From Kiritimatiellia bacterium (GTDB taxonomy: Bacteria > Verrucomicrobiota > Kiritimatiellia > RFP12 > JBMNHG01): a stretch of DNA of 64,000 nucleotides. This document shows, piece by piece, positions 1 to 64,000 of the stretch (position 1 is its first letter; the number at the start of each line of letters is the position of its first letter). The stretch covers positions 124,001-188,000 of the forward strand of contig JBMNHG010000002.1 in NCBI GenBank assembly GCA_050950285.1, read 5' to 3'. The translations under genes were made by a program, and so were the position numbers. The notes below the pieces were generated by a model, which saw nothing but the letters and a program-made list of their open reading frames with translations, ran no database searches and was not told the DNA's origin.

Positions 1-1
1 C

Positions 2-1351
2 CCCGTTGTCGCTAGCCCGAGATTCAGGGAGATAATAGCCAGGATCAAGAACATAAGACCGCAATATTTCGTGCCCTGAAGAATACACCTTGACAACATA
101 GTCGAAGGCCCTCGAAGCTCCGACACCACCGGCATGCGGGAATGAAAGCCGCACACAGGGTTTCCCCTTCAAACCCGGGCCGACACACACGGAATCTTCC
201 CTACAGATCACCGCCGACAGCTTCGCACCCTGCGGAAATTTCGGTGCCTCACTGTGATAATGCCGACGAGCAAAGCTGTACTCACCATTCGAACTGACGG
301 GAACAAGAATCGTCCAATCATCACCCAGCGGCTCATCAAAGGCCAACGAATGCCTCTTGACAACGAGATGATCGTGATAGACCTCGACGAACAGGCACCC
401 GCGTCCATCATTCCCTACTTGCGGCGGACATTTCATACGCTGCTGTGCATATTCAACCGCATACGGCGCACCACCGTTGTCATACCGGACGTTCACATAG
501 CAGGGCCCCGCCTCGGCCAACGAACCGCATCCGATCGACGTATAACGCCCTTGCCACACAGAACGTTCATCGCAAAGTGAATTATGTGAATGTCCGGACA
601 AAGCGACTGCATTGGGGAATGATGATAAAGCGATGTTTGAGAACTCCTCTTCGATTGCACCACCGGCCTCACAATAGCATGAATGAGCCGGATGCGCATG
701 CTGGACATAGAAAAAAGGAAGATCTTCAGGAATATCTCGCGCGAGTCTGTGAATTTCAGATTCTATTAACAGCCGTTGCGAGTCATCTACGGGGAACTGT
801 CGTCCAATAAAAGCAATACCTTTGATGGTCCGGCGCCACATCGGCTGGTACTCTTCATGAAAGATTCGCCTCCAAGTGGCTTTCATGTGCGCCTCATCGT
901 AATCGAAGCGAATCTGTTTCAATTCATCCACCCCGTAGCCGTTCCAGAGCCCAGGCCATTGCCCAACCTCATGATTCCCCGTCACCAACAGTCGCTCGAC
1001 ATGGCGACCATCAGCCGCACGGCGGTCTGGGAAGACACGCTCCCACACCTCCGCCAGAAGCTCAAGTTCGGCGATGCGTCCTGTGTGAGTCATGTCGCCA
1101 GGGAAAACGACCGCGTCGGCTTTCAGCGAATCGAACCACCGCAGGGCCTTCTCAAGATATTCCGGCTGCCGATCCAGATCACGGCAGTTTCCATCTCGCC
1201 ATCCACACAAAAGATGAATATCGCTTGCGACGCCAAACATGAGGAGTGGTTTCTCTCGATCAGGTTCAATCAGCGTCTTACGCCCATTCAGCATAGGCAT
1301 GCATACGCACCCTACAGTCCCACGCAGGAAGTTCAATCGGGATGTTCTCAC
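2..1351 (-). CDS. Calcineurin-like metallophosphoesterase, 3' end runs off the window (missing from the ORF track)
   Basis: Manual translation from GTG at 1351 gives VRTSRLNFLRG...FGVASDIH...VVFPGDMTH...VTGNHE...VQHAHP...LSGHSH, i.e. the DxH, GD, GNHE and GHxH metal motifs. Probable frameshift near base 75. Confidence 0.85.
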   Translation of the reverse strand, partial: MRTSRLNFLRGTVGCVCMPMLNGRKTLIEPDREKPLLMFGVASDIHLLCGWRDGNCRDLDRQPEYLEKALRWFDSLKADAVVFPGDMTHTGRIAELELLAEVWERVFPDRRAADGRHVERLLVTGNHEVGQWPGLWNGYGVDELKQIRFDYDEAHMKATWRRIFHEEYQPMWRRTIKGIAFIGRQFPVDDSQRLLIESEIHRLARDIPEDLPFFYVQHAHPAHSCYCEAGGAIEEEFSNIALSSFPNAVALSGHSHNSLCDERSVWQGRYTSIGCGSLAEAGPCYVNVRYDNGGAPYAVEYAQQRMKCPPQVGNDGRGCLFVEVYHDHLVVKRHSLAFDEPLGDDWTILVPVSSNGEYSFARRHYHSEAPKFPQGAKLSAVICREDSVCVGPGLKGKPCVRLSFPHAGGVGASRAFDYVVKVYSSGHEILRSYVLDPGYYLPESRASDNG

Positions 1352-1352
1352 A

Positions 1353-4300
1353 TCACTCCTGTCTGCGAGGTAGTCCATACCAGGCACACTCAGCCATGAA
1401 GAATTCACTGATGTTCAAAGTGCGGTAGTCGTAATGGCGAATGACACGAGACACTATCTCGCGATACTTCTCGTCACCGGAGAGGCCCAGTATCATTGCA
1501 TGCGAAAGAGGCTTTGTCATCTGGCTTCTTTCGTAGCCCTTACGAAATCCGAGTATATTCGGATCACCCGAGGAAGCGACACGCTCCGCGATTTTCTGTG
1601 TGGTCTGCCTCTCCCATTTATAGCCCGTTCGCCAATTGCCATACTTGAACGGCATTTCGACAACCGTGTTGTCATAACCAAGGCGTGACGGAATATTCAA
1701 AGCGGCGTGCTCGGCATTGCGCAAAAGGCCACGACGATAACGCGCCTTCAGAAACGGATCGCTCTCCATGCGAACAAGTTCAGCCAGGCACCCCTGGGCA
1801 CAGACGTAAATCCACAGACCGGCATCCTCAACCGGGAATGACGGCATATCAAGGACATAGCCTTCCTCGCAAACCCTCCATCGCGGCAAAATCGTTCCCG
1901 GAGTCTTTTCGTCCTTCGCATGAATATATTTCGCCAACCATCCTGAATACGGATCAATCTCATCCAGCATGCGAAGCAAATAGAGGTAATGAGACGCATT
2001 GCGGAACGGCAATTTGGTCGCCGCAATGTCTCCACGATTCTGCCCCTTGAAGGCGCCGTCTCCCGGACAGCGCCATTCATTCTTCTCGAGCGCATGTGCG
2101 ACTTCAAGCATTTTCGACACGATGCGCGCCTTTTCATCCGACTCAGCCAGTCCGCTTCGTACATACGCATGCAGACCATAAAACCACGGAATCGTCTGGT
2201 CTTCCGAACCCAATGGATAATGGCACTTTCCATCTGTACCGAAACCACGCACAATCATTCCGGGAACATCTGAAACTGACGCCGCTCGCATCAATCCACT
2301 CGCCATGCGGCGGCACAGCATACGGTCTTCATCCTTCCCTGACCGCATAGCCTTTTCGCACATCGCATGAAGATAAGGTCCTGTGAACATCGGACCGTTT
2401 TCAATCGGACTCCACCACCCCATCGCATTCGGACGCGACTCCGCGCAGTCCTTCGGAGTCGGGATCTCTCCCCGATAATCAAGAAGCAGTCCGTGCTCAT
2501 CCAGAAGCCGCTCGACAAGATTTGTGTGCGCGTCTTCCAGCGCCGCATCAACGGTCGAATGGAAACCGGCGACAGACGCGCCACCGCCAAACACAACAAC
2601 CGGAAAATTCTCTGTCTTCCACGGACTTCCTGCAATCAGCGAAAGATAACCCTCACGCCGTGCCCCATCGTTGTCATTCACGATGAGGTTGAACCTCAAC
2701 TGGCCATCAAGAAGACTTTCTCGCGTTGTCCCCAATGCCTCAAATGGCAAAAAAACATCATACCACAAATGTGGAATCGGCACCTTTTTATCGACGCTCA
2801 TCCGACAGGAAGCACTCTTCAACAGTTCGGAACCGTCAAGTCCACCCGGTGCACGCCAGACACAAAAATCTGTCGTTTTCTTATCTGATCGCGCACGAAC
2901 ACCGATTTCCCAGCTTCCTGCCTGTCCTGGAAGCTGTAAAAGGATCTGAATCGAATCGCCATGATACATGTCACGCCCTTCTCCAGCAGCGACATGCACA
3001 TCATCATTGACCGCCATCCGCAGGTGTAATGCCTGCCGCTCCGGATAACAGACATACGCATTGACCGATAGGTCTCGCCCACCGCCCCAGTACATCGACT
3101 GGCCGTCGGGAAGTCCCTCCACAAATGATGTATACAGATCCCTTGTCGAGGCTTTGAAATGCGCCGGTGACTTCTCTGTAGCGACCTTGACGGGCAACAG
3201 AACGGAAGTCATTCTCGCGGAAACATCGCCTTCAAGATTGACGCCGAATGTTGTGCTTCCGTCCGCATCGGGTCGGAAATTCTCGTCGACCGAGATTTCC
3301 GATTCAATCCTCGCGGAACCATGAGCCGGAACCCGCAATGAGCCGCAGTTGCCAAGCGCACGCGTGCCTTGCGGCAATTCGAAATTCCATTTCACATACC
3401 AGTCCTTCTCGGATGGATTATTCACCAACCAACCGAAAATATCGAAGTCCCCGCCGTTAAGTACGATCTTCCTTTCCGGCTCGATCAAAGTACACGCGTA
3501 ACCAATCGACGCCGTCGACGGCGAGAGTCGAAGAATCGAACCCTCGGTATCGACGGTGACGCACAGAACGCCATCACGAATCGGGCATTCCGTCACATTG
3601 CCGAACAGATCGACGACATCCGCGCGTTCCGCATTTGTTCGAAATAGAATCGGACGTTCCGATGCGTCCTTGCTCATTGACCACATTGGGAACAGTGCTG
3701 ACTGTTCGGTCTCAAAACGCCACGCAAACACATCTGGACGCGCCTTCACTTCGTTCTTGAAATGCGCATCTCGCAGAGTTCCATTGATCGCGTTCTGGGC
3801 CAGAAGCGTTCCGCGCGGACAAAGGTCGGCCGTAAGCTGTCCATAGGCGAGTTCACCGTTATGCGGCGGCCGTTCTGGATATCCTTTGTTTCGCAGGTTG
3901 TACCAGACATAACCGATTGATCCGCGGCTCCAGGAATAGACCAGCTTCTGGAAGAGCGTTTTCGCCGGATAGAGATCGTCTGTCGGCGATGAAGTCGCAC
4001 ACTCGTTCGCAAACCATTTTTTGCTTCTGTCGACACCGCCCATGATCTTGCAGATTCGATTCACGACCTCAATAGACGACTCGAAGGTCCCATGATAGTG
4101 AAAGGCCGCCACGTCGAAACAATCCGGATTCTCGTCCTTGTAATACGATTCCGTCCAGGACGCCAGTCCGCCCCAGCACGCGGAAAGCAACAGCGCGTCA
4201 GGGTTCCCTTTCTTCAAGCCACGGTAGGCCGCGCGCTCATAATCGGCAAAACGCTCAGGTGGACATCCGGTCAGGTTCACCTCATTGTAGTCCTCGAACA

Positions 4301-5530
4301 TCCTGATCTTGCCTCGAAGTCCGCTCACCCGCCTTTCACAGAACTTCTCATATCGATCCAGATAGGGATAAGGAAACTTGGGTCTGCCATCATCAAGATT
4401 CTGCACAATCGAGGGATCCTGGTCACGACGGCAGGGACTGTGAAGACTGATGATGCGCTCGAGATTGCGCTGCAGACACATGTCCGTGATCGCATCCGTT
4501 CGTTTGACACGCCAGACTCCGGGTTCCGGTTCGATATTGCCCCAATACCCCCCGCCGGCCCGTATGCAATTGTATCCCGCCGCCTGCATGTAATCCAACA
4601 TAACCGCAACCTCTTCAAGCGGATAGTCTTCAAGATGGACGGTGTTGGAGAACAGGAACTCATCGGTAAACATCCTGCCCGTGTACCGGCCGGTCGGAAT
4701 CCAGGCACCGTACGAACGCTGGCGTGAATGCTGGAAGCCACCAGGACCTTTTTTCTCAAGCGTGTATTCAACATAAAGCACTTCCGCACGCTTCGGCTTC
4801 GGGAGTTCCACTCGGACGGTTTCGCCCTTGGTCAGTCGTGTCGAGAATACTTTCTGACCAACCGTTCCGCCCTGTTGGCGCCACACTCGCCATGAAAGCG
4901 ACATCTCGCAATCCTCACCGTCGTTTCGAACCACAAAATGTGGATCATTCTTCTTCGCATCGCGCAGATCGCCGACCAGTAGTGCGCCATTACCGACCGT
5001 CAGATCGACCGAAAGACCTTTCTGCACGAGACGCCAGTTCCCGATTAGAGCCTCACTCCCGTAAGCGGCATCAGAACGCGAGAGCGAAAAGCCCTCGATA
5101 CGCGACGGGAACGCCGCAGTTCCCATGGCCGCAATTGACTGCACATCGACAGGGACAACAATTGTCGTCCTTCCGCCGCCAAGAGGAATTGGTCTCGAAG
5201 TGAACCGAGCTGTCTTTCCTCGATCTAACTGCTGCAGGTTCCCGGGAAAGTCTTGACAGTCAGTGCAAAACCAGTCACACAACTCGTCTCGGGCAGGTAA
5301 GCATCAATCTCAATCTCCGCGCGTTCGAACTCGGGAAGCATCGGACGGAAAAACTCCTTGCCGCTGACACTTTCGCGAACCAGCGTCCCCTTCGGCAAGT
5401 CGATTCGTTGCCAGTTCACTCCATCACGCTGGACGACATCGTCTGGTGCGTTAATTGCAGAATCATACAACGGTCCGCACCAACCGACGGTCGCAACCAA
5501 ACTTGCAATCGCCCCGGGAATCACACGCAT
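1353..5530 (-). CDS. Large secreted multidomain glycoside hydrolase (clan GH-A, GH39/GH5-like barrel + CBM9/DOMON-like domain + ~400-aa C-terminal helical domain); one frameshift near 5252
   Basis: ORF 5225-5530 supplies the signal peptide and joins ORF 1353-5282 if one base is added (VK-D-FPGNLQQ). Motifs: YWGNIEPEPG, YNEVN (acid/base), AFHYH, ANECA (nucleophile), VNDDVH...GDSIQ...FNLIVNDNDG. Confidence 0.7.
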
Positions 5531-5559
5531 TTTGATTTCCCCTTTAGTGAATCTTTCAA

Positions 5560-6859
5560 TCAGTCAGGATATTGGAACTGCATGACAAGACGAACGCCAA
5601 GACCTTCCGCGTCCGCCCGCGTCGCACTCCAACTCAGGCGGGAGCCAGACGTGACCTGCACCGCAGTACACCCAAAGTTTCCGCCACGGCGAATACGATC
5701 AGAAGTGGGATTACCGTTCGGCCCTGTCGGATTCGTTCCATTCGGATAATTGCTGGACCACACGTCACGGCACATTTCAAAGACATTTCCGTGCATATCG
5801 TAGATACCCCAGTTGTTGGGTTTAAGCAGACCGACCTTCTGGACACGTTCCTGCTGCCACTGGCTATAATACTGCATCCAGGCAAGCTCGGTGATGATCT
5901 CGGACGCATACGTCACAGACTCTCGCTTGATTCCGCTATTGAAATACGTCTCTGTGCCGGCTCGGCAACCGTATTCCCACTGCCCTTCAGTAGGAATATC
6001 AAATGTCTGCTCGCCGGTCAGATCTCTCAACTGCAGGCAAAGCGACTTGTTCCATGTACCCGGGCTGCTCGTATTCTCGTAACCGACCACATCTCCCGAT
6101 ACCGGCCAGTTGATGTCCACCCCCGAACCATCTGATCCGGTTTTAATGCCGCGGCACTGTTGATAAGAGATGTAGTCCTTGGGGCGGTCGGAATCAGATG
6201 CCGAGGCTCCGACAATTCGCGAATACTGTCCTTCTGTCAGTTCGAAAACCGACATATAGAACGGTTCCCCATAGGTCACGAGTCCGTCGTTCGGCGGGAC
6301 TTCGGGTGATGAAATCTCACCGTTGAATCCAACATGGACACTGCCAGCGGAACAGCGACGCATCACAAGCTTCGTTGTCTTGTAGGTCAGGCCGTTCGTC
6401 ACGCCGAACCAGACTTTGTCAAACCTGCCATAGCTTTCCAGCCGCGGATCATTCGAGTAAACATACTCGACCTGGCCGTCCTGTCCCGGTGTCTTCGTCA
6501 GATCATAGACAACATAAAGCGGCAGAGCGCGTGTCGCCGTAACACGGGCACGGACAGTCATTGTCTCTGCCGCAGCATACGGTGTCTTCGTGGGATCAAT
6601 CGTAATACGTCCGCTTCCAGACACGTCGAACAGATTGCCCGTGACAGCATCCTGCGGAATCGTCAGCGGATTACCATTGCCGATAAGTTCAAAGTGAACA
6701 TCGCCCCCAATGCCATCAGGCGACTGAACATCATACGTGATATCAATCATCCGACTCCATGGCCAACGTTGGCGAAGAAGAACGTTGGTGACAGTGACCT
6801 CAGCATAAAACGATGAGGACACCGCCATAGACAGCAAACCAAGAGCGAGCAATTTTCAT
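5560..6859 (-). CDS. Secreted formylglycine-generating-enzyme (FGE/SUMF1, CLec fold) domain protein
   Basis: Motifs FELTEGQY, PTEGQWEYGCRAG, PNNWGIYDMHGNVFEMC, RGG...GVRL; N-terminal QRWPWS..IDITY. RBS AAGGAG lies before ATG 6859, which is one extra A out of frame with ORF 5560-6852. Confidence 0.85.
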
Positions 6860-7003
6860 GAGAGCTCCTTTTAATGAATTAACGGAAATACAGCACCAAA
6901 CCAGATCCAAGCAGTGAACCAGACCAATTCCAGGCCGCCGACACAAGCGGATATTCAAGATTCAGCTGGTACTCACCATACCCGCCCATCTGACGAGTAT
7001 CTA

Positions 7004-8210
7004 GTGCCCTGTCCCGAAAATAGGCTTGCAAAAGTCTGGCCGGCATGCTATGATGTGCGGCATGAAAAAGAACCGGAAACCGGGGCGCCCCATATCGCTC
7101 CTTTCGCTGTCCGACGAGGATCGTGCCGAGCTGGAACGGCGGATCAAGGCGCCGACGGCGAGCAAGCGGGACAGCCTCCGCGCCTCCATCGTCCTGAAGC
7201 GGGCGGCGATGGGCCAGGCCGAGGCGGCGGAATCGCTGGGCTGCAGCGAGGCGTGCGTCTCCCGCTGGACGGCGCGGTTCCGCAGGGAGGGACTTGCCGG
7301 CCTGAAGGATGCGCCGGGTCGCGGGCGGAAGCCGTACCTCGATCCGTCGCGCGTCGAGACCGTGATCACCCGCGTGAACCGGCCGCCGAAGGGCCATGCC
7401 CGCTGGTCGGTACGCACGATGGCGCGGGAATCCGGCGTGTCGCGCAGCAGCGTGAGCCGCATCTGGCGCGCGAACGACCTCAAGCCGCACCTGAAGAAGG
7501 GGTTCAAGCTGTCCGACGACCCGGATTTCGAGCGGAAGTTCTGGGACGTGGTCGGGCTGTATCTGGATCCGCCGGAGCGCGCTCTCGTCCTGTGCTGCGA
7601 CGAGAAGAGCCAGTGCCAGGCGCTGGAACGCACGCAGCGGGCGCTTCCGCTGGTGTCCGGCCATGCGAAGACCTTCACGCACGACTACATCCGGCACGGC
7701 ACGCTCACGCTTTTCGCCGCCCTGAACTATCTGGACGGCAAGGTGGTCGGGCGTCTCGGGGAGAACCACACCCACAAGGAGTGGCTGCTCTTCCTGAAGC
7801 AGATCGACCGCGAGTGCCCCGCGGGCGTGACGCTGCACCTGATCCTCGACAACTACGCCACGCACAAGAAGGAGGAAGTCACATCCTGGATGGAGAGGCG
7901 GAACGCCGCGTACGAGAAGCGGCACGGCGTGAAACGCTTCGTCACGCACTTCACGCCGACGTCAAGCAGCTGGCTCAACCTGGTCGAGCGCTTCTTCGGC
8001 GACATCACGCAGCAGGCGCTGCTCAACGACAGCTTCGGCAGCGTCAGGGAGCTCGCGCAACGCATACTGGATTACATCGCCGCGCACAATCTGGAGCCGA
8101 AACGGTATGTCTGGAGGGCGGATGGCAGGGCGATCCTGGAAAAGATACGGCGCGCCAGACAGAAACTCGCGGAGACGCAATTAGACAACCCCATTTGCGG
8201 GACAGGGCAC
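7004..8210 (+). mobile_element. IS630-family insertion sequence
   Basis: Terminal IRs GTGCCCTGTCCCGAAAATAGG / CCATTTGCGGGACAGGGCAC; TA duplicated (7002-7003, 8211-8212) within a CTAG target; GC-richer than its flanks. Confidence 0.95.
7026..7054 (+). promoter_or_regulatory. sigma70-like promoter of the IS630 transposase (likely leaderless mRNA)
   Basis: TTGCAA-17 bp-TATGAT with an extended TG; ATG lies 7 nt downstream and there is no RBS. Confidence 0.55.
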
Positions 8211-8213
8211 TAG
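7062..8213 (+). CDS. IS630-family transposase
   Basis: N-terminal HTH, then CCDEKSQCQAL, THDYIRHGT, ILDNYATHK, FTPTSSSWLNLVERFF (DDE). The TAG stop uses the target CTAG. Confidence 0.95.
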   Translation: MKKNRKPGRPISLLSLSDEDRAELERRIKAPTASKRDSLRASIVLKRAAMGQAEAAESLGCSEACVSRWTARFRREGLAGLKDAPGRGRKPYLDPSRVETVITRVNRPPKGHARWSVRTMARESGVSRSSVSRIWRANDLKPHLKKGFKLSDDPDFERKFWDVVGLYLDPPERALVLCCDEKSQCQALERTQRALPLVSGHAKTFTHDYIRHGTLTLFAALNYLDGKVVGRLGENHTHKEWLLFLKQIDRECPAGVTLHLILDNYATHKKEEVTSWMERRNAAYEKRHGVKRFVTHFTPTSSSWLNLVERFFGDITQQALLNDSFGSVRELAQRILDYIAAHNLEPKRYVWRADGRAILEKIRRARQKLAETQLDNPICGTGH

Positions 8214-8786
8214 AAGCTGCCAGCTCGATGATGCCAGATCAAAATTCCGCTGCACCGCTTTATGCACAAATGTGAGAGTTCCAGTAGCATCCACATCCGA
8301 AGATTTACTCCACTGCGAATCGCAAGGAACAGGGATCCTCTTGCGCATAACCGACGTCCACCCCCGAGACTGCCCCGACGTCCCCGCCGCAAAGTCAATC
8401 GTCGTAGGCGTGAATATCCCATTGACGACTGCGACCTCGCACGCATTCGATGACAGGACCGACTGACCGTCATAGTGCACCAACGAAAGAGTGTACACGT
8501 CCTCTTCAATCGTTTCTGCAGCAGGATCGGCGATTACCCAGACATAGCCATCCACTCCAGACGGAAGTTCGACGCTCTGTGTCTCATGACCGGCGATTGT
8601 CAGAACCGTCCGATCTGTTCCAGATGGATTCACCCAACGGAGTTCGGGTGCACGTTCCTTTGCCGTCATCCAGCGAAGGTTTCGTGCCCCTGACATGTAA
8701 ACAACAGTGGCAGGCGATTCCGCGCCCATCGCGAAAAGGCTTACGAGTGAAACACCAATAACGCCTATAATATGCCGACACGATCT

Positions 8787-8873
<87 letters not shown>

Positions 8874-9001
8874 CCTTAGAGTTGCATTCGTCATAGCGTG
8901 GCTTCCCTTCTCTGCTTTTGCAAGTCGTCGCTGATCACTATAGCGATTCACCACCATCCCATAAGGCAGACCGACAACCCACCGGCCCCATGGGTGTACG
9001 C

Positions 9002-9030
9002 ATTATGCGAGGGGGGGAGGTAAAAGTCAA
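9002..9030 (-). promoter_or_regulatory. sigma70-like promoter for the island operon
   Basis: TTGACT-17 bp-CATAAT on the minus strand, ~110 nt upstream of ATG 8894. Confidence 0.65.
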
Positions 9031-9050
9031 CCCTAAAGCAAAGCAATCGG

Positions 9051-9725
9051 TTGGTGACGGCGGGAGCAAAGGGGCAATGGCACGACAGTGCCGGTCTTCG
9101 ACATGAAGCTGCGCCGCAAATCGTTCAAGTGTCCGCACTGCGGCTCGGCGGATGTGCGTGCCTACCCCCAGAGGCAGCGCGTCATCCGTGCCCTTCCCAA
9201 CGGCTGGGCCGCCTGCCTGCTGCACGTGACGGTGCACAAGCTCTACTGTCCGAAATGTGGCGAGCACGCCTACGAGAGGCTCGGGGTTCTCACGAGTCCG
9301 AAGGCACGCATTACCCGGCAGCTTGAGCGCACCCTGCTTGAGCTGCGCAAGCCCATGTCGATCAAGGCGCTTTCGGAGCACTACGGCGTGCCCTGGCAGG
9401 CGATCAAGGACGCGGAGAAGGCCGCGCTTGGACGGAAATGCGCACGGGTTAAACTCAAGAACGTGCATGCGCTGGGCATCGACGAGATATACGTCTTCCG
9501 CTCGGCGAAGTCGCATGAGAAATACGTCACCGTCGTCCGGGATATGGAGACCGGCGCCGTGCTGGCGGTTGTGCGGGGCAAGGGCGTTGATGCGCTCAAG
9601 GCCTTCTCCAGGCGTATAAGGAGATATGCCGCGCAGATCTGGTTCGTCTGCATGACATGTCCAACTCCCATGCTGGGCGCACGAGGGACGACTTCCATGT
9701 CGTCCGGCTCGGTTTTGCAAGAGCC
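9051..9725 (+). mobile_element. Degenerate, internally deleted ISL3-family element (transposase pseudogene)
   Basis: Zn-finger CPHCGS...CPKCG, HTH, LGIDE, YVTVVRD, frameshifted DMS, DFHVV, then an ISL3-like end TTTTGCAAGAGCC; no left IR found. Confidence 0.8.
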
Positions 9726-10052
9726 TCGGAAAATGGAAACAAGGGTTGCCGCCGCCGTTGCCCCGTGGCTACGCTCCCCACCATGGATGCAGGCCGCACA
9801 TCCTTGGGGCCGCAGACCGGCGGCGCACCGGCAATTTGCCGGTCCGTCCGGCCTGGCCTGCACCGCCACGGTGGCGGACTACACCCGCGCATGGCAGGTC
9901 AAAGACAATTCGATCGAACAGGCTTCGGATCATCGATCGTTTTTCTGCTTCCTAACGGAGCATCCATCTGCTATGTTCGCAGTTGCTTCCTTCAAACCAA
10001 ACTCAAACTCTACTCAAACCCACACCTGCCGGATTGGTCCCAGGAGACTCCC

Positions 10053-11034
10053 ATGCGCAAAATCCTTCTAACCTCCCTTCTCGCCTGCTCCGCCTTCGTT
10101 GTCGCGCAGGCTCTCGACCTCCCCTTCAACTGCATCCCCGCCGATGCCGCCGCCGTGGTCGACTGCGATGTCGGCGCCTACCTTGCCAGCGAGGCCGGCC
10201 AAGCGCTGAACGACGCCTTCAAGACCATCTTCCGCGACCGGATTCCCCTGGAACAGCTGGAACAACTGGGGAGCTTGGGAGACGGCTCCTGCGAACGCGT
10301 GATTACATCCTTCGGCTTCGCCGGACCCGAGTCCTTCGGGACGGTCGCCCTCGGCAAGTTCGATGCCGCCAAGTTCGACGAGATGGTCGCGAAGATGTCC
10401 GAAATGCCCAATCCAAACCCTGTGACGGAAAGCACCCTGGGGGACCGAATCGTCAAGACATGGACGAGCCCTTCGCCGGACGGCAAGGGAAAACGCCATC
10501 TCCACCTGCCTCGCCAAGCCGGGCGTCATCGTGTTCTCCAACACCGGCGACCTGATGAAGGCCCTTCTCGACGTCATCGACGGGAATGCCCCCTCGCTCG
10601 CCCGCAGCTCGACGATCGCCCGTCTCGCCGGGCCCGTCTCGCCGGTTTCGTGGTTCCGCGTCTTCATCGACCCCAAGGCGCCGGTTGTCCTGGAATCCCC
10701 CATGGGCGCGAACCCGCAACTCCAGTCGCTCCAGGCCTTCCGCCTCGCCATCTCCGGCGAACTGCGCAACATCACCCTCCTCCTCGACGGCCGATTCGAC
10801 TCGGAAGAATCCGCCAAGACGGCGCAGGGCCAGCTCCTCGCCCTCCAGGCCACGGGCCTCATGCAGACCGAGGCCGACCCCTCCGTCGCCGCCCTGCTCG
10901 GCAACCTCTCCATCCGCTCCGAAGGTTCCTGGGCGATGGCCAACACCCATCTGCCCGTGGACACCCTCGTGAAGTCGCTCGAAACCGCAGCCGCCGCGGC
11001 GGCGGCGAACGCCGGCGAAGAGGCCGAAAACTAG
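10053..11034 (+). CDS. Secreted hypothetical protein; frameshift near 10490
   Basis: RBS CAGGAG, signal peptide MRKILLTSLLACSAFVVAQA; host-like codon usage continues in ORF 10531-11034. Confidence 0.65.
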
Positions 11035-11041
11035 GCATCGC

Positions 11042-11518
11042 ATGGTTGTCGGCTCCCTCTCCCGCGCCGCCCTCCATGCGACGGCGCTCCCCGGTCTGGA
11101 GGCCGCCTTCGCCTTCCTGTCCGGAACGGACTTCTCCGCCCTCGCCGACGGCGCCTATCCCGTCGGCGACGGGCGGATTCGCGCCATCGTCCAGAGCTAC
11201 GCCACCAAGCCGATCGCCGAGGCTCGGCTCGAAGCGCACCGGCGCTTCCTCGACATCCAGTTTCTCCTCTCCGGCGAAGAACGGATCGGCTACGCCCCGA
11301 TCGAACACGCCGGAACACCGCTCGCCCCTTTCGACGACGCAAAGGACATCGTCTTCTTCGACGGCGCCTTCGAGCCTTTCACCCTGCGCACGGGCGACTT
11401 CGCCCTCTTCTTCCCCCACGACGCCCACGCCCCCGGCATCCGTTGCGGCACCGCCCCGGCACCGGTCCGCAAGGTCGTCGTCAAAGTCCCCGTCGCCACT
11501 CCGGAGCCCACCCCATGA
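11042..11518 (+). CDS. YhcH/YjgK/YiaL (NanQ-like) family protein
   Basis: EAHRRFLDIQ..LSGEE.IG and GDFALFFPHDAHAP. Confidence 0.9.
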   Translation: MVVGSLSRAALHATALPGLEAAFAFLSGTDFSALADGAYPVGDGRIRAIVQSYATKPIAEARLEAHRRFLDIQFLLSGEERIGYAPIEHAGTPLAPFDDAKDIVFFDGAFEPFTLRTGDFALFFPHDAHAPGIRCGTAPAPVRKVVVKVPVATPEPTP

Positions 11519-13815
11519 TTACCCGCGCCCTCGAATCCAAGCGCCTGATGCGCGCCTCCGTCCGATCCCTCGCCCTGGCCGGCCAAGGGGACTCCTTCGC
11601 CACCTTCTCCACCGAGGCCGTCCTCTCCGCCCCAGGCGCCATCTCGTCGGCGGACAGCGCCATGCTCCAGCAGGCGTCCCTCGCGCCCGCCGGCACGACC
11701 ATTGGCGGCACGCTGCGCATCGACGCCGTGGCGGACAACGTCTTTCGCGTTCGCTACGCCGAGGGCGGAACCGTCCCTGAAAACCAGACCCCCATGCTCG
11801 CCGAAGGCGCGGCCAAGCGCGTTCCACTGGCCGTCGCGCCCGCCGACGGGAGCGTCGTGCTCTCGACCGGGCGCATCGCCCTTGCGGTAGACCTCTCCAA
11901 CGGCCGCATGGTCGCACGTTGCGCGAAGACCGGCCGCGAGCTGTGCGGCGTCGGCGGCCCGGAGACCAACCTCTTCATGAACTGGGACGCCTGCAACACC
12001 GGCATCTGCCGCGCCTTCGAAGGCCAGGCCCCCCTCGCCGTCGAGTGCTTCGACCTCGATCCCGACGAAGCCGTCTACGGCATGGGCGAAAAGTTCATCC
12101 GGCTCAACAAGGTCGGCCAGACCATCGACCAAGACCTCTCCGACGCGCTGGGCGTCCTCACCCCGCGCTCCTACAAGTGCATCCCCTTCCACGTGAGCAC
12201 CCGCGGATACGGCGTGTTCTTCAACCATTCGTCGAAGATGACCTACTGGGTGGGCAGCCGCTGCGCTTCCCGCGTGCAGGTCGCGCTGAACGACGACTTC
12301 CTCGACTACTTCCTGCTCTTCGGACCCATCGCCGAACTCCTTCCCGCCTACCAGGAACTCACCGGCCGCGGCGCCATGCCCCCCGAGTGGACCTTCGGCT
12401 ACTGGCAAAGCAAGATCAGCTACACCGCGGCGGACGAGACCCTCGACATCGCCGGGAAACTCCGCGCCAGCGGCGTGCCGTGCGACGTCATCCACCTCGA
12501 CACCCACTGGTTCAAGGCGGACTGGTACTGCGACCTCCTCTTCGACCGCGAGCGCTTCCCAGACCCCAAGGCCTGGTTCGACCGCCTCCGCGAGCTCGGC
12601 TTCCACGTCTCCCTCTGGCAGCTCCCCTACATCCCCGAAGGCTCGCAGCTCTTCGACGACCTTCGCGCCGTGGACGGCTTCGTGAAAAACGAGGACGGCT
12701 CCATCCACGACTGCCGCATCTGCTTCACCCCCGGCTTCCACGGCATCGTCGGCGTGATCGACTACACCAACCCCGAAGCCGTGCGCGTGCACCAGACCCA
12801 CCTGCGCCGCCTCTTCGACCTCGGCGCCGGCGTCATCAAGGCCGATTTCGGCGAATCCGCCCCCGGCGAAGGCGCGGTCTACCACGACGGCACCCCCGCC
12901 CGGCAGATGCACAACCGCTACCCGCTGCTGTACAACCGGGCGCTCTACGAAGTGACCCGCGAGGCCACCGGCGAAGGCGTCATCTGGGCCCGTTCCGCAT
13001 GGGCCGGCAGCCAGCGCTACCCGCTCCACTGGGGCGGCGACAACTCGCCGCACTTCGACAACATGATCCCCCAAATCGCCGGCGGACTCTCCTTCGGCCT
13101 CTCCGGCTTCAACTTCTGGAGCCAGGACATCGGCGGATTCCTCGGCGATACCGGGGGCGACCTGCTCATCCGCTGGATGCAGCTCGGCATGTTCTGCTCC
13201 CACAGCCGCATCCACGGATCCGGCGACCGCGAGCTCTACAAGTTCGACGAACGCACCTTCACCCACTGCCGCGACATCATCCGCCTCCGCTACCGCCTGC
13301 TGCCCTACATCCTCGGCAGCGCCCGATCCTGCGTCGCCCGCGGCCTGCCGCTGATGCGCGCCCTGCCCATCGACTTCCAGGACGACCCCGCCACCTGGAA
13401 CCTCGAAAGCGAATTCCTCTTCGGCGACTCCCTGCTCGTGGCGCCGGTCTACTCCGCCGACGGCCGCCGGCGCATCTACTTCCCGCGCGACAACGGCGAG
13501 GCGTGGACCTGCTGGTGGACCGGGCAGACCTTCGCGGGCGGCCAGTGGATCGACGCCGACGTGCCCATCGACCGCATCCCGCTCTTCGTGCGCGCCGGCG
13601 GCATCGTGCCCATGGGCCCACTTCAGCAGTACGTGGGCGAAAAGCCCCTCGACGCCCTCGAAGTCGTGTACGCCCCCCGCAACGACGGCCGCGAAACCCG
13701 CCTCGCCGTCCGCCGCGACGACGGCACGGACTGCCTGCTCTCCCTCTCGGCCGGCGGGCTCCAAGCCGGCCATGCCGACGGCATCGCCATCACGCCGAAG
13801 CCGCTTCATCCCTGA
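11515..13815 (+). CDS. yicI: GH31 alpha-xylosidase/glucosidase
   Basis: YGMGEKF, SYKCIPF, DVIHLDTHW, IKADFGE, HWGGD, WSQDIGGF, HSRIHG. Confidence 0.9.
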   Translation: MITRALESKRLMRASVRSLALAGQGDSFATFSTEAVLSAPGAISSADSAMLQQASLAPAGTTIGGTLRIDAVADNVFRVRYAEGGTVPENQTPMLAEGAAKRVPLAVAPADGSVVLSTGRIALAVDLSNGRMVARCAKTGRELCGVGGPETNLFMNWDACNTGICRAFEGQAPLAVECFDLDPDEAVYGMGEKFIRLNKVGQTIDQDLSDALGVLTPRSYKCIPFHVSTRGYGVFFNHSSKMTYWVGSRCASRVQVALNDDFLDYFLLFGPIAELLPAYQELTGRGAMPPEWTFGYWQSKISYTAADETLDIAGKLRASGVPCDVIHLDTHWFKADWYCDLLFDRERFPDPKAWFDRLRELGFHVSLWQLPYIPEGSQLFDDLRAVDGFVKNEDGSIHDCRICFTPGFHGIVGVIDYTNPEAVRVHQTHLRRLFDLGAGVIKADFGESAPGEGAVYHDGTPARQMHNRYPLLYNRALYEVTREATGEGVIWARSAWAGSQRYPLHWGGDNSPHFDNMIPQIAGGLSFGLSGFNFWSQDIGGFLGDTGGDLLIRWMQLGMFCSHSRIHGSGDRELYKFDERTFTHCRDIIRLRYRLLPYILGSARSCVARGLPLMRALPIDFQDDPATWNLESEFLFGDSLLVAPVYSADGRRRIYFPRDNGEAWTCWWTGQTFAGGQWIDADVPIDRIPLFVRAGGIVPMGPLQQYVGEKPLDALEVVYAPRNDGRETRLAVRRDDGTDCLLSLSAGGLQAGHADGIAITPKPLHP

Positions 13816-13830
13816 CCGGGAGACCAATCC

Positions 13831-15234
13831 ATGCCCGACTCCCCACCCCACGATCCCGAAGCGATGCAGGCCGCCGAACCCCAGGCGCAGCCCATCGAAG
13901 TCATGACCGGCCTCGTCAGCGCCGGCTTCGCGAAGCTCTCGCGCCAGCGCCGCAAGGTGCTCCGCATCGTGCTCGCCGCCACGCTCGCCGTCCACGTCAT
14001 CGCGTTGCTGGTCTTCGGCGGGATCGTCGTCGCCCGATATTTTTCGGAGGAGGAGGCCGTCTTCGAGGCGCCGCCGCCCACCCGCACCTACCAGCCCCGC
14101 GAAGTGGAAATGAAGGTGAAGGTGCAGAATCGCCAGCGCAGCTCGAGCCGCCCCGCATTCGTCCCGCGCCTCGTCTCCTCGAAGCCCTCGAACATCACCC
14201 TTCCCGAAATCAAGGTCGACCCCAAGCTCGTCACCACCACCTTCCAGCCCAAGTTCAAGGCCGTCTCTGGCAAAGGCCTGGGCGCAGGGCTCGGCGGCGG
14301 CCACGGGCTCGGCGGCTTCGGCGAAGGCGTGTCGGCCGTGAACTTCTTCGGCGTCCGTGCGAAGGGCGAACGCATCGCCATCCTCGTGGACGTGTCGGTG
14401 AGCATGATCGAGGAGCAGCGCGGGAGCTTCACCGGCTACCTGCGCGTGAAGCAGCGCGTGAACGACGTGATCGATTCGTTGAAAGACGGCACGCTCTTCA
14501 ACGTCATCGTCTTCGCGGACGCCTGCTCCGTGATGGACGAGAAGATGGTCTACGCCAACGACGAGACGCGCGGCAAGGCGAAGCTTTTCCTGCGCCCCTT
14601 CAACACCGAGGGCAACTACGGGCTGGACGTGGGCAACTACACCGGCGCCAGGGGAGGCCTTCGCGCGACGGGCGGCACCACGCGCCTCGACCTCGCCCTC
14701 TCCGCCGCGATGGAAAACGGCGCGGACACCATCCTGATCATCAGCGACGGCCTGCCGCAGGTGCAGAAGGCCCACGATCCCCAGGTGCTCCAGGCCCAGC
14801 AGGCGCGCATCGCCCAGTGGAACCAGCAGAACGCCGGCGCGATCGCCGCCTACGAGCAGGCCTACGCCAACGCGCCCGTCGAGAGGGTGTGGGTGCCCGA
14901 GCAACCCGCGCGCCCGCCAAGCAAGGCCCCGCTCAAGGAGGGCATGAAGGCCGATCCCGGCTCTCCCGCCATTCCCGGCCACTGGGCGGAGGTGCGCCAA
15001 TGCGCCGCCCATCGTCCCGCGCCCCCCGAACTTCCGCCCCCGCCGATGTGGACGCTTTCCGACTTCATCGCCCACATCTCCCAGCTCTACGAGACCACCC
15101 ACAAGCCGAACGGCCTGAAGTCGCCCCAAATCAACTGCATCGGCTACCAGATCGATCGCGAGGGAGGCGCCTTCCTCAACGATCTCGCCCGCCACTACAA
15201 GGGGCAGTACCGCCTGGTGCGCAAGTTGCGCTAG
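13831..15234 (+). CDS. Membrane-anchored VWA-domain protein
   Basis: One TM segment, Gly-rich linker, VNFFG, MIDAS DVSVSM, GGT, ISDG, and a Pro-rich insert. Confidence 0.75.
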   Translation: MPDSPPHDPEAMQAAEPQAQPIEVMTGLVSAGFAKLSRQRRKVLRIVLAATLAVHVIALLVFGGIVVARYFSEEEAVFEAPPPTRTYQPREVEMKVKVQNRQRSSSRPAFVPRLVSSKPSNITLPEIKVDPKLVTTTFQPKFKAVSGKGLGAGLGGGHGLGGFGEGVSAVNFFGVRAKGERIAILVDVSVSMIEEQRGSFTGYLRVKQRVNDVIDSLKDGTLFNVIVFADACSVMDEKMVYANDETRGKAKLFLRPFNTEGNYGLDVGNYTGARGGLRATGGTTRLDLALSAAMENGADTILIISDGLPQVQKAHDPQVLQAQQARIAQWNQQNAGAIAAYEQAYANAPVERVWVPEQPARPPSKAPLKEGMKADPGSPAIPGHWAEVRQCAAHRPAPPELPPPPMWTLSDFIAHISQLYETTHKPNGLKSPQINCIGYQIDREGGAFLNDLARHYKGQYRLVRKLR

Positions 15235-15563
15235 CCCCCTCCCCGCCGCCGCGCCTGGATTTCCAGGACGTGACGGGCGCGGAAGCCTCCCCAGACGCAA
15301 AGCCTTCCGGGAGGGATGGCCCGGACGGTCTTGACGGGACGGAAGTCCGCGTCGAGAAAAACGGCGTCGATCGTGAAGCGCATGAAGCAGGTGTGGATCG
15401 TGTTGCACCGGAGGATGAGGAGCCCCTCCCCCTCCGGAAGCGAATCCCGCCCCAGCAACCCGCGCATCCGCGCCAGGAGGCGGCTCGCGACGGCCACCCG
15501 CACCCCCTCGATCACGGGGGGGATCGTGCGCCCGCGGTACGTCCGCTGTTTCGGGGAGGCCAT
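15231..15563 (-). CDS. DUF192 family protein
   Basis: RMRGLLGR, IHTCFMRFTIDAVFLD, VLE. Confidence 0.85.
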   Translation of the reverse strand: MASPKQRTYRGRTIPPVIEGVRVAVASRLLARMRGLLGRDSLPEGEGLLILRCNTIHTCFMRFTIDAVFLDADFRPVKTVRAIPPGRLCVWGGFRARHVLEIQARRRGGG

Positions 15564-15584
15564 CGCTTCTCCTTTCCTCCTCCG

Positions 15585-18341
15585 CTACCGCGAGGATGCC
15601 GCGCGGCGGATTTCGTAGAGGTACGAGGCGTCGTCCGGATGGCGCGCGACGTCGGCGGTGAAGGCGAGGACGCCTTGGTCCGTTGTGCTCGGAAGGATTT
15701 CGCGCACGGAACCGTCAGAGGCCAGCAGCCGCACCTCGAAGCTGCCCGGACCGAGCCGGAGCGAAACGTCCGCCCGTCCGGCACGCATCAGATGCGGGAG
15801 CGACCCCCACGCGAGCAGCGTCTGCAGGCGGGCGTCGGCGTAGCGGATGCCGGTGTTCTGCACGTCGGTGAGGTGGGTGACCAGGATCCGTTCCGATTCC
15901 GCGAGCGGCTTCCCGTCGAGCGAGCTCGCCCAGACGGTCGCCGGCGTGCCGCCGATGTCCGCCCGGAGGACGGCGGCCCGGATCACGCCCCGCTCGGCGA
16001 AGCCGCCGCAGGTGGCGGGCGTGGCCACCGCGAAGGCGCCTTGGGAGGAATCGATGCGAACGGGGTTCGGCCAGTCCGCCGGGCCGTCCGCAGGAAGCTC
16101 GTCCACGCCGAAGAGGAAGCGGCTCATCGCGGAATCGCCCTTGCGGTAGAGTTCCGTGTAGGGCGCGGCATAGTCGAAGAGGGAGGAGGAGGCCGCCGGC
16201 GCGACCAGCGTCCCGAGGCGCAGATACCAGGCGGCCCAGGCCCACGAGGGGCGGTTCAAGGGATCGAAGGTCCCGTCGAAGGATTCCGGGGGCATCGCGA
16301 TGGCGAGCGTCTTGCGGAGCGGCGCGAGATCGCCCCGCAAGAAGAGGCAGATCGACGCGCGTTCGGCCGCCAGGGAGAGCGGGTCGCCGCCCATGTTGAA
16401 GTAGTCCATCGGCACGCCGCCGGGATTCACCGCGCCTTCGCGGGAATGCGCCCACGCGAACCGCCAGATTCCCGCCCAGTCCTGCAAGGCGCCCATGGCG
16501 CCCGTGGCGATTCCGCCCACGCCGCGATAGCGCCCCGGCGCGGAGAAATTGTATTCCGTGACGGTGAAGGGCTTGTCGAGAAGGCGCGTGAAGGCCACGC
16601 CCTGCGCGCCGCGCGCCGCGCCGCGGAAGGGATTGGCGTTCGGGCAGCGGCTCGGCAGACGCCAGGGCGTCCCGATGAATTCGGGGTGGTCCACGTAGAA
16701 ATGGTCGTCCACGTAGCCGAAGGCGCGGGCGCGGACGAGCTGGTAGCTGGCGGGATTCATCCAGCTGTTCATGTCCGTGACCAGCGCATGGCAGCCGAGT
16801 TCGTCGCGCAGGAGGGCGGTCATCCGGCGCGCGAAGGCCTCTTCCCGCCCGGCCAGGAAGAGCGAGAAGACGGCCGCGGCGCGATCGCGGTTCCAGAGGT
16901 TGGAGGGGAAGGCGTCGGGCACGTCCGCGAAGGCGTCGGGATTCGCGGCGCGCCGCCCGGCAAGCCAGGCGGCCCAGGCGTCGCGCCATTCGGGATGGCG
17001 GGCGAGTGCGTCGCCGCCGAAGTTCCCGGGGTTGTCCTCGTTCACGAGCGAAAGCCAGGCAAGCGCCGGCTCTTCCGCGTAGCTCCGTCCGGTGTGGGGG
17101 TTCACGTGCGAAAGGAACTGGCGCGTGAACGAGGCGAGATTCCCAAAGACGCCCTCGTGGACGGGCGCGAGGAGCTTGAACTCGTCCATGCCGAGGTTCC
17201 CGTCGCGATCGACGCCCACGGAACGCCAGGGGACGGAGCGGGAGACGAACAAATCGGTGGTGACGTAGATCCCGTGGCGGATGCAGGCGGCGACGAGGCC
17301 GTCGAGTTCGGCCAGACGCCCCGGATGGAGGGTGGTTCCGTCGGGCGAGCCTTCCACCAAACCGCCGTCGTGGTGATGGAGACGGATGGCGTTGTAGCCG
17401 ATGCGCTCGAGGCGCGCCGCAAGGATCTCGGACTCCTCCGCCGAGAGGAAATTCGCGCCGAAGCAGAGGTTCACGCCGTAGAAGCGCTGCGGTTCCCCGG
17501 GCAGGGACTCGAACTCGAAATGCGCCCCGCGGGACACGACGCGCCCGTGCACGCCGGCCGGCTTGTCGCGCGGCGCCATCGTGGAAAAGTCGAGCGCCGA
17601 TCCCGGCACGATGTCCGCGGCGGCATGAAGCGGAATCCACTCTTCGCCTGCGGTGATCACGCAGGGGCCGATCGCAGGATGGAGCACGATCGGATCCCGT
17701 CCGGAGAGGGTGAAGCCAAAGGCGTGGCGTTCGCCGGCGCGAAGGGTGCCGTCGCCGAAGACCATGCGGATTTCAAGCATCGGGCTCCCCCACTCCCGGT
17801 TGTCCTGGAGCAGGGCGAAGGCCGGCGCGTCGAAGGCGAGCGAAAGGCGCTTCGTCCCGTCCCGAGCGACGACCGTCATCCCCTGCGACACCCCGATCGC
17901 CACATGGATGGACTCGCCCTTCTCCGGCGGGATCTCCTTGCGCTCGCCGTTGAAGTCCACCGTGCCGCCGAAGAATTCGCCCCCGGGAAGGTAGGTCCGC
18001 ACGCAGAGGGCGTTCACCGCGACGTCGCGATCCGCGGCGGCGTCGTAGACGGCATGGAGCGCGCCTTCGGGGGTGACCGAAAAACGCGCCGTGCCGGAGA
18101 CGGTGGCATGGTCCCCCCCGCATTCGGGGAGGCGGAAGGGGACCGCGCCGCCCTCCCCCGCCGACGCGTCGAAATCGACGGCGGCCTCCGCCGTGCTCCA
18201 ATCCAGTCGATAGACGCAGGGTTTGAAGACGACCCCCAACTCTTCGACGTCCAGTTCGGCGCCGAGGTAGACGTTTGCCGCGAGGCATGCGCCTCCGAGC
18301 GAGGATGCGACGGCGGCGGCGAGCAGGCAGGCACGGTTCAT
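15585..18341 (-). CDS. Secreted clan GH-A (GH5-like) glycoside hydrolase
   Basis: Signal peptide; RFYGVNL, GYNAIRLHHHD, GIYVTTDL, LVNED, DDHFY, PFTVTEYN. Confidence 0.75.
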   Translation of the reverse strand: MNRACLLAAAVASSLGGACLAANVYLGAELDVEELGVVFKPCVYRLDWSTAEAAVDFDASAGEGGAVPFRLPECGGDHATVSGTARFSVTPEGALHAVYDAAADRDVAVNALCVRTYLPGGEFFGGTVDFNGERKEIPPEKGESIHVAIGVSQGMTVVARDGTKRLSLAFDAPAFALLQDNREWGSPMLEIRMVFGDGTLRAGERHAFGFTLSGRDPIVLHPAIGPCVITAGEEWIPLHAAADIVPGSALDFSTMAPRDKPAGVHGRVVSRGAHFEFESLPGEPQRFYGVNLCFGANFLSAEESEILAARLERIGYNAIRLHHHDGGLVEGSPDGTTLHPGRLAELDGLVAACIRHGIYVTTDLFVSRSVPWRSVGVDRDGNLGMDEFKLLAPVHEGVFGNLASFTRQFLSHVNPHTGRSYAEEPALAWLSLVNEDNPGNFGGDALARHPEWRDAWAAWLAGRRAANPDAFADVPDAFPSNLWNRDRAAAVFSLFLAGREEAFARRMTALLRDELGCHALVTDMNSWMNPASYQLVRARAFGYVDDHFYVDHPEFIGTPWRLPSRCPNANPFRGAARGAQGVAFTRLLDKPFTVTEYNFSAPGRYRGVGGIATGAMGALQDWAGIWRFAWAHSREGAVNPGGVPMDYFNMGGDPLSLAAERASICLFLRGDLAPLRKTLAIAMPPESFDGTFDPLNRPSWAWAAWYLRLGTLVAPAASSSLFDYAAPYTELYRKGDSAMSRFLFGVDELPADGPADWPNPVRIDSSQGAFAVATPATCGGFAERGVIRAAVLRADIGGTPATVWASSLDGKPLAESERILVTHLTDVQNTGIRYADARLQTLLAWGSLPHLMRAGRADVSLRLGPGSFEVRLLASDGSVREILPSTTDQGVLAFTADVARHPDDASYLYEIRRAASSR

Positions 18342-18350
18342 GGTCTCTCC

Positions 18351-19322
18351 TCAGGAAAGAGCCAACATCTCCTTCGCGGCGGCAAAGGCCTCGTCCGGGG
18401 TGATGTCGGCCAGACAGGGGATGCCGCCCACGCTGCAGTCGCGCGAGAGGCAGGGCTGACAGGGAAGCGATCGGCGCAGCACGCGGTGGTTCCCGCCATA
18501 CGGGCCCGTCCGGCCCGGGATGGTCGGCCCGAAAAAGACGAGGCATGGCTTTCCAAGCGCCGCGGCGAGATGCACGGGGCCGGAGTCGTTCGAGACGAGC
18601 AGGTCCACCTGCGAGAGAAGCCCCCCCAGTTCCGGCAGGGACAGCGCGCCGCAGAGGTTGCGCGCCTGCGGCGCCGCACGGCAGACCGCCTCGCACGTCA
18701 GCGCATCGTCCTTGCTTCCGAGCACGACCGGCGTGGCGCCAAGTTCCTTCGCGAGCCTCTCCGCAAGCGCCGCGAAGTGGCCCGCCGGCCAGTTTTTCGT
18801 GGACCAGCGGGAGACGGGCAGCAGGGCGATGCGCGGACCGGCCACGTCGAGCGGGTATGGCGGGAAATCCATGGGGAACTCGGCCTTGTCGGGACGCGGG
18901 AGGTCGAAGCATTGCAGCACGTCCAGCGCCTGTTCCACGGCATGCCGTTCGCGGCCGCCGCGCGGAGGGACCTTGTCGTACGCCAGTGCCGACCCCTCGC
19001 GGTTGTATGCCGGGCCCACGCGCAGGGAGGTCCGCGCAAGACGGGCCACGACCGCGCTCTTGAGCAGTCCCTGCAGGTCGACCGCGGCGTCGTACCGTTC
19101 CGCGCGCAACGCGCGCAACGCGGGGCGGAAATCGCGCAGGACGCGGTGCCGGGGGATGGGGATCACGCGGTCCACGCCGCGGAAGCAGCGCACGAGGCTC
19201 GCGTATTCGGGCTGGACGGCCCAGTCCAGCGTCGCGCCAAGCCCCTTCCGAAGGGCCGTGGCCGTCGGCAGGGCGTGGAACAGGTCGCCAAGGGAACTCA
19301 GTTTGACGATCAGGATTCGCAT
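18351..19322 (-). CDS. Glycosyltransferase family 9 (LPS heptosyltransferase WaaC/WaaF-like)
   Basis: ILIVKLSSLGD, DLQGLLKSA, KNWP, NDSGPVHLAAA, FGPT. Confidence 0.92.
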   Translation of the reverse strand: MRILIVKLSSLGDLFHALPTATALRKGLGATLDWAVQPEYASLVRCFRGVDRVIPIPRHRVLRDFRPALRALRAERYDAAVDLQGLLKSAVVARLARTSLRVGPAYNREGSALAYDKVPPRGGRERHAVEQALDVLQCFDLPRPDKAEFPMDFPPYPLDVAGPRIALLPVSRWSTKNWPAGHFAALAERLAKELGATPVVLGSKDDALTCEAVCRAAPQARNLCGALSLPELGGLLSQVDLLVSNDSGPVHLAAALGKPCLVFFGPTIPGRTGPYGGNHRVLRRSLPCQPCLSRDCSVGGIPCLADITPDEAFAAAKEMLALS

Positions 19323-19366
19323 GGGACAAAGACGCTACGGGTTGCACACGCGGGGACGGACATCCC

Positions 19367-20614
19367 CTAACGGATCTTGAGCAGAAGGAGGAAGAGGATG
19401 GGCATCAGGAAGGCCTGGAGGAGCATAAAGCGGATGACCACCTGGGTGGGGCTCCAGCCGAGGTTCTTGCGGCAATGGTCGTGCCAGGGGAGGCGCACGC
19501 TGTGGAGCTTGCGAACGAGCAGGGAAGGCTTCGGATTGGCCGCGCCGCCGTCGAGGAAGGGGTTCTTCGTGTTCACGCCGAACTTCTTCAAGAGGCGGAG
19601 GAGGGAGAGCTTCGCGAGACCGCTGAGTCCGTTGATCATGACGATGGGGCAGACCGCGAGGAGCACGAGGGGATTGCCGCTGGCGAGGGTCGCGATGCCG
19701 ATGAGCAGGCCGAGAGGCCGCGACCCCGCGTCGCCCATCAACACGCGGCTCGGATAGGCGTTGTGCCAGAGATACCCGCCGTAACCGCCGGCGACCGCCG
19801 CGCAGAGGATGCCCCAGCGCGCCCCTTCCGGATTGTGCGGAACGAGCAGGTACGCGGCGATCTTTTCGTGGCCGACCACACCGTACAGGAAAGCGGCGCA
19901 GACGAAGAGCGTCGTGAGCGAAAGCGAAGAGGCCAGCCCGTCGACGCCGTCCGAGCAGTTCGTGGCGTTCATCGAAAGCCAAAGCAGGAAGGCCGCGCCC
20001 GGAATGTAGGCCCACGGCGGAACCGTGAAGACGGTTTTGGTGAAGGGGAGCCAGATCGTATGGCACTGCGCCTCCCCAAGGTAGTAGATCACGGCGGCGG
20101 CGAGAAGCGCCACGATGGCGTCGAGCAACCCCTTCCGAAGCTCGCCCCAGGGCTTTTCCGCGACATCGTCGGCGTACCCGGTGACCATCGACATCAGCAT
20201 GCAGAGAACCGCCGCCCATTGCGGACTCAGGAGAGACAGCCACTCCGAGGGGGTGGAGGCGATATGGCGCAGGATGGCGACGAATTCCGGAAGCGACGTT
20301 GTCTTGTCCACGCCCGGCAGCGAAGGCGGCAGGAAGAGGACGAACACGGGCAGGAGCAGCAGCAGCAACCAGCGCCCGGCGCCCGTGGGCTTGCCGACGG
20401 AGCCCCAGGCGTCCGGGGTGTTCATCGCGGCGCCGGTCGCGGCGTCTTTGACCACCTTCCCCCGATCCAGGGGCAGCTTCCGGAAAAAACGCGGCAGGAA
20501 ACGCTGGACGACGAAGGCGGAGACAAGTGCCGAAGCGCAGAGCAGGACGGCATAGGAACCGAAGATTCGCATCGGCCCCCAAACGGAGGAAAGGTACTTC
20601 AGGAAAAACAGCAT
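19367..20614 (-). CDS. mraY: Phospho-N-acetylmuramoyl-pentapeptide transferase
   Basis: Multi-TM; GKPTG.G, GYADD, NATNCSDGVDGL, WHNAYPSRVLMGDAGS, PWHDH. Confidence 0.85.
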   Translation of the reverse strand: MLFFLKYLSSVWGPMRIFGSYAVLLCASALVSAFVVQRFLPRFFRKLPLDRGKVVKDAATGAAMNTPDAWGSVGKPTGAGRWLLLLLLPVFVLFLPPSLPGVDKTTSLPEFVAILRHIASTPSEWLSLLSPQWAAVLCMLMSMVTGYADDVAEKPWGELRKGLLDAIVALLAAAVIYYLGEAQCHTIWLPFTKTVFTVPPWAYIPGAAFLLWLSMNATNCSDGVDGLASSLSLTTLFVCAAFLYGVVGHEKIAAYLLVPHNPEGARWGILCAAVAGGYGGYLWHNAYPSRVLMGDAGSRPLGLLIGIATLASGNPLVLLAVCPIVMINGLSGLAKLSLLRLLKKFGVNTKNPFLDGGAANPKPSLLVRKLHSVRLPWHDHCRKNLGWSPTQVVIRFMLLQAFLMPILFLLLLKIR

Positions 20615-20697
20615 GGCGAATTCGGGGAAAAACGGTTGAAAGACGACGGTCCGATCGACGAGTCAAACGGGGCGGCGCGGAAGCGGCATCCCCTGCC

Positions 20698-20979
20698 CTA
20701 CAGCAGCATTTTCACGCCGGGGATGCAGCGGAGCTCGTCGTGGATCTGGTCGAGTTCCTTGCGCGAATGCGCGATGAGGCTCAGCTGGAGCGTACGGTAC
20801 CTGCCGCCGGAGGAGAGGTTGCCGGCGGCGGGCGGGGAGGTCACCTCGCGCGAGGCGAGAGCCGCCTGGAGGGCCTCCCAGGGCACGTTCGCGGCATCGA
20901 CGATGATGCGGAAGTGATGCAGGCTGGGATAGAGTTCCGGATGGGAGGTCCCATCCGCAAAAGGGTCGGGCGAAATCAT
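20698..20979 (-). CDS. DUF493/YbeD-like protein
   Basis: YP..HHFRII, SSGGRY, IPGVKMLL. Confidence 0.75.
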   Translation of the reverse strand: MISPDPFADGTSHPELYPSLHHFRIIVDAANVPWEALQAALASREVTSPPAAGNLSSGGRYRTLQLSLIAHSRKELDQIHDELRCIPGVKMLL

Positions 20980-20999
20980 GGGCGAAACAGGAGGCCGGC

Positions 21000-21401
21000 C
21001 TACTGGAGATGGGGGGTCTGCCAGCTGTCGGGCAGGTATTGGTGGAGCTCGATCCGGTTGCCGTCGGGATCCGCAAGCCACGCCTGCCAGGCGTTGTCGC
21101 AACCCATCTTCGGATCTTCGACCTCGACGCCGCGCGCACGGAACGCCGCGACGGTCTCGTGGAGGTCATCCGTTTCCAGGCAGATGTGGGAGAAGCTCTG
21201 CTTGTCGGCCTTGGGGGCGACTTCGCCCTGGAAGAGCTCGAGGAAGGTCCTGCGGCCGAGGCGGAAATAGACGCCGAAACGGACGCCGGCATCGTTCCGG
21301 AAATCGAAGGCGACCGGAAGGCCGAGCTTGCCGGAGTAGAACGCGATGGCGCGATCGAGATCCGAGACAGTGAAACAGACGTGTGCGATACCCGTAATCA
21401 T
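21000..21401 (-). CDS. VOC/glyoxalase family protein
   Basis: IAHVCFTVSDLDRAIAFY, HICL, DPDGNRIEL. Confidence 0.9.
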   Translation of the reverse strand: MITGIAHVCFTVSDLDRAIAFYSGKLGLPVAFDFRNDAGVRFGVYFRLGRRTFLELFQGEVAPKADKQSFSHICLETDDLHETVAAFRARGVEVEDPKMGCDNAWQAWLADPDGNRIELHQYLPDSWQTPHLQ

Positions 21402-21605
21402 GGAAGAGGTTCCGATAAGCGTTCGAGACAAAGAGGGGATTACCCCCAAGGTAGCGATTCGCCGCCCAACCCGCAAGCGGATTTGATCGTGGCGGATTGG
21501 AGGGTGGATTCTTTTTCGCTTCCACCCTCATAGGCCTTCCAGTATGGCACCCCGGATTCGGATTCATTTTCCCCGCAACTCGCAAACCCGCAACCAGGAG
21601 TATCC

Positions 21606-22931
21606 ATGAGCCTCGAAACAGACCAGGCTATCTACGACGCCCGTTCCCTCGGCATCCCGAAGGTGGGCATTCTCGGCGTCCAGCACATGTTCGCCATGTT
21701 TGGCGCGACCGTCCTCGTGCCGCTCATCACGGGGCTGCCGATCGACACCACGCTCCTGATGGCCGGTCTGGGCACACTGCTCTTCCACGTGATCTCCGGA
21801 GGGAAGGTGCCGGCGTTCCTCGGCTCGTCGTTCGCGTTCCTCGGCGGCTACAGCGCGGTCGCGCCCCGGCTGGCGCAAGGCGCATCCAACGTCGAGATGC
21901 TCCCATACGCTTGCGTCGGCGTGGCGGTTGCAGGCTTGCTCTACCTCGTGGTCGCCGGGCTCATCAAGATGTTTGGCATCAAGAAGGTGATGAAGTTCTT
22001 CCCGCCCATCGTCACCGGCCCGATCATCATCTCGATCGGGCTTTGCCTGGCTCCCGTGGCCGTCGAGGGCTGCAAGGCCAACTGGCTGCTCGCCCTGGTG
22101 GCGCTCGTCACCATCATCGTGTGCAACCTCTTCGGGAAGGGCATGGTCAAGATCATCCCGATCCTCGTGGGCATCCTCGTGTCGTACGTCGTGGCCGTGT
22201 TCACGAAGGCGGTCGATTTCTCGCCGATCGCCGATGCGGCGTGGATCGGCCTGCCCGTCCACAAGGAGTTCACGGTGCTGAACGCCACCGATTCGTCGAA
22301 GATCCTTTCGGCCATCATCGCGATCGCGCCCATCGCGCTGGCCACGATCATGGAGCACATCGGCGACATCTGCGCCATCTCCTCGACCATCGGCAAGGAC
22401 CTGCTCAAAGATCCGGGCCTGCACCGCACGCTGGCGGGCGACGGGCTTGCGACGACGATGGCGGCTTTGTTCGGCGGCCCCGCCAACACGACCTACGGCG
22501 AGAACACGGGCGTCCTGGCGCTCACCAAGGTCTACGACCCGCTCGTGATCCGCGTCGCCGCGGTCCTGGCGGTCCTGCTGTCGTTCTGCCCGAAATTCGC
22601 AGCGGTCATCCAGACGATCCCCGGGGCCATCGTGGGCGGAATCTCGTTCGTGCTGTACGGCATGATCTCCGCCGTCGGCATCCGCAACCTGGTCGAAAAC
22701 CACGTCGACTTCTCCAAGCCGCGCAACCTGATCATCGCCGCGGTCATCCTCGTTTCGGCGCTTGGCGGGGCGACCATCGATTTCACCGTCAAGAGCGTCG
22801 CGATCAAGATCACGCCGCTTGCCGTGGCGTCCATCGCAGGCATCCTGCTCAACGCGGTGCTCCCCGACAGCGATTATGCCACGCGCGCCAGGGACGATGA
22901 GGCGCCCAAGGGCCACACCTTCAACGTGTAG
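21606..22931 (+). CDS. uraA: Uracil permease (NCS2 family)
   Basis: QHMFAMFGATVLVP, FLGSSFAF, EHIGD, NTTYGENTGV; RBS AGGAG. Confidence 0.93.
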   Translation: MSLETDQAIYDARSLGIPKVGILGVQHMFAMFGATVLVPLITGLPIDTTLLMAGLGTLLFHVISGGKVPAFLGSSFAFLGGYSAVAPRLAQGASNVEMLPYACVGVAVAGLLYLVVAGLIKMFGIKKVMKFFPPIVTGPIIISIGLCLAPVAVEGCKANWLLALVALVTIIVCNLFGKGMVKIIPILVGILVSYVVAVFTKAVDFSPIADAAWIGLPVHKEFTVLNATDSSKILSAIIAIAPIALATIMEHIGDICAISSTIGKDLLKDPGLHRTLAGDGLATTMAALFGGPANTTYGENTGVLALTKVYDPLVIRVAAVLAVLLSFCPKFAAVIQTIPGAIVGGISFVLYGMISAVGIRNLVENHVDFSKPRNLIIAAVILVSALGGATIDFTVKSVAIKITPLAVASIAGILLNAVLPDSDYATRARDDEAPKGHTFNV

Positions 22932-22949
22932 TCCGGAGTGAAATGAATT

Positions 22950-22995
22950 GAGAGGGTGGAGGATTTGCTGTATCCTGCACCCTCTCTTCTTTTTT
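22950..22995 (+). terminator. Intrinsic terminator after uraA, overlapping a putative tRNA promoter
   Basis: GAGAGGGTG.AGGAT...ATCCT.CACCCTCTC followed by TTCTTTTTT; contains TTGAGA(22948)-17 bp-TATCCT(22971). Confidence 0.6.
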
Positions 22996-22997
22996 GG

Positions 22998-23074
22998 ACC
23001 CCCGTAGCTCAGTTGGATAGAGCAGCGTCCTTCTAAGTCGCAGGCCGCGCGTTCGAATCGCGCCGGGGGTGCCA
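22998..23074 (+). tRNA. tRNA-Arg(TCT)
   Basis: Acceptor stem ACCCCCG/CGGGGGT, D-arm GCTCAGTTGGATAGAGC, anticodon loop CTTCTAA, T-arm GCGCG-TTCGAAT-CGCGC, encoded CCA. Confidence 0.95.
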
Positions 23075-23161
23075 TTCCATTCCGTTGCGGGAAGGCAAGG
23101 GGCGCAAAAACGGGTGCGGAAACGCAACCATGCCGTATCCTTGCCTTTTCACCATAGCTCC

Positions 23162-24121
23162 ATGCAGGTTCTGACCCACATTCGCGCGTTCCGAAGGCTT
23201 CCCGGGCCGATCGTGCTGGCCGCAGGGTTCTTCGATGGCGTGCATCGGGGCCATGCGCGCGTGCTCCAGGCCGCCGTGGACGAAGCGCGGGAAATGGGCG
23301 CGGAAGCGTGGGTGCTCACCTTCGACCGCCATCCGATGGCGCTGCTTGCTCCAGAACGCAAGCCGCCTCTGCTCACCTCGCCCGAGCGAAAACTCGAACT
23401 GCTGGAAGAGTTCGGCTTCGACGGGTGTCTCGTGCTGCCCTTCACCCGTGCCCTGGCCGCCCAGTCGCCCCGGCGATTCATCGCTTCGCTGGCGGGGGCC
23501 GCCCAATCTGCGCCTGACGCACCCGCTCGCATCGCGGCCCTCCATTGCGGAGCCAACTGGACCTTCGGCGCCCAGGCCGCCGGCACATGGCCCGTCCTCC
23601 GGGAACTGGGGCGCGAATTCGGCTTCCGCGCGCGCAAGTCGCGCCCCGTCCTCCGTGGAGGACAGCCCGTCTCCAGCACGCGGATCCGCAACGCCGTCGC
23701 AACGGGCGATCTCGCGCTCGCCGCACGGATGCTCGGCCGTGCGCCTTCGGTCGAGGGCGTGGTGCGCCCCGGACGCGCCGTGGGCCGCACCCTGGGACGC
23801 CCCACCGCCAATCTCGCGCCCCGCCCCAGCATCGTCCTTCCGCCCGATGGCGTCTATGCCGTGGAGGTGCGAACCGGAAAAAACGGCGCGCCGCTTCGGG
23901 GCGTCGCGAACCTGGGGCCCCGCCCCACCTTCCACGATGCCGCATCGGCCCGCCGCACCCTCGAAATCCACCTGCTCGATTTCGACGGCGACCTCTACGG
24001 GGAGACGCTCGAGGTGTCCTTCCTCCGCTTCCTGCGCACGATCCGCGCCTTCGACACGCCCGCCGCGCTGGCCGCGCAGATTGCGAAAGACGTAGCGCGC
24101 ACGCGGAACCCCATGCTATAA
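23162..24121 (+). CDS. ribF: Riboflavin kinase/FMN adenylyltransferase
   Basis: GFFDGVHRGH, VSSTRIR, GRTLGRPTAN, GVY, EIHLLDF.GDLYG. Confidence 0.95.
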   Translation: MQVLTHIRAFRRLPGPIVLAAGFFDGVHRGHARVLQAAVDEAREMGAEAWVLTFDRHPMALLAPERKPPLLTSPERKLELLEEFGFDGCLVLPFTRALAAQSPRRFIASLAGAAQSAPDAPARIAALHCGANWTFGAQAAGTWPVLRELGREFGFRARKSRPVLRGGQPVSSTRIRNAVATGDLALAARMLGRAPSVEGVVRPGRAVGRTLGRPTANLAPRPSIVLPPDGVYAVEVRTGKNGAPLRGVANLGPRPTFHDAASARRTLEIHLLDFDGDLYGETLEVSFLRFLRTIRAFDTPAALAAQIAKDVARTRNPML

Positions 24122-24176
24122 TGCTCTCTTCTTCTTCCTGCACACCCGCACCCCTGCCCCTTTAACGAAAGCAACC

Positions 24177-25205
24177 GTGAAACCCTATCGCATCGGCCTT
24201 CTCCTGCTCCTCGCCCTGCTGGTCGCCGGGCCTGTAGCCGAAGCCGCCCCCGAAGGCCGCTTCGTCTACGCAAGCTGGAACACCGAGAACTTCTTCGACG
24301 CGGACGACGATCCCGACAACGAAGGCGACGACGAATTCACCGCCGAAGCCTGGACCCGCTGGACGCCCGCCCGTTACGAACTCAAGCTCAAACACATCGC
24401 GCAGGTAATCGCCGCCATGAAGCCGGACGTGATCTTCCTCACGGAGATCGAGAACCTTCGCGTGATGCGCGACCTTCGCGACGCCGTGAAGGATGCCGGC
24501 TGGGACATGCCTTTCATCATCCACCGCGACGGGCCGGACAAGCGCGGCATCGACAACGCCGCCCTCTCGCGCCACAAGCCCGTAAAGGTCGATTGGCTCT
24601 CGCCCACCCCCTACCAGCGTCTTGTGCTGGTGGCGGAATTCAAGGTGGACGGCAGAAAACTCACCCTCTTCGGCAACCACTGGAAGTCGCACTACGGAAA
24701 CGCCGAGCAGGCAACCCAGACGCGAACGGCCGAAGCCCGTGCCGTGCGCGCCGCCATCGAAGAACACCTCGCGGCCGATCCGGCGGCGGCCATCCTCTGT
24801 TCCGGCGACTTCAACGACAGCATCGACACGCCGATCCTCCTGGACGAGGCCGCCTTCTCCACCAACCGCACCGCCGTGCTCGAGGGAAAGAAGGGCCATC
24901 TGCTGTACAACCTCGCCTCGGGCAGGCCCAAAAAGGAAATCCGAACCTACTATTACTCCCGCAAGAACCGCTGGGACTCCTTCGACTCCATCCTCGTATC
25001 GCCCGGACTCCTCCATGACGCGGAGAACCCGTCGCCGTGGGTGGTCGACGAGGCGACCTACCAGGTCTTCACCCTCCCCAAAATGCGCGACAAGAAGAAC
25101 GGGGCGCCCATCCCCTTCCGCCGCGTCGTGCGCAGAACCGGCGTCGAAGTCCTCTCCGGCTATTCCGACCACTTCCCCGTCCGCGTGGAACTCTTCTTCC
25201 GTTGA
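24177..25205 (+). CDS. Secreted endonuclease/exonuclease/phosphatase-family protein
   Basis: Signal peptide; SWNTENFFD, EIEN, NHWKS, GDFND, GYSDHFPV. Confidence 0.9.
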   Translation: MKPYRIGLLLLLALLVAGPVAEAAPEGRFVYASWNTENFFDADDDPDNEGDDEFTAEAWTRWTPARYELKLKHIAQVIAAMKPDVIFLTEIENLRVMRDLRDAVKDAGWDMPFIIHRDGPDKRGIDNAALSRHKPVKVDWLSPTPYQRLVLVAEFKVDGRKLTLFGNHWKSHYGNAEQATQTRTAEARAVRAAIEEHLAADPAAAILCSGDFNDSIDTPILLDEAAFSTNRTAVLEGKKGHLLYNLASGRPKKEIRTYYYSRKNRWDSFDSILVSPGLLHDAENPSPWVVDEATYQVFTLPKMRDKKNGAPIPFRRVVRRTGVEVLSGYSDHFPVRVELFFR

Positions 25206-25225
25206 CCGTGTTCCCGCATCCCGCC

Positions 25226-26326
25226 ATGGCCACCTTCTCCGATGACCGTGTCGCCCGCGCGCTGGATCGCGCCAACGACTTCTGGGATGCTCGTTCGAGC
25301 CGGCCCATCGTGAGCATCTACACCGAGCCGGCCTACCGCCAGGAAAGCGATCCGGCCCGCTTGCTCGCGGGTGCCGAGGCCTGCATCCGCCAAGACGCCG
25401 CAAGCGGCGAGCCGGACATCCTCCCCACCTTCTGGCCCGATTTCGGCACCATCTCCACCGCCGCCATCTGGGGAGGCGAAATCATCCCGCCGCCGCCCGG
25501 CGGCTTCATCCACATCCACCCCGTGGCCGAAACCGTCGAAGACCTCGCGAAGTTGCGCCCGCGCCCCTTCGAGGAAACCGACTTCCAGCGCGCCATCACC
25601 CTCTTCCGCGCACTGGAGAAGCAGATGCCCGATACGCCCCTCTTCATCCGGACGCCGGATTTCCAGGGGCCGATGAACACCCTGGCGCTCGTGATGCGCC
25701 AGACGGAGATGCTCTGCGCGCTCTACGACGCTCCCGGCGCCATCGGACGCGCGCTCGACCACATCGCCGACGTCCTGATCGACTACGTCGGCCGCTTCCT
25801 CCGCGAAATCGGCCCCGAACGCGTCATCGGCAACATCTGGCCCTTCATCACCCTCCCGGCGAACCGCGGCGTCGCCGTCACGCAGGACTACATGCCCCTG
25901 CTGGGCAAAGAGGCCTACGCCGAATTCGAAGTCCCGCGCCTCAGGCGCATCGCCGACGCCTTCGGCGGCGTCTTCATCCACTGCTGCGGCGTCTACCGCC
26001 AGCACCTGGAGACGCTGAAGAACGGGAATTTCAAGCTCTACGGCCTCGAAATGGCCCACCCGCAGATGGACCCGCAGGCCGTCTACGAGGTCTTCGGCGA
26101 CGACATCGCCTACCTCGTGGGCGTTTCGCCCGACGGCTTGCGGGACTACCCCACCACCGTGGAATTCGCCCGGCACCTCGCCACCCAACCTTGTTCCCGC
26201 GCCCGCTATTGGTTCGCCGCCACGCCCGATTGGCTGGATACCGCCGCCCTTCACGACGTGGTCGAAACCTCCTTCGGCCGCGAATCCCCGCATCCCGAAT
26301 CCATCCCCTCCAGACTCCACCCATGA
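25226..26326 (+). CDS. Uroporphyrinogen decarboxylase (URO-D/MtaA)-superfamily protein
   Basis: PDFQGPMNTL, EMLCALYDAP, QDYMPLLG...EFEVP, IHCCG. Confidence 0.7.
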   Translation: MATFSDDRVARALDRANDFWDARSSRPIVSIYTEPAYRQESDPARLLAGAEACIRQDAASGEPDILPTFWPDFGTISTAAIWGGEIIPPPPGGFIHIHPVAETVEDLAKLRPRPFEETDFQRAITLFRALEKQMPDTPLFIRTPDFQGPMNTLALVMRQTEMLCALYDAPGAIGRALDHIADVLIDYVGRFLREIGPERVIGNIWPFITLPANRGVAVTQDYMPLLGKEAYAEFEVPRLRRIADAFGGVFIHCCGVYRQHLETLKNGNFKLYGLEMAHPQMDPQAVYEVFGDDIAYLVGVSPDGLRDYPTTVEFARHLATQPCSRARYWFAATPDWLDTAALHDVVETSFGRESPHPESIPSRLHP

Positions 26327-28803
26327 ATCCTCCTGTCCCGAAGCCCGTCGTCAACCGCCGCGAACGCCGCGTCCAAATGTCCACCGAAAGCCTCATGGAA
26401 GACTTCCAGTGGCACCTCCGCTACACCCTGGCGAAGGATCAGGCGGACTCCACCGAGTACGACCACTACATCGCCCTCTCCAAATCCGTGCGCGACCGGC
26501 TCGTCGAACGCTGGATCATCACCCAGCAGGCCTACCGGAACCAGAACGTCAAGCGCGTCTACTACCTCTCGCTCGAGTTCCTGATGGGCCGCCTGCTCGG
26601 CAACAACGTCATCAGCCTCAAACTCGACGACCAGTGCAGCGAAGCCATGGCCGAATTCGGGCTGGACTGGAACTCCCTGCGCGACGACGAGCTGGACGCC
26701 GGTCTCGGCAACGGCGGCCTCGGGCGCCTCGCCGCCTGCTTCCTCGACTCGCTCGCGACCCTCCGCTATCCCGGCATGGGCTACGGCCTGCGCTACAACT
26801 ACGGCATCTTCCGCCAGAAGATCGTGGACGGCGCCCAGGTGGAAATGCCCGACCATTGGCTCAAAGACGGCTATCCATGGGAAATCGCCCGCCCCGAATT
26901 CGCCTGCCAGGTCCAGTTCGAAGGCCGCGTGGAAACCTCGGACGCCGACGGCCGGACCACGTCGCGCTGGGTCGGCACCAACGACGTGATCGGAACGCCC
27001 TACGACATCCCGGTGGTCGGCTACGGCGGCTACGTGGTGAACAACCTGCGCCTCTGGTCGGCCCAGGCCGTCGACGAATTCGACCTCTCGGACTTCAACC
27101 GCGGCTCGTACATCGAAGCCGTCGAGAGCAAGGTGCTCGCCGAAAACCTCACGAAGGTGCTCTACCCGAACGACAGCGTCGACCAGGGGAAAGAGCTGCG
27201 CCTCCGCCAGCAGTACTTCTTCGTCGCCTGCTCCCTGCAGGACATCCTCCGCCGTTTCCGCCTCACCGGGAAGCCCTGGTCCGCACTGCCGGACATGGCG
27301 GCGATCCAGATGAACGACACCCACCCCGCGCTTTCCGTGGCCGAGCTGATGCGCCTGCTGGTGGACGTCGAACACCTCGACTGGGACGAAGCCTGGGGGA
27401 TCACCGTGGCCTGCCTGGGCTACACCAACCACACCGTGATGCCCGAAGCGCTCGAGTGCTGGGGCGTGTCGCTCCTCGGCCGCCTCCTGCCGCGACACCT
27501 GCAGATCATCTACGAAATCAACGGCCACTTCCTCCGCGAAGTCGCCGCCCGCTACCCCGGCGACCTCGCGCGTCTCCGCCGCATGAGCATCATCGAGGAG
27601 GGCGACGAGAAGAAGGTGCGCATGGCCAACCTCGCCATCGTCGGATCGCACGCCGTGAACGGCGTGGCCGCCCTCCACTCCGAAATCCTCCGCCGCAGCC
27701 TCTTCCCCGAGTTCGACGCCTTCTGGCCCGGCAAGTTCTGCAACAAGACCAACGGCATCACCCAGCGCCGCTGGCTCCTCAAGGCCAACACCGGCCTCGC
27801 CTCGCTCGTCACCGACGCCATCGGCCCCGACTGGATCACCGACCTCGACCGTCTCGAGGGCATCGAGGCCTTCCTCGACGACGCCTCGTTCCTCCAGCGC
27901 TTCCGCGAGGTGAAGCAGGCGAACAAGACCGCCCTCGCCAGCCTCATCCGCAAGGAGGTCGGCATCGCCGCCGATCCGGGATCCCTCTTCGATGTCCACG
28001 TGAAGCGCATCCACGAGTACAAGCGGCAGCTCCTGCTCGCCCTCTACATCGTCGTGCTCTTCAGCCGCCTCGTCGAAAACCCCTCGCTCGACATCCACCC
28101 CCGCACCTTCCTCTTCGCCGGGAAGGCCGCGCCCGGCTACGCCATGGCCAAGCTCATCATCCAGCTCATCCACGCCATCGGCGCCGTCGTGAACGACCAC
28201 CCCGCGATCGACGGCCGCCTGAAGGTCGTCTTCCTGCCCGACTACCGCGTCTCCCTCGCCGAACGCATCATCCCCGCCGCGAACGTGAGCGAGCAAATCT
28301 CGCTCGCCGGCATGGAGGCGTCGGGAACCGGCAACATGAAGCTCATGCTCAACGGCGCCCTCACCGTGGGCACCCTCGACGGCGCGAACGTCGAAATCCA
28401 CGAGGCCGTGGGCGACGAGAACATCTTCATCTTCGGCATGAACGCCCAGGAGGTCGCCCTCCTCCGCGCCTCGTACAACTCGCGCGCGGTGCTTGAGAAA
28501 GATCCCGAAATCGCCAGGGCCGTGGAACTCATCCGGAGCAACGTCTTCTCGCCGCGCTCGCCCGGACTCTTCGACCCCATCGTGAAGTCCCTCATCGACT
28601 GGGGCGACCACTACATGCTCCTCGCCGACCTCCGCAGCTACATCGAGGTCCAGGACCGCGTGGACGCCCTCTACCGCATGACCCGCCAATGGGACCGCAC
28701 CGCCGTCCTGAACGTCGCGCGCGCCGGACGCTTCTCCTCCGACCGCACCATCCGCGAATACGCCCGCGACATCTGGCACATCGAGCCCGTCAAGTTCCGC
28801 TAG
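26323..28803 (+). CDS. glgP: Glycogen/starch phosphorylase
   Basis: YYLSLEFLMGR, GLGNGGLGRLAACF, NDTHP, KRIHEYKRQ, EASGTGNMK, FSSDRTI. Confidence 0.97.
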   Translation: MNPPVPKPVVNRRERRVQMSTESLMEDFQWHLRYTLAKDQADSTEYDHYIALSKSVRDRLVERWIITQQAYRNQNVKRVYYLSLEFLMGRLLGNNVISLKLDDQCSEAMAEFGLDWNSLRDDELDAGLGNGGLGRLAACFLDSLATLRYPGMGYGLRYNYGIFRQKIVDGAQVEMPDHWLKDGYPWEIARPEFACQVQFEGRVETSDADGRTTSRWVGTNDVIGTPYDIPVVGYGGYVVNNLRLWSAQAVDEFDLSDFNRGSYIEAVESKVLAENLTKVLYPNDSVDQGKELRLRQQYFFVACSLQDILRRFRLTGKPWSALPDMAAIQMNDTHPALSVAELMRLLVDVEHLDWDEAWGITVACLGYTNHTVMPEALECWGVSLLGRLLPRHLQIIYEINGHFLREVAARYPGDLARLRRMSIIEEGDEKKVRMANLAIVGSHAVNGVAALHSEILRRSLFPEFDAFWPGKFCNKTNGITQRRWLLKANTGLASLVTDAIGPDWITDLDRLEGIEAFLDDASFLQRFREVKQANKTALASLIRKEVGIAADPGSLFDVHVKRIHEYKRQLLLALYIVVLFSRLVENPSLDIHPRTFLFAGKAAPGYAMAKLIIQLIHAIGAVVNDHPAIDGRLKVVFLPDYRVSLAERIIPAANVSEQISLAGMEASGTGNMKLMLNGALTVGTLDGANVEIHEAVGDENIFIFGMNAQEVALLRASYNSRAVLEKDPEIARAVELIRSNVFSPRSPGLFDPIVKSLIDWGDHYMLLADLRSYIEVQDRVDALYRMTRQWDRTAVLNVARAGRFSSDRTIREYARDIWHIEPVKFR

Positions 28804-28819
28804 CCGGACCGACCGCAGG

Positions 28820-28862
28820 AAAAAGCGGCGCGCCGCAAAAAAAGCGGCGCGCCGCGAATTTT
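28820..28862. terminator. Bidirectional terminator between convergent genes
   Basis: Self-palindromic GCGGCGCGCCGC occurs twice (28825-28836, 28844-28855) around A7, flanked by A and T runs. Confidence 0.65.
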
Positions 28863-28897
28863 CGCCCGCAGGGTCCCCTCCCCCGTCCGCGAGCCGC

Positions 28898-30727
28898 CTA
28901 GCGGGCCAGCATCGCGCCCAGGTTGTAGTTCTGCGGGGGCTGCGGAACGCCCGTCCCGACGCCGCGCGCCATGAGCGCCTTGAGTTCGTCGAGGTGCGAC
29001 TCGTAGACGCCGCGCGGCGTGCAGCCGTGCTTCGCGCACAGGCTCGCGGCCATGCCCACCACCTCGCCCATCATGCCCGTCGTGCGCATCACGCGCACCG
29101 TGCCGAGGGCCACGTGGGTGACGGAGATGTTCCGCCCCGCCATGAAGAGGTTCGCGACGTTGCGCGAATACAGGCAGCGGTACGGGATGGGGCAGCCGTA
29201 GTGCTTGTTGTGCGTGCAGATCGACCGGAAGGGCTCTCCCGGATAGTTCTTCCGGTTGCGCGGCATCGGGTAGTGCAGGTCGATCGCCCACGTGGCGAGG
29301 CAGGTGCCGTCCGGATGCGGGCGTTCTTCGAAGATGTCTTGCTGGGAGAGGATGTGGTCGCCCAGCAGACGGCGCGATTCGCGCTTCCCGGCCACGAAGG
29401 CGACCCAGTCGAAGACGCGACGGGCGTAGTCGTCCTTCTTCGCGGAATGGTTTTTGAGGAAGGCCCAGTTCGAGTAGACCACCAGCATCCCGTAGTCGCG
29501 GATGTGCTCGAAATCCCCGATGGGGTCGCGCATCATGCCGGTCTCCCAGTCCCAGTCGCCGCGTGTCCCGTGCTCGCAGCTTTCTTCGGTGAAGGCAATC
29601 ATCCAGTCGCGCGTGGGGAAGGGCGCGGGAGCGTCGACCGTCTTCGTGTACCACTGCACCGAGGCCCCCATCACCATCGAGTCCGGCGCGTCGGGCGCCA
29701 TGTCCTCGCCCGTCTCGGCCTTCGACTCCCGGCCCATGCGGAAGTCCGCGCCCGCCAGCGCGCCCAGCGCGCCGTCTCCCGTGCAGTCGGCGAAGAGCGG
29801 GGCTTCGAAGCGCGTGATGCGGCCGGAAACGACATCGCGCCCGCGCACGGCGCCGATGCGGTCGCCCTCCATGTCGGCGGCGACAATCCGCGTGTCCAGG
29901 AAAAGGCGGATGTTCTTCTCGGCGGCCACGGCATCGAGCTTGCGCTGGTCTTCGTAGCGTTCGGGAGGCTGGGCGTTGCCGCCCTGGGCGGGGCCGATCT
30001 CCGCCACGACGTCGCCGAGGCGCGGGTACTCCCCCAGGTTCATGAAGCCGCCCAGATGCACGCGCACCTCGCTCGAATTGGCGCCGCCCAGCATCGGGCG
30101 GTCCTGCACGAGCGCCACCGAAAGCCCCAGGCGCGCCGCCGACAGGGCGGTGCAGACGCCCGCGATGCCGCCGCCCGCCACGACCAGGTCCGTCCGCACG
30201 ACCTCCGCCGGCTCCGCCTCCGAAGCCAGGCGAGCGGGGATGTCCGGCAGATGCGCCGGGTCGGGGTCCAGCGTGAGGCATACGGCGTCGCACCGCCCGT
30301 CGAAGCCCGTGAGATCGCGGAGGGAAAGCCTCCCCTTCCCCGCCGGGAGCGCGACGACGCCGGCCTTCTGCCAGGCCCAGGCGTCGCCCTGCGTGCCGAG
30401 CGTCCCGGGAAGCGGCACGCCGTTCACCAGCACGTGGAAGGTCCCGGCGGCGGCGGACGTCCACGGCGCCGTCCAGTTGCGCGTCCGGACGAAGACATGG
30501 TAGTCCCCGGCTTCCAGCGCTTCGAAGGAGGTCGAAGCGTCCGCCACCGGAACGCCCAATCCGTGGGCGAGAAGATAGGACGACCCCATCTGGTCGATGA
30601 ACTGGGAGTCGACCACCCACCCGCCCTTCTCTTCGAAGCGCTCCGCCTCGAGGAGGAGGGTCCCCCGCCCCGCCAACGCCATGCAGGAAACACCCGCACC
30701 GCACGCGATTCTCGTTGCCATGTTCAT
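28898..30727 (-). CDS. FAD-dependent oxidoreductase with N-terminal beta-sandwich
   Basis: DLVVAGGGIAG, LGGANSSE, DCTGDG, GKRESRR, IPYRCLYS, AGRNIS; start approximate. Confidence 0.88.
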   Translation of the reverse strand: MNMATRIACGAGVSCMALAGRGTLLLEAERFEEKGGWVVDSQFIDQMGSSYLLAHGLGVPVADASTSFEALEAGDYHVFVRTRNWTAPWTSAAAGTFHVLVNGVPLPGTLGTQGDAWAWQKAGVVALPAGKGRLSLRDLTGFDGRCDAVCLTLDPDPAHLPDIPARLASEAEPAEVVRTDLVVAGGGIAGVCTALSAARLGLSVALVQDRPMLGGANSSEVRVHLGGFMNLGEYPRLGDVVAEIGPAQGGNAQPPERYEDQRKLDAVAAEKNIRLFLDTRIVAADMEGDRIGAVRGRDVVSGRITRFEAPLFADCTGDGALGALAGADFRMGRESKAETGEDMAPDAPDSMVMGASVQWYTKTVDAPAPFPTRDWMIAFTEESCEHGTRGDWDWETGMMRDPIGDFEHIRDYGMLVVYSNWAFLKNHSAKKDDYARRVFDWVAFVAGKRESRRLLGDHILSQQDIFEERPHPDGTCLATWAIDLHYPMPRNRKNYPGEPFRSICTHNKHYGCPIPYRCLYSRNVANLFMAGRNISVTHVALGTVRVMRTTGMMGEVVGMAASLCAKHGCTPRGVYESHLDELKALMARGVGTGVPQPPQNYNLGAMLAR

Positions 30728-30741
30728 TCCCGCCCGCCGTT

Positions 30742-31806
30742 TCATGCCGAAGGAAGCGCAACGGGCCGGTTCGCCCGATGCGACTCGTAGAGACCAAAGA
30801 CCAGCCGCACCGCCTCGGCGGCCGCCTCGACGGTCACTTCCGGCGCGCGCCGTTCGCGGATTGCGGCGACCACGTCCGCGAACTGCGCGTTGTGCCCTCC
30901 GCCGTAGTAGGTCTTGCCGACCGTCGAGAAGGGCGCCGGCGCGCGGGCTGCCTCCTCCAGCTCGGCGCGGACCCGCTCGCTTTCCCCGGGAGCGGCCATC
31001 TCCACTTGCACCGGCTTGTCGTCGCGCACCACGATCGCCCCGTGCGTGCCCCGGAAGGCCAGTTCCGCCTGCCAGTCCAGGCTGCTGGCGTTCGAGGCCG
31101 TGATCGTGCCCAGCGCGCCGTCGCGCCGGAAGCGCACCGCGGCGACCGCGGTGTCCTCGCACTCCATCGAGCCTTGGTGCGCCAGGTTCGCGTACATCCC
31201 GGAGACCGTCTCGATCCCGCCCGCGATCCACTGGAAGAGGTCGAGGAAATGGATGGCCTGGTTGATGAGGACCGCCCCGCCCTCCAGCGCCCACGTGCCG
31301 CGCCAGGCGTCGGCCCGATAGTAGTCGTCGCTCCGGAAGCAATGGAGCTGGACGCCCGCCGTGAGCAGATGCCCCAGGGCGCCGCCCCGCACCAGGCCGT
31401 ACAGCGCGCGGTTGATCTTGTCGAAGCGGTGCTGGAAGACGCCGCTGGCCACAAGGTCGGGGCGGCGCGCCGCGGCATCGAGGATGCGCCGGAGGTTCCG
31501 GGAATCGTTGGCGAGCGCCTTTTCGCAGAGGACGTGCTTCCCGGCATCGAGCGCGCCGCACACCAGATCCGCGTGCGACGCATGGTCCGTGCAGACGCAC
31601 ACGAGGTCGACCTCCGGGTCGGCAAAGACCTCCGCGGCCTCCGCCGTCGTGCGCGGGATCGCGTAGGCGGCGGCCAGCGTCTCCGCCTTCTCCCGGATCC
31701 GGTCGCACGCCCAGCGCACCTCGACGCCCGGCAGGCCCTGCAGCCCGCCCGCGTGGGTGGGCGCGATGACGCCGTTTCCGACAATCGCTGCGACAATCTT
31801 CTTCAT
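30742..31806 (-). CDS. Gfo/Idh/MocA oxidoreductase
   Basis: IVGNGVI, GKHVLCEKAL, WRGTW..EGGAVLINQAIHFLD. Confidence 0.92.
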   Translation of the reverse strand: MKKIVAAIVGNGVIAPTHAGGLQGLPGVEVRWACDRIREKAETLAAAYAIPRTTAEAAEVFADPEVDLVCVCTDHASHADLVCGALDAGKHVLCEKALANDSRNLRRILDAAARRPDLVASGVFQHRFDKINRALYGLVRGGALGHLLTAGVQLHCFRSDDYYRADAWRGTWALEGGAVLINQAIHFLDLFQWIAGGIETVSGMYANLAHQGSMECEDTAVAAVRFRRDGALGTITASNASSLDWQAELAFRGTHGAIVVRDDKPVQVEMAAPGESERVRAELEEAARAPAPFSTVGKTYYGGGHNAQFADVVAAIRERRAPEVTVEAAAEAVRLVFGLYESHRANRPVALPSA

Positions 31807-31843
31807 GGCATCCCACCGGGGACGGGCGACTCCTGGCCGCCCG

Positions 31844-32725
31844 TCACCACTCATAGCCGACGTCGCGGAGGATCGCCTCGAAACGACGGCCGTATTCGAC
31901 GTAGTTGGCGTAGCGGACGTCGTCGGGCGACTGCACCGAGGCGTCGTGGAAGACGACGGCGAGGTGGGGCTCCATCGAGAAGCCGCCATCGTATCCGCGG
32001 GCGAAGAGGTCGGCGCAGATCCGTTTCACGTCGCCGAGTCCCTCGCCGCACCAGGTGAATTCGTGGGCCCCTTCGGAATCGCGCACGCCATCCTTGATGT
32101 GGACGTACTCCACGAAGTCGCGGACGTTCTCATAGAACTCCCAGGAGGACTCGTAGGGGTACGGCTCGGGCTTCGAGCGGTCGAGGGTGAAGATGGGATT
32201 GCCGGTGTCGAAGACGAGCTTCAATCCGGGCACATTCTCCAGCAGGCGCAGGGTGTAGGGCCAGCCCATGCCGCCGTAGTTCATGCAGTTCTCGTGGACG
32301 GGCTGGATGCCGGCGTCGAGGAAGCGCTTCGTGATTTCGCGCAAGCGGCGGAAACGCTCCTGCTCCATCTGGTCTTCGGGCCCACGATCGGGAAGCACCG
32401 CGTAGCTCATGATGCGGACGAGCTTCGTGCCGAGCCGCCGCATGCGCGGGATGGCGCGGCCGACCTGCGCGAGGTCCTTCTGGAAGTCCTCTTCGCTGTC
32501 GATGCGCTTGCCCCAGTTGGCAATGGCGGAGCCGAAGCAATTGATGCGCACGCCGGACTCCTCGAGCTGGGCGACGGCGCGATCGAAGGCGGCGTCGTCC
32601 AAGTCGTGGATCGAAACGCCGTCGATGTTGCGGGATTCGATGGCGGACCAGCCCAGTTCGAGGGTGGCGCGGATTTGCGTGGCGAGATCTTTGGCGGCCT
32701 CGTCGGCGAAACCGGTCAAGTACAT
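31844..32725 (-). CDS. Sugar phosphate isomerase/epimerase (xylose-isomerase-like TIM barrel)
   Basis: TGFADE, HENC, FDTGN, VHIKD, SMEPH. Confidence 0.88.
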   Translation of the reverse strand: MYLTGFADEAAKDLATQIRATLELGWSAIESRNIDGVSIHDLDDAAFDRAVAQLEESGVRINCFGSAIANWGKRIDSEEDFQKDLAQVGRAIPRMRRLGTKLVRIMSYAVLPDRGPEDQMEQERFRRLREITKRFLDAGIQPVHENCMNYGGMGWPYTLRLLENVPGLKLVFDTGNPIFTLDRSKPEPYPYESSWEFYENVRDFVEYVHIKDGVRDSEGAHEFTWCGEGLGDVKRICADLFARGYDGGFSMEPHLAVVFHDASVQSPDDVRYANYVEYGRRFEAILRDVGYEW

Positions 32726-32732
32726 GGCGGCC

Positions 32733-33896
32733 TCACTTCCCCTGGGTGTTGAAGGTTCCGGAGAGGTCGGCCTCGACGCCGGTGGCCTCCGCCTTCTGGA
32801 AATTCGAGTTGCGGATCAGCTGCGTGAGGCACGCCTCGAAGGCGGCGGAGTCCAGCGGGAGATCCACGGTCTCGCCCGTGAGCGACGAGTAAAGCATCGA
32901 GTTCGCAAGCTCGACGGAACGGATTCCCTCCTCGCCGGGAGCGATGAGGGGGACGCCGTCGAGGATGGCGTCGACGAAGTTCTGGAGAACGGCCACATGC
33001 TGGCCGCCGTCGCCATCCGCGGGAATGTCGATGTGCCAGACCTCGGGCTGGTCGAAGCCCTTTTGGCACGTGCGGAGGAATTCATCGCAGGGGACGAGGT
33101 TGCGGGTGAAGCGGATGGCGCCGTCCTCGATGACGACCTTGCCGCGTGTGCCGGCGATTTCGAGGCGGTTGGTGCCGGGGGCTTCGCCGGTGGTGGTGAC
33201 GAACACGCCGGTGGCGCCGTTCGCGTATTCGAAATAGGCGGTGACCTCGTCCTCCACTTCGATGACGTGCCGTTTGCCGATGTTGCAGAAGGCGCGCATC
33301 CGCACGGGCATTCCGCAGAGCCACTGGAGGAGGTCGAGCTGGTGGGGGCACTGGTTGAGCAGCACGCCGCCGCCCTCGCCCTTCCACGTGGCGCGCCAGG
33401 TTCCGCTGTCGTAGTACGCCTGGGTACGGAACCAGTTCGTGATGATCCAGTTCACGCGGAGGAGGCCGCCCAGTTCGCCGTCCTGGATGAGCTGCCGGAC
33501 CTTGATGTAGTGCGGGTCGGTGCGCTGGTTGAACATCGCGGCAAAGAGCTTCGACTTGTCCTTGTGGGCGGCGATGAGGCGTTCGCAGTCGGCCTTGTGC
33601 ACGGAAATGGGCTTTTCGGAGAGGAGATGGAGCCCGTTCCGCATCGCGTCGATGCCGATGGTGGTGTGGAAGTAGTGCGGCGTGGCGACCAGAACGGCGT
33701 CCACGAGACCCGACCGAATCAGCTTGGCGCTGTCTTCGAACTTGGCGACGTCGTCGCCGTATCGATCCATCTTGGACGGCACGAGATCGCAGACGGCGGC
33801 GAGGCGGGCGCGCCGGACCTTCCCCTGCAAGAGGTTCGAAGCATGGAAAGACCCCATGCCACCGACGCCGACGACGCCGATACGGACTTCATTCAT
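32733..33896 (-). CDS. Gfo/Idh/MocA oxidoreductase
   Basis: IGVVGVGGMG, ATPHYFH, EKPI, EGGGVLLNQCPHQLD. Confidence 0.93.
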   Translation of the reverse strand: MNEVRIGVVGVGGMGSFHASNLLQGKVRRARLAAVCDLVPSKMDRYGDDVAKFEDSAKLIRSGLVDAVLVATPHYFHTTIGIDAMRNGLHLLSEKPISVHKADCERLIAAHKDKSKLFAAMFNQRTDPHYIKVRQLIQDGELGGLLRVNWIITNWFRTQAYYDSGTWRATWKGEGGGVLLNQCPHQLDLLQWLCGMPVRMRAFCNIGKRHVIEVEDEVTAYFEYANGATGVFVTTTGEAPGTNRLEIAGTRGKVVIEDGAIRFTRNLVPCDEFLRTCQKGFDQPEVWHIDIPADGDGGQHVAVLQNFVDAILDGVPLIAPGEEGIRSVELANSMLYSSLTGETVDLPLDSAAFEACLTQLIRNSNFQKAEATGVEADLSGTFNTQGK

Positions 33897-34176
33897 AATC
33901 AGGAACCCTTTCTCATTTTCATTTCAAGAAACCGCCCGGAATCAAGGCGGAAGGCAAGCAGTCCATGCAAGGATAGCCGCAGAATGCAACGCAGGCAAGC
34001 GGCGAATCGCCGCGCCCGCCCGACCTTGCATGGCGAACATGGCGAATCGGCTTCCCATGGCCATGGGGAAGCGATATGATGGAACGCAAGATGGGCGATC
34101 GCCTTCGATTCGTCGGAGGGACAGGGACGGCGTCGATTCCCTGGCAAACCATCCAAGGAAGGACGGGAATAGGACC

Positions 34177-35859
34177 ATGCGGACAGATTGCAGGACAATG
34201 GCTGCGCTTCTGGCGCTTTGCTGCGCACTGGCGGGAACGACTCCGGCGGCAGATGAAGGCGACGGGGATATCGCCTGGCTCTTCGCGAACCTGCCGAGTG
34301 CGATCCGGCAGGGCCATGCGATGTCCATTCCCCTTCCCGCCGATGCGCATGTCGAGACATCGTTCTACGCAACGGTGTCCATGCCATTCTGGCAGCGGCA
34401 CCTTGCCGCGGCCTCGGTACCGCCCGAAGGGCAGGACGCCGCCACGGCGGCCGCCATCCGCGAGATCCAGACGTCGCTTGCGCAGTCCCTGGCCACCGGG
34501 CGGGAGGAGCTGGTGCCGACAGCCCATTATCTGGCCGCCGATCGCCTTTGGAAAGCGGGATGCCGCGACGCGAGCGTGGCATTGCTTCGCTACGAAGTCG
34601 CCACCGACCAGGCGGGGCCCTTGCCAGGCGAGGATTTCCATCGCGAAACGCTTGCCGCCGCGACGGAAGCAGAGGCGCCCTTGGTCCGCTTCCTCCTTGC
34701 CGGGAAGTGGTACCATACCGCCTTCCATCATCTTTCGTTCGGGCGTCCCGGCGTAAGCGTCGACGACATGAACCGGGCCAACGCCGAGCATGTCGCCGCC
34801 TTTGCGGATGTCGCCCGGCTCTTCCGGGAGGCCGATCCCCGCATCGCCGAAACGCTGGATGTCATCCTCCCGCTCCCTGCGACCGCGCCGTCCCTGCTGG
34901 ACAACGCCTACCTCGCCCATTGCCGGCGCGCAGACTGGGCCATGGATCACGCCTTCCGCCTCCGGGGAAACAGTTGGGCGAGCGACGTCACGGAAGAGGG
35001 CTGGGAGGGATGGAGGAAATACAACGAGGACGCCGAGACAAACCTGCTCGCGGCCATCGCCCTGCGTCCCGACGGGACGCGCGCGCGGATGATGCTCGCC
35101 AGCCTCCGGGGATGCACCTGCGGCCCGAAGAGCGAGGTGGCGGACCTCTTTTCGAAGGCCGTCTCGAACTCCCTTGACATCGCGACACCCTTCGTCGGCG
35201 GCGTCCTGCAATTCGAGACCACCCGCTGGGGAGGCTCGTTCCAATCGCTCGTGGACGTGGCCTCCAATGCCGCTGCGACCGTGCGGACGGACTCCACCTT
35301 CGCCTGGACCACCGTGGCCGCCGCCATGCAGAAGATCGCAACCTACGAGATGGATTCGCCGACGGACGAGACGGAGCTGGCCCGGCGTATCCCGAAGCCG
35401 GTGGCGGAGGAGATCTTTGCCATGTTCGACAAGTACATCGAAGCCGGCGACCAGCCCTTGCTTCCCCCGCCCGACCTCTATCGGTGCATGGGCATCTCGT
35501 TCGCGATCCAGATGCGCGACTGGCGACGGGCGCGCGCCTATGCCGAGCATCTCGGCAGGGGCTACGGCTACCCCCGCGACGCGGCATGGCTGCGGAATGC
35601 CAGCAATCCATCGGGCTATCCACGCGACCTCAACCACTTCCTGGCCATCACGTACGTCCATAGCCGGAAGGATATCCTGGCGATTCTCGATGCCGATGCG
35701 GCCGGAGACTATGAAGCCGTCCTCCCCGCCGCCAGGCGCCTCATCGACAACAAGGGCATGACCCAGGTGGCGCGTTATGTGGCCGAAACCTACGAAGCCC
35801 GCGCAAAGAGGAAGCTCGAAGCCAAGTCCGCCGGAACCCCGGACGAGGAAGAAGAGTAG
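34177..35859 (+). CDS. Secreted helical hypothetical protein (DUF4034-like segment)
   Basis: Signal peptide; AFRLRGNSWASDVTEEGW and RWGGS resemble DUF4034. Confidence 0.6.
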   Translation: MRTDCRTMAALLALCCALAGTTPAADEGDGDIAWLFANLPSAIRQGHAMSIPLPADAHVETSFYATVSMPFWQRHLAAASVPPEGQDAATAAAIREIQTSLAQSLATGREELVPTAHYLAADRLWKAGCRDASVALLRYEVATDQAGPLPGEDFHRETLAAATEAEAPLVRFLLAGKWYHTAFHHLSFGRPGVSVDDMNRANAEHVAAFADVARLFREADPRIAETLDVILPLPATAPSLLDNAYLAHCRRADWAMDHAFRLRGNSWASDVTEEGWEGWRKYNEDAETNLLAAIALRPDGTRARMMLASLRGCTCGPKSEVADLFSKAVSNSLDIATPFVGGVLQFETTRWGGSFQSLVDVASNAAATVRTDSTFAWTTVAAAMQKIATYEMDSPTDETELARRIPKPVAEEIFAMFDKYIEAGDQPLLPPPDLYRCMGISFAIQMRDWRRARAYAEHLGRGYGYPRDAAWLRNASNPSGYPRDLNHFLAITYVHSRKDILAILDADAAGDYEAVLPAARRLIDNKGMTQVARYVAETYEARAKRKLEAKSAGTPDEEEE

Positions 35860-35998
35860 CGCCGCCCATTGGCCCATTGGCCCGGAAATGCCAATCGCCT
35901 TTACATTCCAGCCGCCCGTTTGCCATACTCCTGCCTTTGCGCGAACTCACGAAACGGAGTTCCGGCACACCCCCGATCCCATTGACAACCCGTAGAGA

Positions 35999-36952
35999 AT
36001 GACGATGAGCGAACAGACGCGTGGATGCGGCCACCGGCACGCCCCCCAAATCACCGTTGGCGGACACCCCATCCCGCCCCAGGGCATCGAGTTCGAGCTT
36101 TCCCGCCTGATCCGCTTCTACTCCCAGCACCTCCCCGAAGAGGAGATCCGCGCCCAGCTTCCCCTCTTCCGGCGCCGCGCCATCGAACAGGCCGTGGGCG
36201 CGCGCCTCCTTTCGATGGAGGCCATGCAGCTCGACTTTTCCGTGACCGACGCCGAAGTCGAGGAACACCTCGAGACGATGCGCCGCCAGGCCGGCGGAGC
36301 CGAGAAGTTCAACGCCCTCCTGAAGAAGCAGGGCATCCCGCTCGATGCCTACCGCGAGCAGGTCCGCCTCGGCAAGCGCACCGACAAGCTGGTCGAGAGC
36401 GTCACCGCCGGCGTCCCCGATCCCACCGAGGAGGAGATCGCCGCCCACTTCGAGGCCCATCGCACGGAATACCGCAAGGGCGAACGCGTTCGCGCCCAGC
36501 ACATCCTCGTGAAACCCGAAGACGACTCCGCCGAGGCCAACGAGGCCGCCCTCCGTAAAATCCGGGAAATCCGCGCGCGAGTCCTCGACGGCGCCGACTT
36601 CAGCGACGAAGCCGCCGCCCATTCCGACTGCCCCAGCGGCAGGGATGGCGGTTCGCTCGGCTGGTTCTCCCGCGGCATGATGGTGCGCGAGTTCGACGAG
36701 GCCGCCTTCGAGATGAAGGTCGGCGAAGTCAGCGAACCCGTCGCGACGCAGTTCGGCTGGCACATCCTCCTCAAGAACGCCGAGGAAGCCGCCGAAGAGG
36801 CCGACCTCGACCTCGTGCGCGACCAGATCCGCACCTTCCTGCGCCATGCCCGCCGCGGCGAACAGCTCGCCGCGCACGTGGCCGAACTCTGGGCGAAGGT
36901 CGAGATCCTCGTCGACGGCGAGCCCCTCCCTCCCCCCGGCGCCGAAGGCTGA
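35999..36952 (+). CDS. Parvulin-type peptidylprolyl isomerase (SurA/PrsA-like)
   Basis: RAQHILV, HSDCPS..GGSLGWF, MVREFD, TQFGWHI. Confidence 0.92.
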   Translation: MTMSEQTRGCGHRHAPQITVGGHPIPPQGIEFELSRLIRFYSQHLPEEEIRAQLPLFRRRAIEQAVGARLLSMEAMQLDFSVTDAEVEEHLETMRRQAGGAEKFNALLKKQGIPLDAYREQVRLGKRTDKLVESVTAGVPDPTEEEIAAHFEAHRTEYRKGERVRAQHILVKPEDDSAEANEAALRKIREIRARVLDGADFSDEAAAHSDCPSGRDGGSLGWFSRGMMVREFDEAAFEMKVGEVSEPVATQFGWHILLKNAEEAAEEADLDLVRDQIRTFLRHARRGEQLAAHVAELWAKVEILVDGEPLPPPGAEG

Positions 36953-37007
36953 CCCCCCTCCCCTTCTTCCGCCCCGCGGCGTGCCGCGCGGCATGCCGCG
37001 ACGCCGG

Positions 37008-38132
37008 CTACGGCGACATCCGATGGGCCTTGAAGTACAGGGCCTCGACTTCGGGCCGGAGGGCGGGATTGTTCTCTTCGAGCATCCTCCGATGGAGCGC
37101 GAACGCCTCGCGGATGGCCTTGATCCAGGCGATCCGGCGGGACAGCTGCCTCGCGTCCTCCTTGGTCATCCCCGTTGGAGGAACGGCCTCCAGAAGGGCG
37201 ATCTGCGGATCGTACAGGGCGTCGATCTGCAACCCGAGCCAATGGAACAACTCCTCGGCGGAGGGATCTTCGGCGGGCTGGAACACCTCGGGATGTTCGG
37301 CTTCGAAGCGCTCCTGGATGTGCCGGCATTGGAGCAGAGCCGCGGGATAGCGCCAGGGGCGCGTCGCGCGCAGGTGAAGGAAGGCGGGGACGGCGAGGAC
37401 GGGGAGGAGGATCGCGAGCTGGACGAACCGGGAGAAGACCGAAGACTCCCGATCCTGCGGACGGAGCGGCAGGGCGGCCACGCAGCCGCATAGGAATCCG
37501 CCGATCAATCCGCCCAGGTGGCACCAGTTGTCGATGTTGGGGCGCGTCGCCCCGTAGGCGAAGTTGAGGATCACGCACACGATGGCGTTCTGGACCATCT
37601 TCCCCCGGATGGGATCCGGGATCCCCCCGCGGCAACGGAGGGCGTAGGCGAGCAGGGCGCCGAAAAGCCCGAAGAGCGCGCCGGAGGCGCCGGCGGACAC
37701 GACGTCCATCCGCATGGCGCTTGTCAGCAGCGATCCGGAAATCGCCGCGCCGGCGTACACCAGCGCGTAGAGGGCGTGGCCGAAGAGCCGTTCGACCGTG
37801 GGCCCCGTCACCAGCAGCACGTACAGGTTGAAGAAGAGGTGGAGCGCGCCGACGTGCACGAAGGCGCTGGAGAGCAGGCGCCACGGCTCGCCGGCGAGCG
37901 TCGCCCAGGGGAGGTTCCCGCCGGCACGGAAGACGGCATCCCCGCCGGGCTCCAGGAACGTTTCGAGGAAACTTCCTCCGGAGAAGCACATCCAGAGGAA
38001 GTTCCCGGCGCACAGCGCGGCGATCAGGCAAGTCACCCACGGATGGCGCGCATTGGCGTAGAGCGCCACCACGAAGTCGCCGATTTCCTGCCTGGGGACG
38101 ACGATCCTGCGTCTGGGGCGGAACGGCCACAT
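37008..38132 (-). CDS. Rhomboid intramembrane serine protease
   Basis: WRLLSSAFVH..HLFFN, GASGALFG, HLGG. Confidence 0.92.
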   Translation of the reverse strand: MWPFRPRRRIVVPRQEIGDFVVALYANARHPWVTCLIAALCAGNFLWMCFSGGSFLETFLEPGGDAVFRAGGNLPWATLAGEPWRLLSSAFVHVGALHLFFNLYVLLVTGPTVERLFGHALYALVYAGAAISGSLLTSAMRMDVVSAGASGALFGLFGALLAYALRCRGGIPDPIRGKMVQNAIVCVILNFAYGATRPNIDNWCHLGGLIGGFLCGCVAALPLRPQDRESSVFSRFVQLAILLPVLAVPAFLHLRATRPWRYPAALLQCRHIQERFEAEHPEVFQPAEDPSAEELFHWLGLQIDALYDPQIALLEAVPPTGMTKEDARQLSRRIAWIKAIREAFALHRRMLEENNPALRPEVEALYFKAHRMSP

Positions 38133-38136
38133 GGGA

Positions 38137-40200
38137 TTATCGGCGCGGCTGGGAGATGACGGGCCAGTCGTCCGTGCGGAAGGGACTGGCGGGGAGGCCC
38201 TCTTCGTTGTAGAGGTTGCAGCCTTCCGGATTGTCCTCCCAGGCGTAGCGGACGGCCACGGGGGCGGGGACGGCGGCGGCGCGCACGAGCACGGTGGAGC
38301 CGTCGATCACGGCTTCGTCGGCCCAGACGAACGTGCGGTCCTCGCCCGCGACGGCGAAGCGCTTCAGGGGGCCGTCCTTCGCGACGAGGCCGCCGCCGAC
38401 ATGGTCGAAGCGCACGCGCATCGCGTCGCCATCGACCGCGCAACCGGCGTAGGTCGGTCCGCTGTACACGAGCGATTCGCCATAGGCGACCTTGCGGGCG
38501 CCGAGGGCGAGGCGTCGTCCCACGTCCGCCTTGTTCTTCGGGTGGATGTCCTTCTCTTCGCCGATGTCGACGATGACGGCGGTGGCGGTGTTCGGGAGGG
38601 CGAGCACGGCGTTCTGCGATTCGCGCACGACGGCCCAGTGGGTGTCCGCGGGCTCGTCTTTGGGCGCCATGAAGTTGGCGAGCTGCACCCAGAGGAAGGG
38701 GAAGTCGCCCTGGCCCCAGCGGGCGCGCCAGTCCTGGATCATGGCGGCGAACCGGTCGCGGTAGGCCCAGGCGTTGCCGGCGTTGGATTCGCCCTGATAC
38801 CAGATGGCGCCGGTGATGGCGTAGGGGATGAGGCCGTGGATCATGCCGTTGTAGAGGGTGGTGGCGGTGTTGGGGTCGTTCGGCTGGCCCGGATGGAAGG
38901 GAAGCGCGAAGGCCACGGCGTGCTTCCATTCGCCGAAGAGCGGGATGCGGGCGGGGTCGTCCTCGGCGTCGGCGGGGGCAAGCCACAGGAGGTCGTCGGG
39001 CGACCCCCAGATGCCGCCCTGCCCCATCTGGTCGGCAACGCGCACGGCGATGACGGCCTTCCCGGCCTTCACGAGTCCGGCGGGGACGGTGTAGCGGCGC
39101 GGGACGTTCCAGTACTGCGTGTCGAGCGGCTTGATGGTTCCCATGCCACCGACCTTCACGCCGTTGAAGAAGGTGGTGTCCACCTCGTCGATGGCGCCCA
39201 GCGAGAGCATCAGGTCGCGGCCCGCCCAGGCCTCGGGGATTTCGACGGTGCGGCGGTACCAGAGTTCGCCGTCCAGGTCGGGATGGCCGGCGTTCTCCCA
39301 GTTCACGCCCACCTCGATGGGCGGCCAGTCCGAATCGTCCGCGGAGGGATCGGCGAACTTCGCCTGGTGGGCGGCGTCGGTCTCGAGGTCTTCGAACGTG
39401 CGGTATGCGGCGAGGTATTCCTTCGCGCGCTCCTCGTACTGGCGCTGGCGTTCTTCGTAGGTCGCGCCAAAGTCGCCGAGGCGCGCGAGGTCGGCTTCGC
39501 TGCCGGGAAGGCGGGCGTAGGCGTCGCGGCTGATCCACGCTTCCACGCGGGTTCCGCCCCACGAGGCGTTGACCAGGCCGATGGGCACGCCGAGGTGGCG
39601 ATGGAGCTCGCGCCCGAAGAAGAAGCCCACGGCCGTCCAGCCGCCGATGGTCGCCGGCGTGGCGACTTGCCAGGATCCGCCGACGTCGGCTGCAGGCGCG
39701 GGCTGGACCACGTTGCGCACCTGGAAGTGGCGGAACTGCGGGAGGTCGCCGTTCGCGCGCGCTTCTTCGACCGACTCCGCCTCCGCCGCACTGAGGGGGA
39801 AGGCCATGTTCGACTGTCCGGAACAGAGCCACACGTCGCCGAACAGCAGATCCGCGATCGTGATGGTCTCGCGTCCCGACACCATCAGCGAGTGGGCTCG
39901 CCCGCCGTCCGCCTTCCGCGCGGGGAGGGTGACGCTCCAGCGGCCGTCTTCCCCGGCCACGGCGGTGACGGGGCGGCCGCCGTCGAGGGAGACCGCGACG
40001 ACGCCGCCGGGATCGGCCCAGCCCCAGACGGGGATGGGGCGGTCGCGCTGGAGGACCGCGTGATCCGCGAAGATTGCGGGAAGCCGCACGTTTTCGGCGT
40101 CGGGCGCGCGCCGGGATGCGGCGCCGGTGGAGATGCAGCCCGCCGCGGCCAGCAGGGCTGCGGCGGAGAGGGTCGTAAGAAGGGTGCGAAGGGTTGTCAT
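38137..40200 (-). CDS. Sialate O-acetylesterase (SASA) family lipoprotein
   Basis: LAAAGC lipobox; GDVWLCSGQSNM, WGGT, WYQGESN, DIHPKNK, PASPFRTD. Confidence 0.92.
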   Translation of the reverse strand: MTTLRTLLTTLSAAALLAAAGCISTGAASRRAPDAENVRLPAIFADHAVLQRDRPIPVWGWADPGGVVAVSLDGGRPVTAVAGEDGRWSVTLPARKADGGRAHSLMVSGRETITIADLLFGDVWLCSGQSNMAFPLSAAEAESVEEARANGDLPQFRHFQVRNVVQPAPAADVGGSWQVATPATIGGWTAVGFFFGRELHRHLGVPIGLVNASWGGTRVEAWISRDAYARLPGSEADLARLGDFGATYEERQRQYEERAKEYLAAYRTFEDLETDAAHQAKFADPSADDSDWPPIEVGVNWENAGHPDLDGELWYRRTVEIPEAWAGRDLMLSLGAIDEVDTTFFNGVKVGGMGTIKPLDTQYWNVPRRYTVPAGLVKAGKAVIAVRVADQMGQGGIWGSPDDLLWLAPADAEDDPARIPLFGEWKHAVAFALPFHPGQPNDPNTATTLYNGMIHGLIPYAITGAIWYQGESNAGNAWAYRDRFAAMIQDWRARWGQGDFPFLWVQLANFMAPKDEPADTHWAVVRESQNAVLALPNTATAVIVDIGEEKDIHPKNKADVGRRLALGARKVAYGESLVYSGPTYAGCAVDGDAMRVRFDHVGGGLVAKDGPLKRFAVAGEDRTFVWADEAVIDGSTVLVRAAAVPAPVAVRYAWEDNPEGCNLYNEEGLPASPFRTDDWPVISQPRR

Positions 40201-40244
40201 GGCGGGTTTGGGTCTCCTGGGTGGATTGCGGGATGGGGCGGGGA

Positions 40245-42389
40245 TCAGCGGATGACGTAGATGCGGCGCGGCTCGAGGTCGGCGCACTCCGCCGTGAAGG
40301 TCTTGCCGGAGAGGACGTCGGCGACCTTGCTCTTCCGGGCGAATTCCACGTGGCACTCGCCGAAGCTCCAGAGGGTCTCGGTGCCGTCTTCGGCACGGTA
40401 CATCACGCCGGCGTCGAAGGGCAGCACGGTCCGGTTCACCATCTTCGCCTCGACCTTCGCGTAGGCGCGGAAGAGGGAGATGTGCCAGTCGGTCGGCCGG
40501 TCGGCCGGATCGTCGGAGCCGTGGTACGAGAAGCAGAGGTAGTCGCCGTCGATGTTCCAGTTCACCGTCCACATCATGCGGTGGGCGAGACCCTGGAAGA
40601 AGATGTCGTCGGGGTCGAAGCCGAGTTCCCTCATGCGCACGGGCTCGAAGTTGCAGATGTGGTCCTGCCACATCTCGAAGTTGCCGAGGCGGGTTTCGAG
40701 CGAGGGGCCGTGGCGATGGATGCCGAAGACTCCGGTGTCTTCGTTGCAGTAGTGGTAGCCGGCCTCCTGCATCTCGCGCATCAGGTCGAGATGGGCGTGG
40801 AACATCGAGAGGATCGCGGCCTCCGGGCGCGCCGCGCCGCGGGTTTTGCCGAGGAGGGCGAGCTGGTCCGCCGTGGCGCCATGGTTCGCGGTGGCCATGT
40901 TGTAGCAGAAGTGGAACTTGTCGCTCGACAGGTTGAACGAGCTGTCGAGGAAGATGCCGTCGAGGCCGATCGTCTTCGAGGCGTATTCCCAGCGCTTCAT
41001 CCAGTAGGCGCGGATCGTGTCGTCGCGCAGGTTCAGGCAGGCGAATTGCGGCGTGTAGTGGTCGGCCTCGATCGATCCGAACGTGGTGCGGATGAAGGGA
41101 TCCGGGGAGGCCTTCACGGCGTCCGCCACCGAATCCTCGAGCGGGAGGAAGTCGATGCGCTTGGGCTTGCCGTTTCGCCACATCAGCTGGGTGGTGAGGG
41201 TGGAGATGGAGGTGTTCGCCCACATCTCGACCCGTGCGCCCGCCTTGTGGGCGTCGCGGCAGAAGGCCTTCAGCTTGTCTTCGCCCACGGTTTCGGCCAC
41301 CTTGTAGTCCACGGTGCAGCACATGTTGCCGACCCCGTAGGTGTTCATGTTGTTCTGGAAGTGGTTGGCGAGATAGACCGTCTTGGCGCCGGCTTCGAGG
41401 AGCTTGGGCAGGCCTGCGGTGCGGTAGCGCTCGAGGTCGGCATCCCCCCACTCTTCGATCTGCCCGTAGGGCTGCACGCGCTCGCGGCGCAACCCCGCCT
41501 GCTTGTGCAGGGAATCCGCCACGAAGTCGAGCCAGTCGCAGTAGAGGTTCTTGCGATCGGTGGCGTCGAAGCCGCCGGCGGCGAAGAGCACCTCCACGGG
41601 CGCGGTTTTGAAGCGATTGCCGAGATCGCCGCAGTGCTCGAGCAGATGGATCACCTCGTTCCCGCCGGCGGGCTTCTCGAAGTAGGAGCGGACGTGGGCG
41701 GGCCGGGTGGGCCAGGTCACGAGCGCGCCGTGCTTGCCCGGCGTGAAGGTCAAGCCCTGCCCCTCGGTCTGCATCGGCACGAACTGGAAGACGTTCGGGT
41801 TCGCGCAGTCGGGCAGATACCATTCCGAGGCGTAGCGCTGGGACGTCGTCTCGAAGCGGACGACGGGCGTGGAGAAGCAGCTGCGCCACCAGAACTCGTT
41901 GCCGACGGCCTTGCCGCCGGGCTCCCACGAACCGCGGTCGAGGATCATGTAGATCGGCAGGGTCGCGGAACGGTAGGTGTACTGGTAGGAGAAGCCCTTG
42001 AATTTCACGCCGTTCAAGGTCCGCGAAGCCGGCTTGAGGACGAGCTTCAACTCCACGTCGCTCTCCTGCGGCCCCTTCGACCAGTCGTGGATGGTGCGCA
42101 TGCGGCGGCACTCGTGCACCTGCCACTCCATGAACGAACCCTCCGTGACCTTCGCCCCGAACGTGAGGACGATCTTCCGCGCCCCGACGTCCGTCGCCTT
42201 GAGCTCGTAGTCCAGGAGCGTCTCGCCGTACGGCGTCGAGATGTCCACGAACATGGGCAGACGGCCCGACCGCAGCTTCACGTCGCCGCACCGGATCCGG
42301 CCGAGACCCAGGAAGCGTTTGCCTTTGGAGACCAGGTCGAAGGTCATCCCGTTGGCGAAGGAGAGGGTGTTCGTCTTTTTCTTTTTCAT
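40245..42389 (-). CDS. Hypothetical protein, possible glycoside hydrolase (beta-sandwich + TIM barrel)
   Basis: 715 aa with host codon usage; LKAFCRDAHKAG.RVEMW, LNL, GLDGIFLDS resemble GH13/GH36-like barrels. Confidence 0.55.
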   Translation of the reverse strand: MKKKKTNTLSFANGMTFDLVSKGKRFLGLGRIRCGDVKLRSGRLPMFVDISTPYGETLLDYELKATDVGARKIVLTFGAKVTEGSFMEWQVHECRRMRTIHDWSKGPQESDVELKLVLKPASRTLNGVKFKGFSYQYTYRSATLPIYMILDRGSWEPGGKAVGNEFWWRSCFSTPVVRFETTSQRYASEWYLPDCANPNVFQFVPMQTEGQGLTFTPGKHGALVTWPTRPAHVRSYFEKPAGGNEVIHLLEHCGDLGNRFKTAPVEVLFAAGGFDATDRKNLYCDWLDFVADSLHKQAGLRRERVQPYGQIEEWGDADLERYRTAGLPKLLEAGAKTVYLANHFQNNMNTYGVGNMCCTVDYKVAETVGEDKLKAFCRDAHKAGARVEMWANTSISTLTTQLMWRNGKPKRIDFLPLEDSVADAVKASPDPFIRTTFGSIEADHYTPQFACLNLRDDTIRAYWMKRWEYASKTIGLDGIFLDSSFNLSSDKFHFCYNMATANHGATADQLALLGKTRGAARPEAAILSMFHAHLDLMREMQEAGYHYCNEDTGVFGIHRHGPSLETRLGNFEMWQDHICNFEPVRMRELGFDPDDIFFQGLAHRMMWTVNWNIDGDYLCFSYHGSDDPADRPTDWHISLFRAYAKVEAKMVNRTVLPFDAGVMYRAEDGTETLWSFGECHVEFARKSKVADVLSGKTFTAECADLEPRRIYVIR

Positions 42390-42691
42390 GGCGGACCGAC
42401 GGATGCGAGGTGGATGGAAGAAGGAAGCGTGCGCAGGACGAAGGGAAAACGGACAAGAACGGTTCCGCCGCGAGGCGGGCGATCGCGACGCAACCTTTTC
42501 CACAAGTATATCGGACTCGCCCCGGGGAGTAAACCACCTTCTCAAGCCCCTCTCGACCTCCTCTCGACCCTCCCCCCCCCTCGCCAATCTGGGAGGTTGC
42601 GCGTATTCGGCTGGTGACAGGGTCGGGTGCGCCAGCGGGGACCGGGATGAGCGTCTGCTTATGAACCCGGCCACAATTCATGCTGCAAGAC

Positions 42692-42741
42692 AGGGGCACG
42701 GGTTTTCCAATCCGTGACCGGACAGGAATGTCCGTGCCCCT
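42692..42741. repeat. REP-like palindrome
   Basis: Arms AGGGGCACGG / CCGTGCCCCT, with an internal GGACAGGAATGTCC hairpin. Confidence 0.55.
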
Positions 42742-42901
42742 TTCCCAACTCCAAATTCCAGCTCCCCATGCCTGAATCTCCGTGCGCATCGCTATTTGTG
42801 GACGGGTTAGTAAGACCGGCGGCCTGCTTGATCGTTTCTGCGACTCCTCGCCCCTCAACTGGGATGCGTGGCTGCGCGGGAAGGCGCTCCAGCCCGGCAG
42901 T

Positions 42902-42955
42902 TTTTTGTTTGGCTTTTTGTTTGGCATTGCCTCCGCCTCCGATTCCTTGTACCCT
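42902..42955 (+). promoter_or_regulatory. Tandem 12-bp repeat abutting a putative promoter
   Basis: TTTTTGTTTGGC x2 (42902-42925), then TTGCCT-17 bp-TACCCT. Confidence 0.45.
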
Positions 42956-43010
42956 TCTCGCTTGTTGCCGCGGCGCATCCGGTGTCGCGGGCGACGGAAA
43001 GGACTTCCCC

Positions 43011-43931
43011 ATGCAAGATCACACGAATCACCAGGACATTCGCATCGGCGCCATGGCCGGACGCGGAGACAAGACCGCCGAATACATCCGGTCGCTGCTC
43101 CCGTACGGCTTCGAGACCTTCGAGATCAACTTCTGGCAGAAGCTCGACGGCGTGAACCTCAAGAAGCTCGCAAAAGAGGTGGACCGGGTGCTGGAAGGCA
43201 CGGGCGCCACCATCGCCAGCCTCGCCGTCTTCGGCAATCCGCTCGACCCGAACGCCTCCTTCCACAAGGAAACGCTCAAGGCCTGGAAGGACTGCATCGA
43301 CAACGCCCACCTCTTCGGCTGCGACCTCGTGTGCGGCTTCGCCGGGCGCCTCATCGACAAGCCGATCCCCGACTCCATCCCCGCCTTCAAGAAGATTTTT
43401 GGCGACCTCGCCAAGCGCGCCGCGGACAAGGGCGTGCGCATCGCCTTCGAGAACTGCGACATGGGCGGCACCTGGCAGAAGGGCGACTGGAACATCGCCT
43501 GGACGCCCGACTGCTGGGAGCGGATGTTCGACGCCGTCCCCGCCGACAACCTCGGCCTGGAATGGGAGCCTTGCCACCAGCTCGTGAAGCTCATCGACCC
43601 CATCCCCCAGCTTCGCAAGTGGGTCCCGCGCATCTTCCAGCTCCACGGCAAGGACGCCACCGTGATGTGGGACGTGGTCCGCACCCAGGGCATCTTCGGG
43701 CCGGAGCCCTTCGCCTTCCACCGCACCCCCGGCTTCGGCGACACGAACTGGACCGACGTGATCAGCGAACTCCGCCGCCACAATTTCAAAGGCGCCATCG
43801 CCATCGAGGGGTGGCACGACCCCGTCTATCGCGGCGACCTCGAACTCACAGGCCAAGTCCACGGCCTGAACTACCTCAAGGCCTGCCGCGGCGGCGCCTT
43901 CCTCCCGAACTCGAACGTGCCGGGAATCTGA
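43011..43931 (+). CDS. Sugar phosphate isomerase/epimerase (TIM barrel)
   Basis: IAFENC.MGG, GLEWEPCHQ, HGKD, PGFGD, IEGWHD. Confidence 0.88.
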   Translation: MQDHTNHQDIRIGAMAGRGDKTAEYIRSLLPYGFETFEINFWQKLDGVNLKKLAKEVDRVLEGTGATIASLAVFGNPLDPNASFHKETLKAWKDCIDNAHLFGCDLVCGFAGRLIDKPIPDSIPAFKKIFGDLAKRAADKGVRIAFENCDMGGTWQKGDWNIAWTPDCWERMFDAVPADNLGLEWEPCHQLVKLIDPIPQLRKWVPRIFQLHGKDATVMWDVVRTQGIFGPEPFAFHRTPGFGDTNWTDVISELRRHNFKGAIAIEGWHDPVYRGDLELTGQVHGLNYLKACRGGAFLPNSNVPGI

Positions 43932-43975
43932 TTCCACCGGAACCGCCTCCGCACCCACCCTTGACGCCATCCGAC

Positions 43976-44287
43976 ATGAACCCAGAAGACATTGACATCC
44001 AGCTCAAGGAAATGATCGTCGACCGCTTGTTTCTCAAGCTCGATCCCTACGAACTCCGCTCCGACGCGTCGCTGATCGACGAATACGGCGTGGATTCCGT
44101 CTGCCTGCTCGAACTGGTCGTTGGTCTCGAGGAGGCCTTCGGCATCGTGGTCGAAGACGGCGACTTCCAAATCGCGAACTTCGAAACGGTCGACGCCCTG
44201 TCGGCCTTCGTGCAGTCTCGTCTCCCCGCCCGACCGGGCGGGGGGCCTTCCACACCCTCCCTGCTTCCAGATGATGAACGCATTTGA
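43976..44287 (+). CDS. Acyl carrier protein
   Basis: Acidic, small; YGVDSVCLLELVVGLEEAFGI (phosphopantetheine Ser), F.TVD. Confidence 0.85.
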   Translation: MNPEDIDIQLKEMIVDRLFLKLDPYELRSDASLIDEYGVDSVCLLELVVGLEEAFGIVVEDGDFQIANFETVDALSAFVQSRLPARPGGGPSTPSLLPDDERI

Positions 44288-44930
44288 CAAAACCCTTGCG
44301 GCGCGCATCCGGGCGGCCGCGAACATCGCCGTGCTGGTGCTCGACGACGAAGACAAGGCCATCCCCCTCGCCGAGGCGCTTCTCGCGGGCGGGGTGACCG
44401 CCATGGAACTCACGCTCCGCACGCCTGCCGCGCTTCGCGCCATGGAACGCATAGCGGACGCCTTCCCGCAGATGATTCTCGGCGCCGGCACGGTGCTCCG
44501 GACGGAGCAGCTGCAACAGGCGCGCGACGCGGGCGCCGCGTTCGCGGTGTCCCCCGGGCTGAATCCCGAAATCGTTGAAGCGGCGGCCCGGATCGGCCTC
44601 CCCTTCGCGCCCGGCGTGATGACGCCCTCGGAGATCGATCGCGCCCTCGCGCTTGGCTGCACCCTCCAGAAGTTCTTCCCCGCCGAACCGCTGGGGGGCC
44701 TCAAGACCCTCAAGGCCATCGCCGCGCCCTTCCTGCACCTGGGCCCTTCCTTCATCCCGCTGGGAGGGCTCAAGCCCGAGAACACGAAAGACTACCTCGC
44801 AAGCCCGCTCATCTCGGCCTGCGGCGGCTCCTGGATGTGCACGCCGGCCTTGATCGCCGCAAGCGACTGGTCCGCCGTCCAGGCCAACGCGGCCCTCGCG
44901 ACACGCCTCGCGAAAGAAGCCCGAGGCTAG
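44271..44930 (+). CDS. eda: KDPG/KHG aldolase
   Basis: [38 protein letters not shown]. Confidence 0.93.
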
Positions 44931-44944
44931 CCTTCCCATGGGTA

Positions 44945-44974
44945 CGGGAGACTCTCCCGTTCCCCCTTTTTTTT
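44945..44974 (+). terminator. Hairpin + T-tract (terminator or REP-like)
   Basis: ACGGGAG-ACT-CTCCCGT-TCCCC followed by T8. Confidence 0.45.
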
Positions 44975-45004
44975 CCACCACCCTTGCACCACAGGAGAAG
45001 TTCC

Positions 45005-46360
45005 ATGCCCGCCAAAATCGTCTTCATCGGAGCCGGCAGCCTCGGTTTCACCCGCAAGCTCGTCTGCGACTGCCTGACCTTCGCGACGATGCGCGACGCC
45101 GAGTTCGCGCTGGTCGACATCAACCCCGACCGCCTTGCGATGGCCAAGGCCGCCTGCGAGAAGATCGTGGAGATGGGACGCTATCCCGCGACGGTGTCCG
45201 CCACCACCGACCGCCGGAAGGCGCTCAAGGGCGCGGATGCCGTGATCACCACGATCCTGTGCGGCGACATCGAGGTGTGGCAGCACGACATCCTCATCCC
45301 CAAGAAATACGGGGTCGACATCAACATCGGCGACACCCGCGGCCCGTCCGGCATCTTCCGCGCCCTCCGCACCATCCCCGAGATGCTCGCCATCTGCCGC
45401 GACATCGAGCGCCTCTGCCCCGACGCCGTGATGCTGAACTACACCAACCCCATGGCCATGCTCTGCCAGGCGATGCAGAAGACCACGAAGGTGAACGTCA
45501 CCGGGCTCTGCCACAGCGTGCAGGGAACGGCCATGATGCTTGCCGGATGGGCGGGCGTGCCCTACGAGGAGGTCGACTACGTTTGCGCCGGCATCAACCA
45601 CCTGTCGTGGTACCTCTCGTTCACCCACAAGGGCAGGGATCTCTATCCCGTCCTCCGCAAGCGCGTCGCGACGGACAAGGCCATCTACAACCAGGAGATC
45701 GTCCGCAACGAGATGTTCCTGGCGTTCGACTACTACGTCACCGAGTCCAGCGGCCACAACTCCGAGTACAACTGGTGGTTCCGAAAGACGCCGGAGCTGA
45801 TCGAGCGGTACTGCACGCACGGCACCGGCTGGAATCCCGGCCGCTTCGGCTACATCCTCGACGAGTACCGCAAGAGGAAGGACACGTGGCGGCAGGACTT
45901 CCAGGACTGGCTCGACAATCCCGACTGGAAGAAGCCGGCGAAGCGCAAGGCGCTGCTGGCCCGCGGAGCCGAGTACGCCTCGCACATCCTCGACAGCTGG
46001 CTTGGCGGCGCGCCGTTCCTCTTCAACGGGAACGTCCTGAACACGGGGCGCATGGTCGCCAACCTTCCGGAGGACTGCTGCGTCGAGATCCCCACGCTGG
46101 CCACGCGCCGCGCGATTCAACCGTGCCACGTGGGCGCGCTGCCCCGGCAGGTCGTTCCGCTCACCTCGCTCAACGCCACGTGCGAGACCCTTGCGGTGGA
46201 AGGCGCCCTCGAAGGCGATCCGCGCAAGGTTTTCCAGGCCATCGCCTCCGATCCGCTCACGGCGTCCGTCCTCTCCCTGGCGAAGATCCGGGAGATGGTG
46301 AACGAGATGTTTGCGAAGAACCGCGAGCACCTTCCGCACTTCAAGCGCGTGAAGGTGTGA
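45005..46360 (+). CDS. melA: GH4 NAD-dependent alpha-galactosidase
   Basis: [45 protein letters not shown]. Confidence 0.93.
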
Positions 46361-46378
46361 GGCTCCTTCCGGCGCCGT

Positions 46379-49300
46379 TCAGGATTCGCCCGTCGCGGCG
46401 GACCACAGGGCATCGAGCCGTCGGGCGGAGACGGGGGCGGGCGTCTTGAGCTCCTGCGCGAACGTCTGGATGCGCAGTTCCTCGACGCCCCAGCGGTAGT
46501 CGGCCAGGGCGGCGGGGTCGGCGGCGGGCTTCGCGGCGCGCGCGAAATCGCGGTAGCGGATCCAATGCGGCAGGAGGGCGGCGAGGCGCCTGGCGTCCGC
46601 CGCGGCATTCCACCCCAGGCGCTCCTGGCGCACGCGGATGCCGTCGAGGTAGCGCGGGATTTCGAGGAGCCGCTTCCACGGCGTGGTCCGTGCGAAGCCG
46701 GGCGGCAGCAGCCAGGCGATTTGCTCGGTGATGTCGGCGGCGCTTTCCTCGGGGATGGCTTCGCCGAAGCAGACGGACTGACGGTCCGCTGCGGCGTGGA
46801 GAAGGGCGGCGACGAGCTGCCGCGTTTCGGAGGCGCAGCGTTCGACCCGCGACCGGGCGCGCGCGAGGCATGCCTCGAAGCCGGGGGCGTCGTACGGCGG
46901 CGGGCCGTCCTCGAGGGCGGCGCGCCGCAAGGCGTGCCATGCGATATCCTCGGCGAGGGTGGAGCCGGGGCTTTCGAGGCCTTTTGCGAAATCCGCGGCG
47001 GACGCGCCGAGGCGCGGGGCGTTGCAGAGGGAACGCCAGCGGGGGCGTCCCAGGGCAAGCACGAGGAGGCGCAGCACGCCGCGCAGGTGGTTTTCGGCGG
47101 CTTCGGCGGCGGTGGGGAAAAGGCGGAGCGAAACGGAATCGCCGGCGTCGGCGAGCGCCGGGAAGTGGCGGATGGTCCAACCGGCCTCGCCGACGTCGAC
47201 CGATCCGGGCAGGGTGCCGAAGGTCCAGGCGTCGAGGCCGTCCCGATGCCAGCGCGGGTCGAGGACGGGGGAAAGCTCCGCCGCGGTTTCGCTTGCCCGT
47301 CCTCCTGCGGCGCGCCGTTCCGGATGGAAGCGTTCGAGCAAGGCGGGGAAGTCGCGGCTTTCGGCGAGGGGCTTCCCCTGGGCGTCCACCACGCGGAAGT
47401 TCATGCGGAGCGGGTCGGGGAGGGTCGATTCGGCCCAGGTTCCGGCGGGGACGCGCGCGCCGCAGAGGTCGTGCACCACGCGGGCGAGGGCGTCGGCGAG
47501 CGGCCCCTTGGCGGGGCCGAGGCGGGTGACGCACACGGCGGCGGTCTCGTCGAGGGGCGAAAGCCGGCTCCGCAGGCGGGCGGGAAGCGAGCCGAGCATC
47601 CAGGCGACTTTGTCGGCGAGGGCGCCGGGGACCAGCCAGTCGTAGGGCCAGGCTTGGAGGAGGGGGAGCGAGTCGGCGGGGACCACGCAGGTGATGCCGT
47701 CGTCGCGTTCGCGCGGGGCGTAGCGGTACAGGAGGGCGAACGATCGCGAGCCCATGCGGAGATGGTCGGGGTGGCCGTCGGCGCGGCCGGCTTCGGCGCG
47801 AAGCGTCGCGCCGTCGAGGAAGAGGGCGCGGAGTTCGTCCGGGGTGGCGGTGTGGCGGGCCCAGCGGCGCAGGTCGCCGGCGGTGGCAATCCCCGCGGGG
47901 ATGCGTTCGTCGTAGAAGGCGGCGAGGGCCTCCTCGTCGGGCAGTTTCGCGGCGCGCCGCAATTTCGCGGCGTTGTCGCGGAGGTCGTCCACGAGGCGGA
48001 GGTTGTGTTCGAGAAAGGCGGGGACGGGGTCGGCGAACGCGCCTTCGACGAGGGCGTTGCGGAGGAAGATGCCGCGGCAGGCCGCGGGATCGATGCGGGT
48101 GAAGTCGCGGCGGCGTCCTTCGACGATGACGAGGCCGTAGAGGGTGACGCGTTCGGTGGCGCGGACGAAGCCGTGCCGGGCGTCCCATTCGGGCGAGTGG
48201 TAGCTGTAGCGGCAGAGGTCGCCGGCGATGGGTTCGATCCAGTCGGGGTCGATGGCGGCGGCCTGGCGGGCGAAGAGGCGGGAGGTGTCGACGAGTTCGC
48301 CGGCGAGCAGCCAGGCGGGCGGCTTTTTGGCGAGGACCGATCCGGGGTGGATGGCGAAGCGGGTGGCGCGGGCGCCACGGTAGTCGCCGGTCTGGGGGTC
48401 GCGCTGGCCGATGCGCGAGAGGAGGCCGCAGAGCAGGGCGCGGTGGAGGCCGGCGTCGCCGCCGCCGGCGAGTCCGGGATCGAGGCCGGCAAGGCGGCAC
48501 TGGCGGGCGAGCTGCTCGCGGAGGTCGCGCCATTCGCGCATGCGCGGATAGGAGAGGAAATGTTCCTGGCAGAGCTTGCGCGTGGCGCGCACGGACAGGG
48601 AGCGGGCCTGTTCGTCGAACCAGCGCCAGAGGAGGAGGATCCCGGCGAAGTCGGAATCGGGGGCGCGGAACTTCGCGTGGGCGGCGTCGGCCTCCGCCTG
48701 CCGGTCCACGGGGCGTTGGCGGGGATCGTCCGCTTCGAGCGCGGAGACCACGATCAGGGCGTCGTGGAGGGACTTTTCGTCCTGCGCGGCCAGAAGGATG
48801 CGGGCGAGACGGGGGTCGACGGGGAAGGCGGCGAGCTTGCGGCCGAGGGGGGTGAGGCGGCCGTTGGGGGAGACGGCGCCGATTTCCTGGAGTTCGCGGA
48901 TGCCGTCGCGGATGCGGGCGGGGGTGGGCGGGTCGGGGAAAGGGAAGTTCTCGATGTCGCCAAGGCGGAGGTCGAGCATGGCAAGGACCACCCCGGCGAG
49001 GCTGGCGCGAAGGATTTCGGGATCGGTGAACGGCGGACGCCGCTCGTAGTCCTCGAGCGAATAGAGGCGCACGCAGAGGCCGGGGGCGACGCGCCCGCAG
49101 CGCCCGGCGCGCTGGTCCGCGCTGGCCTGGGAGATGGGTTCGACGTGGAGGCGCTGCGTCTGGGTGCGATGGGCATAGCGGTTGGTGCGGGCGAGTCCGG
49201 AATCGATCACGCACCGGATGCCGGGGAGGGTCACGGAGGTCTCGGCCACGTTGGTGGCGAGGATGACGCGACGGCGGGAGGTGACTTGGAAGGCGCGCTG

Positions 49301-50164
49301 CTGGTCCGAGACGGGGGACGAGGCGAGGAGCGGGATGACGTCGGTGTCCGCGAGTTTGCGGCCGCGGAGGGTCTCGGCGGTCTCGCGGATGTCGCGTTCG
49401 CCCGGGAGGAAGACGAGCGTGTCGCCCGCGTAGGGCGTGCTGTCGCAGAGTTCGAGGGCGTCGGCGACCTGGCGCGGGAGGTCGGCGTCGTCCCCCTCCC
49501 CGGCGGGTTGGTAGCGGATTTCGACGGGATAGGTGCGGCCGTCGATGGCGAGGACGGGGGCGCCGTCGAAGAAGGCGGAGAACTTTCCGGGGTCGAGGGT
49601 GGCGGAGCTGACGACGAGGCGCAAGTCGCGGCGCCGGGCGAGGATGCCCTTGAGCCTGCCGAGGAGGAGGTCGATGTTCAGCGAGCGTTCGTGGGCCTCG
49701 TCGAGGATGAGCGTATCGTAGGCGCGTAGAAGCGGATCGTGGCGCGTTTCGGCGAGCAGCACGCCGTCGGTCATGAATTTGATGCGGGTCTCGCGCGAGA
49801 CGGCGCGTTCGAAGCGGTGCTGGTAGCCGACGAGCGCGGCGTGCCCGGGCCCGAGTTCTTCGGCGACGCGGCGGGCGACCGTGGTGACGGCGAGGCGGCG
49901 GGGCTGCGTGCAGCCGATGAGGCGCGTGCGGCCGCGTCCGGCCATCATCGCGATTTTCGGGAGCTGCGTGGTCTTGCCCGATCCGGTGGCCCCGGCGACG
50001 ATGATCACGGGGTGCTGGCGCAGCCACTCGCGAATCGTCCCCGCATGGGCGGCAATGGGGAGGTCTCCGGGAATGGCGAGGCGGGGCGGCGGACGCGAAG
50101 GGGCGTCCGCCGCGCCGGGATTTCGCGATTGCGGAGCGCGATGGGTGCGAGGGCGGGGATCCAT
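46379..50164 (-). CDS. hrpA: ATP-dependent DEAH RNA helicase HrpA
   Basis: GATGSGKTTQLP, TQPRR, DEAHERS, SAT, QRAGRCGR, and C-terminal EELR..FAQEL; start approximate. Confidence 0.95.
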   Translation of the reverse strand: MDPRPRTHRAPQSRNPGAADAPSRPPPRLAIPGDLPIAAHAGTIREWLRQHPVIIVAGATGSGKTTQLPKIAMMAGRGRTRLIGCTQPRRLAVTTVARRVAEELGPGHAALVGYQHRFERAVSRETRIKFMTDGVLLAETRHDPLLRAYDTLILDEAHERSLNIDLLLGRLKGILARRRDLRLVVSSATLDPGKFSAFFDGAPVLAIDGRTYPVEIRYQPAGEGDDADLPRQVADALELCDSTPYAGDTLVFLPGERDIRETAETLRGRKLADTDVIPLLASSPVSDQQRAFQVTSRRRVILATNVAETSVTLPGIRCVIDSGLARTNRYAHRTQTQRLHVEPISQASADQRAGRCGRVAPGLCVRLYSLEDYERRPPFTDPEILRASLAGVVLAMLDLRLGDIENFPFPDPPTPARIRDGIRELQEIGAVSPNGRLTPLGRKLAAFPVDPRLARILLAAQDEKSLHDALIVVSALEADDPRQRPVDRQAEADAAHAKFRAPDSDFAGILLLWRWFDEQARSLSVRATRKLCQEHFLSYPRMREWRDLREQLARQCRLAGLDPGLAGGGDAGLHRALLCGLLSRIGQRDPQTGDYRGARATRFAIHPGSVLAKKPPAWLLAGELVDTSRLFARQAAAIDPDWIEPIAGDLCRYSYHSPEWDARHGFVRATERVTLYGLVIVEGRRRDFTRIDPAACRGIFLRNALVEGAFADPVPAFLEHNLRLVDDLRDNAAKLRRAAKLPDEEALAAFYDERIPAGIATAGDLRRWARHTATPDELRALFLDGATLRAEAGRADGHPDHLRMGSRSFALLYRYAPRERDDGITCVVPADSLPLLQAWPYDWLVPGALADKVAWMLGSLPARLRSRLSPLDETAAVCVTRLGPAKGPLADALARVVHDLCGARVPAGTWAESTLPDPLRMNFRVVDAQGKPLAESRDFPALLERFHPERRAAGGRASETAAELSPVLDPRWHRDGLDAWTFGTLPGSVDVGEAGWTIRHFPALADAGDSVSLRLFPTAAEAAENHLRGVLRLLVLALGRPRWRSLCNAPRLGASAADFAKGLESPGSTLAEDIAWHALRRAALEDGPPPYDAPGFEACLARARSRVERCASETRQLVAALLHAAADRQSVCFGEAIPEESAADITEQIAWLLPPGFARTTPWKRLLEIPRYLDGIRVRQERLGWNAAADARRLAALLPHWIRYRDFARAAKPAADPAALADYRWGVEELRIQTFAQELKTPAPVSARRLDALWSAATGES

Positions 50165-50238
50165 GCGGAATCGGGAGGCGGAAGCGGGCTCGAGGCCGAC
50201 GGCAGGCGGATCGTGTGGGACCCGGTTTGGGCGAAGGG

Positions 50239-50907
50239 TCAATCGTCGGCGGCGGCGCGGCGGAGGTAGGGCATGTAGTGGAGCGTGTAGCGCCAGCCCG
50301 TGACGAAGGTCACGACGATCAGAAGCACTTCCGCGACGACGAGCACGCCAAAGAGGATGTCCGCCCAAACAGGCGGGAGTTTTTCCAGCACGCCGAGGGC
50401 CTCCAGCCCCAGATAGAGGTAGATGGCGACAATGACGTGGAAGGCATAGGCGGTGCGGAACTTTCCGGACCAGGTGGCGCGGACGTCGGCATTGTAGGCG
50501 GAACCCACCGAACGCAGGAACGAGACCCATTGGTCGCGCAGCATGGAGACGAGGTCGAGGGCGAAGAGCACTGCGGCGTGGCGAAGGGCCCCCCCCGCCA
50601 TCGCGATGAAAACGGCCGCCGGAAGCGTCGCCACGTAGAAGACCTTGTCCATCATGGGATCGGCGAGCGCGCCGAAGCGGCTGGTCACGCCCCACTTCCG
50701 CGCCAGTCCGCCATCGGCGAGGTCGGTCAGCGCCGACGCGATCATGCAAAGAATCGTCGCGACGAGCCAGCCCCAGGCGGGGCGGAAGGCATGGACCAGC
50801 GCCGTGCCCGTGGCGACGAGGATCAGCGGCGCGCGCGCAAGGGTCAGCCACGTGACGATCCGCCGCTTCCGGGCGAGTTTTTCGTGGGATGGATTCTCCT
50901 GGGACAT
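50239..50907 (-). CDS. pgsA: CDP-alcohol phosphatidyltransferase
   Basis: TDLADGGLARK.GVTS.FGALADPMMDK. Confidence 0.85.
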   Translation of the reverse strand: MSQENPSHEKLARKRRIVTWLTLARAPLILVATGTALVHAFRPAWGWLVATILCMIASALTDLADGGLARKWGVTSRFGALADPMMDKVFYVATLPAAVFIAMAGGALRHAAVLFALDLVSMLRDQWVSFLRSVGSAYNADVRATWSGKFRTAYAFHVIVAIYLYLGLEALGVLEKLPPVWADILFGVLVVAEVLLIVVTFVTGWRYTLHYMPYLRRAAADD

Positions 50908-50926
50908 GGTTCTTTCGTGGGAGGGG

Positions 50927-51985
50927 TTAGCGGGCGCCGTACTGCCGGGCCTTCGGAAGCATGGATTCGACTTCGCGGCGCAGGATCTCGATGCGGGGAT
51001 CGACGGCGGGATCGGGGGCTTCCACGGCGTCCTGTGAATTTGCGGAATCGACGACGGGATGAGCCTTCTTCCACGCCTTGTACTTCTTGTCGATCTCCTT
51101 GATCTTCCGCTCAAGCACCTGCTGCTCGTGCTGCATGGAACGCAGCTGGTCGGCGGCTTTCATGCGCTTGGCTCCCGTGGAATTGTCCCGTTCGGCGACC
51201 AGGGCTTCGACCTTCGCCTCGAACTCCTGCTGCGTCCGATAGAGGGCGCGGTATTCTTCGGCGTAGGGGTTCGCGTCGATGGCGGCGCGTTCGGCGGCGG
51301 TCAAGGTCGGCTTCTTCCCGTTTCGTGACGCGGCTTCGGCCCGTGATTCGGCCTCGAGGGCGGCGAGCCGTCCTTTGAGCGTGTAGAAGCGGCGCAGGAA
51401 ATCGACATCGTCGGCCGCGACGTCCCCGCGCGTGCCGGGAACGCGGAAGAGGTCGGTCAAGCGCACGCTCACGGGGGAGATCCATTGGCCATCGTCCCAG
51501 ACGGCGCCGACGGCGGAGGCATCGTCGCCCTCGCCTGCCGTGGAGATTTCCTCGAAGAGCGTCCCGGCGGAAATCGTGTTCCGGCGTCCGCCCTGGAGCA
51601 GCACTTCGGCATCGCGCACGGCGATGCCCCAGGCGGAGACGGCGGCGCCGGAGGCGGGGATGCGATCGGTGGAAGCCACCGGGGCATCCGGGGCGGGAGC
51701 GGCTTCCTGGGCGGGCGCCGTCTGCTCCGGGGCAGGGGCGGGAGTTTCGCGAGGTCCATCCGCCGCATTCCCGCAGTCGCCCGCGCCGGCGGCGGCGGGG
51801 AGACGCCTCGGGATCGTAGGCACGGACGGCAACGACGGGGGTTCGGGGGGCGTTGCACGGACAGACGCAACCTCGCGCGGAAGATCCGCCGTCTGGGGAA
51901 GGAACGGCTTCACGAAAGGCGCCCCGAAATAGACGAGCGCGGACAGCAGTATCGCCGCCAGAAGATAAGAGACCAGGAAACGCAT
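50927..51985 (-). CDS. Membrane-anchored hypothetical protein (Pro/Ala linker, coiled coil)
   Basis: N-terminal TM segment and a charged helical C-terminus; in operon context. Confidence 0.65.
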   Translation of the reverse strand: MRFLVSYLLAAILLSALVYFGAPFVKPFLPQTADLPREVASVRATPPEPPSLPSVPTIPRRLPAAAGAGDCGNAADGPRETPAPAPEQTAPAQEAAPAPDAPVASTDRIPASGAAVSAWGIAVRDAEVLLQGGRRNTISAGTLFEEISTAGEGDDASAVGAVWDDGQWISPVSVRLTDLFRVPGTRGDVAADDVDFLRRFYTLKGRLAALEAESRAEAASRNGKKPTLTAAERAAIDANPYAEEYRALYRTQQEFEAKVEALVAERDNSTGAKRMKAADQLRSMQHEQQVLERKIKEIDKKYKAWKKAHPVVDSANSQDAVEAPDPAVDPRIEILRREVESMLPKARQYGAR

Positions 51986-52068
51986 GGTGGAAGCGGGGGA
52001 AAAAGCAGAGGACCGGAGGACTGCGGTGAAACCAAAAAGGGCGCGGAAGGCCACGCCCGGGGATTGCG

Positions 52069-53010
52069 CTACTCCTGGGCGGGAGCCGGCTCCGCATCCG
52101 GAGCGTCCGTCCCGACCGTTTCCGCTTCCGCTTCCACGTCCCCGGACGGAACGTCCAACTCCGTCGCTGGCGCTTCCACGTCCGCCGGTGCTTCCACGTC
52201 CCCGGCCGGAACCTCGTCTATCTCGACCTCCGGCACTTCCAGCACGTCCACGTCCTCGGCCGGGACATCCGTCCCGACCTCCGGGGCATCGGAGGTGGAA
52301 AGGGCTTCAAGACCCGCGAAGATATCGCCGGCCGAAGCGGCGGCCGCCTTCAGGCCATCGAAGCGTGCGATCTTCGCCTTGCGGTCTGCGATGTAGGGCT
52401 CCCAGCGTGTTCCCTTCTGCTCTTCCGCGAGGGTTGCCATGCGCGCGAGGGCGGCCGTCTTGTCGCCGGCGAGGGCGAGGCAGCGCGCGACGCCAATGGC
52501 GGCTTCGACCGCGAAGGGGCTTCCCGGGTTGTCCTGGAGGAAGGCCTCGTAGGCGGCCTTCGCCTCGTCGAACTTGCCCTGGGCTTCGAAGGTCTGGGCC
52601 TTGCCGAGACGGGCGATCACGCCGGTGTCGGAAGACTGCCTGGCGAGCGTTTCGTAGATTTCGAGCGCCCTGCCGTAGGTGCCGTCGCGGAAATAGGCCA
52701 TGGCAAGCTTCAGCTTCAAGGCGTCGCCCACCGCGGTGGAACCGTACTGGGCGACGGCGTCTTCCAGTTCCTGCACCGACATGGCCTCGACGAGCGCGGT
52801 GGAGGCGGACTGGGCCTTGGAGGCATAGTTGCGGTAGAAGATGATGCCGAAGGCCACGGCGATCACGACCAGGCTGACGACCATGAGGACGTGCCTGCCA
52901 TACTTCCGCCACCACTCGATGACGGGAAGGAGTTCCGGCGGCATGTTGTCGGGGAGGTTCCTTCCGCGCTCGGCTTCGGGGATGTTCGGGGCGGGCTTGG
53001 CATTGCTCAT
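52069..53010 (-). CDS. YfgM-like membrane-anchored TPR protein with acidic repetitive tail
   Basis: EWWRKYG + TM + TPR helices; tail of (G)DVEA repeats. Confidence 0.75.
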   Translation of the reverse strand: MSNAKPAPNIPEAERGRNLPDNMPPELLPVIEWWRKYGRHVLMVVSLVVIAVAFGIIFYRNYASKAQSASTALVEAMSVQELEDAVAQYGSTAVGDALKLKLAMAYFRDGTYGRALEIYETLARQSSDTGVIARLGKAQTFEAQGKFDEAKAAYEAFLQDNPGSPFAVEAAIGVARCLALAGDKTAALARMATLAEEQKGTRWEPYIADRKAKIARFDGLKAAAASAGDIFAGLEALSTSDAPEVGTDVPAEDVDVLEVPEVEIDEVPAGDVEAPADVEAPATELDVPSGDVEAEAETVGTDAPDAEPAPAQE

Positions 53011-53200
53011 AAGAAACTCGCTTTCCAGGAAAAGGTGTTCCGGCATCATATCGTGCCCATGCCTTCCGTTGCAAACTCTTTTGCACGGTTTGCGCGATCG
53101 CGGGGCGCACGCGACCTCCCGGCCCTCGGGCGCACCTGCCCGTGCCAGCAACCGGACACCGCGCCGCCATCGCGGACGAACGCGGTTTCGGGAAGCGCCC

Positions 53201-54004
53201 TCAATAGGGGTCCATGAGGGAGTTGTCGTCGGGGCCGATCCATCCGAGGCGGGCGCGCACGTATCGTTTGGCGGGGAGGTTTTCCATCTTCACGGCGCCC
53301 ACGTGGCCGTCGCACCAGACAACGTTCGCGTGGTTGCGGTGGCGGAAGTGGACCGTTGGCTCCGACACGGCGGACGATTCCGTACCCGGCGCGAAGACCC
53401 AGTGGTAGGGTTCGATGAAGGAATATTCGATGAGCGAATCCCTGCCCTTCTTCCCGCCCGGCCTGAGGTAGGCGGCGTCGGCGAACATGGCGGTGTTGGC
53501 GGGGTCGGCAATCCCGTCGAAGGGCATTCCTTCCACAAACGCCGGGCCGGTCATCCCGTCGAGATACAGGCGGGATCCGACGCCCACCAGGTTGTATCCG
53601 TAGCCGCCGCACCCGAGCTCGAAGTTGTCGCCGGGCGCGAGGTGGTCGTTGTGGAACCGGCACGACGGGCACATGCGGATTCCCTTGGCGTCCAGGTAGT
53701 CCGCCAGGGGCCCAAGCTCTCCGACGAAGGGTTTCCGCAGGCTTTCGCGGTATCCGTGCCACCGCTCCAGATCCCTGCCCGACCAGGACGTCGAGGCGGC
53801 GGGAACGTAGTGGCCCGTTTCGGACGCATACGCGGTGTTGGCGATGAACAGCTGGCGGAGGTTGGAGGCGCACTGGGCCCGGCGGGCGTTTTCCATCGCC
53901 ATTCGCACCCCCATCGTCGCGGAGGCCACGAGCAACCCGATGATCGCGACAACGACCAGGAGCTCGACCAGCGTGAAGGCGGAGGAATGGCGATGGAACG
54001 TCAT
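53201..54004 (-). CDS. Prepilin-type N-methylation protein with C-terminal H-X9-DG motif (DUF1559-like)
   Basis: AFTLVELLVVVAIIGLL, C.SNLRQL, CPS, YGYN, RHRNHANVVWCDGHV. Confidence 0.9.
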   Translation of the reverse strand: MTFHRHSSAFTLVELLVVVAIIGLLVASATMGVRMAMENARRAQCASNLRQLFIANTAYASETGHYVPAASTSWSGRDLERWHGYRESLRKPFVGELGPLADYLDAKGIRMCPSCRFHNDHLAPGDNFELGCGGYGYNLVGVGSRLYLDGMTGPAFVEGMPFDGIADPANTAMFADAAYLRPGGKKGRDSLIEYSFIEPYHWVFAPGTESSAVSEPTVHFRHRNHANVVWCDGHVGAVKMENLPAKRYVRARLGWIGPDDNSLMDPY

Positions 54005-54014
54005 GGCGGCCTTG

Positions 54015-56849
54015 TTACGGCTCCATCTTCACCCGGATGCCGTAGAAGCGGCTGCCGGATGCGGGAACGGCGTGCGTCCAGCTGTTCGTTCCGGTGGAGG
54101 ACCGGACGGGAATCTCGTTCGTCTCCACCGCGGCGCCTGCGGCGAGGTCCGTGCGGACGAGCACTTCGAACGGGAGGTCGGAGCCATGGGTGCCGCCGAG
54201 CCAGGTGACGGTCGTGCCGGACTCCGAGGCGGAGACGCCGACGATGCGGAGCGATTCGGCGCCGTCCAGCGGATCCGTGCCGCCGAAGTACTCGGCCCAG
54301 GTCGGCTGTCCGTCGCCGTCGGGATCCGCCGCGGCGGCGGCTTCGGCCTGGACGGCGTCGACACCGCCGGCGGGATCCATCGCGCCGGTGGACAGCAGCC
54401 AGGCGTACGGAACGCCTTGCGACGTGGCGGCGTTGGGATCCAGGAAGACGACGGTCATCGCATGGTCGGCCTGGAGGTTTTCGAGGGTCAGTCCGTTGCC
54501 GGCGACGGGCTGTTCGACGCCGTCGAGAAGGACGGCCGCCAGAAGGTGCCCCTGTGCCGGCGCGAAGGTGAAGGTCACATTGGTGCCGTGCGGGACCGAC
54601 ACGTAGTTCGCCGGTTTCCCGAGGGGCGAGACGCTTCCGTTTCCGGACACGGCCACGTCGATGCGCGAGGCGCCCGAGGAGTTCAGCACGCCCACGGCGT
54701 CGAGATCCACGCCGCCGGAGCCCCACGTCACCCAGGCATCGCTGATCGGACGGCCGGCGGCGTCGGTGCGCGAACCGTCGCCGGGGATGTCCACGATGCG
54801 GACGTGGGTGACCGCCGAGAGGTCGAGCGTGCCGGCCACGGCGTCGGCGCTGTCGGCGAGTTCCGCGAGATCGAAGGGCGTGCCCCAGGAGATGTCGTAG
54901 CTGTTCGCGTGTTTGCCGCAGAGGTTGTAGACATAGCGGGAATCCAGGCTCGCGTAACCCCTGCCGTTCGATATGTCGAGATCTTCGTGCAGGTATGCCG
55001 CCGGGAAGCGGGTGAAGTGGATTCCGTCGGAGGAGACCTCGACATAGCCGAGTTCGGCGGAGAAGCGGTTGTCGACATTGTCCACGACGAAGCCGTTCTC
55101 GAAGACGGCGAAGTCCGGGCCGGCCTTGTCCGTGATGGGCATCGGGAAGGTGAGGGTGATGGTGCCGGGTTCGTCGCCTGCCTCGATCTGCGCGGCCGAG
55201 AGGTCGCCGAGCGAGACGACGTCGAACGCATCGCCGGTGGCGGGGCCGAGGGCGCGCGTCGTATCCTTCCACGCGTCGAGCACGTCGGCCGTGGGCGCGT
55301 ATTCGGAGACTCCGCCGGCCCATGCGGCGAAGGCGGGGTTCACGCCGTTTCCGGCGTCGTCCACCGCGCCGTCGATGCCGCTGCCGCAATAGCCGGGAAT
55401 CGGCGCATCGGTGCCGTTGCCGGCCGCCGTTCCCGTGGGGTCGCTGAAGGAATAGGCGTACTCCAGGCCGTCCATGGCGAAGTAGGCGGGCGTGTTCAGG
55501 CCGTACTGTCCGGTGTCGCTTCCGGACAACGTGAAGGAGAGCGCCTTCACGGCAGGTCCGAAGGAGGAGAGGTCGACCCAGGTCCAGTCGGAAAGGATGT
55601 AGTCGTCGTCGGAGTCGTCGAAGCGGTAGTCGGCGAGGTAGGCGTCGATCGTCCCGAGCGGGTTGCCGCAGGCGTCGCGCGCGGCGATCGTCACCTTGAG
55701 CCAGTCGGGGTCGGTGCCGTCGTCGCCGCCGAACTTCTTCGCCGTGACGCCGCTTCCGTTCAGCATCGTGAGTGCCGCGTAGGTGGTGTTGGCGATGTGG
55801 AATCCCGGCACGAACGCCTGCCGGGGGAAGGTGATCTCGTTCGTGCTCCATACGCCGCCATCGAAGTAGACGGCGTAGTTGCCGTTGGTGGAGAGGTCGT
55901 GGCCGGGCATCCAGACCGCGTATTGGTTCCTGAAGCCGGCTGTGTTGGTGTCGCAGACGGACGAGCAGGAGAAGCCCATGCAATAGCCGTAGGAGTCGGT
56001 GTTGCCGAAGTGGACGTCGAGATCGGTGAAGCCGTCGCCCAGCTGCGGGCCGAAATACGGCGCGCCGGGAGAGGTCGGAAGGGTGTCGAAGGTGGCGTCG
56101 AGGGTCTCGTAGGCCGGGATGTACTCCAGGTCGTCGAGGGCGACGTACGTCGGCGTGTTCAGATAGCCATAGGACATGTCGCTGCCCGAGAAGGAGAACT
56201 CGAGCGACACGACCCGATCACCGAGCGAAGAGAGGTCGACGCGCGTCCAATCGGAGACGATGTAATCCTGGGACGGATCCTCCGGGCGGAAGTCGCCAAG
56301 GTAGAAGTCCACGGATCCGATGGCGGCGCCGCGGGCGTCGCGCCCGGTGATGGTCACCTTGAACCAGTCGGGATCGGTGCCGTCGGCGCCGCCGAACTTC
56401 TTCGCCCAGTTGTCGCCGTTCAGCATCGACAGCGCCACGTAGGTGGTGTTGTTCAGGTAGATCTGGCGCACCTGCACCGGGCCGGAGAAGGTGATGGCCG
56501 TGGGCGTCTCGAATCCGGGGAAGGCCACGGCATAGGCTCCGCTTCCGCCCCGCCCCGTCCCGGGCGTCCAGACCGCGTATTGGTTCGGAGTGCCGGGCGT
56601 GTTGGTGTCCGACACGCGGGAAAGCGCGAAGCCTTCCCAGTATTTGTGGTCGGTGTGGTACTGGTTGCCAAAGAAGGCGTACCCATCGGCGGAGAGGAAA
56701 CCGCCGGAGAGGTCGGACCCGTTGTCGTAGGAATCCGGGGCGTCCAGCCCCATCCCCTCGAAATCCACGCGATGGGTGGCGGCGGCGGCAAAGCTGGCGA
56801 ACGACAGAAGAGCACCGATTACGGCGCAACGGAAAACGATCGATTTCAT
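54015..56849 (-). CDS. Secreted surface protein with two DUF4465 domains, a further beta domain and a PVC-type C-terminal domain; putative cobalamin-binding
   Basis: Signal peptide; two copies of NTTY.AL.MLNG...KKFGG.DGTDPDW.KVTI...YL.D.R...DWT.VDLSS.G...YG.NTP.Y.A.D; VVSLGD...DFAVFENGF...VEVSSDG; DPDGDG...RFYGIRV. Confidence 0.85.
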   Translation of the reverse strand: MKSIVFRCAVIGALLSFASFAAAATHRVDFEGMGLDAPDSYDNGSDLSGGFLSADGYAFFGNQYHTDHKYWEGFALSRVSDTNTPGTPNQYAVWTPGTGRGGSGAYAVAFPGFETPTAITFSGPVQVRQIYLNNTTYVALSMLNGDNWAKKFGGADGTDPDWFKVTITGRDARGAAIGSVDFYLGDFRPEDPSQDYIVSDWTRVDLSSLGDRVVSLEFSFSGSDMSYGYLNTPTYVALDDLEYIPAYETLDATFDTLPTSPGAPYFGPQLGDGFTDLDVHFGNTDSYGYCMGFSCSSVCDTNTAGFRNQYAVWMPGHDLSTNGNYAVYFDGGVWSTNEITFPRQAFVPGFHIANTTYAALTMLNGSGVTAKKFGGDDGTDPDWLKVTIAARDACGNPLGTIDAYLADYRFDDSDDDYILSDWTWVDLSSFGPAVKALSFTLSGSDTGQYGLNTPAYFAMDGLEYAYSFSDPTGTAAGNGTDAPIPGYCGSGIDGAVDDAGNGVNPAFAAWAGGVSEYAPTADVLDAWKDTTRALGPATGDAFDVVSLGDLSAAQIEAGDEPGTITLTFPMPITDKAGPDFAVFENGFVVDNVDNRFSAELGYVEVSSDGIHFTRFPAAYLHEDLDISNGRGYASLDSRYVYNLCGKHANSYDISWGTPFDLAELADSADAVAGTLDLSAVTHVRIVDIPGDGSRTDAAGRPISDAWVTWGSGGVDLDAVGVLNSSGASRIDVAVSGNGSVSPLGKPANYVSVPHGTNVTFTFAPAQGHLLAAVLLDGVEQPVAGNGLTLENLQADHAMTVVFLDPNAATSQGVPYAWLLSTGAMDPAGGVDAVQAEAAAAADPDGDGQPTWAEYFGGTDPLDGAESLRIVGVSASESGTTVTWLGGTHGSDLPFEVLVRTDLAAGAAVETNEIPVRSSTGTNSWTHAVPASGSRFYGIRVKMEP

Positions 56850-56865
56850 GATTCCCCTTTCGCCA

Positions 56866-57198
56866 TCAGTTTCCAGAGACCCAGGCGTTCACGGTGTCGA
56901 CATCGACGCCGGCGGCGGCAAGCCGACCACGGAAACGCGCGCGGAAACGACGCGCGTCGTCCGCGTCGAAGCCTTCGTCATGGAGGTCGTTGTCGATGCG
57001 CTCCATGAGGTCCATCGCCTCGGCGAAGGTCTCTTCCCCGGTGGCTTTCACGGCGGAAAGCGGCGCGCCGTTTTCCGCAGGCTGCGCCTCGGCGGAGGTG
57101 TCGGGGGAATCGGGGGCGGGGGCGGCGGGCTGCCGGGCGCATCCCGCCTGGAGAAGGGCCGCGGCAAGAAGCGCGAACCCAAGCGTGCAGTAGTTCAT
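56866..57198 (-). CDS. Small acidic lipoprotein, unknown function
   Basis: MNYCTLGFALLAAALLQAGC lipobox; RBS GGAAAGG; first gene after the riboswitch. Confidence 0.7.
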   Translation of the reverse strand: MNYCTLGFALLAAALLQAGCARQPAAPAPDSPDTSAEAQPAENGAPLSAVKATGEETFAEAMDLMERIDNDLHDEGFDADDARRFRARFRGRLAAAGVDVDTVNAWVSGN

Positions 57199-57330
57199 GT
57201 GGACCTTTCCAGGCCCCATCCCAGCAAGGAGCGGAAGGTCGGCATGCAGGCCGTCCACGGGCATCGTACTGCCTGGATGCATGGCGCTGCCGATTCCGTC
57301 CCCGCATTCGCGTGGGGCCGTGAATCCGAC

Positions 57331-57500
57331 GCCTGGCTCGTCTTCTGGCTTTGCCTTCGCCAGCCGGCCTTCCCGCCGCCTTTCGGCAACAGTGGCATCG
57401 TGGCTGGGGGGATCCCGCACTCGCGGGCATGGCTTACAGCGGCGCGACCGCGTCCGAATCTCACGGACTTCCGTACACGCAGGCATCGATGACGGCGCCC
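57331..57500 (-). promoter_or_regulatory. Cobalamin riboswitch
   Basis: Minus strand: CGGAAGTCCGTGAGATTCGGACGCGGTCGCGCCGCTGTAA...GCCACTG...GGGAAGGC...AGCCAGAAGACGAGCC (B12 box). Confidence 0.92.
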
Positions 57501-57585
57501 ACCGTAGGGCATCCCCGCCCCAAAGTCCAGCGCAAACATCTCGCCCTTTCCGGACACGGCCGGATCTGGTACAGTGGCCGACATC

Positions 57586-58395
57586 ATGATGAACCCCGTT
57601 TCCTTTTCCTGGCCGGAGGGAAAATCCGGCGCCCTGACCACCAGCTGGGACGATGGCACATGCCACGACCGCAGGCTCGTGGACATCCTGAACCGCAATG
57701 GCCTGAAGGCGACCTGGAACCTCAACGCCCGGCGCATGCTCGCGGAACCCGCCGAAACGGTCGTGCAGGCAGACGAAGCCCGCTCGCTCTACGCAGGCCA
57801 TGAAATCGCCTGCCACGCCTATTCGCACCCGCACCTCGAGGAGATCCCCGAAGAGGCCGTGAAGGCCGAGATGATCGCCGACCGCCGCCACCTCGAGGCC
57901 ATCGCCGGATACCCCGTGCGCGGCATGGCGCTTCCCTACGGCTCCTACGACGCCCGCGTCGTCCGGCTGCTGCGCGAGTGCGGAATCCTCCACAGCCGCA
58001 CCACCGCCGCCCACGACCGCTTCGGCCTGCCGGGCGACTTCCTGGAGTGGCATCCCACCTGCCACCATCGCGCCGACCTCGCCGGCCTCTGGACGAAATT
58101 CGTCGAAAACCGCTCGCCCACGAAGCTCTTCTACCTGTGGGGCCACAGCTACGAGTTCCCGCGCGACGACAACTGGGAAACGATCGAGGAGTTCGCCGCG
58201 ACCGCAGGGGCCGCCGCCGACATCTGGAAGGCCACGAACATGGAGGTGGCGCTCTACGTCGCCGCCTGGCGCCAGCTCTGGTGCTCGCTCGATCTCACCT
58301 CCGTCTACAACCCCTCCGCAACGACGGTCTGGTTCCACGCAAACGGGAAACTCCGCTCCTGCGCCGCCGGCGAAACCCTGCCGCTGCCGGACTGA
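57586..58395 (+). CDS. Polysaccharide deacetylase (CE4/NodB-like)
   Basis: TTSWDDG, HEIACHAYSHP, GMALPYG, YLWGHSYEF. Confidence 0.9.
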   Translation: MMNPVSFSWPEGKSGALTTSWDDGTCHDRRLVDILNRNGLKATWNLNARRMLAEPAETVVQADEARSLYAGHEIACHAYSHPHLEEIPEEAVKAEMIADRRHLEAIAGYPVRGMALPYGSYDARVVRLLRECGILHSRTTAAHDRFGLPGDFLEWHPTCHHRADLAGLWTKFVENRSPTKLFYLWGHSYEFPRDDNWETIEEFAATAGAAADIWKATNMEVALYVAAWRQLWCSLDLTSVYNPSATTVWFHANGKLRSCAAGETLPLPD

Positions 58396-58428
58396 TCGCT
58401 CCCCTCCCCCATCGACAGGACACCTCCC

Positions 58429-59206
58429 ATGAAAATCTTGATGGCCGGCGACATCGTCGGCTCGCCCGGACGCAACGCGTTCAAGATCGTCGTGCAGCGC
58501 CTTCGCGCCGCCGGCGAAATCCACGCCGTGGTCGCCAACGCCGAGAACTGCGCCGCCGGAAGCGGCATCACCGCCGATCTCGCGGAGGAGCTTTTCGCCG
58601 CCGGCGCCGACGTGCTCACCCTCGGAGACCACACCTGGAACCAAAAGGGCCTCGATGCCTTCATCGCCCGGGAGAGGCGCCTCCTCCGCCCCGCGAACTT
58701 CTCCCCCGCATGCCCCGGACGCGGCATCGTCACCGTGCAGACGCCCGTCGGGCCGCTCGCCGTGATGAACCTGATCGGGCGCGTCTTCATGGCCAACCCC
58801 GCCGAATGCCCCTTCGCCGCCGCCGACTGCCGCGCTGAAGGCCCTTCCCGCCGGTTCGCCCGTGCTCGTGGACTTCCACGCCGAGGCCACCTCCGAGAAG
58901 ATCGCGATGGGCCGCTACCTCGATGGACGCGTCGCCGCCGTGGCCGGCACCCATACCCACGTCCAGACCAGCGACGACCGCATCCTCCCCGGCGGCACCG
59001 CCTATCTCACCGACCTCGGGATGACCGGCCCCGTCGATTCCGTGATCGGTCGCGCCATCGAGCCCGTCCTCAAGAAATTCACCACCGGAATGCCCGCGAA
59101 ATTCAATGTCGCCTCCGGCCCCGCCGCCCTCGAGGGAATCATCGTCGAGGTCGACCGCCACACCTGCCGCGCCACCGCCCTCCGCCGGGTGCGCGAATTC
59201 GCCTGA
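58429..59206 (+). CDS. ymdB: YmdB-family metallophosphoesterase; frameshift near 58828
   Basis: GDIVG.PG, NAEN.A.GSG, TLGDH, RPAN, then [27 protein letters not shown] in another frame. Confidence 0.9.
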
Positions 59207-59220
59207 CCCACCCCCACACA

Positions 59221-59243
59221 CCCAACCCAACCCAACCCAACCC
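59221..59243 (+). repeat. (CCCAA)4 microsatellite
   Basis: cccaacccaacccaacccaaccc, ending 9 nt before ATG 59253. Confidence 0.8.
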
Positions 59244-59252
59244 GGACACGCC

Positions 59253-60981
59253 ATGGATTCCGCACTCGCATCCCGCATCGACGCGCGCCTGCGCTTCGTC
59301 TACGGTCCCCGAAACCGCCGCATCCCTCCTGCCGCGCGTCCTCGCGCTGTGGCCGAACGCTGGAAGCCCCGCATCGCCCCGCGCCGCGTCGGGTGGGATG
59401 CCTCGGACGCCCTCCTCATCACCTACGGCGACTCCATCCTGCCGGCCGGGGGGGTCGGGCGCCACGCCGCTCGCCGCGCTCCGCGACTTCCTCGATTCAC
59501 GCGTGGGCGACCTCCTGTCCTTCGTCCACCTCCTCCCCTTCTACCCCTACACGTCGGACGACGGCTTCGCCGTGGAGGACTTCCGCCGCGTCCGCCCCGA
59601 CCTCGGAGGGTGGGACGACATCGCCGCCCTCGCCGAACGCCGCCGCGTGGTCTTCGACGGCGTCGTCAACCACGTCTCCGCCTCCTCCGCCTACCTCAAG
59701 GGGTATCTCGCGGGCGACCCCCGCTACGCGGACTTCTTCATCGACCTGCCGCCCGACACCGACACCCGCTCGGTCCTCCGCACGCGGAATTCTCCCCCTC
59801 CTGCACGACTACCCCGCGGGCAGACGGCTCCACCCCGCTGGCTCTGGACCACCTTCAGCCGCGACCAGCCCGACCTGAACTTCCACAACCCGGAGGTCCT
59901 CCTCGAGATTCTCGACGTGCTCCTTGGCTACGCCGCGCGCGGCGCCTCGATGATCCGCCTCGACGCCATCCCCTACCTCTGGAAGCAACTCGGCACCTCC
60001 TGCGCCCACCTGCCCCAGACCCACGAGCTCATCCGGCTCTTCCGCGACGTCCTGGACGCCGCCGCACCCCACGTGCTCCTGCTCTCCGAGACCAACGTCC
60101 CCCACCAGGAGAACATCGCCTACTTCGGCGACGCCGGCGATGAAGCGCAGATGATCTACAACTTCGCGCTCGCCCCGCTCTATCGTCCACTCCCTCCATA
60201 CCGGAGACGGCACCGTCCTCTCCGACTGGGCCTCCGGCATCCGGTGGATCGGCCCGCGCGCCACCTACCTCAACATCACCGCCACCCACGACGGCATCGG
60301 GATGCGCCCCACCGAAGGCCTGCTGGACGAACCGTCCCGCAAGGCGCTCATGGAGCTCTCCTTCGCGCGCGGCGGCGATGTCACCGGAAAGCGCAACTCC
60401 GACGGCTCCATCTCGCCCTACGAACTCAATCTCGGCTACTTCGACGCCGTGAACGACCCCGGCGGCACGGACTCCCTCTCCGTGCAGGTGGACCGCTTCC
60501 TCGTCTCGCAGGCCATCCCGATGTGCCTGATGGGCATGCCGGGCCTCTACATCCACAGCCTCGTCGGATCGCGCAACGACTACGAGGGCGTGAAGCGCAC
60601 CGGACGCGCCCGCAGCATCAAACCGCGAGCAACTCCGCGCGGAAGATCTCGCCCGCGACCTCGACGATCCATCGACGCTCCGCGCGCGCGTCTTCGGCGG
60701 CATCGCCCGTCTCCTGCGCCTCCGCGCCGCGCAACCCGCCTTCCACCCCGACGCCTCCCAGTCCATCCCCCGGGCCGGCCAAGGAACTCTTCGCCGTACG
60801 GCGCGAATCCGCCTGCGGCCAGATCCTCTTCGCCCTCCACAACCTCGCCGGAAATCCCGCCGCCTTCACCCCGCAAGCCCACGACGGCCCCGCGCGCTGG
60901 CGCGACCTCCTCGACCGCGAAGAAGGCGAAGGCGCCGTGCCGATCGCCCCCTACCAAATCCGCTGGATCACCCGGCGATGA
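59253..60981 (+). CDS. GH13_18 sugar (sucrose/glucosylglycerate-like) phosphorylase; several frameshifts
   Basis: LLITYGDS, VHLLPFYPYTSDDGF, VVNHVS, WTTFS.DQPDLN, IRLDAIPYLWK, ETNVPH.EN, ATHDGIG, PYELN, GMPGLY across frames. Confidence 0.85.
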
Positions 60982-63934
60982 GCCTGCGGGGCGGCTCCCG
61001 GGACGCGAGGCCGGCGGCGGCGAGCCGTTCCCGGCTCGCGACGACGGCGACGGCGGAATGCGGGAGCCCCTCGTCGAAGAGGGAGAGCATGGCCTCGCGG
61101 ACGCTCTCGGAGGTGGCGGAACGGCGTGCCGCGAAGATCTCCTGGCGGAGCGTCTCGTCGATTCCGCCCAGATAGCGCATCAAGGCGACGGAGGTGGCCT
61201 CGAAGGGACGCACCGGGCTCACGGCGCCCGCCGAACAGGCGATGATGGCGCGATGGATGTCGTCCCGGGTCCATGGCGCCGTCGCCACGTAGTCGCGGGC
61301 GCCGTCGAAAACGGCGAGGGTCTCGGCGATGCGGGGGTCCCAGCCGGAGTAGAGGAGGGCGGTTCCGGCGGGGGCGGCGTAGGTTGCGCCGGCGCCGTAG
61401 GCATTCCCCTTGAAGCGGATTTCGGGGAGGCAGTATTGGTTGGAAACGAGGTTCATGCCCACGTCGAGAAGCGGGAAGCGCGGATCCCCGAACGCGGGCG
61501 CGGGCATGGCGAAGGCGCAATGGGCGACGGTTCCGGACACGGCGACGCCTTCGCGCGGGCGCTCCGGCGGGAAGGCGGGCGGAAGGGGCGCGGGGGGCGG
61601 AAGGGGCGCGGACGGCGCCGGGGCGGCGGCAATCCAGCCGCCAAGGGCCGCCTGGAGCGCGGAGAAGACGCTGTCGGAGCCCGTGAAGCTCGCAGCCCAG
61701 CGGCGCGGATCGAGAAGGAAGGCGCGGAGGCGCTCCACGTCCGCGGCGACCTTCGCGGCGGTGGCGTCGAAATCCGCGGCGGCGGCCTCGAGGAGGCGGA
61801 GGGTGTCGGGGTTGAAGCCGAGTTCGTAGGCGAAGGCCGAAACGGGGGAGACGTGGCGCGCGGCGGTGGCGCGGGCGAGGGCGAGCCCCTCCTCCGCCAG
61901 GGAATCGCGGCATGCCGCGGTTGTCTGGTCGAGCAGGTCGCGCAGGCGGCCGGCATCGCGGGCGTCCACGCCAAAGAGCAGATCGCCGAGGAGGGCGAGT
62001 GCGCCGGAAGCGGACTCGTCCAGCGTCCGGAGCGTGACGACCGCGCCGGGGAGGAAGTCGCCATTCGAGCGAAGGCTGGAGGAGACGGCAAGGGAGAGGC
62101 CTCCCGTGCAGGCGGCGCGGCGCGCCGCGAGGGTGGCGAAGTCCTGTCCGGCGGCGCCCATCCTGTTCCAGGCGATGGCGAACCAGCCCAGCGAGGAGCG
62201 GAGGTCGGGCGGAAGTCCCGCGAGATCCAGGTGCAGGGCGAGGTAGTTCACGCCGTTCGCGAAGACCTCGTTGCGCAGGAGGGGGACGCCGCGGACATCG
62301 CCGGGGACGGTGGGGATGGACTTCGGGCGGTCCGGCAGGTCGGCGATGGCGAGCTGCGGGAGGAGGGCGAGCTGTTCGGGGGGGTTGGGCCGGCCGTTCA
62401 GGGCGTCGAGCTCGGCGGCGGCGCGGTCGACCCGCCCGCGTTCGTCGTCGGACATCGCGGCGCGCCGCGCTTCGAGTTTCGCGGCGAGGGCCGCGGCCTT
62501 GCGGGCGGCGAGGTCGCGGTCCGGCCGCAGGGTGAGGCGCAACAGGTGCGGGTTGTCGAGCAGCTTCTCGCGCACGAGACGGCCGAAGTGGAGGGGGTCG
62601 GCCTGCCATCGGGCGCGGCAGGCGTCGAGCCGGGCGCGCGGGAACAGGAGGGTGAGCGGATCGCGGCCGTAGGGCCAGGCGCTGTTCACGCTGTTGAGCG
62701 TGGCGAGGGGAAGTTTCCTGCCGATCTCGCGGGAGGCGTAGGCAAGCTGCTGGAAGGCGGCCTCCGCTTCGGCGGCGGCGGGGGGCCGCGACGCCCAGTC
62801 GGAGAGGACGCGGCGCACGAGGGATTCGAAATCCGCGAAGCGTCCGGCGCGCGAGCCCTTCAATCCCACATGGAACTCCTTCATCCAGCCATGGGAGCAG
62901 AAGCCGGTAAGGCAGGTGTCCGCGCCGAGGCCCGAATCGACGAGGGCCTTGCGAAGCGGCGCGCCGTCATGGCCCAGGAGAAGGGTCTCGATCAGCTCCC
63001 AGTCCGCATGGGCGTCGGCATCGATGGCGTCGCCGATGGCCCAGTGGAGGGTGAGGTAGTCCATCTCCTCGCCGGGGTCGTCGGGGCCGGGCTCGTAGAA
63101 GGCTTCGGCGGAGCGCGGGGCGGACCAGGCTTCGGGCGCGGCGGGCGCAGGCGCGGCGGCGGAGGAGTCCGCCGTGAAGCCGGCGAGCAGGCGGTCGAGG
63201 AAGGCGGCAAGGTCGCCCGTGGGGATGTCGCCGTACGAGAAGATCAGCGCGTTCGAGGGGTGGTAGCGCGTGGCGTGGAAGTCGCGGAAGGCCTCGTAGG
63301 TGAGTTCGGGGATGTGGTCGGGATCGCCGCCGGAGTCGCGGCCCAGCGGGTGGCCGGGGTACAGCAGGCGATGGGCGAGGAAGTAGAGCCGGTTCTCCGG
63401 GCTGGCGGCATAGCCCTGCATCTCGCTGTAGACGATGCCCTTCAGAGTGAGGGGCGACGACGTGTCGCCCGGCTTCTCGAAGGCGAAGTGGTGCGCCTCG
63501 CGACGGAAGGTCTCGGGGGTGATCAGCGGATGGAAGACGGCGTCGAGGTAGACCTCGGCGAGGTTGAAGAAGTCCTTGGGGACGGGCGAACAAACGGGGT
63601 AGCTGGTGTAGTCCTGCGCGGTGAAGGCGTTGATGAAGGTGGCGAGGCTCATCTTGATCATCTCGAAGAAGGGCTCGCGCACGGGGAAGCGCTCGGAGCC
63701 TCCCAGCACCGAATGTTCGAGGATGTGCGGCACGCCCGTGTCGTCCGACGGGGGCGTGGGGAAGGTGATGGCCAGGCAGTTCTCGTTGTCCTCGGGCGCG
63801 GCGACATGCAGCAGGCGCGCGCCGGAGGCGTCGTGGAGGAAGAGGCGGGCTTCGGCGCGGAGGTCGGGAAGCGGGGCGATGCGGGTGCAGGTGAATCCGC
63901 TGATCGTCCCGCCCACGCGGAGGGGTGTGCTCAT
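60968..63934 (-). CDS. M16C (presequence protease/insulinase-like) metallopeptidase
   Basis: TGVPHILEHSVL.GS, INAFT..DYTSYP, YLDAVF.P, SGGDP, YHPSN, IRFKGNAYGA. Confidence 0.93.
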   Translation of the reverse strand: MSTPLRVGGTISGFTCTRIAPLPDLRAEARLFLHDASGARLLHVAAPEDNENCLAITFPTPPSDDTGVPHILEHSVLGGSERFPVREPFFEMIKMSLATFINAFTAQDYTSYPVCSPVPKDFFNLAEVYLDAVFHPLITPETFRREAHHFAFEKPGDTSSPLTLKGIVYSEMQGYAASPENRLYFLAHRLLYPGHPLGRDSGGDPDHIPELTYEAFRDFHATRYHPSNALIFSYGDIPTGDLAAFLDRLLAGFTADSSAAAPAPAAPEAWSAPRSAEAFYEPGPDDPGEEMDYLTLHWAIGDAIDADAHADWELIETLLLGHDGAPLRKALVDSGLGADTCLTGFCSHGWMKEFHVGLKGSRAGRFADFESLVRRVLSDWASRPPAAAEAEAAFQQLAYASREIGRKLPLATLNSVNSAWPYGRDPLTLLFPRARLDACRARWQADPLHFGRLVREKLLDNPHLLRLTLRPDRDLAARKAAALAAKLEARRAAMSDDERGRVDRAAAELDALNGRPNPPEQLALLPQLAIADLPDRPKSIPTVPGDVRGVPLLRNEVFANGVNYLALHLDLAGLPPDLRSSLGWFAIAWNRMGAAGQDFATLAARRAACTGGLSLAVSSSLRSNGDFLPGAVVTLRTLDESASGALALLGDLLFGVDARDAGRLRDLLDQTTAACRDSLAEEGLALARATAARHVSPVSAFAYELGFNPDTLRLLEAAAADFDATAAKVAADVERLRAFLLDPRRWAASFTGSDSVFSALQAALGGWIAAAPAPSAPLPPPAPLPPAFPPERPREGVAVSGTVAHCAFAMPAPAFGDPRFPLLDVGMNLVSNQYCLPEIRFKGNAYGAGATYAAPAGTALLYSGWDPRIAETLAVFDGARDYVATAPWTRDDIHRAIIACSAGAVSPVRPFEATSVALMRYLGGIDETLRQEIFAARRSATSESVREAMLSLFDEGLPHSAVAVVASRERLAAAGLASREPPRRLIAG

Positions 63935-64000
63935 GGCGGGCGGTTGGCAGGGGTCAATAGATGGGCGTGCAGAGGAGGGACTTTTCATCGAGGGCCTGCT

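Follow-up and report, generated by a model that had tools for sequence, protein, structure and literature searches.

A riboswitch-linked pilin-like protein as a likely substitute for BtuB in Kiritimatiellia

Introduction

In diderm bacteria, vitamin B12 is thought to pass the outer membrane through the TonB-dependent receptor BtuB. In Bacteroides thetaiotaomicron, BtuB and the surface lipoproteins BtuG, BtuH, and BtuJ are encoded in loci under a cobalamin riboswitch, while the E. coli-type system combines BtuB-TonB-ExbBD with BtuFCD. Type IV filaments provide another precedent for uptake: competence pili use substrate-binding minor pilins such as ComP. Planctomycetes have dextran-binding fibers (PMC5394234). 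The prepilin-like DUF1559 (PF07596, SBP_bac_10)/H-X9-DG (TIGR04294) proteins of PVC bacteria are given no function in the available part of a study that describes them (PMC8567305).

Here, we present an analysis of an operon in a 64,000-nucleotide window of a Kiritimatiellia genome. Like the B. thetaiotaomicron loci, it combines a cobalamin riboswitch with BtuJ-type DUF4465 domains, a BtuH-like domain, and predicted surface capture before import; unlike them, the operon has no BtuG propeller and the genome no BtuB or TonB, a single non-lipoprotein with a Verrucomicrobiota C-terminal tag combines the J and H domains, and a prepilin occupies the place of the receptor. The riboswitch and the BtuF, BtuC, and BtuD homologues, which are scattered here, are shared with the E. 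coli-type system, whereas its outer-membrane half is missing in this genome. With its class III leader, N-terminal DUF1559 match, and literal motif, the prepilin resembles other PVC DUF1559/H-X9-DG proteins but differs in being single copy and in belonging to a conserved, riboswitch-linked clade with motifs of its own. It shares with type IV filament uptake the pilin fold and the idea of a filament that brings cargo through the outer membrane; however, the cargo would be a vitamin, the assembly genes are unlinked, and the modest structural Z-scores are silent on function. We lean, slightly more than evenly, toward the view that this pilin-like protein, known here from genes alone, carries cobamides over the outer membrane instead of BtuB-TonB.

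Results

A cobalamin riboswitch precedes three tightly spaced genes

The aptamer (Table 1) matches RF00174 over the full model (1-189) and, at 54.2 bits (E 1.1e-10), exceeds the gathering threshold of 31.5; it lies upstream of the operon genes, on their strand, and is the sole cobalamin riboswitch match genome-wide. The leader that separates the aptamer from the first start codon is strongly folded (z -2.9), and a predicted hairpin there pairs part of the GGAAAGG ribosome-binding site, an arrangement suggestive of translational control. A terminator scan was uninformative because it returned 3 sites versus 3.3 expected. Downstream lie ORFs of 110, 944, and 267 aa, separated by gaps of 16 and 10 bp, and no TonB receptor or ABC gene is found within the operon. 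The riboswitch, the three genes with their gaps, and the lack of TonB receptor and ABC transporter genes are as an earlier note on this DNA had described them.

Table 1. Positions of the operon's features within the window
Feature	Position	Strand	Basis or content
Cobalamin riboswitch aptamer (RF00174)	57318..57517	minus	covariance-model match
Leader, aptamer to first start codon	57199..57317	minus	folding
110-aa lipoprotein-like protein	56866..57198	minus	ORF; no Pfam family
944-aa secreted protein	54015..56849	minus	signal peptide, DUF4465 x2, BtuH-like, linker, C-terminal domain
DUF4465 (BtuJ-type) domain 1	56127..56651	minus	loop motifs NTTYVA and NTPTYV
DUF4465 (BtuJ-type) domain 2	55464..55994	minus	loop motifs NTTYAA and NTPAYF
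BtuH-like domain, residues 490-735	54645..55382	minus	fold match; unnamed in Pfam
C-terminal domain of 944-aa protein	54018..54428	minus	common to Verrucomicrobiota secreted enzymes
267-aa H-X9-DG/DUF1559 prepilin-like protein	53201..54004	minus	N_methyl and DUF1559
H-X9-DG motif (H222 to G233)	53306..53341	minus	literal; H222-X9-D232-G233

The first ORF is present as the note stated, while its designation as a small lipoprotein goes back to an imperfect lipobox (LQAG-C) read straight from the sequence. It has no family match, and its Atlas leads are all below 0.9. Because homologues in the same position occur in only four relatives (G006, G014, G034, and G386), we consider the 110-aa protein an accessory part.

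The 944-aa protein is a predicted trivalent cobamide binder

The two DUF4465 domains that the note reported in the 944-aa secreted protein both match PF14717 (162.8 and 159.1 bits versus a cut-off of 25; E 4e-93 for the two stretches in Pfam) and align to PDB 9fct, 9qpm, and 9hmu. Both keep the predicted B12-binding tyrosines of the DE helix and HI loop, the B12-binding motif of the HI loop being GTPAYF in the literature (PMC13398666). The note's view of DUF4465 proteins as B12 binders holds, while their setting is wider than the Bacteroidota to which it assigned them (PMC13398666). Its account of the protein was also incomplete: there is a third, BtuH-like domain, whose best structural matches are BtuH2 and BtuG1. 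This domain aligns to 7biz with a VIA Z of 12.7 (rmsd 3.2 over 169 residues) and to 8blw with a Z of 12.5, the next unrelated row scoring 9.1; in Foldseek, 8blw is the sole match under 1e-3 (E 7.8e-5). Identity to BtuH structures is 19-23%, and at this level a profile alignment (E 0.0086) places the Asn and Phe of a FEN-x-F motif on the BtuH2 B12-contact residues Asn399 and Phe401, with a deduced numbering offset. The Asn is invariant in 121/121 homologues. Among the BtuH contacts compared (Asn399, Phe401, Gln333, His476, Tyr510, Trp511, Trp577, and Leu578), only the Asn, Phe, and Gln could be mapped, and the Gln, which belongs to a PAPGQ motif, is not kept. The unnamed BtuH-like family has 2,784 representatives at E <= 0.001.

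The C-terminal domain is likely an export or surface-anchoring tag. That it is shared with other secreted proteins is based on a motif count, which includes chance matches, and on Atlas neighbors; phmmer with the domain against crude gene calls returned no full-length paralogue. A search of genome contigs for loci related to that of the whole 944-aa protein confirmed nothing.

The 267-aa protein has the features of a type IV pilin

Both N_methyl (29.9 versus 21.2 bits) and PF07596 (32.8 versus 23.3 bits) match the 267-aa protein, and the H, D, and G of its H-X9-DG motif are invariant in 120/120 aligned homologues. The note's identification as a prepilin/H-X9-DG protein is thus borne out by these domains and the literal motif, but not by TIGR04294, which scores 13.7 bits, below the cut-off of 19; the G194 orthologue, with 29.5 bits, is above it. 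Among 22 prepilin-motif ORFs in the genome, this pilin alone carries an H-x-DG motif. The leader is of class III (A|FTLVE), with Phe1 and Glu5, but has Ala rather than Gly at -1, a point against the import route favored here. In the structural model, the N-terminal helix covers residues 12-63 (pLDDT 93), and the best structural matches are PilA4 (Z 6.0), EpsG (Z 5.2), and ComP (Z 4.8), with no Foldseek match under E 0.001.

Linkage of riboswitch and pilin is conserved

The note made its reading depend on linkage in relatives. For each of the 14 closest pilin orthologues, a riboswitch of the cobalamin clan is found <=5 kb upstream; RF00174 identifies 13 of these, and the remaining one is a sub-threshold match to AdoCbl-II. 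By falling score band, a riboswitch lies <=5 kb upstream of 13/14, 14/32, 13/30, and 10/45 pilin matches, and a rescan of seven pilin loci gave five additional sub-threshold riboswitch matches. Among the 14 closest loci, the BtuH-like domain is present in 14/14 and DUF4465 in 7/14; the constant part of the linked loci is therefore the pilin and not DUF4465, so that, of the co-occurrence the note had proposed, the pilin's share stands, while DUF4465 is dropped as an obligatory partner. Phylogeny was taken from a quick tree and a FastTree tree: 35/36 of the pilins linked to a riboswitch fall on a single branch (SH-aLRT 92) with 0/31 unlinked paralogues, and the linked pilins comprise at least three clades and may not be monophyletic.

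A family with tens to hundreds of H-X9-DG pilins in some relatives could place one beside a riboswitch by chance. We find it scarcely credible that this pilin is such a neighbor, unrelated to B12: in this genome, the single pilin of this kind is linked to the single riboswitch; the linked pilins form distinct clades without unlinked paralogues; and the link persists while flanking genes differ between families. The score bands and the pilin tree largely refute this explanation. It is also very improbable that the module scavenges a wider cargo (tetrapyrroles, cobalt/zinc complexes), with B12 as one regulator of several. One clade member would fit, since in G240 the three-part module adjoins genes for a Fur-family protein and a CobW/COG0523 GTPase and no riboswitch was detected; however, B12-bound structures are available for both types of binder domain, and the 14/14 riboswitch-linked close orthologues also speak against it.

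The arrangement of the loci bears on a further alternative, in which the pilin serves as a dedicated adaptor for type II secretion and would export or display the co-encoded B12 binder without contacting B12 itself. Minor pseudopilins recognize secretion substrates, in every riboswitch-pilin locus of this class that we read the pilin follows the secreted protein, and in L062 the two form one open frame. We nevertheless regard an adaptor role as quite unlikely. In four loci of family f36 (L071, L074, L077, and L085), the pilin is the riboswitch's first gene and stands alone, the next gene being on the opposite strand; the pilin head is conserved, while its partners vary widely; the same tag occurs on many proteins that lack an H-X9-DG pilin to themselves, there being a single such pilin in the genome; and the outer-membrane step would be left unexplained.

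Pilin operon and riboswitch-linked BtuB seldom coincide in the class

In 99 sampled genomes of the class, counted irrespective of kinship and hence not independent, a riboswitch precedes a secreted protein and pilin in 39, a TonB receptor in 21 (the E. coli-type route as alternative state), and both in one (G386); 29 have no riboswitch match, and 5 have matches outside the locus reading. Of 42 pilin-operon genomes, 4 contain a relative of the riboswitch-linked receptors, and the three B12-pilin types were found in 0/20 receptor-only genomes, clade 1 having been sought with one whole-protein query and <=8 candidates scored per genome. Both states occur within each of families f6, f10, f15, and f24. 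Pilin operon and riboswitch-linked BtuB are thus nearly mutually exclusive, although at the locus level this is partly built in because most genomes have one riboswitch. Because relatives carry the pilin pairing or BtuB, and seldom both, the pilin likely represents an undescribed B12 import route that substitutes for BtuB. We dropped the idea that pilin-operon genomes wholly lack TonB receptors, as 21/22 class genomes tested keep some. In families f36/f43/f58, where a TonB receptor was found in 0/29 genomes, the pilin comes first behind the riboswitch, by itself in L071, L074, L077, and L085 and followed by BtuF-like genes in L058, L078, and L083; this, too, speaks for a substitute for BtuB.

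This genome depends on B12 and lacks a TonB receptor

In this genome, which is 99.35% complete, profiles for the TonB-dependent receptor (PF00593) and TonB_C had no match while positive controls did, and tblastn with 22 TonB receptors also found none; the absence of btuB that the note had wanted checked therefore extends to the genome. Queries for MetE and for six de novo corrin/tetrapyrrole genes (CbiA, CbiB, CbiC, CbiD, HemB, and CysG) had no match. Homocysteine methyltransferase domains, a corrinoid protein, and four B12 radical SAM-like proteins are present, as are genes for CobO/U/T/S and a split methionine synthase, with roles assigned provisionally. The note had also described BtuFCD as missing, which is correct for the operon and incorrect for the genome, where BtuF-, BtuC-, and BtuD-like genes lie unlinked (40/54/45% identical to their counterparts in a btuB operon). 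Six secretins and 11 T2SSE (pilus-type) ATPases are encoded outside the operon.

A last alternative is that the pilin forms no filament and is an inner-membrane-anchored periplasmic binder or relay, a sink that hands B12 to BtuF after B12 has passed the outer membrane by some non-specific large channel. We consider this unlikely, if worth serious attention. The genes for filament assembly are not linked to the pilin, the inspected operons having none for an ATPase, a platform protein, or a secretin; BtuF-like genes follow the pilin directly in L058 and L078; and Planctomycete proteins with N_methyl and SBP_bac_10 are, in the available part of that report, found in detergent-soluble fractions (PMC8567305). 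Three points speak against such a relay: the protein retains its Glu5-bearing class III leader along with a pilin-like helix and head, the genome keeps a BtuF of its own elsewhere, and pilins in this class are paired with surface-type binders bearing PEP-CTERM-like or C-terminal tags.

Discussion

The note's proposal of pilin-assisted cobamide uptake is supported by the conserved linkage and the near-exclusion with riboswitch-linked BtuB, and we favor a filament-dependent route. As the riboswitch implies, low B12 would turn the operon on. The 944-aa protein would be exported and displayed and, judging from homology and fold, would hold B12 in its two BtuJ-type domains and its BtuH-like domain. 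The processed pilin would act as a minor, substrate-specific subunit of a general type IV filament or type II secretion machine, such machines being encoded elsewhere in the genome. Its head would take the cobamide and deliver it via a secretin to the periplasm, which is the weakest step of the model. Unlinked BtuF-BtuC-BtuD would then move it to the cytoplasm, where CobO/U/T/S would complete the cobamide for use by the split methionine synthase and the B12 radical SAM enzymes.

The capture domains are of known kinds, and the analysis defines a large unnamed BtuH-like family; it is the proposed import route that is new. Here, a genome that is nearly complete and depends on B12 lacks both TonB and any TonB-dependent receptor, and across its class the same riboswitch fronts either a pilin operon or BtuB. 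The proposed route would supply one of the largest unexplained protein families of PVC bacteria with a ligand, a regulator, and an easy assay based on growth, and would render nutrient import along pilus-like fibers in these bacteria a testable idea. More tentatively, and with more doubt than confidence, we speculate that PVC bacteria build an import filament that works without TonB and that H-X9-DG/DUF1559 pilins serve as its exchangeable heads, each specific to a substrate, with the B12 clades as the first to which a cargo can be assigned. If this is true, lineages that lack TonB receptors would use their tens to hundreds of pilin paralogues for sugars and other nutrients, a task that falls to TonB receptors elsewhere.

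A single riboswitch precedes genes for a binder and a pilin

The cobalamin riboswitch and the three tightly spaced, co-oriented genes behind it that the earlier note had read were recovered (Table); the riboswitch (RF00174, 54.2 bits, E 1.1e-10) is the sole match in the 4.05-Mb genome, which is 99.35% complete. Homologue labels and Atlas taxa point to a probable place of the organism in Kiritimatiellia (Verrucomicrobiota). By Pfam, the 944-aa protein has the two DUF4465 domains ascribed to it and is encoded by the only DUF4465 gene of the genome, while the supposed prepilin has N_methyl and DUF1559 domains. The latter scores 13.7 with TIGR04294, below the cut-off of 19; nonetheless, the literal H-X9-DG is in its sequence, and it is the only one with an H-x-DG motif among the 22 prepilin-motif ORFs of the genome. 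Its model (pLDDT 93) has an N-terminal helix of 52 residues and an elaborated head, and its top structural matches are pilins with modest Z (PilA4, 6.0). Homologues of the 110-aa ORF were found in just four relatives.

Table. Features of the window and of loci from related genomes
Sequence	Position	Strand	Feature
Window	57517-57318	−	Cobalamin riboswitch RF00174
Window		−	110-aa small lipoprotein-like ORF
Window		−	944-aa ORF, 16 bp after the preceding ORF
Window		−	267-aa pilin ORF, 10 bp after the preceding ORF
Window	58429-60981	+	Two genes, presumably metallophosphoesterase-like and sucrose-phosphorylase-like, that look frameshift-broken, probably by assembly indels
Window	8787-8872	−	Group II intron match RF00029, 52.1 bits
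Window	22998-23071	+	tRNA gene, anticodon UCU read from alignment
L061 (G240:C5)	2896-7959		DUF4465, BtuH-like, and pilin trio
L062 (G189:C1)	4956-6512		518-aa open frame of BtuH-like domain and pilin
L068 (G363:C50)	6741-9558		TonB-receptor-like gene with a prepilin-like gene directly behind it, then a carbohydrate-enzyme-like gene

No TonB receptor, TonB, or MetE was found in the genome, and single queries for CbiA, CbiB, CbiC, CbiD, HemB, and CysG gave no match. The genome has homocysteine methyltransferase domains, a corrinoid protein, and four B12 radical SAM-like proteins, and it encodes the salvage genes CobO, CobU, CobT, and CobS as well as six secretins and 11 T2SSE ATPases. The absence of BtuFCD claimed earlier holds for the operon, which encodes binder and pilin, but not for the genome, in which scattered BtuF, BtuC, and BtuD homologues have 40, 54, and 45% identity to btuB-operon counterparts. 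The outer membrane is the missing step in B12 import here, and the sole riboswitch-led operon encodes a binder and a pilin.

Three predicted cobamide sites in the 944-aa protein

Both DUF4465 domains align with the solved B12 binders 9fct, 9qpm, and 9hmu and retain the loop tyrosines described in PMC13398666, the excerpted text of which reports that eight DUF4465 proteins, PVC members among them, bind B12 and does not contain the word "pilin". Residues 490-735 match no Pfam family; however, their AlphaFold model (pLDDT 90.6) matches BtuH2 (7biz; Z 12.7, rmsd 3.2, 169 residues aligned) and the BtuG1 H domain (8blw; Z 12.5, next row 9.1), and 8blw is the one Foldseek match below 1e-3. In a profile alignment, an FEN-x-F motif lies opposite a BtuH2 stretch, and its Asn/Phe spacing fits Asn399 and Phe401 if the inferred offset is correct; both residues are among the B12 contacts given in the excerpted PMC8941943. 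This BtuH-like domain does not retain the PAPGQ-motif Gln. Because all three domains match B12 binders, we predict that the protein has three cobamide-binding sites. The C-terminal domain, which is common to secreted Verrucomicrobiota enzymes, likely serves export or anchoring. Across the genome, ∼25 large secreted-looking proteins share a similar short C-terminal domain bearing F[FY][RK]; the pattern matched 31 times, in some cases by chance. This domain may be a sorting signal of Verrucomicrobiota.

The riboswitch-pilin linkage is conserved in relatives

We ran the pilin query against 301 genomes of the phylum and scanned 80 genomes, drawn from these or from DUF4465 hits, for RF00174. Among the 121 listed pilin hits from 77 genomes, those that follow a same-strand riboswitch within 5 kb numbered, by falling score, 13/14 (≥170 bits), 14/32, 13/30, and 10/45; 48 of 71 riboswitch matches (24 of 39 above the cut-off) lie ahead of a listed pilin. 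A laxer rescan of seven unlinked high scorers gave a sub-threshold cobalamin-clan match in five, including the fourteenth close orthologue, and none in genome G240 or a contig-edge locus. The linkage on which the earlier note relied is, in other words, kept among the closest pilins, and we consider it exceedingly improbable that riboswitch and pilin are paired by chance.

In a quick tree of 73 pilins, one branch (SH-aLRT 92) holds 35 of the 36 linked pilins, six of unknown status, and none of the 31 unlinked paralogues (26 from TIGR04294-drawn loci). This clustering is partly expected because the linked set was gathered by similarity to the query; the independent part of the evidence is the riboswitch link. 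With 18 further linked pilins, there are at least three clades, which may not be monophyletic.

The gene preceding the pilin has a BtuH-like domain in all 14 closest orthologue loci and DUF4465 in seven. The pilin gene is usually first after the riboswitch in three families (f36, f43, and f58), of which none of 29 genomes gave a TonB receptor; many of these genomes hold tens to hundreds of prepilin candidates, inversely to the TonB receptor count. In four loci (L071, L074, L077, and L085), the pilin stands alone behind the riboswitch, the next gene being on the opposite strand; in four others (L058, L078, L083, and L084), it precedes BtuF-like and cobalamin genes.

The 518-aa frame in L062, which follows the first gene of the riboswitch operon, is either a true fusion or the result of a lost stop. 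In L150, L169, L174, L182, L187, L203, and others, secreted proteins without Pfam families lie between riboswitch and pilin, known binder domains being missing or barely detectable; these proteins are candidates for new cobamide-binding families. Genus g11 of the same order has a cobalamin riboswitch match in 0/13 genomes. The trio in G240 adjoins a divergent Fur-family gene, lies upstream of a CobW/COG0523 GTPase, and may be metal-regulated instead of riboswitch-controlled. These surroundings hint that the module takes a broader metal or tetrapyrrole cargo, which we consider very unlikely.

Pilin operons and BtuB alternate

All 99 sampled genomes of the class were scanned for RF00174 (19 in a first set and 80 in a second, for which 60 loci were fetched and the five genomes with the weakest matches left out). 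The riboswitch precedes a secreted protein and pilin in 39 genomes, a Pfam-confirmed TonB receptor in 21, and both in only one (G386); the remainder have other genes (six), were unfetched (five), or lack a match (29). Because most genomes carry one riboswitch, we also compared receptors and pilins genome-wide. Across 42 genomes with the pilin operon (confirmed in 41; in the other, G006, the contig stops before the pilin), the group A receptor, whose riboswitch is the only basis for assigning it to B12, has full-length relatives in four, and the group B receptor, which is nearest to TIGR01779 BtuB, in none, with controls detected for both. Heads of the clade-2 and clade-3 riboswitch-linked pilins were found in none of the 20 receptor-only genomes (controls 5/5 each), where the best score of the query pilin among the matches listed is E 4e-13. 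Pilin operon and BtuB thus nearly exclude each other. Families f6, f10, f15, and f24 each contain both states, an indication of repeated swaps, but kin are not independent, and the Fisher value is an overstatement. Other TonB receptors are retained in 21 of 22 class members with the pilin operon.

G386 carries a riboswitch-led cobT-cobS-cobU-btuB-exbBD-tonB-btuCD operon plus a riboswitch-led binder-pilin operon (L069 and L043; names except the receptor read from sequences). In L068, the prepilin-like gene lies outside the B12 clades, hinting that pilins accompany other uptake loci too.

A possible route for cobamides

The H-X9-DG pilin occupies the place that BtuB usually has, in a real, conserved B12 module, and we are confident that it serves B12 acquisition in some way. 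The excerpted PMC8567305 describes the DUF1559/H-X9-DG family as expanded and gives no function; in that of PMC5394234, dextran binds pilus-like fibres, and uptake linked to the fibres is speculated. Our searches of open-licence PMC and bioRxiv found nothing linking H-X9-DG pilins to B12, pairing a cobalamin riboswitch with a prepilin, or joining B12 uptake, type IV pili, Verrucomicrobia, and BtuB, although earlier annotation may exist, e.g., in regulon databases.

We somewhat favor a route in which the operon would be regulated by its riboswitch, the trivalent binder would capture cobamides at the cell surface, these would pass through a secretin with the help of the pilin, presumably assembled into filaments, and BtuFCD would then import them. 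That the pilin is instead a non-polymerising periplasmic relay seems unlikely, and that it is a secretion adaptor for the binder seems doubtful. If capture, pilin-dependent secretin passage, and import hold, the transport route would be categorically new, with capture domains of known kinds.
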